IMG/VR virus record: IMGVR_UViG_3300011269_000004
Coordinates: 1-55,328 of that record
DNA: 55,328 nucleotides
Reading direction: 5' to 3' (one strand)
Source: a virus
Taxonomy: Duplodnaviria > Caudoviricetes
In this document: piece by piece, positions 1 through 55,328 of the stretch
Layout of the letters: each line of letters opens with the position of its first letter
Numbering within the stretch: position 1 is the stretch's first letter
Position numbers and translations under genes: made by a program
Notes under the pieces: generated by a model
Told to the model about the DNA's origin: nothing
What the model saw: the letters and a program-made list of their open reading frames with translations, nothing else
Database searches by the model: none

Positions 1-56
1 GCTGCTCCGGCTGCTCCGGCTGCTCCCGCTGCTCCGACTGCTCCGGCTGCTCCGGC
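1..56 (+). repeat. 9-bp tandem repeat TGCTCC(GGC/CGC/GAC), continuing the array at the right end
   Basis: Nt 1-38 are identical to nt 55291-55328; units encode Cys-Ser-(Gly/Arg/Asp). Confidence 0.95.
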
Positions 57-401
57 TTAGAGAACACAGCGCCAGCAAAAGGTGATTACAAAGTTCCAAT
101 AGTTCCGGTTATTCCTAACATCCACAAGCGCATTTATGCAGCAGTTACAGCACCTTCCCCTAAGAATCCGCTAGATATGCGCGATTGGCACACCTGCGAG
201 ATGACGCATTGCCGTGGCGGATGGGTTGTTACGCTAGCGGGGGATGAAGGAAAAGCGTTGGAGAAATTCCACGGGACTTTACTGGCCGCGCAGTTGATTT
301 ACGAAGCTAGCGACACAAGCAGGAAATTTAATCCTTGCCGATTCTTTGACTCAAATGAAGAGGCGCTGGAAGATATGAAGAAATTGGCGGAGGCGCTATG
401 A
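3..401 (+). CDS. 3' part of CSx-repeat protein spanning the circular join (starts at 55077); C-terminal MxxWH-TCxxTHCRxGW domain
   Basis: Frame open from nt 3 into track ORF 177..401 and in frame with 55077..55328 across the 38-nt overlap. Confidence 0.85.
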   Translation, partial: CSGCSGCSRCSDCSGCSGLENTAPAKGDYKVPIVPVIPNIHKRIYAAVTAPSPKNPLDMRDWHTCEMTHCRGGWVVTLAGDEGKALEKFHGTLLAAQLIYEASDTSRKFNPCRFFDSNEEALEDMKKLAEAL

Positions 402-1180
402 CTCCCGACACTGAAATCGTCCCGCAAGGGACCGTCTCGATCATTCCCCCAACGGATTTGCCTAACCTAGACAATGCCATCAAAGAAACGGAACGTGAGT
501 GTTCCGCGCTCATTCCTTTGGGCGCCAACATTAGGTCTGCGCAAGTCAGCGATGCGTCCACCTACGCACAATTAGGCCAATGGGTCGCCGAGGCCAGCTC
601 GATCGAGAAGGTCCCAGATTTCAAGCTAGGACCGTTCCTCAGCCGAGCTCGCCGAGTCGTAGATTGGTTGCGCACCGAACAGAACAAGCACAGTAATTTG
701 GCGCGAGAGTTGGTTGCTATCGGCAAAGGCAAGATGGCCGAGTACAAGCGCAAAGAAATCGCTGCAGCAGCCGAGGAGCAGCGCCGCATCAATGAGGAAC
801 GCCGCAAGGCAGCCGAGGCCCAAGCGGAAGTGGACCGCAAGGCGCGAGAGAAGGAAATCGCTAAGCAAGTGAAGGTCGGCGAGGTTGGCAAGCGTGAAGC
901 GAATCAGTTGCGCAAGGAAGCGGACATCGAGGCCCAAGCAGCGAAAGCCAACGTGCCAGAGGTTCGTGTTAAGGCGAGCGTGCCCACAGTCGCGGGAATC
1001 CAGATTCGCGCCAACTGGAAGTTTGAAATAGTGAATGCGACTCTTATTCCCCGCCCGTTCCTGATAGCCGATGAGGTCGCCATAGGACAGCAGGTGCGCA
1101 AGGTCGTAGATCAAGAAATGCCCGAGACGCACAAAAAGAGAGTCGAAGCGTTGATACCTGGCATCCGCGTGTATAGCTGA
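398..1180 (+). CDS. Coiled-coil phage recombination-module protein (Gp157/Gam-like)
   Basis: Long helical region plus C-terminal WKFEIV..LIPRPFL..DE..I...IPGIRVY motif; lies upstream of annealase; ATGA overlap. Confidence 0.6.
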   Translation: MTPDTEIVPQGTVSIIPPTDLPNLDNAIKETERECSALIPLGANIRSAQVSDASTYAQLGQWVAEASSIEKVPDFKLGPFLSRARRVVDWLRTEQNKHSNLARELVAIGKGKMAEYKRKEIAAAAEEQRRINEERRKAAEAQAEVDRKAREKEIAKQVKVGEVGKREANQLRKEADIEAQAAKANVPEVRVKASVPTVAGIQIRANWKFEIVNATLIPRPFLIADEVAIGQQVRKVVDQEMPETHKKRVEALIPGIRVYS

Positions 1181-1187
1181 GGGACTC

Positions 1188-1391
1188 GTGCCCCACCATT
1201 TCAGAAAAGATGTAACCGAGGCTTACGAGTTTTGCAAGACCTGCAACAAGTTGACGCTCCATTTCGTTTCTGACGGGCGCTTAGGTCGCTGTAAAGAGCA
1301 CTCAGTGGGCGACGCAGACGGCTTGAGTAAAGAGCAGCGCAAGAGGCGCGACGAGCAAGAGAAAGAGAAAAGAGAACCGAGGTTGTTTTGA
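1188..1391 (+). CDS. Small hypothetical protein, possible Zn finger
   Basis: CKTC...H...C..H; overlapping gene chain. Confidence 0.55.
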   Translation: MPHHFRKDVTEAYEFCKTCNKLTLHFVSDGRLGRCKEHSVGDADGLSKEQRKRRDEQEKEKREPRLF

Positions 1392-1579
1392 TGTGGATAA
1401 ACTTTTACGTAGTCGTTTGTAATCGTAAAGACCGCTTGGCGCGCACTCGATTGTTTGCCGACACTATTGCTGGACCGTTGGCTTACGAAAAACGCAAAGA
1501 TGCGGACAATGCTGCGTCTAAAGCGCGAGTCATGTACGGTTGGGCGAAAGTTCTGCGCTGCGTGAGAGAGGCAGAGTGA
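1388..1579 (+). CDS. Hypothetical protein
   Basis: 4-nt overlaps with both neighbours. Confidence 0.55.
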   Translation: MMWINFYVVVCNRKDRLARTRLFADTIAGPLAYEKRKDADNAASKARVMYGWAKVLRCVREAE

Positions 1580-1893
1580 ACCGCACGCCTATCAAATCGT
1601 CCAGCAACATCCTCTCAGCGGGATACGATGAGGGCACGCGCACGCTTGAGTTAGAATTCCCATCGCTCGCTGTCTACCAGTATTATCAGGTTCCTCCGTC
1701 AATTTACGCGGCCTTCCAAGCCGCAGGTTCCAAAGGGAAATTTCACGCGCTGTACTTGGCTGGCAAGTACGAGTACAAGTGCGTAGTCCAGCGACCGCAA
1801 GGAGAAAAGAGTCATGGCGAAAGCAAAACCGAAGTCCAGAGCAAGAGTGTCGCACGGCGCATCGCAGCACAAACCAAAAAGTCCATCTCCTAG
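1576..1893 (+). CDS. KTSC domain protein
   Basis: SSNILSAGYD..TRTLELEF....YQYYQVP..Y..F..AGSKGKF signature; GTG start overlapping previous stop. Confidence 0.9.
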   Translation: MNRTPIKSSSNILSAGYDEGTRTLELEFPSLAVYQYYQVPPSIYAAFQAAGSKGKFHALYLAGKYEYKCVVQRPQGEKSHGESKTEVQSKSVARRIAAQTKKSIS

Positions 1894-3211
1894 TCACGCG
1901 CTTATCAAGCCTGATGTGCTCTCGATTCCCGAAGCGATCGAGAAGGTTTTGATTCAAGGCGACTTGTCGCCGCTCCAGCCGCAAGAGCGTATCGATTATT
2001 ACAAGCGAGTCTGTTCCTCGCTTGGCTTGAACCCGCTCACGATGCCGTTCTCTTACATCCTGTTCCGCGAGAGCGATGGCGCGCCGGCCAAACTCTCGCT
2101 GTATGCCAACAAATCCTGTACGGAACAGTTGCGCAAGATTCACGGTGTCTCGGTTATCCCTCCGCTACGCCGGAGCCGCAATGAGGACATCGTGACGGTC
2201 GAGGCGGATGTGCGCGACCGTTTTGGACGTACCGACTCCGCAAGTGGAAGCGTGCCGCTATTCAGGTTCAAAGATGCCAAGCGATACGAACTTACCGGCC
2301 GCGACTTGTGCAACGCGGAGATGAAGTGCGAGACGAAAGCCAAGCGGCGCGCAACTCTCTCGATCTGCGGGTTGGCGTTCCTAGACGAGAGCGAACTGGA
2401 CACCATGCAGGTACTGGGTGGCGTTACGCCTGACGGCCGAATCTTTCGCTACGCTGGCGAGGAACCAGTACCCCCATCGCGCCAATTGAACGAGAACGCT
2501 GCGCATGGTCATCCAGAAGGCTCAGAACGCGCAAAGCAGGCCGACGCAGCCATAAAGAGGGTCGAGCCGGCAGATAAGGCTATAGAGGTCGAGAAAACCT
2601 CGCCAGCCGTCCCTAAAGCGCAACCTGTGCCACCCATGGAGTTCAAGGGTAATGTGGAGATTGACTGCACGGTGCCTTGGCCGATAGTCCGCGGCGACCT
2701 GCAGGACATAATCGAGAACCTACAGAAACTCTTTGGCGCAGCGCTCGAGTGGGGACAAGACTCATGGTGGCACATCGCTCCGAAGCAGGTAAGCGAATTT
2801 GTTGACTTGTTGAGCAAGAACGGATTCAAGGTGGATGTCAAGATCAAGACGCCATCCAAGAATTCTGCCGGTCAGAAGTCTGCCATGACATCTCCGCCGG
2901 CAGAAGCTCCTGTCGTCATCAGCGGGACCGTTGAACGCGTTGTACCTGACGTGAAATATGCAGTCATTACGCTTGCCACAAAGGACGGCAAGAAGCCGAG
3001 TTGGAAGTGTTTCGACAAGGACATCTCCGAGATTCTGCGGAAAAACCTTGGCAAGTTGGCCGAAGTCATCCTACAAAGCCGCGTCTCGAAAGGTGTCACG
3101 TACACAAATCTCATTGGCTTGAAGAACGTCGCTGGCCAAGAGTACGAAGATTTGAAAGTTCCAGTCATCGAGCGCAAGGACCAACAAGCTGGAGCCAAAA
3201 CGCTTTTCTGA
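1814..3211 (+). CDS. RecT/Red-beta-like single-strand annealing protein with C-terminal extension
   Basis: GDLSPL...YY..VC.SLGLNPLT.PF and MKCETKAKRRATLSICG motifs; Pro-rich linker; possible C-terminal OB-like domain. Confidence 0.75.
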   Translation: MAKAKPKSRARVSHGASQHKPKSPSPSHALIKPDVLSIPEAIEKVLIQGDLSPLQPQERIDYYKRVCSSLGLNPLTMPFSYILFRESDGAPAKLSLYANKSCTEQLRKIHGVSVIPPLRRSRNEDIVTVEADVRDRFGRTDSASGSVPLFRFKDAKRYELTGRDLCNAEMKCETKAKRRATLSICGLAFLDESELDTMQVLGGVTPDGRIFRYAGEEPVPPSRQLNENAAHGHPEGSERAKQADAAIKRVEPADKAIEVEKTSPAVPKAQPVPPMEFKGNVEIDCTVPWPIVRGDLQDIIENLQKLFGAALEWGQDSWWHIAPKQVSEFVDLLSKNGFKVDVKIKTPSKNSAGQKSAMTSPPAEAPVVISGTVERVVPDVKYAVITLATKDGKKPSWKCFDKDISEILRKNLGKLAEVILQSRVSKGVTYTNLIGLKNVAGQEYEDLKVPVIERKDQQAGAKTLF

Positions 3212-3376
3212 GGTAAGGCGCTGTAAGGCCCGCTGTTCTATGGTCAGGCAAGTTAGGTTGAGGTCGGCTGAGTTGCGGTGGGTCGGAGTCGGGTACGGTC
3301 TGTCTTGTTTAGGCTTGGTTAGTTCCGGCATGTTTGTGTTTGGCAGTCCAAGGCGTCCCATGGCGCGGCGAGGTTA
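3212..3376 (+). repeat. Array 1 of 5-nt GGY-NN units (33 units), putative guide-like ncRNA
   Basis: Unbroken 5-nt register; 33/33 units have a pyrimidine at position 3, 27/33 G at position 1, 17/33 exact GGY; fills the intergenic gap. Confidence 0.85.
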
Positions 3377-3397
3377 AATTTAGGGAGAAAAAACGAA

Positions 3398-4011
3398 ATG
3401 AGCAAAACAGCAACAGCACTTGCAGAAGTTTCAAACGACGGAGCCTTTGCCGTCGAATCAGCAATCCCCTATATCGTTGACGTTCAAGTGGAAGGGGCGG
3501 CGGCATTCCTCTTCCATCGCTGGAGCGTTGACGGTGTAGAAGCGAAGTCAAAGCTGCAAAGGGCAGTAAGGCCAAGAAGGAAGATGATTTGGAATCCTAT
3601 GTCTACCGCGACAAAGAAGGATTACTTTGTATTCCTACTGAGTATTTCCGCATGTCTCTCATCAACGCCGCGAAGTACAAGCAAGACCCCCGCTCTCCGC
3701 GTAAGTCTGCAATGGATTTGTTCAAAGCTGGAATCGTTGGCATGACAGATCTATGCTGTTTGGGAATCCGCGAATGGGAGTACGTTGATCGGCGCCGTGT
3801 GATGATTCAACGGAACGGCATCACTCGCCATCGGCCAGCCCTCTATGCAGGATGGAGAGTGGCAATGAGTTTCCAAGTTCTCATTCCAGAATACATTTCT
3901 CCGCAACTCTTGAACGAAACAATTCAGAGTGCAGGGCGATTGGTCGGCGTTGGAGATTTCCGTCCGACGTTTGGCAGGTTCAATGTCGTAAAGTTTTCCT
4001 TGGCAGGATAA
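3398..4011 (+). CDS. Solo RAMP/Cas7-like protein (~204 aa), split by a 1-nt frameshift near 3550
   Basis: Joins track ORFs 3398..3745 and 3589..4011; beta1 IVDVQVEGAAAFLFH, GLLCIPTEYFRMSL helix motif, C-terminal G-loop AGRLVGVGDFRPTFGRF. Confidence 0.75.
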
Positions 4012-4173
4012 GGCCCGCCAAGTTGCGGAGAGGTCGGTTGCGGCAGGGTTCGGTTAGGTTGGGCAAGGTCTGCAAAGGCAAAGCATGGTTTGGTTCGGTA
4101 GCGGTTGGACTCGCCTGTATTGGGCGGAGTTGGGTGTGGCATCGGCACGCTGAGAATACGGACTGCTAGTCCG
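4012..4173 (+). repeat. Array 2 of 5-nt GGY-NN units with 3' hairpin, putative guide-like ncRNA
   Basis: 18 in-register units 4012-4101 (12 exact GGY), about 10 more after +1 slips at 4102 and 4143; hairpin CGGACT-GCT-AGTCCG at 4159-4173. Confidence 0.85.
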
Positions 4174-4197
4174 AGGCGCGATGAGTTAAGGTGAGGT

Positions 4198-4455
4198 ATG
4201 GATTCATTATCTGAAGAGGAGAAGGCCACTTTTAAAAGAGCCACGGAGCGGCGCCGTGAGAACGGCATACGGCTCAAGCGTATTACGCTCTTGGCTCAAC
4301 CTTCGCAAGTAGAGGGCTTTACGGAGCTTTTCGATTCGTGGGTAATCCGCTGGGGCAAGAGCCGTGCACTGGACGAGCTTATACGCATTATGTCGATTGT
4401 CGAAGCGAGAATACGAGACAAGGAAAATGCACCGCCGCCCAACAAGAAAGGATGA
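4198..4455 (+). CDS. Hypothetical protein
   Basis: AAGGTGAGG RBS; helical protein-like sequence. Confidence 0.6.
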   Translation: MDSLSEEEKATFKRATERRRENGIRLKRITLLAQPSQVEGFTELFDSWVIRWGKSRALDELIRIMSIVEARIRDKENAPPPNKKG

Positions 4456-4780
4456 AGCAGCCACGAAAGCGGCCGGATTCAAGAGTCGCTATTCATATGT
4501 CTCGACGCGCGTTCATCCTGACTCAGATCCGCCGTACCAATGCGTTTATCTCGCTGGTCCTGACGATGTGTGGAAGCGACGGCGAGAGGTTTTTGAGCGC
4601 GACGGATTCAAGTGTGTACTGTGCGGGAGCACGCGCAACCTACAACTTCGGCATGGCGGAAAGACGAAAGTAGAGCGTTGCTGGTGCATGGAGAATCTTT
4701 CTTGCCGCTGTTCGGAGTGCCACATGATCAAGGAACACGGAAGATTCCCAAGGTGGTCCGCGAAGCGGAGCCAGCCATGA
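4427..4780 (+). CDS. HNH endonuclease-like protein
   Basis: W..RR.VFERDGFKCVLCG....L...H......NL...C..CH pattern. Confidence 0.75.
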   Translation: MHRRPTRKDEAATKAAGFKSRYSYVSTRVHPDSDPPYQCVYLAGPDDVWKRRREVFERDGFKCVLCGSTRNLQLRHGGKTKVERCWCMENLSCRCSECHMIKEHGRFPRWSAKRSQP

Positions 4781-5145
4781 ACGACAATTACCGTGAAACT
4801 CTGGAAGAACGAACAGCGCGAATCAATAGAGACGGGGCCAAGCTGAAAGCAGAGTTCCGCATTCGGCTTGAGCGACTGGAACACGAGCACGTACTAAAGT
4901 TGCTCGATTTGTTTCAAGAGTTCAAAAGACGGTCGGAACTGGTCGCCAACAATCACAGAGCCAAAAGCGACACTCTCGACATGCTGCACAATACGCTGAA
5001 TGTGAAGGCGCATGAGTTTTCTCCAGTTCACGCTGGAGAGAATGGGGTGGCTAGCACTTCTGGACAAAGTGCGGGGACCGGCCACCCCAACGTAATCTCG
5101 CGCAACCCGGAAGGAAACTATAAGCAGGCGGCAGAGAGGAAGTGA
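4777..5145 (+). CDS. Hypothetical coiled-coil protein
   Basis: ATGA and GTGA overlaps at both ends. Confidence 0.55.
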   Translation: MNDNYRETLEERTARINRDGAKLKAEFRIRLERLEHEHVLKLLDLFQEFKRRSELVANNHRAKSDTLDMLHNTLNVKAHEFSPVHAGENGVASTSGQSAGTGHPNVISRNPEGNYKQAAERK

Positions 5146-5489
5146 AGAAGATGAGCGAGCGCTTCAGCAACGAGTTGACCGACGCGGAGCTTGAGCGCCT
5201 GGCAGTGCTTTCCGAAGAGTTGGGAGAAGCGCAGCAATGCATCGGTAAGATTTTGAGGCACGGTTACAAATCGGGCAACCCGTTAGTCGATTACATCTCC
5301 AATCGCTTCCAGTTGGAGCGGGAAATTGGAGACATCCAAGCAGCTATCGGGATGTTGGTCCATGCTGGAGATGTTTCGCAGCCTGAAATTGAGCGCAGGA
5401 TTGGCAAAAAACTAGTGAGCATCCAACGTTGGCTCCATCATCAAGACGGGCTGCACGAGAGGTCTGCGCCGCAAAAGGAGGAGAAGTGA
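5142..5489 (+). CDS. MazG-like nucleotide pyrophosphohydrolase
   Basis: LSEELGEAQQ.IGK.LRHG and LEREIGDI (EExxE...ExxD) motifs. Confidence 0.8.
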   Translation: MKKMSERFSNELTDAELERLAVLSEELGEAQQCIGKILRHGYKSGNPLVDYISNRFQLEREIGDIQAAIGMLVHAGDVSQPEIERRIGKKLVSIQRWLHHQDGLHERSAPQKEEK

Positions 5490-5686
5490 GTGAGCGGGAC
5501 AAGAAGTTTATAGCTGAGGTACGCACGGCAGTAGCGAACTATATGCGCTCAGAGGGATGTTCATGCTGCCGCAACCAAGACAAGCACGATGAAAACAAGG
5601 CGCGACTGGCCTTCCTATTAGGCGTGTTCAAATACAAGGACGGCTCAGGATACGACTTCGGGAAATTTGAGAGTAAGCGCCCATGA
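5486..5686 (+). CDS. Hypothetical protein (GCSCC motif)
   Basis: AGGAGG RBS, GTGA overlap. Confidence 0.6.
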   Translation: MSERDKKFIAEVRTAVANYMRSEGCSCCRNQDKHDENKARLAFLLGVFKYKDGSGYDFGKFESKRP

Positions 5687-6855
5687 CCCCAACCGAGCAG
5701 CGAGCAGGCAAGAGCACCAGAACCGTAGCCGACGTTATCGCTGAATGGCGAGCGTCTGGCGTCAACAATGACGACGGGGAGTTAGCGAGCCGAATCAACT
5801 ATTTCATTGCGACGGAGACGAAAGGCTGGCGGGGAACCGGGGGCTTACAGGAGCGAGTGAAGCAATGGCGCGGCATTGCGCGGCGTGTCGATTCGCCGCT
5901 GTTCAATGCGTACAGCCAATGCGCCGACGAACTAGAGGCCGACATCGCGGAGATGGGGGTGGGCGTGAGCAACGTCGGCATTCTATCGCTGCTGAATGAG
6001 CATTGGCTGTTTGGAATAGAATGCAACCACGAAGCGAAAACAGACCAATCAATTTGTTCTTGTGGACTGAAATCACCGGAACGGGAGAGCGTAGGAGCGG
6101 CTGTTCAAGATTGGATTAAGCATTTGCGCACGCTGGCAGTCACCGCACCATCCTCCGAGCAGCAGCCCCACGTTGCCACGCTGGAAGAAATAAGTTGCGC
6201 AGATGCCGCTGAAATAGTACGCGAGGCCGCTGTCCCTGCATCGGTACCTTTGGACGCGGCGGCTGTACCCTTTTCGGTTGCTGTGAAATTAGACCAAATG
6301 GCGAGGCGTACGACGATTCTTGCTATGGAACTAGCTTACAAGTGCCTGAAATCCTTCACGATTCAATCTACGCATCCAGAAGCCAACCGTGTACGCGATA
6401 TTTGTTACACACTATTGGGCGTTAAGTACCACCGAGCAGAACCAGACGAAAGTGGAGAATGGATGCGTCTTGGTGTACCTGTGCCCGTCGAAACGCCATC
6501 GGTGGAGAGGGTGCCGCGCGCGGACATTCCGCGAGACAAAGCCCATGCCATTGTGCGGATGTGGCTTGAACTGGAGGGCGGAACTCCGCAAGAGCAGCGA
6601 GACAGGCTCGTGGAGGACATCGCGGATGCACTGCGGGCAGCCTCCGACCGCGAGCGCGTGCTGCGGGAGGTCGCAAGTAACGTCCCCGACCCAGAAGTTG
6701 GAGGCTTCTGCGATTCATGCGGTGGAAGGCTAGAGCTAATTGAGACACAGCGTCACGGCATGAAGGCATTTATTTGGCAGCACAAAGAAACATGCTGGTA
6801 TGGGAAATTACAGACGGCGCTCGCCCTCGATGCTGTGAAGGAACAACCTAAATGA
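5683..6855 (+). CDS. Hypothetical mosaic protein
   Basis: 390-aa ORF coupled at both ends; several Cys/His clusters. Confidence 0.65.
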   Translation: MTPTEQRAGKSTRTVADVIAEWRASGVNNDDGELASRINYFIATETKGWRGTGGLQERVKQWRGIARRVDSPLFNAYSQCADELEADIAEMGVGVSNVGILSLLNEHWLFGIECNHEAKTDQSICSCGLKSPERESVGAAVQDWIKHLRTLAVTAPSSEQQPHVATLEEISCADAAEIVREAAVPASVPLDAAAVPFSVAVKLDQMARRTTILAMELAYKCLKSFTIQSTHPEANRVRDICYTLLGVKYHRAEPDESGEWMRLGVPVPVETPSVERVPRADIPRDKAHAIVRMWLELEGGTPQEQRDRLVEDIADALRAASDRERVLREVASNVPDPEVGGFCDSCGGRLELIETQRHGMKAFIWQHKETCWYGKLQTALALDAVKEQPK

Positions 6856-7319
6856 ATCTCACCGCCGCTGAGTTGACGCATTTTTGGGAGAAAGTGGATA
6901 AGAATGGCCCAATTCCAGAGACCAATCCAAAATTAGGAGCCTGTTGGCTTTGGAATGGCAAAATTGACCGCTACGGTTATGGCAAATTCAGCGTAAAAAG
7001 AAAGATGGAGTCAGCCCACCGAGTCGCATATCAGGTCACCGTGGGGCCGATTGCTAAAGGGTTGACCGCTGACCATCTTTGCCGAGTTCGTAGGTGCATC
7101 CGTCCCAGTCACATAGAACCTGTCACGAACAGAGAAAACGTCTTGCGTGGCGATACTTTCCCGGCGAGACAGTTGGCGCAAACCCATTGTGTCAATGGGC
7201 ACGAATTCAACGAGGCCAACACATATCATTGGAATGGACATCGCGGGTGCCGAACATGCAAGCGGTTATATTGGAGACGGAAACATCCGCCCGCGCTAGA
7301 AAAAGAGGATGGAAAGTGA
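6852..7319 (+). CDS. HNH endonuclease (His-Cys box / HNH_3 type)
   Basis: CWLW.G....GYG.F......AHRVAY, DHLC..R.C..P.H.E.VT..EN, THC.NGH motifs. Confidence 0.9.
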   Translation: MNLTAAELTHFWEKVDKNGPIPETNPKLGACWLWNGKIDRYGYGKFSVKRKMESAHRVAYQVTVGPIAKGLTADHLCRVRRCIRPSHIEPVTNRENVLRGDTFPARQLAQTHCVNGHEFNEANTYHWNGHRGCRTCKRLYWRRKHPPALEKEDGK

Positions 7320-7483
7320 ACGATAGGCTCGATGCGATTAAGGAATTGATGAGTCAGTTTAGCGGGCCGGACCGCTATCAGGAAGTGCTGAAACTGATGC
7401 TTGAAGAATTGCGCTATCTACGCGACAAAAATGCCGAGTTATCAAATGCAGCGGCAGAATTTGCAAGATTGGTGCGCTTATGA
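7316..7483 (+). CDS. Small hypothetical protein
   Basis: GTGA/ATGA overlaps; C-terminal part of track ORF 7094..7483. Confidence 0.5.
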   Translation: MNDRLDAIKELMSQFSGPDRYQEVLKLMLEELRYLRDKNAELSNAAAEFARLVRL

Positions 7484-7713
7484 CCAGCGACAGTGCGGAG
7501 AAGCAGCTAATAACTGAAATCGTTGAGTCGTTTTGTCTGCCAGAGCGCCGAATGGAAGCTGTTCTGCGCTACGGAGCCGACCGTGAGCGGGAAGGGATGG
7601 AGAAAGCGGCGCAGACGGCAATTAAGTTTTGCGGGCAAGTTACACCAGGCTGGAAAGAATGCGGTGGAGGCATTGCAGCAGCCATTCGTGACCTGAAAGC
7701 GGAGGTGAAATGA
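7480..7713 (+). CDS. Hypothetical protein
   Basis: Coupled chain; E.AA...C..IAAAIR phage motif. Confidence 0.55.
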   Translation: MTSDSAEKQLITEIVESFCLPERRMEAVLRYGADREREGMEKAAQTAIKFCGQVTPGWKECGGGIAAAIRDLKAEVK

Positions 7714-7949
7714 TGGCCAAGCAAAAGCCGCTATTAAGAAATGAACTACATTTGGCTGCCAAGGAAATCATAGACCATCTTTTACAAAAGGATTTCAGCA
7801 CTTATTTCGTGGAGCGCCAAGCCAAGAAAATCATTCGCATATGCAAGAAGAGCAGATATGAGGCTTGGGTTAAAGATAGCGGACTAGCGGGACTATCACT
7901 AGAAGAGTTGAAGGCACGGTTTATTATAGAGGTCGCGGGGGTGAGATAG
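7710..7949 (+). CDS. Hypothetical protein
   Basis: GGAGG RBS; coupled chain. Confidence 0.55.
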   Translation: MMAKQKPLLRNELHLAAKEIIDHLLQKDFSTYFVERQAKKIIRICKKSRYEAWVKDSGLAGLSLEELKARFIIEVAGVR

Positions 7950-8300
7950 ATGAGCCATGCGGAGAATCAGCGTAATTATCGGCTTCGTCATCCTGAAAGG
8001 GCGGCAGCAATAACTAAGGCGTCTCGCCGTAAGACTGGGAAGAATACGTCAACAAAAGTAACATGGCGTAAGCGTTATCCAGAAAAAGACCGTGCCCACA
8101 GAGTCGTGTTCAATGCCCTCAGAAACGGCCAACTTGTGCGCCCGCGCGCATGTTCTAATTGTGGGAAGGTATGTATCCCGCAGGCCCACCATCCCGACTA
8201 CGAGAAGCCGCTTGAGGTTATTTGGCTGTGTCGTCCGTGTCATCTGGCAGAGGATGGCAGACAAGTGCGTGTTGTTTGTGAAGGAGACCCACGGCCATGA
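7950..8300 (+). CDS. HNH endonuclease-like protein
   Basis: AH..V..ALR.G.L.RP..CS.CG......AHHPDY.KPLEV.WLC..CH. Confidence 0.85.
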   Translation: MSHAENQRNYRLRHPERAAAITKASRRKTGKNTSTKVTWRKRYPEKDRAHRVVFNALRNGQLVRPRACSNCGKVCIPQAHHPDYEKPLEVIWLCRPCHLAEDGRQVRVVCEGDPRP

Positions 8301-8545
8301 CCCGTGAGGAGCAGGCGCGGGAGTTGTTCGAGCGCATCATAGACGGCGATGACCCGTTTGATGCTAAGGATTTAGAGCGGGTGTTGGCCGCGTGCGCGCT
8401 GGAAGCTCGGCGTAGCGGCATCGTGCAGGGACGCGAACAAGTGCTGCTCATGTTGAGTGATGACCTGGCAAAGGAAATACGCGACGAACTTGCAGAGCAT
8501 GATGGCAGGCAGGATTTAGGCGCAACGAAGGGAAGTGGAAGATGA
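8297..8545 (+). CDS. Hypothetical protein
   Basis: AAGGAG RBS; ATGA overlaps. Confidence 0.55.
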   Translation: MTREEQARELFERIIDGDDPFDAKDLERVLAACALEARRSGIVQGREQVLLMLSDDLAKEIRDELAEHDGRQDLGATKGSGR

Positions 8546-8721
8546 ACGCAATGGGGCCGTTTAGAGTGGCTCTGGCCGTGCTCGTTATCGTGATGGGCGG
8601 CGTGATGGCTTCAAACGGTTTTGCCGGGATCGGTATCGGGCAAATGATTTTAGGCGTGCCTTATCTAACTCTGCAAATTTACCGCTTGCGCCGCCGCGAG
8701 CGGGAGCAATCCCAAGGATGA
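8542..8721 (+). CDS. Small membrane protein (59 aa, not in ORF track)
   Basis: MNAMGPFRVALAVLVIVMGG...; two hydrophobic segments; ATGA overlaps on both sides. Confidence 0.6.
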   Translation: MNAMGPFRVALAVLVIVMGGVMASNGFAGIGIGQMILGVPYLTLQIYRLRRREREQSQG

Positions 8722-8915
8722 GCGAACAGGAGCGACGAGAGTTAGATAAGGCGCTGACCAAGGAAATTACTACGCCGACGCCTTATCTTCATCCGGATGG
8801 GCCGCAGCGTGGACGTAATTTCTTGTTCCTCACGGACTTGGAGCGTGCGGAAATAATCAGACGCCTTGATGAAGTCAGGCTGCAAGTCCTTCGTGACAGG
8901 CGATTCCAAGCATGA
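8718..8915 (+). CDS. Hypothetical protein
   Basis: Coupled chain. Confidence 0.5.
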   Translation: MSEQERRELDKALTKEITTPTPYLHPDGPQRGRNFLFLTDLERAEIIRRLDEVRLQVLRDRRFQA

Positions 8916-9082
8916 GAAAGCGCGACAGCCGCGAAGCACTCGCAGCAGCGATCCGCGAAGAGAAGTCGCTGAATGCCTGCGCGAAACACCCGCGCACCGT
9001 GTACTTTGACGGCCCTGAGTGTCCAGCGTGCGAAGCAGCACGTGAATTTTTAGAGTTGACGAAAAACATGGAAAGGAGGTAG
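8912..9082 (+). CDS. Small Zn-finger-like protein (56 aa, not in ORF track)
   Basis: CAKH...CPAC; ATGA overlap. Confidence 0.55.
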   Translation: MRKRDSREALAAAIREEKSLNACAKHPRTVYFDGPECPACEAAREFLELTKNMERR

Positions 9083-9091
9083 GCTTTTTCG

Positions 9092-9460
9092 CAGGGAGCA
9101 AGTTCCCGCCTGGCTTACGGCGTTCCCACCTAGACCGTAGGCCCGTTGTAAGTCAGGCACTTGTCTCCTAGAGAGCCTACGGTCTAATGGTCAAACCCAT
9201 TTACCAAAAACTTTCCTCTTCGGACTGGCCGGGGAGAGTTGTTCATCTTCACGCTGCGAGAAGGCATCGGGAGTGGGCATCAGGGGTCTGGTGGTCTACC
9301 CTTCAACCTGGCGTGTCCGCTGTTGCCCTCCAGCCGAGCATGAACCTGCTACAGCTCGCCTTAAATCCCCGTTCCTTCAAAGTAGGGTGTAAGTGTCTCT
9401 CCAGCGCTGCCGTACCACCAATGACGCACGGATGCGAAAGAGACAAACGGATGCAGGGGC
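9092..9460 (+). ncRNA. Putative large structured RNA with pseudoknot
   Basis: Hairpin 9094-9169; its loop 9131-9142 is the exact reverse complement of 9175-9186; further stems to about 9445; G-U pairs favour the + strand. Confidence 0.55.
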
Positions 9461-9601
9461 CAGTTTCAAATCACTTTCCTATGCCTATACTTGCGCTGCT
9501 AGTCTTTGCTTGAGGCTTACGCCGCGACATTAATATGTGTTTCGGGTGAACCTTAGAAGCAAAAACTAGAACCAAGAGGGACCAGGGAAGAAGGCGTCTT
9601 T

Positions 9602-10198
9602 ATGCAACAAGAAAGGATACTTATAGTGAGTACATTACACCGAGCACTTAGACCAGATGCGCAAGCATTCGACGAAGTGCGGATTACAACAGTACCGCGC
9701 TACAAGACTTCCGGTATGAGCGGGGACGAATGGCGCATGTCAGCCAAGATTCAGTTCATGCGCAAGGGCCGGGTGGTCCACGAAAGTAGGGCAAGCACAG
9801 TGGAACATGCCTGCGGATTTGTTATGAGTGAGTTTTACAAAGCCTGCGATGAAGGCAAAGCCTACTTCGCCGGGGAAGAGGATTTCTGCGACCAAGAGGG
9901 ATGCTCTGAATTGGCGACGGTGACGTATCGCGTGAAGAAGCGTTTCTCTCGGGACAACCCTTTCGAGTGGAATGAAGAACTCAAAGAACTTACCGTCCGC
10001 AGATTTTGTGCGAAGCATTCTCGACGTGGCGATTGCGCCTTCGATGATGCCGATGCGAACTACGAGTTGCTCTACGGTGAACCGGAGGGGCCAGATGCGA
10101 AAGACATCAGCCCCTCTAGTTTTGGCGGAATCATCCGCATGGAGGGCCAAGATGGAGAGAACCAAACTCCGACTAGCAATACGCCTACAGGAAATTAG
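9602..10198 (+). CDS. Hypothetical protein (Cys/His-rich)
   Basis: 198-aa ORF; CDQEGC, FC.KH..RGDC motifs. Confidence 0.65.
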   Translation: MQQERILIVSTLHRALRPDAQAFDEVRITTVPRYKTSGMSGDEWRMSAKIQFMRKGRVVHESRASTVEHACGFVMSEFYKACDEGKAYFAGEEDFCDQEGCSELATVTYRVKKRFSRDNPFEWNEELKELTVRRFCAKHSRRGDCAFDDADANYELLYGEPEGPDAKDISPSSFGGIIRMEGQDGENQTPTSNTPTGN

Positions 10199-10445
10199 TA
10201 AGACATTAGCTGAACGCGCCGAACAAGGGGAGTTCTCTGACTATGAAAGCGGCCATGCAACCCCTAAAATTGTCTTGGTCGGAGAACTTCAAGAAATCGC
10301 TAACAACAGTGGCATTCCATCACGCTGTCAGAAAGCCCACAATCTCGCAGTGGAAGTGATGGAAGGAAAGTGGGACGAGACGCGCGATGAAGCGGAAGCA
10401 TGGTTTCAGCGCGAAGGGAAAGATTTATTGAGAGGAGACAAGTGA
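10152..10445 (+). CDS. Hypothetical protein
   Basis: GGAGG RBS before ATG 10152. Confidence 0.6.
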   Translation: MERTKLRLAIRLQEISKTLAERAEQGEFSDYESGHATPKIVLVGELQEIANNSGIPSRCQKAHNLAVEVMEGKWDETRDEAEAWFQREGKDLLRGDK

Positions 10446-10609
10446 TGACCGACGAGCACTTCCAGCCAATAGACATCACCGAGACAGTGAGGCCAGAGGA
10501 AGATGAAGGCCACTTCCACGCTTGCCGAGGATGCCGCGATGCCGTGCAATGTTGGTGTGACCATCCCGACGACGATTCAGAAGTGTATTGCGAGGAGTGC
10601 GAAGAATAG
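10442..10609 (+). CDS. Small acidic Cys-rich protein
   Basis: CRGC..CWC..CEEC; GAGGAG RBS. Confidence 0.55.
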   Translation: MMTDEHFQPIDITETVRPEEDEGHFHACRGCRDAVQCWCDHPDDDSEVYCEECEE

Positions 10610-10611
10610 TC

Positions 10612-10640
10612 TTGCAACCGCGTTAGGAAAGGCATAGGCT
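10612..10640 (+). promoter_or_regulatory. Possible sigma70-type promoter
   Basis: TTGCAA-N17-TAGGCT in intergenic gap, followed by a 12-bp stem-loop. Confidence 0.4.
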
Positions 10641-10726
10641 CACGCGCACTGCAGCATTCCAAGAACACGCGACGCTCGGGTTTGGGACTCAAAAGAGGGA
10701 TTCTCGAGCGTCGCTCCTGAAAACAA

Positions 10727-11113
10727 ATGATAAAGCGCAGAACACTTGAACAAGGTTTAATGAAGCAATATGAAGTTTCTGCTCGTCTAGCAAAAACTAG
10801 CCAGCAGGTGTTACGACTGTATGGAATCATCGACAAACTCCATGCCATCTCAGTAAAGAGAAAGCAGGCAGAAATCTCAGTACTTCGTAAGATTCACCGT
10901 AATCTATACAGAATAAGGCCGCAAATCTTAAAAGTAATTAGATTAAAGGAGAAGCAATGGCAAAACTTACCAAGAAAACACTCAAAGATTTCCCCGAGGT
11001 CATGTTCATCGCAAAGAAAGAGGAGGGAGACACTGAATGGTTCAACGCCAACGAAGAAGCTGCCGACTGTATGGACGATGATGGTCCTCAAGTCGTGGCT
11101 CACTACAAACTAG
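10727..11113 (+). CDS. Hypothetical basic protein
   Basis: Fills gap but overlaps the next gene by 157 nt. Confidence 0.35.
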   Translation: MIKRRTLEQGLMKQYEVSARLAKTSQQVLRLYGIIDKLHAISVKRKQAEISVLRKIHRNLYRIRPQILKVIRLKEKQWQNLPRKHSKISPRSCSSQRKRRETLNGSTPTKKLPTVWTMMVLKSWLTTN

Positions 11114-11184
11114 TTGGCGTATACGAACTCCGCAAGACTGTGCGAACAGTTCAATCAATCAATGCAAACGGCAAGAAAATCTAA
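10957..11184 (+). CDS. Hypothetical protein
   Basis: AAGGAG RBS. Confidence 0.65.
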   Translation: MAKLTKKTLKDFPEVMFIAKKEEGDTEWFNANEEAADCMDDDGPQVVAHYKLVGVYELRKTVRTVQSINANGKKI

Positions 11185-11254
11185 ATAAACCGTGATACTC
11201 TCCGCGCAATGCTCGTCCGCTTCTATACCCGAAGCGAACAGAAGAGGAGACAGG

Positions 11255-11602
11255 ATGCCGAAAACAAAAAGAAACGCAGCATCATCGTTGCCGAAACACG
11301 CACCAAAAAGAACAGGGCGGCGCGGTATCAAGCCGCTTGAGACAGAAGCGGGAAGCGCCACGAAGCGACTCCCTGGGATGGAGGATCACCACTTGCCAGA
11401 CTTAGAAGAGGCTGCTCTGAATTACGCGCGCGTCCGTGATGAGCGCATGGCTATGCTCAAGCGCGAACTCGACCTGAAAGACGTGCTCCACACGTTGATG
11501 AAGCGGCACAGTAAGACTCTGTACCGCGTCGAGGAAATGGAAATCAAAGTTGTCGCACGTGATGAGACGGTGAAAGTCAAACTCTTGAAGGACAAAGATT
11601 GA
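11255..11602 (+). CDS. Hypothetical protein
   Basis: GAGGAG RBS before ATG 11255. Confidence 0.65.
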   Translation: MPKTKRNAASSLPKHAPKRTGRRGIKPLETEAGSATKRLPGMEDHHLPDLEEAALNYARVRDERMAMLKRELDLKDVLHTLMKRHSKTLYRVEEMEIKVVARDETVKVKLLKDKD

Positions 11603-11784
11603 AGCACTGGCACATCCAGCTACGCGGCGAGACAGTCGGGACGCTTTCCTGTCCGCAGTGTCTCCCTGACTCGCTTGATTACGTCTTGCGCACTGAGGAA
11701 GGTAAGCTCATCGGAATTTTTACTGGTGCTCCGGGCCTTGTAATAGTAGAGTCTGAATCTCAGCCAAAAGAGGAGGCAATTTGA
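11599..11784 (+). CDS. Hypothetical protein
   Basis: TTGA overlaps on both sides. Confidence 0.45.
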   Translation: MKHWHIQLRGETVGTLSCPQCLPDSLDYVLRTEEGKLIGIFTGAPGLVIVESESQPKEEAI

Positions 11785-12182
11785 TACGAAAAGTTAGGTT
11801 TCTGTCAGTCCCACTGTTGTGCTCGGCATTGCTGTGGCTAGGCTGCGCAGTCCAGCATTCTAAGGCCCCGCAGATCGACGCCAAGACCACCTACGCGTTG
11901 AATCTCGAATCGCAGGTGTCGACGGCAAACAAGGATTATACGACACTGTTTACCGACATCGGCAACGCTCATCGCGCCGGCCAGTTGACAGATGGCGACG
12001 TCGCTTCACTGAATGCCATCGGCAATCATCTTCGCGGCCTTCTCACCGAAGCTGACCGCCTGACCAAAGTCTACGCCACAAATTACGACGCAAATGTTGC
12101 AGCGCAGATCGGCGCATTGCTAGCGCAAATCTCTGTCGACATTACGCAAATCACGAGTCAGAAAGCAGGAGCGAAACGATGA
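11781..12182 (+). CDS. Lipoprotein (possible lysis accessory)
   Basis: Basic N-terminus, hydrophobic core, lipobox-like WLG-C; helical mature region; near endolysin. Confidence 0.7.
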   Translation: MIRKVRFLSVPLLCSALLWLGCAVQHSKAPQIDAKTTYALNLESQVSTANKDYTTLFTDIGNAHRAGQLTDGDVASLNAIGNHLRGLLTEADRLTKVYATNYDANVAAQIGALLAQISVDITQITSQKAGAKR

Positions 12183-12541
12183 GAGCCGAGCAAGCTGCGC
12201 AAATCGCACATGAAGTGAACCGAGCATATTGCCATCGTATAGGCGATGACTCGCAACCGCCTTGGAATGCTGCTCCTGAATGGCAGAAACAATCAGCCAT
12301 CAACGGCATTACGATGCATTGGAAGGTGCTTCATGCAGGTGGCATCGTTCCTCCGTCTGCTTCGCATGATTCTTGGCTAGCCGAAAAGAGAGCGGCTGGC
12401 TGGAAATATGGTCCCGTAAAGGATGCCGAGAAAAAGGAACATCCCTGCTTTGTGCCGTATGATGAATTGCCCGCAGACCAACAGACCAAGGATTATCTGT
12501 TTGGCGCGGTCGCCGCAGCAACATGGAATGGTGGACAATGA
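12179..12541 (+). CDS. RyR domain protein
   Basis: HDSW...K...GWKYGPVKD.EKKEHPC.VPYDELP.DQQ.KD signature. Confidence 0.85.
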   Translation: MRAEQAAQIAHEVNRAYCHRIGDDSQPPWNAAPEWQKQSAINGITMHWKVLHAGGIVPPSASHDSWLAEKRAAGWKYGPVKDAEKKEHPCFVPYDELPADQQTKDYLFGAVAAATWNGGQ

Positions 12542-12738
12542 ACATATCCGCAATCGTTTTCCTTGGCGCCGAACTGTTCAAGCTCGTCTTGAATCACTTG
12601 TCGGCGCAAGGCTCGCTGAACACGCTGACGCAGGCTCAAGCCGAGGCAATGGTGGCAAAGTTGGCTGCCGACCTGCCGAGCCTTTTGCCGACGCCGGAAC
12701 AGTTGGAAAATCCGACACCGCCGCCAGTTACGCAGTAA
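12538..12738 (+). CDS. Small amphipathic hypothetical protein
   Basis: ATGA overlap; hydrophobic N-terminus. Confidence 0.55.
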   Translation: MNISAIVFLGAELFKLVLNHLSAQGSLNTLTQAQAEAMVAKLAADLPSLLPTPEQLENPTPPPVTQ

Positions 12739-12856
12739 ACGCTATCCCCGCTGCCCAGACAAGGGAACGGAGAAAAAGGGAGCTTAGCGCATTTGGACTC
12801 TCGTTGAGTGCCATGCATTAACCCTGCCCAGGTGCGCTACGGCTCTCGGAGTTTGC

Positions 12857-13363
12857 ATGATTCTTTCTGCTGTTCTATCTCAAGACGGCACGTACCGCTA
12901 TAAACTTACGCGTGTATGGCAACCCGAGCTTCCGCCTGTCGTGTTTATCATGCTCAATCCAAGTACGGCTGACGCCATGCGTGACGACCCGACAATCAAA
13001 CGATGCTGCGGTTTCGCGCTGAATTGGGGTTACGGAGGAATCGAAGTCTATAATCTGTTTGCATTCCGGGCGACGCATCCAATTCATCTACAGCGCGATA
13101 CCGCTGTGGGACAAGAAAATGACAGCCATCTCTCAAACATCGAAAAGAACCGAGAAATTATTTGCGCTTGGGGTACGTTCCGCGAATCGCTTGGGCATCG
13201 AGATAAAACGGTAATCGAACTCTTGCTCAGACAACAACCGCGCCATCGCCTGCAATGCTTAGGAATGACGCTGACGGGCTATCCTCGCCATCCAGTGCGC
13301 CTAGCCTATTCCACGAAACGTGAGGATTTTCCACTCATCTCTAAGGAGGATTCAGATGGGTAA
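12857..13363 (+). CDS. DUF1643 family protein
   Basis: YRY.L.R.W, FIMLNPSTADA..DDPTI.RC, NLFAFRAT.P, AWG, G.PRHP motifs. Confidence 0.9.
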   Translation: MILSAVLSQDGTYRYKLTRVWQPELPPVVFIMLNPSTADAMRDDPTIKRCCGFALNWGYGGIEVYNLFAFRATHPIHLQRDTAVGQENDSHLSNIEKNREIICAWGTFRESLGHRDKTVIELLLRQQPRHRLQCLGMTLTGYPRHPVRLAYSTKREDFPLISKEDSDG

Positions 13364-13796
13364 ATCCTTAGACGCACTAGCCTCATACTTCCGTCCTCAA
13401 GTAGATTCCTTCGTCGCAGACTGCCTAGCCGCTGGACTGCCCTTGACGATTGAGGATACCGATCGCGACCAAGCCACCCAAGCCGCAGATATAGCCGCTG
13501 GACGTTCCTGGACGACCCACAGCAAGCATCTCCCGCAGCCACCGGAGATGAGGTCAGAAGCCATAGATTGCGTCCCTATGGCGCTCCTGAGCGTAAAGCA
13601 GTGGGGATGGTACGGGACCATCGAGACTAGCGACCCACGCTGGCTCCAGATGGGCGAGATTGGCGAGAAGAACGGTATGGAGTGGGGCGGGAGATGGCCG
13701 AACAACCCGCCGCACAGTCGTTCGGACCCCGGCCATTTCCAGTTCAAGCCGCCTGACAACTCTGAAACCGTGCAGGAAGTTAGCGCGGAAGGCTAA
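13356..13796 (+). CDS. Endolysin, M15-family peptidoglycan peptidase
   Basis: R....Q, SKH....AID, G.EWGGRW, D.GHFQ motifs; AAGGAGG RBS. Confidence 0.85.
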   Translation: MGKSLDALASYFRPQVDSFVADCLAAGLPLTIEDTDRDQATQAADIAAGRSWTTHSKHLPQPPEMRSEAIDCVPMALLSVKQWGWYGTIETSDPRWLQMGEIGEKNGMEWGGRWPNNPPHSRSDPGHFQFKPPDNSETVQEVSAEG

Positions 13797-13803
13797 CGCA
13801 CGG

Positions 13804-14067
13804 TCATCTGGCCCGTTCGATTCTATCTAATGCCTCAGCGATGGACTTGAGTTTGTTGTCCATCGCGTCGAAACGCTTCTCCCAATACTCCGTACTTTGT
13901 TCTCCGCTTGTCGCAATGCGTGATGGCTGTGACTCAATCATCAAAGGTGACCGCTTTGCCTCATGGTTGTTGCGCCGCAGTGTTTTGATTATCTGGAGCA
14001 CGAGCCACAGCCCTCCCAGGAAAGCAGCCAAGCCGATTGAAAGGGACGCGAGTTTAGATAGATCCAT
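13804..14067 (-). CDS. Single-pass membrane protein (lysis-associated)
   Basis: N-terminal TM helix plus coiled-coil tail; follows holin-like gene. Confidence 0.6.
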   Translation of the reverse strand: MDLSKLASLSIGLAAFLGGLWLVLQIIKTLRRNNHEAKRSPLMIESQPSRIATSGEQSTEYWEKRFDAMDNKLKSIAEALDRIERAR

Positions 14068-14068
14068 G

Positions 14069-14320
14069 TCACGGTTTTGGTGTCGCTACTCCGCCGTTCG
14101 CACCGCGTCTCTCTTCGCCTGTCCATGGAGTGGGATGGGTCTTGAGGTACAAGGCTGCTCCGACACCGCCGCTGATGGCAATGCTCAGTCCTAAATGCTT
14201 CCAGCCACCCGGAGTAGTGACATTGAAGTGCTCGGGGTCTGAAATCATCAAGGTGATGCTGTTAGCAGAGGCCCCGACAAATCCACCGATGACGCCATTC
14301 AACCAAGTTTTCCAGTTCAC
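14069..14320 (-). CDS. Holin-like protein
   Basis: 83 aa, two hydrophobic helices, end of late operon, GGAGG RBS. Confidence 0.6.
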   Translation of the reverse strand: MNWKTWLNGVIGGFVGASANSITLMISDPEHFNVTTPGGWKHLGLSIAISGGVGAALYLKTHPTPWTGEERRGANGGVATPKP

Positions 14321-14334
14321 ACACGCCTCCTTTT

Positions 14335-17148
14335 TTACGGTCCTGCTTTGATGACCCCTCTCCCTGAGATCGAGCCGACCCCGATCACGTTCCCGATTCC
14401 TGTGCCTGATAGTGCCACAGTTTGCGGATTGTTTGCGGCGTTATCTGAGACAGTGAGAGTCGCTAAAACTGGAAGGAGCGTATGCGGCGTGAAGGTCATG
14501 GTGATGGCGCAATTTAGGCCGGCTGCCAAGGATGCAGGACAGTTGTTTGTCTGAGAAAAATCCGCCGTGCCTACAATACTGATGCCGGTGATGGTCAACA
14601 AACTTGTCCCAGTATTAGTGAGTGTGGCTGTTTGACTAGGGCTGGCAAGCCCGATTGCCGAGTTTCCAAAAGCAATAGTGCCGGGAGACAACGAAACATT
14701 TACTGTCTGCGCCCCTGGATCGGCAATCCTGTTCCTTGAAACAATAAGTTCATCGTACCAAGTGAACGCTTGGGTATAAACCAAGGCCAAATTTCTTGTG
14801 TTCCCGGTGTTAGCGGTTAGGGCGACCGTATTCCCGCTTTGGCTGAAGGTAAAGTCGGTCGTGTTGGGCAGGGACGCGATAGCAAGGTTCGTTACATTGA
14901 AAGTTCCCCCGTCAAGCGTCGTTCCCGTGATCGTTACGCGATCCCCGACGATGAAGCATTCCCCTGATTCGTTGTTCAGGTGCCCCATAGTAGCTGGCCC
15001 CGTGCCCAAGCGAACGGTCACAACTCCAGCCGAACGAGCCAGATTAGCAACAGGGAAATCACCAGTGCAACGTCCTGTTTGAAAGGGCGTGAGCCAAATT
15101 TTCCCGTACTTGTTGGGCGGTGTGCTGGTCCTAACCAGGTCGTAGCCGGTCTGGCACGCTGGTTCGCTTACTTGAGTATTCTGGCAGGTTAGTCCCGCAG
15201 AACCCGGCTGTGGGCTGTAGTCCTGAATCAATACAGAGGGTTGGCCTTCCCGCGCACCCCACATCTGAATTGTGCTGTCATGCTTGTATACGCCATTGTT
15301 TGAATACCAAGTTCCGATCTTGATGTGAACCTGGAACGTCATCCACTCGTTCGGGAAGTATCCAAAGCAAGGAAGGACGGGTTGTCCGAAACTATGCTGG
15401 GTAAATAGACATTGTGGGCTGCGCGGACTGTTTTGCAGGTAGAAGTCTGTTGGCGGGGAGCCGATGGGTTCGTACAGCCCCTCATAGGAACTATTCTTTA
15501 TCCCGCAGCTATGGTACATCTGAGAGAGTTGGTTTTGAGATGAATTCTGAACGATTACCCCAATATCCACGCAGGAATTTATACAAGGAGTGCTGAACGA
15601 AGAACTGCATCCCGACCCGGCGATGTCTCCGCCAGTGATTATTGCTTGTTTCCATCCCCCACCTCCGCCTCCGCCAATACGGTTAAAAGTATCTATGAGC
15701 CCATTAGGGCCGCTGAATCTTTGTCGCCACTGAACATAAAACTCACAAGAAGTAGGGGCAATGGCGCAAGAATCAAATTGAGTCAACAAGTCAGGAGAGA
15801 AATTAGCAAAATAAGACCCAGAGGGGCTCTCACTGGAACTCGCAGGCACGCTAAACCTCACGGAGCCCCCGCCAGATGCAAACACACCATTGTCGATTAC
15901 CGGAGCCGTGTCTCCAGTCGTGACGCCCGTGTTGTTGCCAAATACGCCGGAAATCTCCAACGCCGAATCAAATCCTATGCAACGAACTATCCCAGATTGA
16001 GAGCACCGCGATTGGAAGTCTGTCGTGAGCCTCAGTGTAAAGGCATCTTGCATCCAGTCGTTAACCAAAACAAAAATGTTCGAGGTGGGTGAGTAGCGGA
16101 ATCTTCCGAAAGTTCCATTAGCCTGCGGCACCCCCGGTCCACCGGGATAAGTAACCGTGGTGCAGGCATTCGTATCTGGATTGAACAGCAGTATGCTGTT
16201 CCCGCCTGTCCACCCGACCAGTAGCTTTTGTACTGGATCATAGACAATCGCTTGGTCGCTTCCAGTCTTCAGCGCCCCGCAGGTTGTGACCGATGCGCTG
16301 ATGTCGGTCAGCGTGTAGTTTGGGTCGGCACCGGAAATATCTGCCTTAAGTATTTTGCCTCCGCCAAACAAGAAGAACAGTTTCCTGCCGGGGTCGATGA
16401 CCGCTGTACCACCACAGCCTCCTGGAGTGTTCGGCGAAAGTTGCGTGTAGGTATTCGTGCTTCTCACGTAGCGATAGAGAAAGGCTAAATCGTACAGCAA
16501 GACGGAGTTCGTATTAGGATCGTAATCCGAGGCCTCACAAATGCCGGTAGATGGAGCCGTGCCGACAACTGTCACCGGGTCTTTCCTCACCCACGCAGTT
16601 GTGGGGTTGACGATGTTGGAGAGGTCGAGCGTCCAAGTATCTTGAATGCCGCCTCCGCTGCCGCAGGCGAAGGCTCCCCCGAACACAAACATCTTGTCCT
16701 CGGCGGTGCCCATGTACGAAATTCCACCGTATGTGTGGCGAGAGCTTGGCGTCCCATCTGCATAGGCAGGTGTACAAAGAGGACTTGGGTTGGCGGCGTT
16801 GTTTAGGCGGGTTAAAGTTACCGGATTCGCGCCTAGATTCAGAGAATATACTTCATTTCCGTAATAAGCATTATGCCCGCCACCCCAGACAATCAAGCGA
16901 TTGCGGTTTACGTCGAAAATTCCTCCACTCCAGCTTGCTATAACCGCTGAACAGCCCTCAACAGCGCGCCAAGGCTCCGGGGTTACATTGTCTGACAATA
17001 GATCAATACAGATCGCCGAAGAATTCCCAACTTGCGTGCCGCTGTCAGACAAATGCGTGTTGGGCAGTTGCGTCCAACCGAGAGTCTGGCCACACACCGC
17101 GTTCGCCAGCAAAAGAGCCACGACTACAACGAACAAGCCCTTAGTCAT
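14335..17148 (-). CDS. Signal-peptide-bearing multidomain receptor-binding-like protein (Kelch-like propeller, lyase-like beta sandwich, ASH-type Ig domain)
   Basis: MTKGLFVVVVALLLANAVCG-Q leader; WGGGH/FGG repeats; FYVQWRQRF..GWKQ..EWMTFQVHIK; C-terminal FG..SQT.TLTNTGT..L.I..F..TNNC...L..G..C.I...FTP. Confidence 0.75.
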   Translation of the reverse strand: MTKGLFVVVVALLLANAVCGQTLGWTQLPNTHLSDSGTQVGNSSAICIDLLSDNVTPEPWRAVEGCSAVIASWSGGIFDVNRNRLIVWGGGHNAYYGNEVYSLNLGANPVTLTRLNNAANPSPLCTPAYADGTPSSRHTYGGISYMGTAEDKMFVFGGAFACGSGGGIQDTWTLDLSNIVNPTTAWVRKDPVTVVGTAPSTGICEASDYDPNTNSVLLYDLAFLYRYVRSTNTYTQLSPNTPGGCGGTAVIDPGRKLFFLFGGGKILKADISGADPNYTLTDISASVTTCGALKTGSDQAIVYDPVQKLLVGWTGGNSILLFNPDTNACTTVTYPGGPGVPQANGTFGRFRYSPTSNIFVLVNDWMQDAFTLRLTTDFQSRCSQSGIVRCIGFDSALEISGVFGNNTGVTTGDTAPVIDNGVFASGGGSVRFSVPASSSESPSGSYFANFSPDLLTQFDSCAIAPTSCEFYVQWRQRFSGPNGLIDTFNRIGGGGGGGWKQAIITGGDIAGSGCSSSFSTPCINSCVDIGVIVQNSSQNQLSQMYHSCGIKNSSYEGLYEPIGSPPTDFYLQNSPRSPQCLFTQHSFGQPVLPCFGYFPNEWMTFQVHIKIGTWYSNNGVYKHDSTIQMWGAREGQPSVLIQDYSPQPGSAGLTCQNTQVSEPACQTGYDLVRTSTPPNKYGKIWLTPFQTGRCTGDFPVANLARSAGVVTVRLGTGPATMGHLNNESGECFIVGDRVTITGTTLDGGTFNVTNLAIASLPNTTDFTFSQSGNTVALTANTGNTRNLALVYTQAFTWYDELIVSRNRIADPGAQTVNVSLSPGTIAFGNSAIGLASPSQTATLTNTGTSLLTITGISIVGTADFSQTNNCPASLAAGLNCAITMTFTPHTLLPVLATLTVSDNAANNPQTVALSGTGIGNVIGVGSISGRGVIKAGP

Positions 17149-18631
17149 ATTTCTCCAGCCGTGAGATTTTGGAGAAACTTTTATTACCGGCAACCGCAAC
17201 GAATGGCGAAAATACCGCTATCGTTCCGATTTGGTCACGACCCAAGGTGATTGTCCAAGTATATTGCAGCGAGGATGAAGAAATACGGTCGGCGGTCGCG
17301 TAGTTGTCGTCGGTTCGCTCGGTGACTTTCGTCCAGCCTGCAGCCGGGGTTATGAACGGGGTGGTCTCCTTAGACTGTGGATTGTGGCAGGTGCCAAATA
17401 GATAGGAGTTGCTCATAGTCGGCGTGAGCGCCGGGATGGTCGAAATCGTTTCCGTCGAGAATGCATCTACCAATGCATGGTCCACGCCGCCGAACTTATC
17501 GAAAGCGTTGGCGTTATCAACCTCATGACAGATAATGTTCCTAAAAGTTGATAAATCTGAAAAGTTCAAGGTCACCGTGACCGGGCCATTGGTGATGTTT
17601 GGACTGAAAAATACAATCTGATCCTGCCCAAACAGTGTATTGCCTACTCTAGACAAAATCACATAGGAATTGGATTTGTCGTCGGAGGCTGTGGTTGGAT
17701 AGACGGGAGTAGCAGTCTCAAAGTGGGCCGAACATATAACCGCATGACCGGAGCCTATAGCGGTACTGAAGGTGGTAGCAATCGAGGTGGCCCCAGGACT
17801 GCCAAGCGTAGTGGCGGCAAATTGGATTCTTCCAGTTGAGCCGGTACCCCCACCAGTCGGCAGCGTTGTCTCTGCGAGGGAAAGTATGGAGACTCCGCCT
17901 GAAGTTCCCGCGCTTTCGTTCTGGCTGACGTTGGCGACCGCCCCCGCAGTGGTGCGAATGTTGTAGGCGAGAGACAATGATTGCCCTGAGCCAGAAGTGT
18001 TTCGGTATTGCGCCGAGAGACTGGTTTTGGACCACCCGGAACCAGACAACGTACCCCAAGTGTTCGCCGCCGAAGCCGCCCACAGTCCTATCGTAACGGT
18101 AGATGGCGCCACGGTAGTTATCCCGGTGATCGTTTCGGTGAACGGAGAACTTGGTGCGGCGAAATTGTTGTAGTTTGGACCGACGTCTCCCACCCAAAAC
18201 TTCGTCCCGCTCGTAGGACGGAACACCATCATCACGACAGTCAATGCTGTTGTGGTGTCAGCATTGGTGAGAGTAACCGATGGATTCGCTCCCCAAGTCC
18301 CGTTGAAAGTAGTCCAGAACACCCGCGCGACAAGGGCTGTGGCGACTCCGCCAGAACCTAATCCCCCGGTAGCATCCACCAACTCCTGTGTAAAACTCCA
18401 GCCTTGGCCTCCCGGCTCGGATATTCTAACGTTGCCGACAGTGCCGGAGCGATTCTGGGCGATCATTACCGCCAAGTCGCCTACCAGCATGGACGTGGGT
18501 GGCACCACCGCTACCGTAGCGCCTACTTGCGCGCCATTGTCAGCGGGAGCTGAAGCCACCCCAAAAAACGTAATAGTGGCGTTGGCTCTAGATGCTAAGA
18601 GCAACAATAAAACTAGGAGCCTTTTCATCAT
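17141..18631 (-). CDS. Signal-peptide-bearing tail-associated beta-sandwich protein
   Basis: MKRLLVLLLLLASRANA-T leader; Thr/Ser/Gly-rich two-domain protein in tail cluster. Confidence 0.7.
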   Translation of the reverse strand: MMKRLLVLLLLLASRANATITFFGVASAPADNGAQVGATVAVVPPTSMLVGDLAVMIAQNRSGTVGNVRISEPGGQGWSFTQELVDATGGLGSGGVATALVARVFWTTFNGTWGANPSVTLTNADTTTALTVVMMVFRPTSGTKFWVGDVGPNYNNFAAPSSPFTETITGITTVAPSTVTIGLWAASAANTWGTLSGSGWSKTSLSAQYRNTSGSGQSLSLAYNIRTTAGAVANVSQNESAGTSGGVSILSLAETTLPTGGGTGSTGRIQFAATTLGSPGATSIATTFSTAIGSGHAVICSAHFETATPVYPTTASDDKSNSYVILSRVGNTLFGQDQIVFFSPNITNGPVTVTLNFSDLSTFRNIICHEVDNANAFDKFGGVDHALVDAFSTETISTIPALTPTMSNSYLFGTCHNPQSKETTPFITPAAGWTKVTERTDDNYATADRISSSSLQYTWTITLGRDQIGTIAVFSPFVAVAGNKSFSKISRLEKYD

Positions 18632-21600
18632 GGAGTCGTTGTTTCCATGAACTCAAACGTTACAGTCCCGTTTCCGCCAGTAATCGCCCCTCCGAGGTTG
18701 ATAGCAAGTTGCTGCGCTGTCCCGCGAAGGATGATGGGCTTTAGCGGCTTCAGGATGTAGATGTCATTCGGTCCAGCGGTTGCAGAGGCATTGCAACCTA
18801 GTTGGTAGTTATCGACATCCCCAACCGCTGTTCCTACCGTCGGACCTGTCCCGGTATAAGACAGTGGCGCACTTACTCCTGCCGCATAGTTCGAGTCATC
18901 TGGGACTACCGTCATCGCAGCGGAAGTGCCCGAAGTATCCGCCGCCGAACGCTTGATTATTTCGACGTTCACGATCCCGGCGGTTGTCTGCGTACAGGAA
19001 AAAATAACGCGCGTAAGAAGGACTGTATTCGTGGCGTTCCCTGGCATCACGGCGATGTCGGTAGTGGAACTTAGCGCGAACTTTTTAGATGTGTGGTAAC
19101 TGGTGGTCGTGGTATCGCCATAGGGCAAGGCAAAGATGCGCCCTTGCGGGTCGCTTTTCACCGCTTGCAGGTTTCCTGCCGTGTCTTTCGCTCCAGCCAT
19201 CGTTGCGCCTGTGGGAACCGCCGAGCCAGTGGCGCCGTGTCCCCAGTTGGCAATCGCTGAGTTGTTCGAGGCGAGTGCATCGCGTTCCGTGCCAGCATCA
19301 GCAGTACCATTGTTCACTGATCTGGCGGTGCCGGCAATCTGAGCGTCGTTGACCGGGCAGTTGGCAGCCGTGCAGGTAACGTTGAACTGCCCAGTTCCAG
19401 CGTTGACCGTCACGGAATTAGTCACGTTTACGTTCGGAATTGGGGTGAAGTCGAGCGTCAGTGTTCCAGCCGAAGGATAAGTGACGCAAGCGAAGATCGC
19501 TTTGATTTGAGCCGCTGTCTGTAGCGCAGCCGCAGCAGTGAAGGTCTGCGACGTGGTTCCGTTCGCCGGCGTGACGGCAAATGTAGAACCATTGTTGAGC
19601 GCGTTGCTCTGCGAGTCCACAGCTTGAATCTGTAAGGTGCAGGTAGCCGGGGAGCCAGTAATGGATGCCCAAGTAAGTTGCAGCGTCCCTGTCTGACTGA
19701 AAAGTGGGTTGCGGATTGCCGCGCTGGTGCGCGTCACGGTCACATCTTGCGCAGTCCAGATATTCACGAACGCGAGGCTTACGATCGGGTCTTGAAACGA
19801 CGGGTCGGCGCTTGCCCCATTGGAGATGAGTACCTGTCCTGCTGTGCCTGTCGCCGGAGTAACAACCGCAGAAGTATTGCCTTCACTCAAAACGACTCCA
19901 TGAGCCGTTCCAGGGACAGCGATGTTGCCTGTGCCTAACTTTTGGAATAGTCCCACACTTGAAAGTTGCCAGCCGTTTCCGTTGTTATCTGTTTGGAATG
20001 GGATGGCGGTCGAAGTGTTCAATGTGGATGCTTGCAACAGGATGTTGCTCGCTCCGGTCGCTGCCGTGTTCTCGCCAAATTTGAACGCAGTCGTCGAGCC
20101 GGTCAGCGCCCAGTTCCATATTTGCGGGTTGATCGTGCTGTTGATTGTGTTGCTCGCGGTCGCTGCGGTGATGGTATGCAGCGGCGGCGCTCCTCCGGCC
20201 CCGCCGCAGGTTCCTCCAGAATCCTGAATCACCGTAGACGCTGACCATTGCGCGCAGTGACCTACTGTGATTGCTCCGGTAGGCGTAACGATTCCAGCGC
20301 CTGCAAGCGTCGCGGCGCCAGTTCCGCCGTTTACCACGGCTAGAATTCCCGACACGGAGTTAGCGTTGCCGAGCGGCAAGGCACCGAATACCGGGTCGGC
20401 GCTTGCGCTAACAGAAAGTAATGGCTGATTTGCCGTGGCGTCTGGTCCCGCGAAGGCAACCGCAGAGGTTCCTTCCCCAAGCATCACGCCATGCGCTGTA
20501 TTCGTTACGTTCCCTGTTCCTCCTCCTACTGCTCCTAGATTGCAGAATGCTGGATCGGAAGCCGCTCCGTTCGAGCATAACGGCTGGCCTAATGTTCCAG
20601 CGGAAGTAGAAGTTAGTTGAGGAAACGCTACACCAACTAAAGCGACACCGTGCGCGGTCGGGCCGCTGTTTGTCCATTGCGTGTTGTCTTTGAAGGTCGT
20701 GCCGTTCAAGCTCGATTGAATCGTGTGCGTGGCGGAATTGCCGATGCAGAGGATGTCCACGCCTGCCTGTGGCGATGGGCAACTGCTTTCATTGCCGCTC
20801 AACGTAAGCGCTCCGCTCCCGGTGTAAGTCGTCTGCGGTGTGTGCAAGAATGCGCCGGCATCGAACCACGAAGTTTTCACCGCATTGATTTGCAGGTCAA
20901 AAATGTCTCCTGTTGGACTAGCGGCCGTATTCAGCGTCAGAGGCACAGCGCTTGCCGAGCCAGCGGTAAGCGTCAGAACAGGATTCGTGCCTGCAAGCGA
21001 ACCGACTAGAGGCGAGAGGAGCGACGGGCTTGCGCCATTGCCAAACAGCAGTTGATTTGCCGTGAGGCTCGGCGTCCACGCATTCGCTGTGATTCCTCCA
21101 GTACCGATAGGAGCCAAGACCCCCGCAGTACTCATCTGCGCGCCATTCGCCGTCCCTTGCGCAGTTGCCGTGAAGGGCTTCATCGTCGACGTCGCGCCCG
21201 TATGGAAGAAACCGAGGCTTCCGGTACTCGTTGATGCGCCATCGGTCCATTCCAAAGCGTTGCGCGTCCCGGTCATCACCCCATGCGTGAAAAGAGAAAG
21301 ATTGGTGCCCATCGAGAGGGACAAGTCAGCGGAAGGATTTGATAGGTTAGACCATGAGGTAGAAGTGCTTCCAGAGCATGAGCCAAAGGTGGGCACTCCA
21401 CCGTTAGTTTCGACAAAGCACAAAGTTCCCGCGCCGCCGGCCGCAGTGGTCTGAATTATGCTCGTTCCATTCCCGAACAGGATGCCGTTGGACGTGAAGG
21501 GGGCGCCTAATGCGACGTTTCCGCTGGCGTCTGGAAGTGTCCACGTTCTTGCCGCTGTAGCTGCCGAGGCGAACGTGCCAGGGCCAGGATTGAGCAAGAG

Positions 21601-22869
21601 CGTGCCGGCGTTGTATGTCTTGACTCCTGTGATTGTCTCGGCAAAGTTCAATTCTGATAGTGTCCCAGCGTTATTCGGGAATGTCGCGGTCCCTCCGCCG
21701 CCCCCAGTCAGTAAAGTGCCGCCGATGCTGAAACTGTTAGGCCAGAGCAAATTATCACTGGGGTTTTTAGACAAGCATACATCCGCGTTGTTGGCGTTGT
21801 TCCTCCAGCAATGTGAGTCTCCCGACGCAAGCCTTGTTGCGCCGCTCGATGCGGGATTTGTCGCAGAACTAACGAAAGCGTTGGATACCGTCGTCGACGA
21901 GCCTGTGAGTACGCCAGAGAAGGTCGCTGCCACGCCAGTCGTCGTGCCTGTCACCGCCAAATTGCTATTCACCGACACTGGTTCGTTCATATTCAGAGTT
22001 GTGCCGGTATCGTTTATCTTGGCTACCGCCAAGCCACCAGAGCCGTTGTTCTTTTGTACGTCGCCTGATACGCCAGCCGCGTTCGCCGCGCCGCCGCCAG
22101 AAGCCGGGAAGGTCTGCGCGTGCCAGTTGGTCCCGTCATACCAGAAGGAAGCGTTCGTTGTGCTGTTTGCCGCGCCTTGAATCGCCGGCTGGTCTATGAA
22201 ATTTGATGGCCATGCGAATGAGAAACCACCGACGTTGTTTTGAGTAAGCGTGAACTGCGCGATGGCACCTGTCTGGATTGGCCCTCCACCTTGTCCGATC
22301 ACCGAGGTAGAGGTCGCATTACAATTCAGTGCGACGGTGAATGCTGTGTTGGCCGTTATAGGCGGCAATCCGCCCATTCCGAAAACTATGTTGGAAGCAC
22401 ATGGAATAGTTTTTACGACAAACGCTCCGCCACCGCCACCTTGCGCGGGAAGAAGCGCGGCGCAAGCCTGTAAAGCGGAAGTGATGACCTGTGAAGCTCC
22501 GGTGACCGTCATGGCGCAACTGAAGTGGGTCTGCCCATCCCGTGAATTCACCAAGAATATCCACTGGCTTGCTTGCCCTCCGGTGTGACCGTCGCTGACC
22601 GCCAGGTTATCTGCTAATGAAAGACTGAAAGCCGCGAAAGAGTCGCAGGACGATAAAGGATACTGAGTTTGGAACTGCGAACCTGATAGCGTCGGAATCT
22701 TTGTGGCCGTGGGAGAAGGAACAAAGTTCGCGGACATCGTGCAGTTGATGTATAGCGCTCCAGTAGGGTCTTTGACGATGCCGCTGACGGTCGTGAATTG
22801 AGCCCTGCTCGTGCCAGCAACGGCCAGCAACAGGATGGAGAACGCGAGGAATCGAGCGAGTCTTTTCAT
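18628..22869 (-). CDS. Long tail-fibre-like protein with signal peptide
   Basis: MKRLARFLAFSILLLAVAGTSRA-Q leader; repeated TAHGV.L.EG...GT.GQ.L.SNG...DP.F and GGTG fibre motifs; LTQ..GG....WPSNF domain. Confidence 0.8.
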   Translation of the reverse strand: MKRLARFLAFSILLLAVAGTSRAQFTTVSGIVKDPTGALYINCTMSANFVPSPTATKIPTLSGSQFQTQYPLSSCDSFAAFSLSLADNLAVSDGHTGGQASQWIFLVNSRDGQTHFSCAMTVTGASQVITSALQACAALLPAQGGGGGAFVVKTIPCASNIVFGMGGLPPITANTAFTVALNCNATSTSVIGQGGGPIQTGAIAQFTLTQNNVGGFSFAWPSNFIDQPAIQGAANSTTNASFWYDGTNWHAQTFPASGGGAANAAGVSGDVQKNNGSGGLAVAKINDTGTTLNMNEPVSVNSNLAVTGTTTGVAATFSGVLTGSSTTVSNAFVSSATNPASSGATRLASGDSHCWRNNANNADVCLSKNPSDNLLWPNSFSIGGTLLTGGGGGTATFPNNAGTLSELNFAETITGVKTYNAGTLLLNPGPGTFASAATAARTWTLPDASGNVALGAPFTSNGILFGNGTSIIQTTAAGGAGTLCFVETNGGVPTFGSCSGSTSTSWSNLSNPSADLSLSMGTNLSLFTHGVMTGTRNALEWTDGASTSTGSLGFFHTGATSTMKPFTATAQGTANGAQMSTAGVLAPIGTGGITANAWTPSLTANQLLFGNGASPSLLSPLVGSLAGTNPVLTLTAGSASAVPLTLNTAASPTGDIFDLQINAVKTSWFDAGAFLHTPQTTYTGSGALTLSGNESSCPSPQAGVDILCIGNSATHTIQSSLNGTTFKDNTQWTNSGPTAHGVALVGVAFPQLTSTSAGTLGQPLCSNGAASDPAFCNLGAVGGGTGNVTNTAHGVMLGEGTSAVAFAGPDATANQPLLSVSASADPVFGALPLGNANSVSGILAVVNGGTGAATLAGAGIVTPTGAITVGHCAQWSASTVIQDSGGTCGGAGGAPPLHTITAATASNTINSTINPQIWNWALTGSTTAFKFGENTAATGASNILLQASTLNTSTAIPFQTDNNGNGWQLSSVGLFQKLGTGNIAVPGTAHGVVLSEGNTSAVVTPATGTAGQVLISNGASADPSFQDPIVSLAFVNIWTAQDVTVTRTSAAIRNPLFSQTGTLQLTWASITGSPATCTLQIQAVDSQSNALNNGSTFAVTPANGTTSQTFTAAAALQTAAQIKAIFACVTYPSAGTLTLDFTPIPNVNVTNSVTVNAGTGQFNVTCTAANCPVNDAQIAGTARSVNNGTADAGTERDALASNNSAIANWGHGATGSAVPTGATMAGAKDTAGNLQAVKSDPQGRIFALPYGDTTTTSYHTSKKFALSSTTDIAVMPGNATNTVLLTRVIFSCTQTTAGIVNVEIIKRSAADTSGTSAAMTVVPDDSNYAAGVSAPLSYTGTGPTVGTAVGDVDNYQLGCNASATAGPNDIYILKPLKPIILRGTAQQLAINLGGAITGGNGTVTFEFMETTTP

Positions 22870-22879
22870 TGTGTCCGTC

Positions 22880-25222
22880 CTAGTTCGAGGGCATCAGCGT
22901 GAATACCATCGTCGGCAGAAAATCGCTTGATGAATTTATCATCGTTACGGAATCTGCAGCATTGGAAGTCAAATAGCACAGATTGATTGTATGTGATGCT
23001 CCGTCTCCGGTTATCACAGAAGAAAGTGAAAAAGATTCTGGATTTGTTGCCGCCGTTGGTACGGATTGCGTGCGCTGCAAGTTGACCGTACTTCCGCTGC
23101 ACGAACCGTCGTTGATTCCCACGGAAGCAGTTGCTATTGCCGTGCTTGTCGTAATTGCTCCGCTGACTTGAATACCGAGTTTCCACCCGGTTGGGATCGT
23201 TACTGTATTAGTTAGGTTGGTTCCATCTACCGCTGTGAACGTAGTAGAGGCGCTGGAATAGTTGCCCGCGCCGCTGCCTTTCTTGAGCGTGAGGCCCATT
23301 GTCGAAGTAGCCGCTGTGTTCTGAATTGTGGAACCGAGCAAGAGATTCGCCATTTTTACTTTGCCAGTGATGTCTTGTGCTGTTCCATTCCCTATATCCA
23401 TGACTCCTGCTGCGTCTCGCGATGATCCTATATCTATGCCCGTTCCCGTGGGGTCGCCGGAAGCAAATCCCATTACTGAGGTATTGCCACCTTTGAATTG
23501 AACGCCAGTCATGTAGAAATTTCTTGTATTGGAGCCGCTCAGCCCCCAAGCTTCCGGTGTATGTGCCTCAAATCCAGTAACGGCATCCTGCCATGAGACA
23601 TAGGTGTTGGTTCCGAGATCGGAAAGCCATGTGGTGATTTGCTCGCCCAGCGGGAGATTGATATTATCGGTAATGATCGTCCTATCCGCGTTTGCTGTGG
23701 TGGCAATCAGTGCGCCCGTGCCGCGCGGCAAAAGATTGTGCCGGATAACCGTATGTACGGCGTTGTCTACCCGAATAGATATTGCGCAGTTGAATATCCC
23801 GTTACATCCCAGATAGTTGTTGTCGAAAACAAAATTAGTGGTCTTGTTGCCAGTCGTGCCTCGCAAATCAATGAGGGCACTGAAAGTTTCCGTGGTATTC
23901 ACCACCTGCTCGATGTCGTTAAAAGCGAAGTAGCCTTGCCACGAATTAAGGATTACCGTTCCTCCAGTAGTAGTGATGTTGTTTCCGATAGCCTGAAATC
24001 CATGCGAACCGCCGTCTCCGTGGCATCCCTGTGTCACATTCTGGATTGTCAGGTCCCTTGGACCAGTGATGTTGTTTCTCAGCAACAGGATGGAATCTCC
24101 CATATTCAAAAGGGACATGCCCCCAACTAAGGTATTGTCCTGGAAAGTGGCGAGGTATAGGGGATTGCAACTCGGCAGCGTATTAGTGTTGAAAATCGCA
24201 TAGTTTCCTAGTGTGTTGCCTACGGAACCTATCCTTATTCTTTCAACTGTCACGTGGGCAATGGAGCCATTCGTTTCGTCTAAGTTGATGCCGTATCTTG
24301 CCGGCGAACCTGATACGGGCTGGATGTAGAAATCGTGCAGGTAGAAACCATATTCCGTCCCCGTGGAAGCGATGCGGATGACATCTTCAGTGCTAGGTAC
24401 GTTAGCTGCCACTTGTAAAATTGTGACTTCCCCGCCTTCTCCGCTAAGTTCAAAGCCGGTAGTACAGCCACCTGGAGGATTGTAAAAGATTTCTTGGGCA
24501 CTAGTGGTATCGGTTAGATTATAAGTCCCCGCTGGCATGTGGACATGACCGCCGCATCCGGCAGCGTTGAGAGCTAATTGAATTCCTGTTTGCGTCTTGG
24601 CATAAGTCACTCCATCCACTACTACCGTGGCGTTTAACTTTGCGAACGTGTTGTTGCCGGTGAAGTTGTTGTTTCCGCCCGCTGTCGTATCTCCGGTCCA
24701 AGCCGTGCAATTCCCCGCGCTTACGGTCTGGCAGAAGCGAAGGCTCTGCGCTGTAAGGCTGTAATAAGTTTGTCCCACCTGCGCCGCTACTTCCGTGTCG
24801 TTGTAGGCCGCTACGCCCGATCCCGCCTTCAGACGCGGACTCGGCGGAGTAAGATTTAGCACCGTGCTCGATGTCGTGATGGACTGGTAAGTGATGTAGC
24901 AGCCGCCTGGTGGAAGCGTGGTTGCTGGGCAGGCGATGACCTGCCATTGACTCCCGAGAGGGAAAATCTGTGTGTTATCAGGAACGCTCGCGGAATACGT
25001 TCCAGTTGCTGATAAAGTAGCGCTAATAGGCGTCTGCGGATTGAACGCGCCGCCCGACCAGCGATACGGCGGATTGTTCCCTGAGAATGTGAAGGTGATC
25101 GTGCCACCATTCCAAGTCTGCGAATCAGGCGAATCTGTGACCGTGCCGGTCAGCGATACGCTCTGCGCGTAGGTCGGCGCAGCCGAGAACAGGAACAGCA
25201 ACAAGGTTAGGCACTTCCGCAT
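22880..25222 (-). CDS. Tailspike-like beta-helix (pectate-lyase-like) protein with signal peptide
   Basis: MRKCLTLLLFLFSAAPTYA-Q leader; IQ.ALNAA..GG.V.MPAGTY beta-helix cap; Asn-ladder repeats. Confidence 0.8.
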   Translation of the reverse strand: MRKCLTLLLFLFSAAPTYAQSVSLTGTVTDSPDSQTWNGGTITFTFSGNNPPYRWSGGAFNPQTPISATLSATGTYSASVPDNTQIFPLGSQWQVIACPATTLPPGGCYITYQSITTSSTVLNLTPPSPRLKAGSGVAAYNDTEVAAQVGQTYYSLTAQSLRFCQTVSAGNCTAWTGDTTAGGNNNFTGNNTFAKLNATVVVDGVTYAKTQTGIQLALNAAGCGGHVHMPAGTYNLTDTTSAQEIFYNPPGGCTTGFELSGEGGEVTILQVAANVPSTEDVIRIASTGTEYGFYLHDFYIQPVSGSPARYGINLDETNGSIAHVTVERIRIGSVGNTLGNYAIFNTNTLPSCNPLYLATFQDNTLVGGMSLLNMGDSILLLRNNITGPRDLTIQNVTQGCHGDGGSHGFQAIGNNITTTGGTVILNSWQGYFAFNDIEQVVNTTETFSALIDLRGTTGNKTTNFVFDNNYLGCNGIFNCAISIRVDNAVHTVIRHNLLPRGTGALIATTANADRTIITDNINLPLGEQITTWLSDLGTNTYVSWQDAVTGFEAHTPEAWGLSGSNTRNFYMTGVQFKGGNTSVMGFASGDPTGTGIDIGSSRDAAGVMDIGNGTAQDITGKVKMANLLLGSTIQNTAATSTMGLTLKKGSGAGNYSSASTTFTAVDGTNLTNTVTIPTGWKLGIQVSGAITTSTAIATASVGINDGSCSGSTVNLQRTQSVPTAATNPESFSLSSVITGDGASHTINLCYLTSNAADSVTMINSSSDFLPTMVFTLMPSN

Positions 25223-25224
25223 TT

Positions 25225-25611
25225 TTACCTCGCCATCACCGTAAGGTTGGTCGCCGCTGCGGTCGTAATACAAAGCCCGTTAGCCGTCTGCGCGTTATAG
25301 GTGTAGACCTGCCCGGCTACCTGCGGTTGCGCGATGGTCGCGATGGTCACTCCGCCGGTACAGTTACTTGCCGCCGTATCGACTACGGTAATCACCCCGG
25401 TTAGCGTTCCTCCATTGATTACGATGGAATGGAACGTGGCTGCACCGCTTTTGACTTGCGTGTTAGTTGCAGTCGTGATCGGCGTGTATACGAAGCCGAC
25501 TGAGCCAGCCAGTTGCGCGTTTGCTGGCCTCTCCCACACCGCAAAGAATGCAATGACTGCGACGAGCACCGTCTCAAGAATTGCGATTCTTAGAATCCAT
25601 TTTTCTTTCAT
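25225..25611 (-). CDS. Small virion-like beta-sandwich protein with signal peptide
   Basis: Hydrophobic leader ending ANA-Q; T.VKSG....HSI.IN and NGL.I motifs; ATGA overlap. Confidence 0.7.
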   Translation of the reverse strand: MKEKWILRIAILETVLVAVIAFFAVWERPANAQLAGSVGFVYTPITTATNTQVKSGAATFHSIVINGGTLTGVITVVDTAASNCTGGVTIATIAQPQVAGQVYTYNAQTANGLCITTAAATNLTVMAR

Positions 25612-27542
25612 AGAGTTGGGGTCTCCTTTGATAGCCAATCCAGAACTTTAGGCCCAGTCATAACGTGCTTCATTCCCTGCATCGCGGCGATAGCCTCGGC
25701 TACGCGCAGCGCCGCTGTTGGATCGCCCTTCACCAAGTCGTGTAGCGCGAACAGAACGCCTACGCCGCTGCCGAGATTGCCAACATTCTTCAACTTCTTC
25801 TCGACGCCCTCGCGGATGAATTGCGAACGGTTGAATGGCTCAATGTCAGGCGGAGAAGGCAAATTGACTTTTGCTGAAGTAATCTCTGGTGGCTCTTTCG
25901 GCGCTTCTGGCTCCTCAAACTCGCCGGGGAACTTCGGCATCTTCGTCTCAGGAACATCCTCGTACAGTTTCGGCAGGCTCTTGAGTTTGTCGTTGATGGC
26001 CATGAGGCGCCCGACGTTCGACGGATCGGCACCGAATTGCCGTTTCCCTTCCAGTAGGCGCCTGACTGCCCCTCCAGCCTCGCCCTTCATGATTCCCGCG
26101 ACGCGCTCGCCTACTGGAACGCCTTGTTTCACAACCGCAGGGTCGCGCAACATGCGCAGCATCCGCGGCAAGGGATTCACCGAACTGCGGTCGTACCATG
26201 ACAACTTATAGCCCGACCAATCCTCTTTCAATTTCTCAAAGCGCTCGAGCAGCACTCCGCCAGCCTGCTTGCCGTAGTTGTCTGTGATGGATGCGCGTAT
26301 CTCCGCATCCAGCCCGTCCCGCACGGTTTGCAATGCTTGACGAACGTCGTGCGGCAATTCCTTGTTATAGATGGAGTCGCCAAGCTCCTGCCAGTAGCCG
26401 CGCAACTGGTCCAAGCCGAGCATCTGATTCTCCATGAACTTGATCGAGCCATCCTGCCCCTCGATCATGTATTCCTTCAGCCGGCCGAGCACGTCGCGGA
26501 ATACCTTGATGTTTTCCTTAGAGCCTTTAATGTCCTCTTTTTCCGCTTTCAGGACCGACTCGCCCACTTTGGACAGGTTCCCTTTCAGACTCTTAATCAT
26601 GCTGTTGAATTGGTTCCAGCGGTCGTCCAGTGTCCCGCGCTCGGCCTTTTCCGCCTTGTCGATGTTCTCGGCGGTGTCCTTTACCAGCCGCTCACGGTAC
26701 TGGACAAGGCGTTGCTTTGCCTGATTCAAACGGGAATTCTGTAAACGGGCCGAGGCTTCTTTTGTGGCGCTCTCCCCCAATTTCTTTTCGGCGGTTTCCA
26801 CTCCTGCCGCGTGCTTCGATTTGGCCTCCTCGACATCCTTGGTGTGCTGCTCTTTCTTTTCCTTGATGCCTTTCTCGCGCTCTGCGATTTCTGCGGCGTG
26901 TTCGCCGCGCGCTTTTGCCATGCGCTCAGAGGCTTCGGTCTTGAATGCGGCGGTCTTTTCTCCTGCGGCCTTCTGCGCGGCCGCTTCTGCGGCGTTTACA
27001 TCTTTCGGTGCGCGGTCGGAGATGTCGCGGATGAGCGTTCTACCGCCTTTGAGAACCGTACTTTCGCCTAGTGAGGTAGTTGCGGCCTTCTTGCCGCCGC
27101 GAAGGAGCATGATTTGAGTCAACAAGGATGCCAAGTCGTGACTTGTCTTTTCAGGGTCATCCACTACGCCATAGCCTTTTGACAAGTCTTGAGTTACATC
27201 TCGGCCAGTCGTAGCGAGCGCTGTGGGCACGGCCACAAGCGGATTTGCTTTTAGACTCTTCTTCCACGCTTCGCCGCTAAAGGGATGGCGCCAAGGGCCA
27301 AGCACATCCTTGCCTTGTTGGAGAAATCCTTTTAGCGTGTCCATAACCGGGTCTTGCGATTCAGAAATGCCAGCGCCTGATGCCGCTCCTAGTGCCGCGC
27401 CGCGCCCTATCTTGGTGCCCATACCCTCTTCATCGAGCAGTTTCCCGCCGTTAGCGATGACATGCAGGATATCCCCGCGCGAGACTGTGCCTGTTCGTCC
27501 ATCCTTCAGTTGCACCCGTACTCGGTCCTCGCCATTCGGCAT
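25608..27542 (-). CDS. Internal virion (ejection) protein, large
   Basis: 644-aa helical protein in ejection-gene position. Confidence 0.6.
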   Translation of the reverse strand: MPNGEDRVRVQLKDGRTGTVSRGDILHVIANGGKLLDEEGMGTKIGRGAALGAASGAGISESQDPVMDTLKGFLQQGKDVLGPWRHPFSGEAWKKSLKANPLVAVPTALATTGRDVTQDLSKGYGVVDDPEKTSHDLASLLTQIMLLRGGKKAATTSLGESTVLKGGRTLIRDISDRAPKDVNAAEAAAQKAAGEKTAAFKTEASERMAKARGEHAAEIAEREKGIKEKKEQHTKDVEEAKSKHAAGVETAEKKLGESATKEASARLQNSRLNQAKQRLVQYRERLVKDTAENIDKAEKAERGTLDDRWNQFNSMIKSLKGNLSKVGESVLKAEKEDIKGSKENIKVFRDVLGRLKEYMIEGQDGSIKFMENQMLGLDQLRGYWQELGDSIYNKELPHDVRQALQTVRDGLDAEIRASITDNYGKQAGGVLLERFEKLKEDWSGYKLSWYDRSSVNPLPRMLRMLRDPAVVKQGVPVGERVAGIMKGEAGGAVRRLLEGKRQFGADPSNVGRLMAINDKLKSLPKLYEDVPETKMPKFPGEFEEPEAPKEPPEITSAKVNLPSPPDIEPFNRSQFIREGVEKKLKNVGNLGSGVGVLFALHDLVKGDPTAALRVAEAIAAMQGMKHVMTGPKVLDWLSKETPTL

Positions 27543-28657
27543 TAAGGCTTCTTATCCTCTTGGAAACTTCCCGGCGTATCCGCAGGCTTCGCGGTTCTCG
27601 ATTGTCCTGTGGGTTTGAGCCAAGCAGGTAGAGGTTTGCCGGGACGTGCGTACTCCCACGTATCAGCCGCCGTCGCGCGCTTAGCCTCATAGCCGTTGTG
27701 AACAATCTCTTGAATCATTCCCATCTGGTCCTCTGGCAGCACGCCGCTTGAAGCCTGCGTGTACCAGCGCTGTACCCGCTGCTCGTAACTTCCCGCTCTC
27801 AACTCCTGCTCGATCTCCACGTTGGTCATACGGCCAGCGCCCTGCACCATTGTCCGCACTGCGGCAAATACCAGCGCGAGGCTGGCTTTGGCATTCCCGC
27901 GCTTGGCTGCCTCTACGTTCTTGTCGACGTCATCGGCTACCGTCTTTGCTTGCCGCGCTTCACTTGAGGCTTTGATTGCGTCGCGGGCATCGGCAATCTC
28001 TAACCCCCGCGTCAAAATATTCTGGTTCCTCCGTTCTTCATCCTCAATCTTCAGCCTTTCTTTTTCGTCACTGCGCTTTTGCTCGGCGTCCACCAACTTC
28101 TTCAGGTCAGGCGGAAGTTGAGGGTCGTAAATCGACCATTCCGTGCCCGCTGCATCGGAGATGATTCCTTTGGTCGGCTCAAACTTAAAGCGCGTTTTCT
28201 GCTGCGTTTCTTTGCCCGCTTCCGTTCCGGTCAAGTACAACGCGCGTTCCATCGCTTTCATCGGGTCAATCAAGCCTTTGTCCACCGAGTCGGCCAGTTC
28301 AGTTAGCACGGTCTGGTATTCCTTGGACGTGGACTTTGTGGACATGGCGCGAATCTGCGCGCTCACGCTCTCTTTGCCGATGCCAGGAATCAGCGAAGTA
28401 GTTCCAAATCCTTTCCCTGGCTGGAAGGTCACGCCAGATGTCCCGCCCCCAGGAGTCCCAACAGTGCCAAAAGGCTGCGGCTGCCCCCCCTGCTTGATTT
28501 TCTGTTGCAGTTCCATTAAGCCGAGAGCTAGTTGCAGCATCTTGAGTTTGTCGAAAGCGCCTTGCTGCCGCTCGTCGCGGAGTCCTGTACGGGCACCTTC
28601 GAGCTCGTTGCCCGCCCTGCCAGCACCTTGCGTTATAGCTTGTGCGAATCCGCCCAT
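27542..28657 (-). CDS. Internal virion (ejection) protein
   Basis: Gly/Gln-rich N-terminus, helical body; TAATG coupling. Confidence 0.6.
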   Translation of the reverse strand: MGGFAQAITQGAGRAGNELEGARTGLRDERQQGAFDKLKMLQLALGLMELQQKIKQGGQPQPFGTVGTPGGGTSGVTFQPGKGFGTTSLIPGIGKESVSAQIRAMSTKSTSKEYQTVLTELADSVDKGLIDPMKAMERALYLTGTEAGKETQQKTRFKFEPTKGIISDAAGTEWSIYDPQLPPDLKKLVDAEQKRSDEKERLKIEDEERRNQNILTRGLEIADARDAIKASSEARQAKTVADDVDKNVEAAKRGNAKASLALVFAAVRTMVQGAGRMTNVEIEQELRAGSYEQRVQRWYTQASSGVLPEDQMGMIQEIVHNGYEAKRATAADTWEYARPGKPLPAWLKPTGQSRTAKPADTPGSFQEDKKP

Positions 28658-29325
28658 TATGCCGACACCTGTGACGGAATATTCGCGTCGCCGAACCACG
28701 ATAAGCCGCTATCAGGTCCACCGATGTCTATTAGGCTAGGTTCTGTTGCGCTGCCACTACCTCCGCCGCTCGGCTTAGTTCGACCGCCAGTACCGAAGGA
28801 ACGCAGGAACGCCATAAGTGCGGGAGTCATGTTTTGCGGGTCTTTGAACGTTCCTCCAGGCAAACCCAGTGACGCGAGTACCTGCTGCAAAGCGGTCTGC
28901 TGATTCTGTTGCTGAAATGGCGCTAAGGCTTGAGCCTCTGACGCAGCAAAAATTCCTGGGGCTTGAGACAACCCTCTTTCAGCCAAATCCCCTTGCACGC
29001 GATTATTGATGCTCTGGACGAGCGAGTTGTCGAGCGGGCGTTGCGCCTTCAGTACCATCGCGGTCAGTTTCTCTGGATGGTTTATAAGGTCCATCAATAA
29101 ACTTTGGTACTGCGCGCGCTTGCGCTCCTCGATGACGTTGCCAACCTCGCCGGCGCCGAACAGCCCTCCAAGCAACGCTTTCATCCAATTCGGAGACGCA
29201 GCGGTATCGCCGCCACCGCTGAGTACTGACTTGAGGATGGCGTCGAGACTGCCTCCTCCACCGCCGAAATCGCCAGTGCCGCCACCGCCTGAGAGCAACG
29301 GGCCGAGATTTTGTAGTCCGTCCAT
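28657..29325 (-). CDS. Internal virion (ejection/pilot) protein
   Basis: Gly/Gln-rich, LAERGL..PG motif; position. Confidence 0.6.
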   Translation of the reverse strand: MDGLQNLGPLLSGGGGTGDFGGGGGSLDAILKSVLSGGGDTAASPNWMKALLGGLFGAGEVGNVIEERKRAQYQSLLMDLINHPEKLTAMVLKAQRPLDNSLVQSINNRVQGDLAERGLSQAPGIFAASEAQALAPFQQQNQQTALQQVLASLGLPGGTFKDPQNMTPALMAFLRSFGTGGRTKPSGGGSGSATEPSLIDIGGPDSGLSWFGDANIPSQVSA

Positions 29326-29326
29326 G

Positions 29327-29824
29327 TTATGCCGCCACAAGCCCCTTAAACGCATCTCCACTCAACAATGAATCTACGAGTCCTCCGCCGCCGCCTCCGC
29401 TACCAGCCTGAGCAGGCTTTGATGTCGTTCGGCTTAGAAGTTCAAGCAACGAATTTCCACCACTCGTCGCCCCTTCTGGTGTAAGTCCAGTTGAACCTCC
29501 TGCCGTCAATCCGAAAAATTTGTTGATAGCTTCTTGAATATTCCCTGTGGCCGATGGATTGTTCCCCAATCCGGCGTTTGACCCTCCGTATTGCGCGAAA
29601 TACTCTGGACTTAAACTGCCTCCTGTTAAACTCTGTAGGGTCGGCAACTGCTGTCCCACTGCCGCCGTCTGCGCCGCGTTCGTTGTCGGACTCTGGGGCT
29701 GCGGAGTCGTTGTCGCTTTTGGCGTTCCGGGTTTGCTTACAAGCGAATGAATCCCTTCTCCGATGGTCAATGCAGCAGCGGAGGATGTAAGAATCGCCGG
29801 AAGGAGGGCAATTATTTCAGGCAT
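29327..29824 (-). CDS. Internal virion (ejection/pilot) protein, small
   Basis: Hydrophobic Ala-rich N-terminus, low complexity; position. Confidence 0.55.
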   Translation of the reverse strand: MPEIIALLPAILTSSAAALTIGEGIHSLVSKPGTPKATTTPQPQSPTTNAAQTAAVGQQLPTLQSLTGGSLSPEYFAQYGGSNAGLGNNPSATGNIQEAINKFFGLTAGGSTGLTPEGATSGGNSLLELLSRTTSKPAQAGSGGGGGGLVDSLLSGDAFKGLVAA

Positions 29825-30267
29825 AGCGGCCCAGCCATCACCAAATGATTTCCACCAACTTGACTTCCTTTCGCTCGCTCGATGAGCTTTCTAAGTTTAG
29901 CTTGCGCGGGAACGGTCGGGTCAACAAATGTCATGTATCCGACGTACCCTCGCTCCAGCAAATCATCCATGAACCTGCGCAACAGCGCGGTCAGTTTGCC
30001 GAGCGAAGTCCCCGGCATGAGTGCCAAGCGGTAAATCATCGCTACGCCGTGGCAAGGCGCCGCAACGAGCACCCCGCAGATAACAGCGGATGCCTGTGAA
30101 GCGGCACCGCGTCGCATAACGATGGAACAGGGTTCTTCCACTACCCATATCCACTCGCCGTCGAGCCTGCCAAGTTGGTCGAAGCCTATGCGCAGTTCCG
30201 CTGGAATCACATCGCCTTTCTGATAGTGGCGAACGACTGTTCCCGTCAGCAGGTCGAGAACATTCAC
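29812..30267 (-). CDS. GNAT-like protein preceding ejection genes
   Basis: WIWVVE...ICGVLVA and ERGY.GYMTFV strand-helix pattern; position typical of podophage assembly acetyltransferase-like genes. Confidence 0.5.
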   Translation of the reverse strand: MNVLDLLTGTVVRHYQKGDVIPAELRIGFDQLGRLDGEWIWVVEEPCSIVMRRGAASQASAVICGVLVAAPCHGVAMIYRLALMPGTSLGKLTALLRRFMDDLLERGYVGYMTFVDPTVPAQAKLRKLIERAKGSQVGGNHLVMAGPLCLK

Positions 30268-30563
30268 TGAATCACTCCGTTCGTAATGTTCCCGTGCCAG
30301 TGACCTGAACCGCTTGCGTCGATAGAAGGAGTCACTGTCATATTTTCAAAAGATTGCCCGCTGATATTCCACGCCATTGCTTCTTTGCATCCAACAACAA
30401 CCATGTTCCAGTCCTTACCGAGTACTTTCTCAAAGAGGTCGTATTGTTCCTGTGATGACATCACTACGTTCTTACAAGACAGCAAATCTTTCTGACAGTG
30501 CGGGCATTTGAACAGAAATACGTTTGTGTGAATCCAACGCGGCTCTAGTTCTATAAGCCTCAA
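30264..30563 (-). CDS. DUF6527-like protein
   Basis: F.CPHC...W...G..FE..T.TPSI......WHG.ITNG. Confidence 0.7.
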   Translation of the reverse strand: MRLIELEPRWIHTNVFLFKCPHCQKDLLSCKNVVMSSQEQYDLFEKVLGKDWNMVVVGCKEAMAWNISGQSFENMTVTPSIDASGSGHWHGNITNGVIQ

Positions 30564-32263
30564 GAAATCGCTCCTGCCAAAACTCCGAGCGGCCGTGGCA
30601 CGACATGGAACCCGATCGCGTCGATAGTGACCTGCCCAGTGCCGCTGATAATCGCGTCGAAGCGGTCGTGCGTGACGCCCACCGGTGCTTGCGCGTTGAT
30701 GTCTCCCGTGGCGGGCAGTGGCACTGAGGTAGCGCCTCCCGCCACTCCCGCCACTCTAGGCTGTATCGTCAACTTCGCTGAAATAGCGTCCACGTAGCCG
30801 CGTACCCACACGCGTCGGCAGTACAAGCGCATGTCCGCATCTTTCGCCGCTGTAGTCGGGCTGCGCACGCTCCAAGCAACCGCGCCCGGAGTTGAAGAGC
30901 CAGCCACAGAGGTCGCCCAGGTCAAATCTCCGGCCTGCCAGCGTTGCATTGTCCCATCGCTGAAGCTGCCGAGAACGGTTACAGGATTTGCGCTCAATGT
31001 GCGCGCTTGCATGGCCGTCGAAATCGGGAAAGGCAAATCAACTACTGCCCATCCTTTTAGAACCAAATCGAAGAATAGCGCACGGGTAAGTTGCCCTCCG
31101 CTGTTTCCGATAGGAATGAAGAACGCACACCCTGGAGGGTTGGCGGTCTGCGCCGCCCACGACGAGGCGATGAAATTGGAATCAGCTACCACGATGTCCG
31201 CAACGTCCGCATCGTTCAGTGGGAAGAGATACGGTCGCATTTGTTCCGAGATGATGCGGTCGTTTACCCCGTCGAATACCGCGATGCCAAGGTGCGCAAG
31301 CCTGCCAATGCCGAAGCCCGGAAGGAACTGGATGGTGCGCGGCGCTGTGCAGCCCATGTCGGTAAGTGCCCGTTGAATGGTAAAGTTTGCAGCGCCGAAA
31401 ACTCCGACGATCTGATAACTCGAAAAATTCTTGAATACTGCGAGCGAGCCTTCCGGCGGGATCCCCTGCGCGGCGATGGTGAAGGACATCAAGCCCATGC
31501 CTTCGGTGCCATCGTCTTTGTCGAGGAAGGCTTGATTGATGGGGTTCCAGCTATTCAGGTTGTTCACGTCGCACATGCGCAGCGAGCACGGGCCGTCCAA
31601 GCCCGTTGCCGTGTTGACGTTGAATGTGTTCCAGGCCCACAGCGAGCCTGCGTATACGGTTAAGTGCGAAGCGCCGGGAGGCGGAGGAGCGGCGGTATTG
31701 AGCAGTCCAGCTTCCTGCCAGATGACTTGCCCATCCGCAACGCGTTGTCCTGTCCCAGTCGGAAAAGTTGGTTGTCCGCTTCCGCTTGTTCCGCCCTGCA
31801 CGGCTTTGTAGTAATGACCGTTAGTGGCCGTGGGCACAATTATGCTGTTCACAGCGTAAGACACGCTGGCCGTCCATACCGGAAATGCCGGCGTGAATTT
31901 ACTGGTGATCGACACCGCAGTAACCGTCAGCGTCCCGCCTGAAGAGGCTCCCGCGCCAATCGCTGCCAGATTACGAATGATGATTTGAGTAGGTCCGGGG
32001 ATATTAAGAATAGCGAATGCTCCGTTGTACACGGAGTTTCCGATGTTCTGGAGCAGTACGCTTCCCGGCAAAAGCGTGATGCCATGATTGCCTGCGAGCG
32101 TGATGGTGACGACTCCAAAGGCATCTACGCTGATTGCCGTAACCACTTGGGCTACAGCGGGGTTGGTTGGCGTGCCGGAGGCATCACTGTAGACTTGCGG
32201 CGGGTATGTATTCCCCATCGCCAGCGCCGCTTGATTTGTGAACTCCACAATTTGCAGTGGCAT
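30560..32263 (-). CDS. Tail nozzle/stabilisation protein, C-terminal part (P22 gp10/T7 gp12-like propeller) with inserted CBM-like module
   Basis: LAVFKN.S.Y.I.G, MGC.AP.TI, GI.VFDG....IS motifs; W.AS.SY..N.I......HYY insert. Confidence 0.65.
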   Translation of the reverse strand: MPLQIVEFTNQAALAMGNTYPPQVYSDASGTPTNPAVAQVVTAISVDAFGVVTITLAGNHGITLLPGSVLLQNIGNSVYNGAFAILNIPGPTQIIIRNLAAIGAGASSGGTLTVTAVSITSKFTPAFPVWTASVSYAVNSIIVPTATNGHYYKAVQGGTSGSGQPTFPTGTGQRVADGQVIWQEAGLLNTAAPPPPGASHLTVYAGSLWAWNTFNVNTATGLDGPCSLRMCDVNNLNSWNPINQAFLDKDDGTEGMGLMSFTIAAQGIPPEGSLAVFKNFSSYQIVGVFGAANFTIQRALTDMGCTAPRTIQFLPGFGIGRLAHLGIAVFDGVNDRIISEQMRPYLFPLNDADVADIVVADSNFIASSWAAQTANPPGCAFFIPIGNSGGQLTRALFFDLVLKGWAVVDLPFPISTAMQARTLSANPVTVLGSFSDGTMQRWQAGDLTWATSVAGSSTPGAVAWSVRSPTTAAKDADMRLYCRRVWVRGYVDAISAKLTIQPRVAGVAGGATSVPLPATGDINAQAPVGVTHDRFDAIISGTGQVTIDAIGFHVVPRPLGVLAGAIS

Positions 32264-33351
32264 TAGAGCAGTAGCCTCCCGCCACCTGTTCCGCCTCCGC
32301 CACCCGAACCGCCTCCTCCTGTACCTCCACCGCCTCCCGAACCACCGCCACCTCCGCCTACAGAGGTAAACGAACTAAGTAGAGCTGGAAACAGCGCGAC
32401 GATGTTGGAATTGTTGTAGGAGACAGGGAGCGACGCGCTTGAGCCAGCGATCACAGGCATCTTGAACAGCACGATTTGTTGTGTCGTGTCGCTGAAGGGC
32501 GTCAGCGTAGGATTCGTCGTCACTGTTCCGCCAGTGGAAACTGTCCCCACGGGAACCCCCGTTGGACTCCCTGTGGCAATGAATGTATTGGATGACGGTA
32601 TCCCTGTGACCGTCCATACGATGTTCATTCCTGCTACAGAACCTCCGGCGTAAGTAATTCCAATGCCAAGAGCCGGAGTTCCTCCAGTGGTCGTAAAGAT
32701 TGCCGAGGTAGCCGATTGCAGGCTGGCTTGCGTCACAGTAAATGAGTTACTGGTGACCGGCGAGCCGTCATCGGTATAGGTGGCGGTCAAGGAACCTGCA
32801 CTAGGCTGAGGCACAGGCAATCCACTGGCGATTAACAGAAAGATGGAGCCAGAACCGCGGTCGCTATAGATGTTGTATCCCGCAGCATTAGGGACCACAT
32901 TCCAAGTGAGAATGACTTTATGCGCGGGAGATGCTTGAACGTAAGTGGCGATGGGTGACGCCAGCGTTTCGCCGCCTACCCCATCAATCGCCGTCACGCG
33001 ATAGCGAGCCGTGACGTTGACTGGCAGACTTCCGCCTGCTCCGCCGTCCGCAGTGCCCAAGTTTTGTGGCGCGCCCAGAGGCAAATCCAGAGCTTGCGCC
33101 AGCACAAGGTAATAGTTAGAAACACCTGTGGGCTGGAATAGAAAGATGACGAGCATCTTTCCTCGTCCAAGCGTAGGGACTCCGTTGAATTCGTGAATGC
33201 CAAGCGAGCCATCGCAGGTATGCAGAGAACCGCGCTTGGTGAGCAGAAGATTACTCATGCGCGGTACTGTCCCTTTTGGTTGAGACAATACTCCCGCACT
33301 GGCATCGAGGCCGCGTTGAAATGGACCATGCGTAGATCCTTTTACTGTCAT
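32263..33351 (-). CDS. Tail nozzle/stabilisation protein, N-terminal part with FN3-like insert
   Basis: F.RGLD......P......SN......GSL...DG N-terminus; YRVTAID..GGET, LTW..VP.A.GYNIY; poly-Gly tail. Confidence 0.6.
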   Translation of the reverse strand: MTVKGSTHGPFQRGLDASAGVLSQPKGTVPRMSNLLLTKRGSLHTCDGSLGIHEFNGVPTLGRGKMLVIFLFQPTGVSNYYLVLAQALDLPLGAPQNLGTADGGAGGSLPVNVTARYRVTAIDGVGGETLASPIATYVQASPAHKVILTWNVVPNAAGYNIYSDRGSGSIFLLIASGLPVPQPSAGSLTATYTDDGSPVTSNSFTVTQASLQSATSAIFTTTGGTPALGIGITYAGGSVAGMNIVWTVTGIPSSNTFIATGSPTGVPVGTVSTGGTVTTNPTLTPFSDTTQQIVLFKMPVIAGSSASLPVSYNNSNIVALFPALLSSFTSVGGGGGGSGGGGGTGGGGSGGGGGTGGGRLLL

Positions 33352-34595
33352 GGCAAAATTAGACCGCCTGCTGGAGTCGGAGCGAAAACTTGTGTAGTAT
33401 TCGCTCCGCCAACCTGCACGAACGAAGCGACGCCTTTATACGATGCCATCCATGCTTCGCCTTCGCTCTTGAATTGGTCGAATAAGTCCTTGGCTGCTTG
33501 ACGGTCCAGTTCTGAATCACGCGCACAGCCAAGCAAGTACAATTTCAAAATCGCGTCCCATCCGTCAGGAACGGGAAGATTGAGCAGTGATTGCCCAGGT
33601 GAATAAGTTGTCCCGAACACGCGCCGCCCGCACCAAAACAGTGGCAATTCAGTGACTACTGTTCCAGAAGGCCAAGCCACCGCAGGAGAAGCGGAACCTA
33701 CTCCGCGAATTAGCCCGCTCATATTCGCGCCAAGTTGAGAATAAGCGACAATTTCAGTGCCGATCATGGCAAAACCAAATGGCAAGAGGAACACTGCGCT
33801 GTTGGCAATCGGCACACTGGTATCGGTAGCCAGCATGCTTGCGGTAGTCGTTGTCACGCCAGCGTTTCGGTCAGGCTGGTAACTGGTTTCGATTACTTGG
33901 CGGTCAGTGAAGATGCTGATTACGACGCCGGTTAGAATTTGCGAATTGACCGTGTTGCGCCGGAAAAAGTCTCCACGCTTGCCCCCTTGCACCCAATATC
34001 CGCCGTACCATACATCGGTTATCTTCAGCCACTCGCCGGGGAGCACGTACAACGGATTCCCTGCCTTGGTAGGCACGCCTGCGTAGTCGAGTAAGCCTCC
34101 AGTGATGCGAGAAAGTTTTTTCAGCCCTTCATTTAACCAGCCGAATACGGTTGAGGCTCCAAATTGCGGTCCATCCATGTCTGGGTTGTATGCTGTGGAT
34201 CTAGAAGGAGGTATTCCGGCATTGGAAAGCAAAAGGAAAGTAATAGGTGCGACGAAGGTTGTTATATCTCCAAGAACTGCGTTTTCCGCTCCAGAAATAG
34301 TTCCAAGATATATTCTTAATTTAGTGACAAGCGTTGAAATCGTAGGAGCATTCTGCGTTACGCTTACAGTGATGGCGTTCTGTCCCCCTGAGAGAATGAC
34401 AGCAACTTCCGCAGATGGTAAGGATTCGCCCCAAGGAGTAAAAAGCGTGGCTTGCAGAAAATAAGTTCCTATAGAAAAGGACCCTCCAATAGCAGTAGTA
34501 CCTACTGCGGAAAGGATAATCGCAGTGAACGGAGTTGGAGGCAGGTCAGGTATCTGCGCCCGTGCCCCCATGATGACATCGCCTACCAGTGCCAC
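33348..34595 (-). CDS. Head-tail adaptor protein with inserted domains
   Basis: V.D.I..AR..IPD, WLNEG...L, Y.LP..WLKI, L.VP..W...L..Y motifs; position after capsid genes. Confidence 0.6.
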   Translation of the reverse strand: MALVGDVIMGARAQIPDLPPTPFTAIILSAVGTTAIGGSFSIGTYFLQATLFTPWGESLPSAEVAVILSGGQNAITVSVTQNAPTISTLVTKLRIYLGTISGAENAVLGDITTFVAPITFLLLSNAGIPPSRSTAYNPDMDGPQFGASTVFGWLNEGLKKLSRITGGLLDYAGVPTKAGNPLYVLPGEWLKITDVWYGGYWVQGGKRGDFFRRNTVNSQILTGVVISIFTDRQVIETSYQPDRNAGVTTTTASMLATDTSVPIANSAVFLLPFGFAMIGTEIVAYSQLGANMSGLIRGVGSASPAVAWPSGTVVTELPLFWCGRRVFGTTYSPGQSLLNLPVPDGWDAILKLYLLGCARDSELDRQAAKDLFDQFKSEGEAWMASYKGVASFVQVGGANTTQVFAPTPAGGLILP

Positions 34596-34605
34596 GTTTC
34601 ACTCC

Positions 34606-34806
34606 CTACTGTCCCGGTGCGGTTGCCGGATCCGGCCAAGAGCCAGTATCCGCTTGCGCATCAGTCTGTGCGCTGGCATTCGCCGCCACTTGAGTTTCCG
34701 CATCGCCTACCAGCATGTAAATCTCATTGTCGCTCAGCGCGTGTCCAAGATTCGTCAACCTAGTCTTGAGCGCGTTGAAAATGTTCAAGCGCATCGCAGA
34801 GGGCAT
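34606..34806 (-). CDS. Small hypothetical protein (paralogue of 34808..35023)
   Basis: LNIFNALKTRLTNLGHALSD. Confidence 0.65.
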   Translation of the reverse strand: MPSAMRLNIFNALKTRLTNLGHALSDNEIYMLVGDAETQVAANASAQTDAQADTGSWPDPATAPGQ

Positions 34807-34807
34807 C

Positions 34808-35023
34808 TCAAACCTCTTTCACGAACGGCCTCACTGGATGCGCGACTATTTCCGTAGCCGCATGGGTAGTAGCGTTGGCCGAATCGGTGTTGATGACATT
34901 CATCACGTCAATCATCAGCGTGTGATATTGAGAATCGGTAAGTGTATGCCCTCCGGTTTCGAGGCGCTTACGTAGCGCGGCCAAGATGTCTAATCCAGTT
35001 TGCGTGGTTGCGAGGTTGGCCAT
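34808..35023 (-). CDS. Small hypothetical protein (paralogue of 34606..34806)
   Basis: LDILAALRKRLETGGHTLTD; AAGGAGG RBS. Confidence 0.65.
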   Translation of the reverse strand: MANLATTQTGLDILAALRKRLETGGHTLTDSQYHTLMIDVMNVINTDSANATTHAATEIVAHPVRPFVKEV

Positions 35024-35039
35024 TCGATTCCTCCTTAGC

Positions 35040-35069
35040 AAAAAAGGCTGAGCCGTTTCCAGCCCAGCC
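35040..35069 (-). terminator. Intrinsic terminator after capsid/decoration genes
   Basis: GGCTGGGCTG-GAAA-CGGCTCAGCC followed by T6 on the - strand. Confidence 0.8.
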
Positions 35070-35101
35070 CTTTTCACCAGACGCGAGCGACAAACTTTTT
35101 T

Positions 35102-35575
35102 CTAACTGACTCCTGAAATCTCCAAGTCTAATTTCCCGGCAGGCGTGGTGCCGCCCATGGTTATGTCCGCAGTCAACTGGTTCACGTTGATGTCCACAAG
35201 GAACGGGATCAGGAAATCCAATCCACCAGGAACAACTAGTCCCGCCGCCAGCGATCCGCCATTGGTATACGGAGAACCCGTCGCCGCCGCAGTGGACATA
35301 ACCAAAGGCGTTGTCGGGTTGTAGCGGAAGATGACGACAAACGTGGTGCCATCGGTAAGAATCAAGTCCAATAAGACCACTGTCGGGCTGGTGCCTGTGG
35401 CACCGTAAATCTTTGCGCGCACGTATCCGCGAGAAATGGTAGGCGTGAGGCCTGTGAGCGAGTAACTGGTCGGGCCGGTGCCTGTCACCACGTTCTGCGT
35501 CAGGAACAAGGTATCCGCTTGGAATGGCGAACCAAAGCTCGGAAGAATTGTAGGCAATCGGTTGGTAAACGACAT
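35102..35575 (-). CDS. Capsid decoration/cement protein (putative)
   Basis: Beta-rich 157 aa directly after MCP, strong RBS, followed by terminator. Confidence 0.55.
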   Translation of the reverse strand: MSFTNRLPTILPSFGSPFQADTLFLTQNVVTGTGPTSYSLTGLTPTISRGYVRAKIYGATGTSPTVVLLDLILTDGTTFVVIFRYNPTTPLVMSTAAATGSPYTNGGSLAAGLVVPGGLDFLIPFLVDINVNQLTADITMGGTTPAGKLDLEISGVS

Positions 35576-35587
35576 GCTCTCTCCTTT

Positions 35588-36700
35588 TTAGCTCAAGCCA
35601 GTGATCGAAGTCGCTGTGCGCGGGTTGACGTTCGAGAGTTGCATCACGACTACAACTCTGCTCACCACAACTTCTTGGTTCGAGGCCATCAGCCAAGGCC
35701 GAATGATGAAGTACCCGCGATTGTGATAATTCATCCAGAAGTATGTCGAGTTCCACATTAGGCCAGTGCCCGCCGTGTTGTACTGATCCGCGAGCACCGT
35801 AGCGTTGTTGAACCGGAAGTGGTAGCGGATGGAGGTCTGCACCGGCTCCTTGTCGCTCATGTTGTCCACGGAGCGGATGATGGAGGTCGAGGTCGAACTT
35901 ACGGAAGTGAACTGTGTTTTGAACTTTCCGTAGTCGAAGTTGTTCAGGATAAGCGTGTCCGGCTCGTCGTAGCCGAATACGATGCCTTGATAAGCGGTTT
36001 CCGCGTTCAGGACCGTCAGAGCTCCGCCTCCGTTGGCCGTTGCCGCCGTGGGATTCCATGCCGTAGTGGTCGAGCGGTTGATGCCCGCGATGGTGTTATT
36101 CTGCGTGGCTATCCACGCGATGATGTTGTCGATGTCGATGGAAGTGTTCTGCGGCGCGGTTCCGTACACGGCGCGCGCTAATTTGGGCAACAAAGACGCT
36201 GCGCAAGTCTGCATCTTGCCCTTCACGACGTCGATTGCGCTCGCTCCGCCGGAACCGAGAATGATGTCCAGCGTGGGAATCGCGCAAACCTGATAGTACG
36301 CGCGCCACACTTGGTTCGCGGGCTGGATGGAGTCGATAACCGCAGTGTTGAGCACCTGGTCGCCCCAGAACGCGCCACCAGTCGGCTCCTCTTGCGTCAA
36401 GAGCGGAAAAACCAACTCGGCACCCGTGACATGCTTGCCGCTGCGCTGCAACGCCCAGTACGTCGGCGAGGGCTTGATTACGATGTCCGACATGAAGGGC
36501 GCGATTTTCTTCTGGGAAATTGCATCTAGGGTATTTACCATGAGGGCACTAGGTGATTGAATACCTGTGCCAGTGACTCCAGCCGCCCACTCAACGGGAC
36601 CGATATACTCGTAGGAATCACGATGGATGATTTCCATCGTCTCTATGTCGAGTACGACGCGAGTTGAAATACGTCGGGCTTTCAAGATTTCTTCTTGCAT
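35588..36700 (-). CDS. Major capsid protein (HK97 fold)
   Basis: ~370 aa after scaffold; TIAGINRST..W, EPD.L....Y..F, FNNA.V..D, L..VNPR motifs. Confidence 0.8.
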   Translation of the reverse strand: MQEEILKARRISTRVVLDIETMEIIHRDSYEYIGPVEWAAGVTGTGIQSPSALMVNTLDAISQKKIAPFMSDIVIKPSPTYWALQRSGKHVTGAELVFPLLTQEEPTGGAFWGDQVLNTAVIDSIQPANQVWRAYYQVCAIPTLDIILGSGGASAIDVVKGKMQTCAASLLPKLARAVYGTAPQNTSIDIDNIIAWIATQNNTIAGINRSTTTAWNPTAATANGGGALTVLNAETAYQGIVFGYDEPDTLILNNFDYGKFKTQFTSVSSTSTSIIRSVDNMSDKEPVQTSIRYHFRFNNATVLADQYNTAGTGLMWNSTYFWMNYHNRGYFIIRPWLMASNQEVVVSRVVVVMQLSNVNPRTATSITGLS

Positions 36701-36711
36701 CTTCGTCTCCC

Positions 36712-37224
36712 TCAACAGGCGATTCCTATTACATCGAACTGAACTTTCTCGTGCGGACATTTTCCGTCTGGACTGTGTGCCTTGCCTAGATTGCAGTTAA
36801 AGCAGTGCGCAGCGAAATCTTCTTTCGGGTAGCCGTTCTTCCTCAGCCAGAGGTAGAGGGCCGTACCGCCTCGCGGAATGTGGGCATACAAGTCGGGACG
36901 GTTTTTGTACCCGTAGACGTGCTCAACCGTGAGGAAGCCCTTTTCGCTTTCCCCGCAGCAAGAGCACTTGCCGCCGTAGGCATCAATTACTTCGTCTTTC
37001 AGTGCTACGCGGTAATCAACGTGATAAGCGAGTGTTTTAGCGTGGTCTTTCCAGTACTGCCTCTGGTTGTACTGACGTATTTTTTCTGGATGAGTTTTCG
37101 CATAATTGCGACGGTACTCATTGAATTCAGCGCGGAACTTATTCCTATGGCGGAGTACCTTCTGTACGCCCGCAGCTTTTCGCTGTTCTTCGGTCAGATA
37201 CTTTCTTGGTCGTCCTCTGCCCAT
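36712..37224 (-). CDS. HNH-like endonuclease
   Basis: YGGKC.CCGE....FLT.EH, LY.WL.KNGYP, CFNCN. Confidence 0.85.
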   Translation of the reverse strand: MGRGRPRKYLTEEQRKAAGVQKVLRHRNKFRAEFNEYRRNYAKTHPEKIRQYNQRQYWKDHAKTLAYHVDYRVALKDEVIDAYGGKCSCCGESEKGFLTVEHVYGYKNRPDLYAHIPRGGTALYLWLRKNGYPKEDFAAHCFNCNLGKAHSPDGKCPHEKVQFDVIGIAC

Positions 37225-37254
37225 GTTCTCCTCCGCAGCTATTTTACACTGCGG

Positions 37255-37572
37255 TTATTTCGTGGGCGCTGCTATCTGCGCTTTCAAATCCGCCAACTGC
37301 TTGTTGAACGCCGCTTCCTGTGCCGCCAGTTCCGCTTGCTTCTCAGCCTGAAACTCCTGCCGCGCTAGAGCGATTTGCGCGTCGCATTGCTGCTTGGTGG
37401 ACTGGATGATGCTCTGCGCGTTCGCGCTGTACTGGGCGATTTGCGCTTGCGCATCGGCGTTGGCTTTGGCGATCAAGTCGCTCTCCGCTTTCGAGAGGTC
37501 GGCCTTCAACGTGGCGAGTTGCCCCGTGATAGCCGTTATCGCTTGGTCGAGTCGGTCGCTGAGTGCTGACAT
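37255..37572 (-). CDS. Coiled-coil hypothetical protein
   Basis: Ala/Gln-rich heptads; AAGGTG RBS. Confidence 0.65.
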   Translation of the reverse strand: MSALSDRLDQAITAITGQLATLKADLSKAESDLIAKANADAQAQIAQYSANAQSIIQSTKQQCDAQIALARQEFQAEKQAELAAQEAAFNKQLADLKAQIAAPTK

Positions 37573-37581
37573 CCATCACCT

Positions 37582-38397
37582 TTATACTGGCGCTCCGAAT
37601 TCGTCTGGGTTGGCCGCGCCCAAGTCCGCGAGCATCTTGCTCAGTTCGGGATCGGCAGCCACGTCGTCGCCTAGCCCTTCCAGCCCCTTCTCGGCCACCA
37701 TGCTCTTTTCCGGTTTCTTCGGGCCAGTGGCGGAAGTCGGACGGCCGGATGCAGCCAAGCGCCCGCGTGTCTCGCCTTCCTTGATTCCCTGCTGCCGCGC
37801 TTCGGCCAGTCGTGTCTCGAAATCTTCATCACGGGTCAATTCGACGATGGCCTTCTCCACCGACGGGAAGCCGTACTCGTCGAGGAGTTTGTTGGTTGCG
37901 GCAAATTCACGCACCTTCTCAAAGGTCATGTCTTTGTGCTTGCTGCTCTTGGCCAGTTTCGGAGCCAAGCGGTCGAACTGCCCGCGCCAGCGATCCTGCG
38001 CCCAGATGGTTGCCATGCGCTCGGCGGCCGCGCCGAGTTTCGTCACCGTGTCTTTCAGTTCCTTTACCGTGGCATCCACGGTGCCGTAGCGTTTCTTCAC
38101 CGGCGCCCAGAACGGGTCGGTGTCCAATTCGTCATCGGTCGGAGGATTTTTTTCCTTGCCAACCTTGGCCAATTGTTCATCAAGTTGCTGCTTGAGCGCG
38201 GCGGCTTGCGTGGCGAGATTGGTTACTTCGGTGAACTTGTCCTCGGTGGCCTTCATGCGATCGGCAAGTTCTTGCTGCTTCTTGCGCGACATGCCGCGCA
38301 AGTCTGCGAGCGTACCTTTTTCTCCATTCACAACGATTTCAATGCCATCCGCGAAAGTCTTGTCGTCGTCAAGGATTTTCATCAAATCAAGAGCCAT
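37582..38397 (-). CDS. Capsid scaffolding protein (putative)
   Basis: V.VNGE..TL.DL motif, charged helical, upstream of MCP. Confidence 0.65.
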   Translation of the reverse strand: MALDLMKILDDDKTFADGIEIVVNGEKGTLADLRGMSRKKQQELADRMKATEDKFTEVTNLATQAAALKQQLDEQLAKVGKEKNPPTDDELDTDPFWAPVKKRYGTVDATVKELKDTVTKLGAAAERMATIWAQDRWRGQFDRLAPKLAKSSKHKDMTFEKVREFAATNKLLDEYGFPSVEKAIVELTRDEDFETRLAEARQQGIKEGETRGRLAASGRPTSATGPKKPEKSMVAEKGLEGLGDDVAADPELSKMLADLGAANPDEFGAPV

Positions 38398-38407
38398 GAT
38401 TCATCTC

Positions 38408-38827
38408 CTAGAACATGCCGGGGCTTCTGTTCGTTCCTCCCTCGGCTCCAGGCTGCGGTTGCGCAGCCCCCATCTGAATTGGGTTTCGTACCGCCGCGTT
38501 CACACTGCTGGCTTGCTGCACTTCCTTGATTACTTTGTCGATCTGCGGAATAAGTTTGCTGATTTGGCCGCTGACGTTGGGCAGCCGTTCGAGGTTCTGG
38601 ACAAGCAGGACAGCAAAAATCTGCTTCATCTTCTTCAACTGCGAAAGCAACTGGCCGGGATCTGCGCCCTTCAATTCTGAAACCTGCGAGGCGTAAGCAT
38701 CACCCGCGCCGGGAGTCTCCATGCCCAACCCCGGACCTGCGCCAGGAGCGCCAGCGGGACCGCCCGCAGCACTGCGATTCTGCATCGCGGACATGAGCAT
38801 CTGAAGCGGGCTGGTGCCAGTGGCCAT
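38408..38827 (-). CDS. Hypothetical head-module protein
   Basis: Gly/Pro-rich ends with a helical core. Confidence 0.65.
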   Translation of the reverse strand: MATGTSPLQMLMSAMQNRSAAGGPAGAPGAGPGLGMETPGAGDAYASQVSELKGADPGQLLSQLKKMKQIFAVLLVQNLERLPNVSGQISKLIPQIDKVIKEVQQASSVNAAVRNPIQMGAAQPQPGAEGGTNRSPGMF

Positions 38828-39067
38828 TTATTTCTTTTTCCCGCCGCCTTTGGTTCCGTCCGTCTCGATTTGGTAAATTAAGTCCAGTGGATCGGGGATT
38901 TGCCCCCCATGCACGAATCCGGGAGCTATTTCACCTAAGTCGTTCGGCGGCACAAGTTTGTCGCCTTCGTTGTCCACGCTGATAGGCGAAAGAATATCCG
39001 GCAGGACTCCAGGCATGCCGCGCCCGTAATCATCCGGGTAGAGTGACTTTGAACCTTTCTTAGCCAT
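38828..39067 (-). CDS. Hypothetical protein
   Basis: AAGGAG RBS; abuts next gene. Confidence 0.6.
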   Translation of the reverse strand: MAKKGSKSLYPDDYGRGMPGVLPDILSPISVDNEGDKLVPPNDLGEIAPGFVHGGQIPDPLDLIYQIETDGTKGGGKKK

Positions 39068-39329
39068 CGCCAAGCTCCTTCACGCCGCCGGTCTTTCCGA
39101 CGCCGTATCTACTCTTGCGTCCTTCAGGGAAATCACGAAATGTTCTGGCGGGTACTTCGTTGTGCTCGGGAACCAAGCCGATATTATTTGCAGGGACTTC
39201 GCCGGCAAGCGCGGGCATGTGGCCGAATTGCTTGCCCTTCCAACTGTCGATGCTCGGAGAGAGCAGCACCACGCGCTGGTCGGTTTTCATCGGCGCGCGA
39301 TTATGTAATCCCTTGCTGTTATCTTCCAC
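39060..39329 (-). CDS. Hypothetical protein
   Basis: AAGGGA RBS, GTG start. Confidence 0.55.
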   Translation of the reverse strand: MEDNSKGLHNRAPMKTDQRVVLLSPSIDSWKGKQFGHMPALAGEVPANNIGLVPEHNEVPARTFRDFPEGRKSRYGVGKTGGVKELGDG

Positions 39330-39339
39330 GGTTCCCTTT

Positions 39340-39372
39340 CAAAGAAAGGGGAGTGTTTTGGATCACTCCCCC
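39340..39372 (-). terminator. Possible intrinsic terminator
   Basis: GGGGAGTG-N8-CACTCCCC followed by TTTCTTT on the - strand. Confidence 0.6.
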
Positions 39373-39393
39373 TGACTCATTGGTGAGGCGTTG

Positions 39394-39468
39394 CTACTTG
39401 CGCTTGTGGCGCCTGCCGCCCCGACGACCGCGCTTTTCTGCGATCGGCCCGAATTCATTGCGTTCCAT
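39394..39468 (-). CDS. Arg-rich peptide MERNEFGPIAEKRGRRGGRRHKRK
   Basis: AAGGAG RBS; 24 aa. Confidence 0.55.
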   Translation of the reverse strand: MERNEFGPIAEKRGRRGGRRHKRK

Positions 39469-39533
39469 AAGGCTTGCTCCTTTCCGTGCGACGGTGTTTC
39501 CACCAGAGCAACTCGCACTGACTGCCAACAAAA

Positions 39534-39647
39534 TCAATATCGAGAGCTGCGCCGCCCTCTTCGCCCGCGCCCGCGCTTGCCTTTGCGCTTCTTGCTGCGC
39601 TCCGGCACGGGCACATCGTCTTTGCCGAGGTCCATGCCTTTCTTCAT
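39534..39647 (-). CDS. Arg/Lys-rich peptide (37 aa, not in ORF track)
   Basis: MKKGMDLGKDDVPVPERSKKRKGKRGRGRRGRRSSRY; ATGA overlap. Confidence 0.6.
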   Translation of the reverse strand: MKKGMDLGKDDVPVPERSKKRKGKRGRGRRGRRSSRY

Positions 39648-39763
39648 TTCCTAATTCCTCTACGCCCGTGCATGCGGTGCGCACGGTTTAGACGTTTGGA
39701 CTGCCGCTTACTGGCCATGCGATGCGGCGTGAAACGCTTGACCGCGTAGCGATGCCCTCTCAC
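39644..39763 (-). CDS. Arg-rich peptide (39 aa, not in ORF track)
   Basis: MRGHRYAVKRFTPHRMASKRQSKRLNRAHRMHGRRGIRK; GGAGG RBS, GTGA overlap. Confidence 0.6.
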   Translation of the reverse strand: MRGHRYAVKRFTPHRMASKRQSKRLNRAHRMHGRRGIRK

Positions 39764-39870
39764 CGGCGCCTCCGAGCGCGACGCCGCCCGTGATCGAAAC
39801 GCTTGGCTTGCGTCTTGCTGCCCATGCGATGAGGCCCGAATCTTTTTACTGCGTAGCCGCGTTTGGCCAT
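39760..39870 (-). CDS. Arg-rich peptide (36 aa, not in ORF track)
   Basis: MAKRGYAVKRFGPHRMGSKTQAKRFDHGRRRARRRR; GGGAGG RBS, TGATG overlap. Confidence 0.65.
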   Translation of the reverse strand: MAKRGYAVKRFGPHRMGSKTQAKRFDHGRRRARRRR

Positions 39871-40097
39871 CAGGCAGCCTCCCGGCAATACTCCATGTTG
39901 GTGAGCGCTTGTGCCTGCAAGTGCTGCATGAATTCTCGGTCCTTCAGGTTACAGACGTTGGCGTGAGGCTCGTAGAACGCGGGATACTTCTGGCCGTCGA
40001 TGGCGAACTGCGCCAGCCAGTTCTCGCCTTCCTTGCGGAGAGTGATTAACTCGAAGCGATGGCCTGCGGTCTCAAGTGAGTTGACAACATCGAGCAC
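39870..40097 (-). CDS. Hypothetical protein
   Basis: Coupled to downstream peptide. Confidence 0.6.
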   Translation of the reverse strand: MLDVVNSLETAGHRFELITLRKEGENWLAQFAIDGQKYPAFYEPHANVCNLKDREFMQHLQAQALTNMEYCREAA

Positions 40098-40112
40098 GCT
40101 GCGAGTGTAAAG

Positions 40113-40340
40113 TTATAGTACCGCTTGCTGTCTAGAGGGGTCTGAACGGAATGTACGATATTCTGAGTGCGGCACGCCAATAATCCAGTGGCCGGTGGCA
40201 TCTTTTTTGATTTTGTAGCCTAATTCGAGAGCGTAACCGCTTGCGCACCAGCGGCGCAAGGTGAGTGAACTTCGGTTGTACTCCCGCGCGACAGTCGAGA
40301 GCGGCACCCAAACTATTTCACCGTCAGGTTGAGGTTTCAA
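40113..40340 (-). CDS. HTH DNA-binding protein (MerR/excisionase-like)
   Basis: PLSTVAREYNRSSLTLRRWC.SG...GHW.I. Confidence 0.7.
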   Translation of the reverse strand: MKPQPDGEIVWVPLSTVAREYNRSSLTLRRWCASGYALELGYKIKKDATGHWIIGVPHSEYRTFRSDPSRQQAVL

Positions 40341-40807
40341 GAATTGGCTCTCCCGGCTGGAATCGAACCAACATCAGCCTCCGTCGAGGCCCGCGACCCC
40401 TCAGTTAGAACTGAGTGCTCTGCCACTGAGCTACGGGAGAATGTCGTTTCGTTGCAGGCGCATTTCCACGGCCTTAAAACTTTCAGCACACGCGACTGAT
40501 TCTTTTCAATCGGGTAGGTAGCAATCGCTGTTAAATGTTCTCCGTTAATAATCCGGTCTGTGTCCCGGTACTCGACGAACATCACACATTCGTTCGTCAG
40601 GTCTTGACATAATTTTTCAAGTTCCAGCTTTCCCGCAACGGAAAGAATAATGATGTCTTTGTCCTGCACATCCACTTGCGGCAAGAGGCGCTGGAGTTTT
40701 GCTACAACGTGAACAGCGTGAGAAGCGATTCGTCCTGAAGTCATGCACAGTTTGCGGTCGGACAAGTCAAGATTACGCAACACAACGACATAAATACGTT
40801 CAGTCAT
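40337..40807 (-). CDS. Peptidyl-tRNA hydrolase Pth2-like protein
   Basis: IYVVV...L....MT.GRIASHAVH, IIILSV....L..L, E..D....LTAIA..P motifs. Confidence 0.7.
   Translation of the reverse strand: MTERIYVVVLRNLDLSDRKLCMTSGRIASHAVHVVAKLQRLLPQVDVQDKDIIILSVAGKLELEKLCQDLTNECVMFVEYRDTDRIINGEHLTAIATYPIEKNQSRVLKVLRPWKCACNETTFSRSSVAEHSVLTEGSRASTEADVGSIPAGRANS
40345..40440 (-). tRNA. Atypical tRNA-like element (6-nt anticodon loop containing CUA; enlarged variable region)
   Basis: TCTCCCG/CGGGAGA acceptor stem, G-CCA end, GCTC-AGTGGCA-GAGC D arm, GTTGG-TTCGATT-CCAGC T arm. Confidence 0.7.
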
Positions 40808-42537
40808 CGCGGCCTCTTGAGTTTTCCCATCGCCGCCAATTCCTTCTCGCGCAAATTTTCCTCGGCGAGTTCTTCCGCTTGCGGCAAACCCAAATTTTCC
40901 AACAGATACTTGGTGGGGATGAGTCCTGCTTTACCAAGCCCGCTTACGATACTCCGCAGCGCCGCCGCGCTCATCACTTGCAGAGAACCTTCATCCAGTT
41001 CGATGTCGTAGTCGCTGATGTCGCCCACTGGTTTCCACTGCGAGAATTGCGCTTCGCCGCGCTCGATGCGCATCAGGCGGTCGCTCAAGTTGCGATACCG
41101 CGCGTCCACGTAGAAAATGATTTGCGCGAGCCGCTGTAGTTTCTCGGCAAGCATTCTCCCGCGCAAGCGGGTCATCGGCTGCGACTGCCAAAGCGTTGCG
41201 TCGAATAGTTCTGGAGAAATGTTCCCCTGCCCAGGCTGGCCTTGCCGCGCTGCGGTATAGCCCTGCAACTCCTTCTGCAGCGCGAGCAGCGACGCTGGAA
41301 CGTTCAGCATGTGCTGCGGAAGGGGAGGGATAGGAACCACAGTCGGCGGGTCGGAGCCAGCGTTAATCATCAGCACTTCGCCAGGGAGCCAGCCAATGCC
41401 TTGCGGGTCGAGGCCGGTATTGTTCTTGATGATGATTACGCCGTTGTTCGTCCTGACGATGTTCTCGAATACCTGCGTGTACAAGCGCTCGCTCAAGTTC
41501 TGTAAAGTGCGTGTCAGTTTTACCGGAGGCGGTCCCCAAAAGTTCGTGATCGTGGGCATCGCGGGAATACGAATCAGTGGGAAGGTTCCCAAATCATCGT
41601 CGGGAAGTTGCGGGCACCAATTGTTGCCGTCCGCGAGAATCACGTCCTCGCATTCCGTTATCCAGCGCCCATCAGGATATTTGTACTGGAAGCGGGGATG
41701 CACCAGTTCTTGAATCTCGCTGGCTGTGCCCGCATAGTCTTTTACCTTCTCGCGCGTGTTGTCGAACAGGTAGCAGTGGCGCAGACATACGCGGTTGTCG
41801 CGGAAGATTTTACGATCCTGTGTGCCTTGCTGCGATAGCGGGCTGGCTTCGGGAAACTCCAGCGTGCCGGGTACATTCGCGCCAGGGTCGGCATCAGCCA
41901 TGTACATATGCGGCCGGACAAAGCGTCCGCGTTCAGGAAAGCGCCGGTAAATTTCGTCCAAATAAACCCAATCCTCAAAGATTAGCCATGACCAATCGCT
42001 GTCGGATTTCGCGTAAGGGTCGGGGAAAACTGTTTTCGGTTCTCGGCTTTGCAGCCAGGTAACGCCTTTGCCTTTGCGTGCCGTAGGATTGAAGCCCACT
42101 TGCAGGAAACCAAGATTCGACAGCATGGCCCACACCATTGTTTCAAGGATGCGGTTGTTGAACGAGCCTTGCCGCCAAGCGGACTGGAAATACTTCTCGC
42201 GGTCCTTGTCGCGGTCGCTGCCTTTTGTGATGTACACCTTTGGCGAGGAATCGGTGATGTCGGTTGCTTCGTTCAGGACTAGGGTTTGCAACTGAGGAAT
42301 CTGAACACGAGGACGGAAGGAAGGAAAGTTCGGCTGGTCATCTTCTAGGTTGTAAAATGCCTCGATGTCCTCGAAGTAGTTCTTGCCTAACGCTTTGTCG
42401 CGCTCGTACTGGCTGATTCTTTGCAGTTCGTCGATTTGCCGCGCTACGCGCTTGTCGTCGGAGAGATGGTCTAGCAACGATTTAGTTTTTGAGCCTGTCG
42501 AGACTGCCTCATACCCAACGAACAGAGGATAGCCCAT
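40804..42537 (-). CDS. Portal protein
   Basis: 577 aa after terminase; P..VFPDP.A, FPL........FWG, L..EL....G...ARQG motifs. Confidence 0.85.
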   Translation of the reverse strand: MGYPLFVGYEAVSTGSKTKSLLDHLSDDKRVARQIDELQRISQYERDKALGKNYFEDIEAFYNLEDDQPNFPSFRPRVQIPQLQTLVLNEATDITDSSPKVYITKGSDRDKDREKYFQSAWRQGSFNNRILETMVWAMLSNLGFLQVGFNPTARKGKGVTWLQSREPKTVFPDPYAKSDSDWSWLIFEDWVYLDEIYRRFPERGRFVRPHMYMADADPGANVPGTLEFPEASPLSQQGTQDRKIFRDNRVCLRHCYLFDNTREKVKDYAGTASEIQELVHPRFQYKYPDGRWITECEDVILADGNNWCPQLPDDDLGTFPLIRIPAMPTITNFWGPPPVKLTRTLQNLSERLYTQVFENIVRTNNGVIIIKNNTGLDPQGIGWLPGEVLMINAGSDPPTVVPIPPLPQHMLNVPASLLALQKELQGYTAARQGQPGQGNISPELFDATLWQSQPMTRLRGRMLAEKLQRLAQIIFYVDARYRNLSDRLMRIERGEAQFSQWKPVGDISDYDIELDEGSLQVMSAAALRSIVSGLGKAGLIPTKYLLENLGLPQAEELAEENLREKELAAMGKLKRPR

Positions 42538-43017
42538 CTATTCGGTCCTCTTCTTTGGCGGGCGTCCGCGCTTCTTAGGCTCCTCGGATGAGAGCCACTC
42601 GGCAAGAAAATCTCCCGGTGCCTGTTGCGAGCCGGATTCGCTCTTGCGGAACGATTCAATCTCCGTGGCCATCCCGATCAAGTCCTTGGGACTCATCAAT
42701 CCCGCGCTGATAAATACGTGTGCGTTCAGCATGAGTTTATCTTCTAGCGCGGCCCATGCTCCAGAACGGCCGTCAGCGCGCAGTTTAACAAACTCGGTGC
42801 CGATGTGCTCTAAAAGGTGGACGGCTTGCGCCCTGCTGATTTCTAGGGCTGCGTCCCTTCTCTCCGAATTTGACGGACTGTTCTCTGGCGGGCTATCTCC
42901 CGCTCCGCTCTCGACAACTCCTCGTCGGTCAACGGCGAGCGACTGCCCGTTCTTTGCGTCGGGGGTACTGCTGCTGCTCTTGGCTGGACTGCTGCGCTCT
43001 GCGGTTGCTGGCGGCAT
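42538..43017 (-). CDS. Hypothetical protein with C-terminal AT-hook (start uncertain)
   Basis: KKRGRPPKK; stop abuts portal ATG; overlaps upstream ORF. Confidence 0.5.
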   Translation of the reverse strand: MPPATAERSSPAKSSSSTPDAKNGQSLAVDRRGVVESGAGDSPPENSPSNSERRDAALEISRAQAVHLLEHIGTEFVKLRADGRSGAWAALEDKLMLNAHVFISAGLMSPKDLIGMATEIESFRKSESGSQQAPGDFLAEWLSSEEPKKRGRPPKKRTE

Positions 43018-43241
43018 TCTGCCTCGACAGGATAGATGGCTGAGTGCTTCGAGTCGAAGCGTAGCACCAGTTCATCCTTTTTGTCATCCACATCCTCGAA
43101 TAGCCGGAAGGATTCTTCTTCCAGTTTGCGCATCTTGGCGCGTTTGATGTGGATTTCTCCGCCGCGCTCTTGCGCGAGAATAGCGAGGATGCGCGTCAGG
43201 TAGCGGATGGCACCTTGCGGAGTGGTGTCAACGGGAGGCAT
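42843..43241 (-). CDS. Hypothetical protein
   Basis: Starts just after the terminase stop. Confidence 0.6.
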   Translation of the reverse strand: MPPVDTTPQGAIRYLTRILAILAQERGGEIHIKRAKMRKLEEESFRLFEDVDDKKDELVLRFDSKHSAIYPVEAECRQQPQSAAVQPRAAAVPPTQRTGSRSPLTDEELSRAEREIARQRTVRQIRREGTQP

Positions 43242-43242
43242 T

Positions 43243-45003
43243 TCAAATCCTTCCTAATACCGAGTGCTGTTTCATTCGGTTGGGCCGCATGATGAATGCC
43301 AAATCTCGTTTCAGCGCGTCGTGCAAGGTGGCTTGAGGCTTGAGCGCCGCTTCTATCGAGGCCTGACGCGATTCTTTGGTCTCCAGATAGTTCGCCTTGT
43401 AGTTGGCGATGTTCGGCGGAGGATACTGCGCGCAGGCGATGACAGCAAGCAAAGCGGCAAACAAAATATCATCATGGCCGTGCTCGATCTCCCATCGCCC
43501 GCCGATTCCCATCGTGGCCATGTCCATCTGCCGGAGGAGTTCTTCGTCCTTGACTTCCAGCCCGCCGGGAACATTCTTCATGCCCTCGCGGAGTTTACCA
43601 CGGAAAGTGGAATAGAGCAGATCGCGGGTGCGCGCGGTTGTTTCCCATCCGAGAGAATGCCGCTTGCCTTTTCCGTAGGTGGCATCATCCTTGCCGCGCC
43701 ACACGTAGAGGTTCGGGTAGTAGTAAGTGTCGCGCATCAACTTCTGCGCCCACAGGCCGAGGTTCCCGGTCAACTCGATGTTGACCATCGCGTTGTTGTA
43801 CCAGCGCCCCACTTTATCGAGGTCGTCGGCAATCACTTCAGGATTAACCCAGTCAGAGAAGCGCGCAACAAACTTTCCGGTGGTGCCGTTGAGCACGTAG
43901 TAGGCTGCGAAGTCTCCGGTGGCGAGTCCAGTATCCGCTTCGAGTCCTCGCGCGCAGTCCGCGCCGACGTAATACCAGCACTTGTCGCGCGGCTTTTCCC
44001 AAACGAGCAGTTTGCCCTTGCTGTTCTCGACCAGCATCGGCTTGTCGCCGGAGCGTTCAAGATGTCCTGTGACGATAGGAGCCTTGATGGTCTTTCGCGC
44101 GTACTGCAATTCTTGCGCGTTGAAAGCGGGGTCGCCGGTAGCGACGAAGGCTACAGTAGGAGTCCACGGGTATTCCTGCGAGAATTTCGCTTCGCTTCCG
44201 TCGCACTCGCCTTCAAGCACCAAGCGCATCCACGCTATCTGACCGCGCGTGGCGTTGAATGGCTTCTTCATCAACTCGCGTTCTAGGTCCGATGCTGGCG
44301 CGTCCGAGGCTTCCGATGCCAACCGTTTACAGGCGGGGTCATCTAGCCACGAGAGGAAGATAGGCGTATATCCGTTCCAGTCTTTTCCCTTCTTGTTAGC
44401 TCGGTTCCAGAATTCGTAGAATGTTTGACCGATACCCACACGCCCGAAGGCAGTAGACTCAAGAGCGATGATAGTATCCGGCGCCTTCGAGACTGCGGGT
44501 AAAATTCCGAGGAATGAATCTGACCCAGGATATTGAGCAGCTTCCGACAAATGTAACGCTGTAAGGGTGAGTCCTCGCCCTCCGCCAACGGAGCCGGCGG
44601 TCGCAATATCAAGTCGAGAGTCTCCGTCTTGATGATGAAAGATAAGGTCACGTGTACGAACTTCGCAGCATTCGGCTTTGATGTTGAGAGCTTCTCCGAG
44701 GTCGCGTGGGACACGGAACAATCCCTTCTCTGATACTTCTTTCAGGTGCGCCACGATTTCCGCGTGCGCTTGTACACGAGCGAGACAGTGGCAAAACAAA
44801 AGCGCGTCCATGAACGATGACATGCCTACCCTACGTGCTTTCAAAATCAGGACGCGGATCCATTTGCTTAATTCGTAGGCTTGTTTAATAGCGTCAAACG
44901 CTTTAACTTGATTAGGATTTAAAATAAAAGGCACAGAAACATTCAAGTCTCTGTCTTTCACTGGCAGTTTAGCTAATAGCCTGCGCGCTCGGTCAAGATT
45001 CAT
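43243..45003 (-). CDS. terL: Terminase large subunit
   Basis: LNPNQ Q-motif, LKARRVGMSS Walker A, LHLSEAA Walker B, ESTA motif III, GADCARG..D and HDD nuclease motifs. Confidence 0.95.
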   Translation of the reverse strand: MNLDRARRLLAKLPVKDRDLNVSVPFILNPNQVKAFDAIKQAYELSKWIRVLILKARRVGMSSFMDALLFCHCLARVQAHAEIVAHLKEVSEKGLFRVPRDLGEALNIKAECCEVRTRDLIFHHQDGDSRLDIATAGSVGGGRGLTLTALHLSEAAQYPGSDSFLGILPAVSKAPDTIIALESTAFGRVGIGQTFYEFWNRANKKGKDWNGYTPIFLSWLDDPACKRLASEASDAPASDLERELMKKPFNATRGQIAWMRLVLEGECDGSEAKFSQEYPWTPTVAFVATGDPAFNAQELQYARKTIKAPIVTGHLERSGDKPMLVENSKGKLLVWEKPRDKCWYYVGADCARGLEADTGLATGDFAAYYVLNGTTGKFVARFSDWVNPEVIADDLDKVGRWYNNAMVNIELTGNLGLWAQKLMRDTYYYPNLYVWRGKDDATYGKGKRHSLGWETTARTRDLLYSTFRGKLREGMKNVPGGLEVKDEELLRQMDMATMGIGGRWEIEHGHDDILFAALLAVIACAQYPPPNIANYKANYLETKESRQASIEAALKPQATLHDALKRDLAFIMRPNRMKQHSVLGRI

Positions 45004-45733
45004 TGGCGCGTCTCTTCCCCCAAGACTTGCGTGATGCCTGCGCGGCGAGTTCTCTCTGTTCAGGTTTCGCCCAACGACGCAGTTGCGCCTGCCGCTTGCG
45101 CTCTAATGTTTCTGGATTATCTTTCATTCCTGTACGCGATGGGTTTCCTATTCGCATTGCGCTGAGTTTAGCGCAAGTTTCTGGAGACATTTTCTGGCCG
45201 CGATTCCATGCAACCCTTCCTCTGTTGACTTTAAGCGCCTTTTCATAAGCGTGCGGAGGAGGCTTTATTCCATTTCGTTTCAATCCTTCACTAATTGCCT
45301 TCCGCGCTTTTTCTGAGAACGGGCCGCGTGGTCCGGTTTTTATTCCTTTACGGGCCACACTAAGGGCAATGCGCTGGCTTTCTGGCATTCGAATCCCACG
45401 CCTGCACTTTCCCCAACCATCTATGCCGCCTTCTGAAGTATTTGTTAGTGGCACTCCGCTCTGTCGGAAGAAATTAATCCACCACTTTTCGTAGGTTCCC
45501 CAAGCAGAGAGAAAAACCCATTCAAGAACTGACAATCGAGGTTTCTTGCATTGGTCGTGCAATCGACGTAGCCAACGACATACGTGGGTGTTATATCCGT
45601 TGGATTTCTTACAGATAGAATCTTTCAGATGAGTTCGATAGCGTCTGCGCAAATCTGAGGTCTTTCCTACGTAGCGACACACACCAGTATCAGGATCGCA
45701 GAGCGCGTAGATAAACACGCGGCATGGTATCAT
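44993..45733 (-). CDS. GIY-YIG homing endonuclease with NUMOD3-like repeats
   Basis: FIYAL.DP....RYVGKT....R...H, E..WI, LTN...GG, AWNRG.KMS.ET..K.S. Confidence 0.85.
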   Translation of the reverse strand: MIPCRVFIYALCDPDTGVCRYVGKTSDLRRRYRTHLKDSICKKSNGYNTHVCRWLRRLHDQCKKPRLSVLEWVFLSAWGTYEKWWINFFRQSGVPLTNTSEGGIDGWGKCRRGIRMPESQRIALSVARKGIKTGPRGPFSEKARKAISEGLKRNGIKPPPHAYEKALKVNRGRVAWNRGQKMSPETCAKLSAMRIGNPSRTGMKDNPETLERKRQAQLRRWAKPEQRELAAQASRKSWGKRRANES

Positions 45734-46341
45734 CAGTGTCGGCTAAGAGCAGCTAACGGTTTCGACTGTTGATAAGCCATGTAACAGAGCATGGAGCAGC
45801 AGCATATCGTCCGTATGTTCCCATCCTTGTCTTTGTACCCGTTGTCTATGAATACAGCCTTGCCGATGTCTGGCAAGGTGTGACGGCATTGAGCCAAGGC
45901 GTTTCTGGGAACGAGTTCCTTGTGCTCCTGACTCCAGCATTTGTAGATGACAGGTACGCGCGACTGGCGCGATAGGACAATCTGCGCTGCGCGGTCGTAT
46001 TCTCGCTTGAGGTCGTTCAACCTTTCCACGGCTTGCTGTAGCGGGGATTCGTGCCAGTCGAAGGGCATGGTGCGCGTGATGTTGGCTAAAACTTCTTTTT
46101 CTACCTGCGCGTGGCGGGCAGCATCTTCGTTCTGTGCCTTTCGCATTTTGCGCGCACCTTCTTCGGTGGCCAAGTCCGCTCCAATAAGATGTTGAGGAGG
46201 TTGCGAGTTGCTGGCGGTTCCCTCAGTCGTCGCTGTTCCTGTAGCTTGCACTTGCGCCTTTAGCTTTCGGTCAGCGGCGTTCTTGAGGCGCGTGGCTACG
46301 GCCTTAGCGCGTTCAGCGGCGGTAAATTTATGTCCTGGCAT
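45733..46341 (-). CDS. Hypothetical protein upstream of terL (terminase small subunit candidate)
   Basis: GGAGAAGG RBS; position only. Confidence 0.5.
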   Translation of the reverse strand: MPGHKFTAAERAKAVATRLKNAADRKLKAQVQATGTATTEGTASNSQPPQHLIGADLATEEGARKMRKAQNEDAARHAQVEKEVLANITRTMPFDWHESPLQQAVERLNDLKREYDRAAQIVLSRQSRVPVIYKCWSQEHKELVPRNALAQCRHTLPDIGKAVFIDNGYKDKDGNIRTICCCSMLCYMAYQQSKPLAALSRH

Positions 46342-46503
46342 TTTCCTTCTCCTTCTGTCCAGCGTGATAGTTCTTCCAGAACAAAGTACCACGGCACGAA
46401 CAGGAAAAATTCTCGGCAGTCTTTACGTCCTTGTCGAACAGTTCTCCAACCTTGACCATTGGCTGATTGCAGTGCGGACATATTGGCTGTGTTTCTGGAA
46501 GGC

Positions 46504-46755
46504 TCACTGTTTTCGTCCGCTAGTCATCGCGGCCATCGCTTGCTGCTCCATCTGATCCTGCGCCACGCGCTGCGCGAAGGCCATAGATTCCGCGTTGGCT
46601 TGCTCGTTCTTCAGTTTGCGCAACGCCTGCTCCAGCATGTTGATGGCGTAGTCCATGCCCGGAGTGCGCGCGAGGTCGATGGTCATCTTCATGCTCACAG
46701 GGTCGATGACCGTGAGCACTAGCGAGGCTCGCGGCCTGCTGTTCGGAGCGTCCAT
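46504..46755 (-). CDS. Hypothetical protein
   Basis: TAATG coupling at 46755. Confidence 0.55.
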   Translation of the reverse strand: MDAPNSRPRASLVLTVIDPVSMKMTIDLARTPGMDYAINMLEQALRKLKNEQANAESMAFAQRVAQDQMEQQAMAAMTSGRKQ

Positions 46756-47015
46756 TACACCCACCCTCTCTTCGGCGGAAGGAAGCGCACCGCTTGCCGC
46801 GCAAGACGTTGCTCCCTGTCGGTCATCTCGCGGCGCCGCTTCAAGATATTCTGCTGGCGCGCCTGCGCCTTGATCTTGGAGCGCGTCCAGACGTGAACGG
46901 ATTGACAAGTGCGGCAGAACAGCGTGTAGGATTTACCGTCTCGATTCTCCGAGAGCACGATGTCGCTGCGCTCGCAGGTACCCTCAAGAAAATTCCTGCA
47001 CTTGGGAATTTCCAT
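46755..47015 (-). CDS. Zn-ribbon-like hypothetical protein
   Basis: C......C...FCRTC; TAATG coupling on both sides. Confidence 0.6.
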   Translation of the reverse strand: MEIPKCRNFLEGTCERSDIVLSENRDGKSYTLFCRTCQSVHVWTRSKIKAQARQQNILKRRREMTDREQRLARQAVRFLPPKRGWV

Positions 47016-47572
47016 TACGCCGCCTTCGCAAAATACTCTTGCGGTAGAGATTTGCGAATAGGGATGCCATACTCGTCAATTTCGTTTACGTTGAAGATGC
47101 CGAAGTAATTAGGATTCGGCCCTAACTTCACAGTCGCCGTACCGGGCAATAAATAATCCCCGTAGAAGTATCCATCTAAGTGAGGATTCTCCACATGGTA
47201 TGTATCGGCTTTGCGGAGCGAATTTGCTTGCAGCCAAGTTCCTGCCGGAAGGTTTTTGTCATAGGTGACGGCAGCACCCTCGAATCTTCGACAGACGTAA
47301 GAGGTATCGCCTTCAGATTCTACAAGGAAAACGTTAGGAAACAGTTTGCAGAACTGCGCGAATAGGTCGGGAGCCATCGCAATCAGGTCCGGCTCCTCAC
47401 GACCGAATACACATTGCTGGTATGCATTTTCAAGCATGGCGAATGTCAGCGGATTGTTTGGTGCGACGGGGGTCGCGGGCAGTACCGCCTCAACGAGAAC
47501 TTTGTGAGCAACGGCGATGACAACTCCAGCCGTAGCCAACTTCTTGAAAAAGTCTCGGCGTGAAAGACTCAT
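47015..47572 (-). CDS. Tat-signal protein homologous to an internal domain of the major capsid protein
   Basis: SRRDFFK twin-arginine motif plus hydrophobic stretch; AYQ..VFG..EPD and RF..A.V..D....GT....NS shared with MCP. Confidence 0.75.
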   Translation of the reverse strand: MSLSRRDFFKKLATAGVVIAVAHKVLVEAVLPATPVAPNNPLTFAMLENAYQQCVFGREEPDLIAMAPDLFAQFCKLFPNVFLVESEGDTSYVCRRFEGAAVTYDKNLPAGTWLQANSLRKADTYHVENPHLDGYFYGDYLLPGTATVKLGPNPNYFGIFNVNEIDEYGIPIRKSLPQEYFAKAA

Positions 47573-47754
47573 GCCCTCTCCGAGAACGCTTGGCATCCGC
47601 ACAGCAAGCACGGACCTTCAGGATGCGAGGTGGCTCCGTGTCCGCAGGCGCATTGCGTGTCGCGGTCTACACGCGTGCGCCCGCTCAACAAATGTTCCGG
47701 GTCAGGAAGAGAGTCCGGTGGCCGTTCACGCCGCGCTGAGGGATTCTTCGGCAA
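47569..47754 (-). CDS. Small Cys/His Zn-finger protein
   Basis: C.CGH....H...C..C.C..F. Confidence 0.5.
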   Translation of the reverse strand: MPKNPSARRERPPDSLPDPEHLLSGRTRVDRDTQCACGHGATSHPEGPCLLCGCQAFSERA

Positions 47755-47944
47755 TGGTCTGGTCCTCTAGCACTGGAAACATTCCGATGTGACGCTGGTA
47801 TTGCTCCAGAACGTTTGGATAAGAGCGGCCGGCGCCGCACTTATAGCAGTTGAAGCAACTGAGAATCGGCTCGCTTGGAAAGAATGCCGGGGTGTCCTCT
47901 GCGCCACACTCGGTGCAAACGTACTTCTGAAATTTCATCTCCAT
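47726..47944 (-). CDS. Zn-ribbon protein
   Basis: CTECG...CYKCG; GGAGG RBS. Confidence 0.6.
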   Translation of the reverse strand: MEMKFQKYVCTECGAEDTPAFFPSEPILSCFNCYKCGAGRSYPNVLEQYQRHIGMFPVLEDQTIAEESLSAA

Positions 47945-48023
47945 CGTCGGGGAACCTCCAATCGGGAGGACGATACACCTTTTGGCCTTGCTACGCAAGC
48001 AGGTTCCGTGGTAGCGTGCGCTA

Positions 48024-48245
48024 ATGAGCACGAGGTCTAGCATCTACTACTCTCACGAGGACAACATCCACATCTACCTTGGATATATGAACGGGATGGT
48101 CTGTTTCGACTTGCCCGGTTTCTTCTATTCACTGCCTGCCAAAACTTTTTTGGCTTACGTCAAGGCTGCGAAGGGAATAATGGATACAGCGGATTCTCTT
48201 AATGGGCTAGACGCAGTTGAGAATTACGTCAGAAACGAGAGTTAA
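48024..48245 (+). CDS. Hypothetical protein
   Basis: First gene of divergent + block. Confidence 0.55.
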   Translation: MSTRSSIYYSHEDNIHIYLGYMNGMVCFDLPGFFYSLPAKTFLAYVKAAKGIMDTADSLNGLDAVENYVRNES

Positions 48246-48446
48246 TTGATGGCTGGATTGCAGAGGAAAATCAGAATCAAGAAGTTCGTTGATCACTGGA
48301 CTGTTCAGTGGCCGTTGCTCAACTTGCCAGATAAAGTCTTGGAAGCGCACTATTCGACGTTCGAGAATGCTGCGCACGCAGCGCTACACGGATTCCCTGA
48401 AGTATTCGGGACAAACGCATGGATGAAACGCTCAACGAACAGGTAG
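48246..48446 (+). CDS. Hypothetical protein
   Basis: Abuts previous gene. Confidence 0.45.
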   Translation: MMAGLQRKIRIKKFVDHWTVQWPLLNLPDKVLEAHYSTFENAAHAALHGFPEVFGTNAWMKRSTNR

Positions 48447-48592
48447 AGGAAGCGTTGCGCCGGCGCATGAGCGAGATCGGGCGCAAGGGCGGACGCGCCA
48501 AGAGCGAGCGCAAGAAGCGCGCCTCGCGCGAGACGCTCAAGAAGGCCAACGCGGTACGCTTGAAGCGCAGGGTGCCAGATGGTAACAATTGA
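48419..48592 (+). CDS. Small basic KGG-motif protein (57 aa, not in ORF track)
   Basis: MSEIGRKGGRAKSERK..ASRE. Confidence 0.6.
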   Translation: MDETLNEQVEEALRRRMSEIGRKGGRAKSERKKRASRETLKKANAVRLKRRVPDGNN

Positions 48593-48878
48593 AGAGCGCA
48601 ACGCGCTGTACGCGGAAAGGCCGCGCAAGTTCACAGCGCAGGACGTGGGTTATGAACCTTCTCAGCCGTACGGAATCTTCCGTTGCAGCTCTTGCCTGAG
48701 TTTCTACGTGCGGCTGGTGGACTTGAAAGCTACCTGCGATATTTTCCGGTCGCCTGAAACAGACGAGAAAGGCGTGGACCCTGGGTATCGCTGCCGCTTC
48801 TGGACTACAGACGGCGAAACGTTCCCGATGCTGAAGGAAGAAAAAGAAAAGACCGTGGACCGTGGAGGACAAGAGTGA
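48579..48878 (+). CDS. Four-Cys protein with HiPIP-like spacing
   Basis: V.Y....CSSC..F....C.IF....V.P...C.FW. Confidence 0.55.
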   Translation: MVTIEERNALYAERPRKFTAQDVGYEPSQPYGIFRCSSCLSFYVRLVDLKATCDIFRSPETDEKGVDPGYRCRFWTTDGETFPMLKEEKEKTVDRGGQE

Positions 48879-49231
48879 ACACGCAATCAGGTGAAGCGCC
48901 GCTGTTGTTCGATCTGAAGTTTGCCCAACTCTGGACGGACCTTTACTTTCAGTATTACGGGCAGCGCAACGGTTGGATGGCGGGCTTCGTGCTGTTCGCG
49001 TTCAACGTGCAGTTTGGCGCGGGGCGCAACTCGATCACGCTGACTCTTTTCAACTTCAACGTGCTGGCCAGTTGGAACGCGCGGCGCGCGACCGTGCCGA
49101 ATCCTGCGCAAAGCCAGATGCAGGCAAAAGGCCCGAAATTGGAGATCCGCTGCAACTGCGGAAACGTGGCCACCGCGGTAACACCGATCTGCGAAACGTG
49201 CGCCATGAAACTTCTTGCTCCTGCAAACTAG
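48875..49231 (+). CDS. Hypothetical protein
   Basis: GGAGG RBS, GTGA overlap; C-terminal CNC..CETC. Confidence 0.55.
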   Translation: MNTQSGEAPLLFDLKFAQLWTDLYFQYYGQRNGWMAGFVLFAFNVQFGAGRNSITLTLFNFNVLASWNARRATVPNPAQSQMQAKGPKLEIRCNCGNVATAVTPICETCAMKLLAPAN

Positions 49232-49251
49232 CGGGCGAAGCGGAGGAAGTG

Positions 49252-49647
49252 ATGAAGATAGCGAAACTAATTGTGCTCATCCTAGTTCTTGTCACGCAGG
49301 TATTTTTACTCTGGCGAATTCACGCACGACACAAGATACTTGAGCAACTACAAAAGCCCGTACCATTGAGCAGCCTTACTGCACCCTCCGACAATTGGAC
49401 TTTGGATTTCCCTCTAATTACTGGAGTTGGCTCGCTGCAATTCGCGGCTGGCGTAGAACCAGTTTGCGAGATTCTCAGCGGTCAAACCGAGTTGAGAATT
49501 CTCGGCAACCACACATGGAAAGACTGTGCGCGCGAGTTGCGCAAGGCATACCAGTCCACTGAGGAGCAGATTCTTAAAGAGCGCGCTGCACATCGGCAGG
49601 GATGTCTTGAACCGAATGCGAACGTAGAAACACAAGGTAGGATATGA
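49252..49647 (+). CDS. Membrane-anchored protein
   Basis: GGAGG RBS; N-terminal TM MKIAKLIVLILVLVTQVFLLW. Confidence 0.6.
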   Translation: MKIAKLIVLILVLVTQVFLLWRIHARHKILEQLQKPVPLSSLTAPSDNWTLDFPLITGVGSLQFAAGVEPVCEILSGQTELRILGNHTWKDCARELRKAYQSTEEQILKERAAHRQGCLEPNANVETQGRI

Positions 49648-49808
49648 ACGCCGACGTAATCGAAGCGAACTTGGAAGGGGTGCTGCCCGCGTTCCTCTAC
49701 GGCGCGACATTGCTGGAGATGGGCTTCAAGTTGACTAGCGAAGGCGAGTGGATTGTGCGGTCTGAATTGTATTGCTTGACGCCCCACGGAGTTTGGAAAG
49801 TTGAGTGA
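49644..49808 (+). CDS. Small hypothetical protein (54 aa, not in ORF track)
   Basis: ATGA and GTGA overlaps. Confidence 0.5.
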   Translation: MNADVIEANLEGVLPAFLYGATLLEMGFKLTSEGEWIVRSELYCLTPHGVWKVE

Positions 49809-50050
49809 GTATCCTTCTCATCCAAGCGGATGCCCGCAGTATCCCCCTCGCTGACAAATCCATCCATTGCTGCGTGTGCAGCCCTCCTTACTGGGGTTTA
49901 CGAGATTACGGAGTTGCTGGACAACTAGGACTGGAGAAAACGCCCGAGGAATACATCTCCGCGATGGTGGCAGTTTTCCGCGAAGTGAAGCGGGTGCTGC
50001 GGGACGACGCAACCTGCTGGATTAATATGGGCGACTTCCGCCCAAGCTAG
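49805..50050 (+). pseudogene. Truncated beta-class N4C/N6A DNA methyltransferase
   Basis: SPPYWGLRDY catalytic motif and VFREV.RVL.DD.T.W.N.GD, then stop; no FxGxG SAM motif follows. Confidence 0.8.
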
Positions 50051-50061
50051 GTATTCGTCGT

Positions 50062-50256
50062 TCATGAACGTTCCGCTCTCCGAGCAACACGGCGCTGATG
50101 AGCGTTGCCGGAGAATTTATTATGTTTAATTATCGGATCGAGCGTGGCGGGAGCATGTTCAAACGAAGCAGGCCAGCCAACAATACCGGATTGAGGTTCG
50201 GCTACTTTGCGGTAGCCTTTGAGCCAACTTAGAATCCTGAGAATGATTTTCTTCAT
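50062..50256 (-). CDS. Hypothetical protein
   Basis: ATGA overlap; N..QRR..RR tail. Confidence 0.5.
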   Translation of the reverse strand: MKKIILRILSWLKGYRKVAEPQSGIVGWPASFEHAPATLDPIIKHNKFSGNAHQRRVARRAERS

Positions 50257-50786
50257 CGTCTTTTCTTCTTCGGCGCAGCCGAGGGCGCCGGTTTCTGTTC
50301 CTTATTTAACACCTGGCGCTTGAACGAGCATAACCCGCATTGGCAATCCACGTCGTGCGAGTCAGACGCCATTCCGCTTAGAGGTCGTTGGCTTTTAATA
50401 GAAACGGGAGTTTGTTTGTCATCCACGACGTCAGGAGTGAAATCCGGGAGCGGATCGGTTCCCTTGTAGGCTCCGGCGGAGGCAACAGGGACAGGAGCAA
50501 TTCGTCGAGACGGACCAGCGCCCCGTCCAGCCACAGGAACGTCTGGTACCCCAGCGCCGTCTTGATGGTCACGATTCTCATGCCCAATTCCTTCAACCTT
50601 AATAAACTCTCGTGGATGCTCTATGTGGATCGGAGGAACAGCAACATATACCGTCCTGCCGCTCGCTACATCGTCTAATTCTCGCCGCATCCACTCCGCT
50701 AACTTCAACCCCACTTTGTCCGCAGATTTTTGCCACCGGTCCAACTGTTCCGTGTCCAGCCTTAATTTGTATGTCCTCGGCGGCAT
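50253..50786 (-). CDS. Ribbon-helix-helix DNA-binding protein with disordered tail
   Basis: TYKLRLD.EQ...W...A...G.KLAEWMR..LD. Confidence 0.65.
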   Translation of the reverse strand: MPPRTYKLRLDTEQLDRWQKSADKVGLKLAEWMRRELDDVASGRTVYVAVPPIHIEHPREFIKVEGIGHENRDHQDGAGVPDVPVAGRGAGPSRRIAPVPVASAGAYKGTDPLPDFTPDVVDDKQTPVSIKSQRPLSGMASDSHDVDCQCGLCSFKRQVLNKEQKPAPSAAPKKKRR

Positions 50787-50787
50787 C

Positions 50788-50850
50788 GTGGGTACGCTGC
50801 GTGGGTACAATCTCATGCCGTGGGTACAGTGTCAACCGGTTTGTGGGTAC
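50788..50850. promoter_or_regulatory. Four direct repeats GTGGGTAC around a - strand TTGACA; putative operator array
   Basis: Copies at 50788, 50801, 50820, 50843; TGTCAA at 50830-50835. Confidence 0.65.
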
Positions 50851-51042
50851 ACGCCACACCACCCCAAAATCCTAAACTTCATCGTAAGCAGCTTAGGAAG
50901 AAAATACTACCCGCAGAAATAAAGGGCCGCGTATTCGCAGCCAGAGAGACGGACTCGCGTTGTCGACGCAGGCTCGAAAAAAGATGATGGGGTGCCCTTG
51001 CGATTGTGTTGGCCTGATTGCTTGCCGATCGCGCGCCAGTGT

Positions 51043-51264
51043 TTACGCTGGGATGATGCAGTCTTGCCAAGAGGCTAGATGTCCGCCGACGCAGTGCAAG
51101 GCACGCTTGTACAGCGGTCGCAGCGCTTCGATCGCGTCGCAACCTTGGCGATAGCTCTCGAATGGCCCAGCGACGACGCCAGAGAGCGTGTCTCCGTCTG
51201 CTTGAACTACGAAGTATTCTTTGACGCGCGCGGGCCCGAACCCGCGTTTTATCATGTATTCCAT
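51043..51264 (-). CDS. Hypothetical protein
   Basis: GAGG RBS; VAGPF.SY motif. Confidence 0.45.
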   Translation of the reverse strand: MEYMIKRGFGPARVKEYFVVQADGDTLSGVVAGPFESYRQGCDAIEALRPLYKRALHCVGGHLASWQDCIIPA

Positions 51265-51680
51265 AGGTATTTGCCTCGGTTAACGTAAGAGTTGATTACG
51301 TTAATTAGACGCGCTAGAAACAAAAGGAGTTGCGCGATAGTGTACATTTCCTCACGTTTTCGCCACTACTAATTGCGGTACTACTCGACGTATGTTTGGC
51401 CCACGCGCTCCTCTTTCGCTCGCTTGCGCTCCGCTCGAATGCGCACCCATTCACGCCTCGCTTCCTCGCCTGGCACGCGCCCGCTCGCTCGAATGGACCG
51501 ATGGCCGGCACGAGCTCCGCTGATATGCCAAAGTCTAGAAGCAAATTTGCGCGTCCAATTTTTTTTACGCACGCCCGGATTTTTCCGCTTTTGCGTGCAG
51601 CGTTGTATAGAGGATGCCTTTTCGATGTTCACAGGAGCACATTGGAACGCGAAAGACAGGGGACTGGCAAGGGAAAAGAT

Positions 51681-52205
51681 TTACAGGGCGTGTTTTACAG
51701 CAAAGTGTCTGAATGCTCGATAGGTCATTTTGAGTAGTTTTGCTGCTTTTGTTCGATTACCTTCTGTTTTCTCTAACGCTTCAATGAGTAACACTTTCTC
51801 TGTTGCACAGATACGCTCTTTGAAACTCTTGGTTGTCATATCTACTTCTTTGTGTTGCGGACGGCCTAAGAGTGTCCAGATGTCCCGGTCTATAACGTTT
51901 TTGTTGTATCTTGGCTGAAGCCACGCGATCAGCAACGCCTCTAATTGCGCGGCTTGTTTATCGGTCGCACATTGATAGACGTGTAGGCGACCGCACTCCT
52001 GAATGGCTCTTGCCGCGTTCTCATGTTCTTTACGTGAGAACCGCGTTAGTGGATTTTTCCCTTTCCCTACGTACAACGCGGCCGCACCAGAAAAGAAAAC
52101 GTACACACCTAGAACGGTCAATCCTCTCAATAGGTTGCCGGTTATTTCCACTGGCCTGTCTGTTATGGAAAGCTCTCTGATTCGCGCCTCTACTTGCATC
52201 TTCAT
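51681..52205 (-). CDS. GIY-YIG domain fused to Fis-type HTH
   Basis: GVY.F......YVGK......R, LEA.LI..LQPRYN; E..LLIEALEKT.GNRTKAAKLL.MTYR. Confidence 0.8.
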   Translation of the reverse strand: MKMQVEARIRELSITDRPVEITGNLLRGLTVLGVYVFFSGAAALYVGKGKNPLTRFSRKEHENAARAIQECGRLHVYQCATDKQAAQLEALLIAWLQPRYNKNVIDRDIWTLLGRPQHKEVDMTTKSFKERICATEKVLLIEALEKTEGNRTKAAKLLKMTYRAFRHFAVKHAL

Positions 52206-52437
52206 TGACGTATAATGTCACACTTGACGTAAATTGGCCAAAAAAAGTGACTTTAATCGTCAAATGACGGTATCCTGCGCTGTCTCATATTGAGCAAGTC
52301 TCATGTGCTCAACGCGGAGTGCTTTGGAATCTCTCTTGCTCTATTCTTGCTTGTGGAGCGCAGAGAAACTGCAGGCGGACAAAAACTCCAATGTTTCTCG
52401 GGGTAATACGCTCCACTAAACTTAACAGGAGAGTGTC

Positions 52438-52626
52438 ATGGCTAAATCAGTTGTCACAATCGAGCAAATCATGGCCGCTGTAGAACAGGACGATAACTTG
52501 GGCATTTGTTTGGCGTGCGGAGAAGAGCAAGGCGGATGTGAGCCGGATGCGCGCGGCTATGAATGCGAGTCTTGCGGCCAGCGCAAAGTGTACGGCGCCG
52601 AAGAACTGTTAATGATGTTTGCCTAG
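52438..52626 (+). CDS. Small Zn-ribbon protein
   Basis: CLACG...CEPDA..YECESCG; AGGAG RBS. Confidence 0.7.
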   Translation: MAKSVVTIEQIMAAVEQDDNLGICLACGEEQGGCEPDARGYECESCGQRKVYGAEELLMMFA

Positions 52627-52675
52627 TCTCTCACAGGGAGCATTCGCGGGAGTGCTTCCGATGAGGTACTCGACA

Positions 52676-52852
52676 ATGCAGACCGTTGAGAACATCATGC
52701 GCACGCACAAGATAAAAGAAGTTATCGCGGAGTGCCAGTTTGAACTCGCGTCTAACTTCGACGCGCCTGCTATCCGCATCATTGCCTATCACGCGTCGCG
52801 CCTAGCAATGACCTATGACGAGTTTGCTCGCTTGCTGGAGGTGGAATCGTGA
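52676..52852 (+). CDS. Small hypothetical protein
   Basis: GAGG RBS, GTGA overlap. Confidence 0.45.
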   Translation: MQTVENIMRTHKIKEVIAECQFELASNFDAPAIRIIAYHASRLAMTYDEFARLLEVES

Positions 52853-53514
52853 GTACTACATCCGGTCTCTTTCCAGAAGAACAGCCAAGTTTAGGCTTTC
52901 CTGTTCCTCTCTCAGAACGCTACCGACCTAAGACTATCGACGCGTTCATTGGCCTAGAGAAGCAACGCAAGGTACTCTCTGCATTCGCTCGCCGGCCGGT
53001 ATCGTGCGCTTGGCTTTTTATCGGGCCTAGTGGCGTTGGCAAGTCCACTATGGCGCTGGCACTCGCGGATGAACTGCAAGCGGACTTGCACAAGATCCCT
53101 TCCCAAAAATGCACTGTGCAAGCCGTGGAAGATGTCGTTCGTATGTGCTGGTACTGCCCGCGGACGCCTAACGGTTTCCATGTCGTCCTAGCCGATGAGG
53201 CCGATCAGATGTCGCCTGCAGCACAGCTTGCCTTGCTGTCTAAACTCGACTCGACAGACCCGGCGCCTAATACTATCTGGATTTTTACAGCGAACGATGC
53301 GGAGAGACTGGAAAAACGTTTCTTGTCTCGCTGTCGGGTGTTGGAGTTTTCCAGTTATGGGATGCGTAGCGAGCTCGCTTCATTCCTAGCGCAAGTGTGG
53401 AAGTCTGAGACTGGCACGGATGGCACGATTGACTTTGAACGCGTGAGCAAAAATTCCTGCAACAATGTCCGCGATGCACTCCAAACGCTAGAAGTAGAAT
53501 TGCTGGCCGTATGA
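52849..53514 (+). CDS. Clamp-loader-like AAA+ ATPase (DnaX/RFC family)
   Basis: ERYRP.T....IG, GPSGVGKST, DEAD, SRC, RDALQ.LE. Confidence 0.9.
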   Translation: MSTTSGLFPEEQPSLGFPVPLSERYRPKTIDAFIGLEKQRKVLSAFARRPVSCAWLFIGPSGVGKSTMALALADELQADLHKIPSQKCTVQAVEDVVRMCWYCPRTPNGFHVVLADEADQMSPAAQLALLSKLDSTDPAPNTIWIFTANDAERLEKRFLSRCRVLEFSSYGMRSELASFLAQVWKSETGTDGTIDFERVSKNSCNNVRDALQTLEVELLAV

Positions 53515-53706
53515 GTCGCATCCAAATCAGCGGGAAAATTGTGAAGTGTCCTTGCGTAGTCTTGAGGCTCACGACACACAAGCGGTATGAATGCTTACTC
53601 CGCGGAGACCAATTCCACGTTACTCGTAAACGTACAAAAGTTTAGCGCAGGCCGCCGCGCAGAAGTGCGGCCAAAGTCCGGTCAGGACTCTAAACACGAA
53701 GGCAGT

Positions 53707-54096
53707 ATGCAAAGAGCATCGGTAAAATCACGAGAGGAATTTGTAGGGTTGATTGTTGGGCACGCTTCAGGTCCAAGCGGTATAGGCTCTCAAGATGAAC
53801 GTGCACGGATTAGTGCCGCACAAAGATTATTGAGGTATGGCGCGACTCTGGGACGCATCGCAGAACGCCAGTGCAACGGGTACCAGACTTGGGATTACAA
53901 ATGGGACGAGAAGGCAGCCGCACGCGATGAAGCCAAAGAGGAACGCATCCAAGCCGCTGTCACAAAACTGTGTGTCTCTATTGGAGTAACTCCTGTTTTC
54001 GGCGGAGACCCGCGAGGCAACACGCTCAAGATTGCCGTGCCAGACGGCTATACCAACGACTGGGGACGCGAAGGTATCGGAGTCCCAACGTCATGA
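53707..54096 (+). CDS. Hypothetical protein (GDPRG motif)
   Basis: L.R.AE..CNG and GDPRG..LKI motifs. Confidence 0.65.
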   Translation: MQRASVKSREEFVGLIVGHASGPSGIGSQDERARISAAQRLLRYGATLGRIAERQCNGYQTWDYKWDEKAAARDEAKEERIQAAVTKLCVSIGVTPVFGGDPRGNTLKIAVPDGYTNDWGREGIGVPTS

Positions 54097-54248
54097 GTTA
54101 CCGCGATTACGGCTTCGAGAAGCGATACATCCCGCAAGAGGCGCGTGTGAGGCGCCTCTTGGCTCGCTTGGGAGTCCTTGCGCTAGTCACTATCCTGACA
54201 TTTATTTTCTACGCTTGGCTTTTCCAAGCGGATTGGTTGCGGCCATGA
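54093..54248 (+). CDS. Small membrane protein
   Basis: One TM helix; ATGA overlaps. Confidence 0.55.
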   Translation: MSYRDYGFEKRYIPQEARVRRLLARLGVLALVTILTFIFYAWLFQADWLRP

Positions 54249-54517
54249 TTACCACCGTGCGCATAGCGCCTGTGGAGAGATGGTGCGAGGCTTCGGCTCC
54301 TCTTAGTCATCGCCACAACATGACGGGAATTATCGGCGTACCAGTGTCTATCTTCGTCACTGATACGCGCTTTGACCGCGTAGAGCCTGCCGGAGATGCG
54401 TTGTGCGGCGGGCGCTGGTGGCTGCTCGAAGAATCTAGCCGCATGGCCCTGCAAGAACTCATCGGCGGATGCGTGGTGGGCGACATGATTTGCGAGCACA
54501 TGCTGGCGATGGACTGA
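54245..54517 (+). CDS. Hypothetical protein
   Basis: ATGA/TGATG coupling. Confidence 0.55.
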   Translation: MITTVRIAPVERWCEASAPLSHRHNMTGIIGVPVSIFVTDTRFDRVEPAGDALCGGRWWLLEESSRMALQELIGGCVVGDMICEHMLAMD

Positions 54518-54891
54518 TGGCCAACAAGACCAGAGCTCTGCAACGTAGTAAAGCATACTTGGAGCGCAACGGCTGGCAAGTGGCCATCGTCGAGCGTTGG
54601 ATACCTCCGCGCGGGGCTATGAAGTTTGGCGTGCGCAAGGATGTGTGGGGCTTCGGGGACCTGCTTGCCTGCCGCAAACCTGAGAACAGTCCGTTTGGCG
54701 AGATCGCCTTGATACAGACTTTCCCAATGGCGCGGTGGAAAGACCATGCAAACAAATTAGCGGCACTTCCTGAGTTGCTTCGATGGAAAGAATCTGACGG
54801 CTTGGTTTTTATGCATGGGTGGGCACTCAAGCCGAAGGATGGCGTACGAGGGGCCAAGAAGGTCTGGACGTTGCGCGAAGAAAGTTTGTAA
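54517..54891 (+). CDS. PD-(D/E)XK nuclease, Holliday-junction-resolvase-like
   Basis: YL..NGW.V..VERW, D.WG..DLLA, LIQ motifs. Confidence 0.7.
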   Translation: MANKTRALQRSKAYLERNGWQVAIVERWIPPRGAMKFGVRKDVWGFGDLLACRKPENSPFGEIALIQTFPMARWKDHANKLAALPELLRWKESDGLVFMHGWALKPKDGVRGAKKVWTLREESL

Positions 54892-54897
54892 TAGTTG

Positions 54898-54945
54898 TTG
54901 ACACGTTTTACCACATTATGCCACTATGTGCCACATGAGTACCAC
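54898..54945 (+). promoter_or_regulatory. sigma70-type promoter overlapped by four phased TRCCAC boxes
   Basis: TTGACA-N18-CACTAT with extended TG; boxes at 54909, 54919, 54929, 54940. Confidence 0.65.
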
Positions 54946-55072
54946 GTCAGTGAGAATCGCCAATGAGCAGTACAAAGACTTGAAAGAAATATCAACGAAG
55001 CGAGGGCTGAAGATTGCTCAGGTAATCCGCCGCGCCCTTGCTCGCTACATAAATGAAGCAAGGAAAGGATAA
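54935..55072 (+). CDS. CopG-like ribbon-helix-helix regulator (45 aa, not in ORF track)
   Basis: MSTTSVRIANEQYKDLKEISTKRGLKIAQVIRRALARYINEARKG. Confidence 0.75.
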   Translation: MSTTSVRIANEQYKDLKEISTKRGLKIAQVIRRALARYINEARKG

Positions 55073-55076
55073 AATT

Positions 55077-55328
55077 ATGGCAACGTGGATTGAAGATAAA
55101 AATGGAAATCGCTGTTCGGTGGAACGATGGGGTTCGCACGAGTCCGCACAAAAAGTGCTGGCTAGTCTTGTAGGCTGCTCCGACTGCTCCGACTGCTCCG
55201 GCTGCTCCCGCTGCTCCGGCTGCTCCGACTGCTCCCGCTGCTCCGACTGCTCCCGCTGCTCCGACTGCTCCGGCTGCTCCCGCTGCTCCCGCTGCTCCGG
55301 CTGCTCCGGCTGCTCCCGCTGCTCCGAC
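55077..55328 (+). CDS. 5' part of CSx-repeat protein (continues at nt 39 across the join)
   Basis: AAGGA RBS; MATWIEDKNGNRCSVERWGS...GCSDCSDCSG...; no stop before the end. Confidence 0.85.
   Translation, partial: MATWIEDKNGNRCSVERWGSHESAQKVLASLVGCSDCSDCSGCSRCSGCSDCSRCSDCSRCSDCSGCSRCSRCSGCSGCSRCSD
55176..55328 (+). repeat. 17 x 9-bp tandem repeat TGCTCC(GAC/GGC/CGC)
   Basis: Direct reading: 153 nt = 17 units. Confidence 0.95.

Follow-up and report, generated by a model that had tools for sequence, protein, structure and literature searches.

VIPR (Viral Interference Programmable Repeat) systems were first described in bioRxiv preprints of 2026 (10.64898/2026.04.26.720920, 10.64898/2026.04.26.720927 and 10.64898/2026.10.15.759431). 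The central protein, Vipr, is a minimal RAMP that is found mostly in phages and proviruses (VIPR preprints including 10.64898/2026.04.26.720920). Its guides, the vrRNAs, are described as 9–16 YNNGG repeats followed by a tail, with internal degeneracy of the repeats termed frequent; seven VIPR types are distinguished, among them ‘staggered’, ribozyme-punctuated and single-guide forms (10.64898/2026.04.26.720920). Each vrRNA ends in an invariant, structured 3' tail, which is a pseudoknot in type II, and most but not all operons include an accessory vap gene. One protomer is bound to each repeat, and the NN dinucleotides pair with DNA in such a way that every third target base is skipped (10.64898/2026.04.26.720920, 10.64898/2026.04.26.720927). 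Binding silences the transcription of competing satellites and prophages, and natural targets were called at an NN match of at least 80% (10.64898/2026.04.26.720920). In the cryo-EM structure of the SUSP1 complex, G1 is held by H17 and D177, G2 by R138 and W178, and Y3 by R179 (10.64898/2026.04.26.720927). Some phages and satellites are described as VIPR-null: vipr-vap1 has been lost through a 1,114-bp deletion, one or two vrRNAs are kept, and these guides are served by the Vipr of another element (10.64898/2026.10.15.759431).

The window (the whole stretch of DNA that was analysed, 55,328 bases) is the genome of a tailed phage, as judged by PHROG matches to major head, portal, large terminase, endolysin and clamp-loader proteins. 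The 55,328-bp record has direct terminal repeats and is graded as a 100% complete virus, and DNA of this phage is contained in soil metagenome runs. Among RNA runs, none was found to contain the region. An earlier note on the same DNA had proposed that one of its genes encodes a solo RAMP which polymerises along flanking pentamers, with the constant triplet bound by the protein and the variable dinucleotide (NN) spelling a gapped target. This is the mechanism published for VIPR, and the gene is homologous in sequence to SUSP1 Vipr, whose structure has been solved. The assignment to VIPR, as a known class of which this would be a new instance, has likewise held up: chain D of the SUSP1 structure (36pp_D) is matched by a 65-sequence family profile at E 6.2e-18, and the class has been in print since 2026. 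With high confidence, the locus belongs to the VIPR class already described, and its vipr frame, in the recorded sequence, is broken. Its features are the following.

3212..3376, + strand: upstream vrRNA-type array of 33 GGY-NN units in a single unbroken register (GGYNN caller)
3398..3553, + strand: vipr piece 1, codons 1–52 in frame A, carrying the strand with H40
3553..3554, + strand: one-base deletion, a G being lost from the AAR-GCN (Lys-Ala) of relatives to give tcA AAG CTG in the window
3553..4011, + strand: vipr piece 2, codons 53–204 and stop in frame B, carrying R146-P147 (thumb hairpin) and the G-loop
4012..4101, + strand: downstream array 1, 18 GGY-NN units directly 3' of the vipr stop codon
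4103..4142, + strand: downstream array 2, where an extra C at 4102 moves the register by +1 and 8 weaker units follow
4159..4173, + strand: small hairpin CGGACU-GCU-AGUCCG, 6 bp with a 3-nt loop, 3' of the downstream arrays
4198..4455, + strand: 85-aa ORF with no Pfam or PHROG family and no homologue in the stored related loci

Both flanks of the gene at 3398–4011 consist of GGY-NN pentamers, as the earlier note had read them. The upstream array starts one base past the stop codon of the preceding gene (3209–3211), and 21 nt separate its end from the vipr start codon; the tract occupies the entire gap from that stop codon to the vipr ribosome-binding site. Strict GGY-NN units account for 17 of the 33 upstream and for 12 of 18 and 4 of 8 downstream. 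The total, 33 of 59, lies at the low end of the 49–100% range seen in relatives, and the non-strict units are mostly GYY or KGT. The pooled unit composition of the window arrays (G84% / G66% / Y95% / N / N) matches that of 853 pooled units from relatives (G91/G76/Y92/N/N).

The GGY-phase score is 80/99 upstream and 59/78 downstream. A null of 2000 dinucleotide-preserving shuffles gave means of 46.9 and 38.0 and maxima of 58 and 50, respectively, and none of the 2000 attained the observed scores (z = 12 upstream, 8.5 downstream). When period-5 autocorrelation was computed over the whole window, the top 18 windows of 120 nt all fell within the two flanks (excess up to 0.198), and the best one outside the flanks, at 11731, reached 0.138. 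The GGYNN caller found no further array on either strand over all 55,328 bases, which bears out the impression in the earlier note that the arrays are confined to this place.

Both the upstream and the downstream arrays fold like shuffled sequences (z of +0.5 and +1.7). A search for a pseudoknot or structured 3' tail returned the 6-bp hairpin at 4159–4173 as the sole structure, and none before the vipr ribosome-binding site. This hairpin is a candidate for a short 3' tail or for the end of the last guide; in one relative (L014), similar GGACUC hairpins are found between arrays.

The gene and its arrays all lie on the + strand, within a + strand early-gene block, between a 465-aa gene without assigned function (1814–3211) and the 85-aa ORF. 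A promoter and terminator scan found no sigma-70-like promoter and no terminator on the + strand near the arrays, which suggests that the arrays would be transcribed together with the early operon and processed afterwards. No Rfam family, hammerhead included, scored above chance in 2800–4800. The claim that CRISPR components are missing also stands, as none of the 68 ORFs matched a Cas model (PADLOC) and none of the 11 direct-repeat families of the phage genome is CRISPR-like.

The gene is placed by its sequence in the Vipr family, as a minimal Cas7-like RAMP of about 204 aa. Neither vipr piece matches a Pfam family; piece 2 matches phrog_4652 (function not assigned) at E 3e-14. In a collection clustered at 90% identity, the family comprises 6982 proteins of about 200 aa at E <= 1e-3, with 70–86% identity among the best 120 of these 6982 matches. 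The top match is an intact 204-aa protein (P0001) with 97% identity. At 50% identity there are 1222 clusters with E <= 1e-3, and 105 with E <= 1e-30. In tblastn, residues 1–60 of P0001 match piece 1 at E 7.5e-29 (85% identity) and residues 49–204 match piece 2 at E 2.6e-102 (96% identity).

As a single sequence, P0001 matches chain D of PDB 36pp, ‘SUSP1 Vipr protein’, at E 7.7e-6 over query residues 128–198 (phmmer), an alignment that pairs GVGDFRPTFGRF with GVGDWRPRFGRF. The first of these is the G-loop, encoded in the window at 3946–3981, from which the earlier note had recognised a RAMP-like protein. A profile of 65 sequences extends the match to almost full length (profile 32–206, chain 5–190). 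It aligns SUSP1 residues H17, R138 and D177-W178-R179 with H40, R146 and D187-F188-R189; all five of the latter are encoded in the two vipr pieces of the window, and conservation across the 65 sequences is 90% or more at D187, R189 and R146.

The fold was examined in an AlphaFold2 model of the intact P0001, made from the family alignment, and not of the broken window gene (pLDDT 94.5, pTM 0.87). In Foldseek the best matches of the model are Csm3, type VII Cas7 and Cas7-11 (E 7e-7, TM 0.5–0.56), in line with the Cas7-like fold that the earlier note had expected. Against 48,161 representative chains, Cmr/Csm3-type RAMPs take ranks 1–5 (Z 11.0–11.8; Cas7 matches in general Z 10–11.8). Hairpin 129–149 of the model holds R146-P147, which is aligned to the SUSP1 thumb residue R138. 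Because the structure libraries seemingly contain no Vipr entry, the direct link to Vipr is by sequence.

The predicted fold is thus the same as that of the Cas7 subunits Csm3, Cmr4 and type VII Cas7 (Z 10–11.8, TM 0.5–0.56), with G-loop and thumb hairpin. Unlike the class 1 Cas7 subunits, to which identity is 9–15%, the gene is accompanied by no CRISPR array, Cas5, Cas6, Cas10 or Cas1, and its guide would be noncontiguous with a periodicity of 5 nt rather than 6.

The closest described system is the type II VIPR of SUSP1 (Vipr, vap1 and four vrRNAs; PDB 36pp). Both are phage-borne and have a minimal RAMP of about 200 aa with the G-loop GVGD[F/W]RP.FGRF and the GGY-holding H, R and D-aromatic-R residues; in both, GGY-NN arrays lie upstream as well as downstream of the gene, and neither has cas genes or a CRISPR array. 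The differences are also clear. The sequence similarity is distant (single-sequence E 7.7e-6), F188 replaces W178, and the protein here has an N-terminal extension of about 23 residues. There is no conserved vap1-like neighbour. The tracts, of 33 and 18+8 units, have no pseudoknot tails, in contrast with the 9–16 repeats and tail that have been described. Finally, the present phage comes from soil and its vipr is frameshifted. In their long head-to-tail tracts, the absence of large tails and the one-base register shifts, the arrays resemble those of staggered or other non-type-II VIPR (legends S17–S19 of 10.64898/2026.04.26.720920).

If the locus works like the homologous SUSP1 system of solved structure, each pentamer would be occupied by a single Vipr protomer, with H40, D187, F188, R146 and R189 holding the GGY bases. 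The NN dinucleotides, left exposed, would base-pair with double-stranded DNA so that one target base in three is passed over, and the resulting Vipr filament would silence the transcription of a competing mobile element. In the window, vipr itself is interrupted by the one-base deletion after codon 52.

The arrangement of gene and arrays was compared with 19 relative loci (L003–L021), which comprise the GenBank phage DSL-LC04, 16 IMG/VR contigs and two MAG contigs, one each from Acidobacteriota and Dormibacterota; within two pairs, L007 with L008 and L019 with L021, the loci look identical. A period-5 zone adjoins the gene in all 19, upstream, downstream or on both sides, as the earlier note had predicted for homologues. 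In L019 and L021 long arrays lie upstream on the opposite strand, with 118 units called in L019. Away from the gene, just three weak period-5 zones were seen (0.14–0.16), in L011, L014 and the window. One-base register shifts between neighbouring arrays, such as that at 4101/4103, also occur in L004, L012 and L019.

For the 11 genes that surround vipr in the window, no homologue was found in the related loci. The gene and its arrays therefore travel as a unit, and the sampled loci have no conserved accessory (vap) gene. Language-model features of the 85-aa ORF resemble RHH_1 clusters (score 0.92, a lead only); this is a weak hint that the ORF might be a ribbon-helix-helix DNA-binding protein and a candidate accessory gene.

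The NN positions are hypervariable between relatives and the scaffold is conserved. Compared over 8 units with the arrays of relatives, two of the three window arrays give a best NN match at the level of shuffled guides. Units 7–14 of the array at 4012–4101 match units 21–28 of the upstream array of L004 at 15 of 16 NN positions, with 16 of 24 scaffold positions in common; none of 200 shuffled guides reached 15 NN matches (maximum 13). The NN of units 8–14 are identical to those of the L004 block, giving seven fully shared units in which all five differences fall in scaffold bases, an outcome with a chance of about 0.06 if differences were random over the 35 bases. Another block is common to L016 and L017 (NN 14/16). 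The block shared with L004 is consistent with retention of one guide by both phages; a short segment inherited from a common ancestor could also account for it.

Targets were sought under the rule that one nucleotide is skipped after each NN pair. There is no self-target at or above 80% NN in the window: the best site, at 3161, has 23/32, and the shuffled-guide maximum is 21. The published VIPR systems are likewise reported to be without a self-target above threshold (10.64898/2026.04.26.720920). In 122 kb of related loci no target exceeded the null, no predicted target was found in the vipr genes or arrays of relatives, and the guides read as degenerate peptides matched 270 Vipr proteins at null level.

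The scans of sequence collections required exact seeds of 9–11 units, and mismatched targets would escape them. Four exact-seed scans of viral contigs gave no match, nor did those of genome contigs. One viral match was found, at L022 10534–10559 (−), with 21 of 22 positions over units 5–15. It was set aside: about one chance match is expected on a rough size estimate, the skipped base falls at codon position 2, and the site lies in an unrelated 183-aa ORF. A further viral scan gave six matches with just 3–7 of 18 positions outside the seed, and metagenome contigs gave 12 with 2–8 of 18; none of these was retained.

With a shared-core seed there were 14 viral matches and at least 120 genome matches, the latter rejected with a best extension of 8/18 among the matches listed. 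The viral L042, L047, L050, L053 and L054 and the metagenomic L026 and L030 share one near-identical sequence, L026 coming from a human-gut metagenome assembly. L042, L047, L053 and L054 match 26 of 32 NN over units 3–18; they were rejected as chance because the skip falls at codon position 1, the habitat is unlike that of a soil phage, and the extension is just 7–9 of 18. No convincing natural target under the one-nucleotide-skip rule was found in the phage's own genome, the related loci, or the viral, genome and metagenome contigs.

The gene is split between two frames, 3398–3553 and 3553–4011, as the earlier note had implied in speaking of a frameshift-repaired protein, and the deletion can be placed at 3553/3554. 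Frame A matches relatives over 52 residues and then runs out of frame, while frame B is open from 3532. The protein of relatives reads ...GVEAKSKAAKGSKAKK... at this site, and 17 of 17 relatives caught by motif are in frame there. In the window, vipr continues 3' of the deletion in the −1 frame, and no intact vipr frame is present. The deletion is the only lesion seen in vipr.

In all four soil runs compared, which belong to three studies, the contigs agree with the window over 3100–4300 without a difference or a gap. The record itself may derive from three of these runs, and two yielded contigs of equal length, which makes the support for the deletion only partly independent. The remaining run carries no mark as a possible source, and its contig covers 3214–3659 at a depth of 3.7. 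The deletion is probably real in this phage population. Contig depth is 3.7–10, and a co-existing intact allele could escape the contigs.

The lesion looks recent, since identity to the intact 204-aa relative is 85% for piece 1 and 96% for piece 2, and the arrays, preserved as well as in intact relatives, likewise point to a young lesion. The phage as sequenced would most likely make little or no full-length Vipr. In that case the arrays would be either recent remnants or guides that the Vipr of a co-infecting relative could use. In keeping its guide arrays without encoding full-length Vipr as sequenced, the phage is like the VIPR-null phages and would need the Vipr of another element. It differs from them in having 59 units and in retaining the gene, from which a single base has been deleted.

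A real and inactivating break in vipr is the reading towards which the evidence leans, by a modest degree, and three other accounts have to be set against it. The locus could be a fully working VIPR, in which case the deletion would stem from an error of assembly or sequencing, or would be a minority allele that the assemblers picked. The good state of the locus agrees with this, as the vipr pieces have no other lesion at 85% and 96% identity to the intact relative and the array degeneracy is no worse than in the intact L004 (60%), L007 (57%) and L014 (49% strict GGY). Rare variants also drop out of contigs at depths of 3.7–10, with three of the four runs possible sources of the record. However, separately assembled contigs from all four runs of three studies show 0 differences and 0 gaps, one of them (3214–3659) is from the run not marked as a possible source, and the deletion site is a GG dinucleotide and not a long homopolymer; an intact locus is therefore considered unlikely. 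The deletion could also be real and yet be bypassed by the ribosome. A-AAG is shift-prone in bacteria, and the site tcA AAG CUG permits perfect re-pairing: a −1 slippage of the Lys-tRNA from AAG (3551–3553) to AAA (3550–3552), with GCU read next, would yield full-length Vipr with exactly the conserved ...EAKSKAAKGSK... and could act as an accidental rescue or as dosage control. Slippage is not a family trait, however, as 17 of 17 compared relatives encode Vipr in one frame. The canonical heptamer is absent, and the downstream 72 nt fold like shuffles (z −0.6), with just a 4-bp hairpin beside the site. Low-level slippage would, in addition, leave unmet the stoichiometric need for one protomer per repeat, as given in 10.64898/2026.04.26.720927. 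We regard such a rescue as improbable, clearly more so than an error in the recorded sequence.

The third account concerns the tracts themselves, which might be no guides at all but a regulatory leader and trailer through which the RAMP represses its own mRNA, as do attenuators that bind RNA as rings or filaments and recognise spaced triplets. The upstream tract does meet the vipr ribosome-binding site directly, without a tail, and the search for targets of the NN code ended without one. Against this, the protein retains the residues by which GGY is held in the solved complex with the guide. The NN positions are hypervariable, save for the shared blocks, where NN is kept better than the scaffold. 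The arrays of relatives lie upstream, downstream or on the opposite strand, a poor fit to a fixed mRNA leader. Of the three accounts this has the smallest chance of being right, and we give it very little weight. TRAP-like RNA-binding proteins read triplets, and a protein of that kind had been entertained for the period-5 tracts; it was dropped once the homology to Vipr was found. A bolder reading of the locus as guide-bearing VIPR is that the very large soil-phage clade (1222 clusters at 50% identity, E <= 1e-3) has a VIPR architecture of its own, without an accessory gene. The leader and trailer of the vipr message would themselves be the guide tracts, untailed and running to 33 units or beyond, with one-base register shifts or 6-bp hairpins as the sole punctuation. 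Short NN blocks would be swapped between phages and, in the present phage, −1 slippage at the A-AAG site that the deletion created could regulate the supply of Vipr. As a whole this is a speculative proposal that we hold to be improbable.

The preferred reading, a VIPR locus of known kind with a broken vipr frame, leaves the known picture of VIPR unchanged. VIPR is a newly described form of RNA-guided DNA recognition and has been proposed as the ancestor of CRISPR RAMPs; the present copy extends it to a very large and unusually well conserved clade of uncultured soil phages. The NN block that is shared between two phages while its scaffold has diverged is a small piece of natural evidence of selection on the NN code. 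The combination of a one-base lesion with well-kept arrays may represent an early stage on the way toward the published ‘solo guide’ phages.

By far the largest set of guide arrays among the sampled loci is that of L019 and L021, two of the fetched loci encoding vipr relatives. Here the units upstream of vipr lie opposite to the gene, and a further 36 units are found downstream of it, on the same strand as vipr. The features of the relatives referred to here are:

L019 3335-3926, minus strand (also in L021): about 118 well-formed GGC/GGT-NN units, opposite vipr strand, upstream of vipr
L003 3426-3869: lysine-rich protein gene, 147 aa, beginning at or inside the stop codon of vipr
L017 4591-4935: lysine-rich protein gene, 114 aa, beginning at or inside the stop codon of vipr

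The lysine-rich gene of L003 and L017 may be an accessory gene confined to one subclade; it has no counterpart in the window.

At 21 of the 22 variable (NN) positions, units 5-15 of the upstream array of the window agree with positions 10534-10559 (minus strand) of L022, an unrelated IMG/VR contig; the site lies in a 183-aa ORF that adjoins tail-fibre genes. The site may be a genuine 11-unit target of the upstream array. Chance is the preferred explanation, and the match is treated as such, because the skip, the unpaired third target base, falls on codon position 2 and approximately one chance match is expected.

Outside the arrays, the following features of the window were considered:

4364-4780, 6852-7319 and 44993-45733: several HNH or homing endonuclease genes
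40345-40440, minus strand: ‘tRNA-???’ reported by ARAGORN, 96 nt, four-base anticodon (tcta)
49805-50050: methyltransferase-like ORF, 81 aa, E 7e-26 to models of type II DNA methyltransferases

One of the endonuclease genes immediately follows the VIPR locus, and another adjoins the large terminase gene. The 81-aa ORF covers no more than the first ~80 positions of the models, with the SPPY motif present, and minus-strand ORFs come after it; it looks like a truncated methyltransferase remnant, which would make it a second damaged gene of the phage genome. The ‘tRNA-???’ falls within ORF 40337-40807 and is probably spurious.

The record has at both ends (1-57 and 55165-55328) a tandem repeat of 9 nt, GCTGCTCCG-like. 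ORF 3-401, which is open-ended, begins with the left-end copy, translated as (Cys-Ser-Gly)n. The ‘direct terminal repeat’ and the completeness call may therefore reflect a coding tandem repeat rather than true genome ends.

Guides are also held in common between relatives. The phage contigs L016 (320-369) and L017 (3722-3771) carry the same 9-unit guide block, in which the variable dinucleotides agree at 14 of 16 positions in each 8-unit window and the scaffold (GGY) bases differ. The block is a second instance of guide sharing.

Follow-up and report, generated by a model that had tools for sequence, protein, structure and literature searches.

VIPR systems consist of a minimal RAMP protein, Vipr, and of vrRNAs in which 9-16 YNNGG repeats are followed by a tail, and their NN pairs read double-stranded DNA with each third base skipped (10.64898/2026.04.26.720920). 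In SUSP1 the Vipr protein forms a filament on the RNA, the NN dinucleotides are read out and transcription is blocked (10.64898/2026.04.26.720920, 10.64898/2026.04.26.720927); the SUSP1 structure assigns roles in GGY recognition to individual residues (10.64898/2026.04.26.720927, section 5). Type II vrRNAs end in a structured invariant tail and architectures differ between types, of which seven are published, and a figure legend of the same paper describes 'staggered' arrays of abutting vrRNAs with no spacer and mentions '1 nt overlapping positions' (10.64898/2026.04.26.720920, fig. S18). Solo vrRNAs of satellites or VIPR-null phages use the Vipr of another element (10.64898/2026.10.15.759431). 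The published targets are satellites, prophage regulators, other VIPR systems and viruses (10.64898/2026.04.26.720920, 10.64898/2026.10.15.759431, 10.64898/2026.10.21.760802). The main texts of these VIPR papers, supplementary target tables aside, make no mention of Thoeris, ThsB or TIR.

Class 1 CRISPR systems, in which the crRNA lies on a backbone of Cas7 proteins such as Csm3 or the type VII Cas7, offer a parallel. Judging from a structure model, Vipr has the same fold, and in both systems one protomer covers a fixed-length segment of RNA and bases are flipped out periodically. VIPR differs in its period of 5 nt instead of 6 nt, in its noncontiguous guide and in being encoded by phages; the locus described here also has neither long direct repeats nor adaptation genes.

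That locus lies in a complete 55,328-bp virus with terminal repeats, recovered from soil metagenomes; the whole of this stretch is called the window throughout. Like the type II system of SUSP1, which comprises Vipr, Vap1 and four vrRNAs, it places a phage-borne minimal RAMP gene between same-strand tracts of GGY/NN units, the residues that bind GG and Y are conserved in its protein family, a target is predicted by the 1-nt-skip rule only, with the skipped bases at codon wobble positions, and there is no self-target. It differs from SUSP1 in several respects. The Vipr protein is distant and linked to that of SUSP1 by profile only, with F in place of W178; the units are looser, many of them reading G-Y-Y or G-N-Y; the tract spans the interval from the vipr stop codon to the ribosome-binding site of the next gene; neither a definable invariant pseudoknotted tail nor a Vap1 homologue is present; and the guide is predicted to act on an immunity gene instead of a satellite or prophage regulator.

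The vipr gene and its relatives

The gene between the two arrays (positions 3398-4011, + strand, about 204 aa) encodes a Cas7-like RAMP with a broken reading frame and is adjoined on both sides, on the same strand, by pentamer arrays. It matches phrog_4652 (E 3e-14), a family listed as being of function not known. With the window's Vipr fragment as the query, 6780 proteins were retrieved at E<=0.001, all of them unnamed and none with a Pfam domain. Characterised Vipr is a minimal RAMP built of an RRM core, a glycine-rich loop and a thumb. Searched against the PDB, a profile made from 71 Vipr homologues (A4) has a single match, 36pp_D, 'SUSP1 Vipr protein', which spans 171 of the profile's 207 positions at E 1.6e-11. 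Residues equivalent to SUSP1 H17, R138-P139, D177 and R179 are invariant across the 71 homologues, while the position of W178 is a nearly invariant F, and the GGY-contact residues are present across the two vipr frames of the window (FLFHRW, TRHRP and GDFRP).

Structure prediction was carried out on the intact homologue of locus L001, which is 77% identical over the best tblastn segment, and not on the broken copy of the window. The AF2 model (pLDDT 89.1, pTM 0.81) gave 112 Foldseek matches at E<=1e-3; the roughly 40 of the 112 that were listed are Csm3/Cas7-type CRISPR effector chains throughout, with TM about 0.5-0.56 and probability 1.00. When 50,697 phage records were searched directly by tblastn with the protein of the window, four matched, one at 63% and the others below 30%, and SUSP1 was not reached; the window's Vipr thus belongs to a distant clade.

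Homologous vipr loci were assembled from IMG/VR (80) and GTDB (14), and a further 80 came from metagenomes. Same-strand period-5 G tracts are found in 93 of the first 94, which the 80 additional loci resemble in carrying such tracts, and 254 distinct arrays were parsed from the 174 loci. In array alignments with L001 and L002 the G's make up most of the invariant columns and the NN positions vary; no non-repeat 9-mer is common to the arrays. Slip-free pentamer runs as long as about 100 units occur in the relatives, whose guides are not set apart by any obvious tail, and in this they are like the 'staggered' VIPR arrays.

The frame of the window's vipr is broken by one base that is missing, relative to all homologues, between 3553 and 3554 (AAG|CT where homologues have AAG GCT). 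The N-terminal 52 codons lie in the frame of 3398 and the remainder in the frame of 3400, and the window holds no intact vipr gene; homologue P0001, 97% identical to the window's Vipr, has an intact frame. Logan contigs of four runs, which belong to three studies, show the same break with no indel; three of these runs may be the source of the record and the fourth covers the site at depth 3.7. The contigs are of DNA, and the five runs listed for the locus include no RNA run. The break weakens the claim that the system is active in this phage, not the claim that this is a VIPR locus. VIPR may here have been inactivated recently, or may depend on rare -1 slippage or on Vipr supplied in trans. 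At A-AAG, the site of the break, slippage by -1 would bring back the conserved protein sequence; such restoration is a trivial outcome of the deletion and is no evidence of programmed frameshifting. In having arrays but no working vipr of its own, possibly served by the Vipr of another element, the locus is like the solo vrRNAs (10.64898/2026.10.15.759431), from which it differs in that a vipr gene is present, one base broken, and nothing indicates a partner Vipr.

Two pentamer arrays

Array 2 starts directly 3' of the vipr TAA stop (4009-4011). Its first run, 4012-4101 on the + strand, consists of 18 GGYNN pentamers in one register, whose NN string is CC AA GC GA CG GC AG TC TA TG AA CT AA AA AT TT TC AG. 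An extra C at 4102 and another at 4143 each shift the register by +1, and the inverted repeat CGGACT-GCT-AGTCCG occupies 4159-4173. In all of these particulars, from the start at the stop codon to the letters of the hairpin, the description given in an earlier note on this DNA was reproduced letter for letter.

We scanned all 55,328 bases of the window for G's that recur every 5 nt in two neighbouring phases. On the + strand at least 15 of 20 G's were found at array 2 and array 1 only, with a peak in array 2 of 22/24 G's in 60-nt windows; on the opposite strand the same scan has one borderline place, near 37656. We then compared a slip-tolerant GGY log-odds score with 500 dinucleotide shuffles. 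Run 4012-4101 scores 34.7 (shuffles -7.2 +/- 4.4) and 4103-4197 scores 9.3 (shuffles -9.9 +/- 3.8), values reached in none of the 500 shuffles in either case. Within the second part, the eight weaker units of 4103-4142 have a period-5 score reached in 4/500 shuffles, and the degenerate units of 4144-4197 one reached in 0/500. A Viterbi parse places a third +1 slip near 4154-4159, and given this slip the periodic tract extends through the hairpin at 4159-4173 up to the ATG at 4198. Array 2 then totals 18 in-register units and about 19 weaker ones. Only about half of the window's units have the full GGY, and 4103-4197 is a degenerate repeat. The array ends in GGTGA GGTAT GG, in which the next gene has its Shine-Dalgarno sequence and its ATG.

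Array 1, the upstream vrRNA array, has about 32 GGYNN units in one register by the Viterbi parse (about 3212-3375, + strand) and a period-5 score of 46.1 (shuffles -16.2 +/- 5.4; reached in 0/500). The earlier note had held that array 2 is not a duplicate of array 1. This is borne out, yet the two are not wholly unrelated: they have in common TAAGGCCCGC at the start and also a GAGGTCGG..TTGCGG stretch. The motif AGTCCRAGG, which is present in both window arrays, occurs too in two other arrays and as coding sequence within many vipr genes.

Folding of the whole tract is no better than that of shuffles for array 2 (z +0.59) or for array 1 (z +1.24), and neither a + strand promoter nor a terminator is predicted between the genes at the vipr/array locus. 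CRISPR-type direct repeats of about 20-40 nt with alternating spacers are absent; Tandem Repeats Finder and the repeat parse gave the 5-nt periodicity and its multiples only. An Rfam search of 3000-4600, up to E 10, returned nothing relevant, with one chance snoRNA match and no hammerhead ribozymes between vrRNAs. Taken with the neighbouring gene, this organization makes it very probable, as far as sequence comparison can tell, that the tract 4012-4197 is a vrRNA array of a VIPR system. As such the locus is a further VIPR system of a kind already published in 2026.

Hairpins and register slips

The hairpin at 4159-4173 (+ strand, -7.6 kcal/mol) was put forward in the earlier note as a processing or capping handle. 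Periodic units surround it, the conserved array end follows after about 25 nt, and the minimum-energy fold of the tract does not include it; a perfect stem of at least 6 bp with a loop of 3-8 nt arises in 10.4% of 2000 dinucleotide shuffles of 4012-4200. In the closest loci fetched (L098, L101, L001 and L002) it is absent. L098 has 81% Vipr identity and the same downstream gene at 82%, and the arrays of L098 and L101 pass directly into the conserved end GGTGA GGTAT/GGTTT, where the following gene has its Shine-Dalgarno sequence and ATG. When the 3' tails of homologous loci were compared, the stem was not kept among relatives of 76-84% protein identity. Perfect hairpins of at least 6 bp number only two in the 17 arrays of the nine closest loci, one of them being the window's own. 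Over all 256 arrays there are 72, against 49 +/- 7.7 in shuffles, a mild enrichment. Some distant loci (e.g. L024, L079) have hairpin- or terminator-like, clade-specific tails between repeat runs, and the nearest relatives have a stem-loop behind the upstream array only; an invariant 3' tail is not definable among these arrays. The hairpin at 4159-4173 is probably not a functional handle, and its occurrence is most likely incidental.

A second stem, an imperfect hairpin of 9 bp with one bulge (4108-4131, + strand, -11.3 kcal/mol), lies within the weaker units after the first slip. In L001 and L098 the homologous guide is followed by two more units and then by a stem-loop, so that by analogy 4108-4131 could be the tail of the preceding guide, a possibility that we hold to be on the unlikely side.

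What do the register slips mark? The 254 distinct arrays comprise 9545 units, with a total of 281 slips. Runs bounded by slips or array ends have a median length of 14.8 units, and 83 of the 535 are longer than 30 units. Since slips are rare and long runs are many, we lean against slips being a general guide delimiter in the relatives. The earlier suggestion that they are the borders of guides keeps some ground at the first slip, which at 4102 sits 10 nt past the last target-matching unit described below.

A predicted target in ThsB-type TIR genes

The gapped target search proposed in the earlier note yielded a convincing target for units 8-16 of array 2, and under the 1-nt-skip rule only. These units (4047-4091, + strand; NN = TC TA TG AA CT AA AA AT TT) form a predicted guide against codons 4-12 (KIFFSFHYE) of ThsB-type TIR genes. 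In GTDB their 1-nt-skip pattern has 88 matches, of which 16 lie in ThsB-like genes and the other 72 look random. All 16 are perfect matches at codons 4-12 of M-A-R-K-I-F-F-S-F-H-Y-E-R-D, with the codon wobble positions as the skipped bases. At least eight of the 16 genomes belong to the Acidobacteriota/Terriglobia, including Angelobacter and Acidiferrum (lineage checked); Saccharibacteria, Patescibacteria or Taylorbacteria account for four more. The target proteins are ThsB_TIR by Pfam (PF08937, E 1e-25 to 1e-28) and ThsB1 by PADLOC (E 1e-63 to 1e-70). A row of genes in L232 reads ThsB-TIR / E2-like / ThsB-TIR / TIR_2 and adjoins an ATPase; its first gene is the target.

The match was scored again on a sample not chosen by the pattern: PF08937 was sought in 201 genomes from the class to which one target genome belongs, 17 of which had a match, and 25 loci were scored, the G109 locus being left out. 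With a 1-nt skip the guide scores 18, 17, 16 and 16 of 18 at four distinct ThsB starts; with a skip of 0, 2 or 3 nt the maximum is 13/18, and among 500 shuffled guides one reaches 16 and none 17.

How far does the guide extend? Units 6-7 (4037-4046, + strand) half-match the same target by the 1-nt-skip comparison. Units 6-16 together match at 20/22 and all 18 units at 22-24/36 (67% at most), so that the thsB match attains the published 80% criterion (10.64898/2026.04.26.720920) only if the guide is about 11 units long. When 8- and 9-unit windows of all the window's guides were slid over ThsB neighbourhoods, units 6-17 alone scored; single matches of 16-17/18 in these neighbourhoods are as frequent as chance would make them. 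A motif like the last two matching units (..AT GGTTT) closes many arrays of the relatives, and these two units may be scaffold, not guide, which would leave a 7-unit core. The pattern of units 6-14 was set aside as a candidate: of its seven matches in IMG/VR, five are near-identical AT-rich contigs with a 48-aa ORF, and we judged them to be due to chance.

Versions of the guide are present in four related phage loci, three of them found by an exact 9-unit search and L001 by local scoring, which gave the same NN series as the core of the window's guide; by blastn-short, 4046-4081 of the window is common to the arrays of L097, L098 and L101. The nine units of the relatives (TC CG TC TA TG AA CT AA AA) have five matches in IMG/VR with a 1-nt skip, all five in ThsB-like genes at the same place and with their differences at skipped bases; the PADLOC ThsB1 matches of these genes have E 1e-66 to 1e-70. 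With no skip there are no matches in IMG/VR, and with a 2-nt skip there are four (two of them independent, AT-rich and unrelated). In GTDB, ThsB-like genes account for 117 of the 126 matches listed. The unit next to the core is AT, GC or CT among the relatives, and the AT of L001 and the GC of L097 match the Ile or Ala codon after ERD in some targets. The CT of L101 would decode as Ser (AGY); this is a decoding only, with no matched target. L100 has a second guide, whose match is IHNIKDQDRNT, a motif that lies exactly 291 nt deeper in these Acidobacteriota genes; 11 sites score at least 16/18, two of them perfect.

The window's guide differs from the version of the relatives at two units next to the core, and its perfect 9-unit match is to a different ThsB subgroup, two codons nearer the start codon. 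Two observations tell against this target: the eight matches of the window's own pattern (units 8-16) in IMG/VR include none in a ThsB gene, and only nine of the 18 units match fully. This phage has no ThsB gene and its own genome no self-target. Full-length guides with skips of 0-3 nt gave nothing above shuffled guides in the own genome and the 94 vipr loci, and for array 1 and for 4103-4197 no target was found in the own genome, the 94 vipr loci or the ThsB neighbourhoods. On balance, we slightly favour thsB as the true natural target of the units 8-16 guide. The matches suggest RNA-guided silencing of a Thoeris-like immunity gene, and it is with this predicted immunity-gene target that the locus adds to the main texts of the VIPR papers cited here.

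Proposed model and alternatives

We are fairly confident that the locus as a whole is best explained as the downstream vrRNA array of a phage-borne VIPR system with a predicted thsB guide. Array 2 is most likely transcribed together with vipr, from the + strand. By extension from SUSP1, Vipr protomers would bind the RNA one per pentamer, with GGY buried and NN exposed, and the exposed NN pairs would read double-stranded DNA with every third base skipped, binding then blocking transcription. The first 18 units would be the well-built part of the array, in which units 8-16 appear to spell the antisense of M-A-R-[K-I-F-F-S-F-H-Y-E]-R-D. The ThsB-type TIR genes that are the presumed targets head TIR-rich putative defence operons in soil Acidobacteriota, and the predicted job of the guide is the shutdown of a Thoeris-like immunity gene, whether of the host or of a resident prophage. 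In the stretch 4102-4197 there may be a short tail (4108-4131), together with guides that are decayed or very short.

How does this account fare against other explanations? The earlier note suggested that the slips may separate guides and that the hairpin at 4159-4173 may be the 3' handle of the array. The structured invariant tail of type II vrRNAs (10.64898/2026.04.26.720920) is a precedent for such a handle, tails resembling hairpins or terminators occur in distant loci, perfect hairpins show a mild excess over shuffles in the arrays as a whole, and the median run falls inside the published 9-16 units. The particular stem, however, is missing from the closest loci, where perfect hairpins are scarce, turns up in shuffles and lies outside the minimum-energy fold; periodic units go on through and past it, the pieces that the slips would delimit after 4102 hold only 3-8 units, and many runs in the relatives are far longer without a slip. 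We find this arrangement of guides and handle quite improbable. That the tract carries no guide at all, and acts through two-layer G-quadruplexes, or offers a binding platform to a protein that forms rings or filaments and has no sequence-specific target, is scarcely credible. GGNNN repeats can in principle form two-tetrad quadruplexes, but the neighbouring gene is Vipr by profile and fold, the NN positions vary where the G's are fixed, and pure structure leaves unexplained a match to one gene family that is specific to the 1-nt skip. An RNA for a TRAP-like ring protein, a G-quadruplex tract and a nucleocapsid-like packaging signal were each considered and dropped on the Vipr profile and fold match.

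A relic of a VIPR system, with vipr frame-shifted, the arrays decaying and the thsB match inherited from a functional ancestor, is an explanation that we hold to be unlikely, though less so than those just discussed. The frame break is reproducible across runs, about half of the units have the full GGY and the end of array 2 is degenerate, and beside the core the guide is unlike that of the relatives at two units. The nearest intact relatives (L001, L016 and L009), however, have similarly loose units, and the guide is not simply degraded, being perfect over nine units on a different ThsB subgroup. Solo vrRNAs that use the Vipr of another element have also been published (10.64898/2026.10.15.759431), and the protein could be restored by a -1 slip, a point that we count as weak for the reason given above.

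Returning to the account of a guided array, we offer more tentatively, and as an idea just short of an even call, that a lineage of soil phages (the window, L001, L097, L098, L100 and L101) uses VIPR as an RNA-guided anti-defence weapon against a ThsB-type operon of its Acidobacteriota host or of the host's prophages. On this anti-defence reading the guides would attach to the opening codons, with a second site in L100 at a conserved motif 97 codons downstream, and they would track allelic variants of the thsB target.

What would such a role imply? If phage guides silence a TIR gene, VIPR serves against the defences of hosts or prophages, besides warfare between mobile elements; it would then be CRISPR in mirror image and would counter Thoeris by a mechanism of a new class. 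Tad1 and Tad2, anti-Thoeris proteins of phages, sequester the TIR-made signal. The end would be the same, the neutralisation of TIR-based Thoeris, while the route proposed for the window is RNA-guided silencing of the TIR gene itself. The analysis also supplies a concrete, testable pair of predicted guide and target from a VIPR clade that is remote from the characterised type II, and the Acidobacteriota targets hint at the host phylum of an uncultured soil phage. The locus as such is useful for the annotation of a large unnamed family and is unsurprising after the 2026 papers.

Genes downstream of array 2

None of the window's neighbour genes is common to the other 94 loci. The 85-aa gene that directly follows the array (4198-4455, + strand) is a candidate accessory (vap-like) gene, conserved in L098 (82%) and in L101 (40%). 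It has no Pfam or PHROG match, and a resemblance to ribbon-helix-helix proteins (Atlas score 0.92 to RHH_1 clusters) is a lead only. The 138-aa ORF at 4364-4780 (+ strand) has no Pfam match; it is weakly HNH-endonuclease-like (phrog_1271, E 2.1e-5) and is syntenic in L098, L101 and L003.

Guides and array boundaries in related loci

A second guide matching ThsB-like genes is carried by the related phage locus L100 (2318-2362), where it corresponds to the motif IHNIKDQDRNT. The guide of the window matches these genes near their start codon, whereas the motif matched by the L100 guide lies 291 nt further in; 11 sites in ThsB-like genes agree with the L100 guide at 16 or more of the 18 NN bases.

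Loci L097-L102 and the related phage locus L001 share a conserved stem-loop in the last ~45 nt 5′ of the start of vipr, the Cas7-like RAMP gene. The structure follows the upstream array and precedes the ribosome-binding site of vipr, and its stem reads either CGGCAA/TTGCCG or CGGCGA/TCGCCG, apparently through compensating changes. In contrast, array 1 of the window has a different end, with a small hairpin at 3353-3366. A T/A-rich element (GGTTT TTAAT AAAAG AGTTT CCCCT GGTCG GCTCC GGCAA) is conserved within the long downstream arrays of L001, L100 and L101 and is absent from the window; it is likely to represent a vrRNA boundary or an internal promoter in that clade.

Array 1 and array 2 of the window open with an identical motif, TAAGGCCCGC, in a common register (3224-3233 and 4009-4018); this motif is rare at the starts of arrays in other loci. 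The longest pentamer arrays, by far, were observed in L093, a contig binned with a Bathyarchaeia MAG, in which they occupy most of about 3 kb 3′ of vipr (3467-6165).

The vipr gene and its surroundings

The vipr gene of the window contains a one-base frame break at A-AAG|CT (3551-3556), and a -1 slip on AAG at this site would restore the conserved Vipr protein exactly. The sequence of the break is identical in contigs from four runs. The gene could be a pseudogene or could be expressed through low-level frameshifting. A 465-aa gene (1814-3211) lies 5′ of array 1; it has no match in Pfam or PHROG. L100 and L101 carry this gene in synteny, and another locus, L161, matches it in part.

Elsewhere in the window, the only further site at the scan threshold for a period-5 signal is a borderline C periodicity (15/20) at 37656-37714, in the minus-strand sense. 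At 40345-40440 on the minus strand, ARAGORN predicted a tRNA-like gene whose anticodon has four bases (tcta). The record begins, at the terminal repeat, within a run of GCTGCTCCG-like 9-mers (1-60), which is an Ala-Pro-rich coding repeat.
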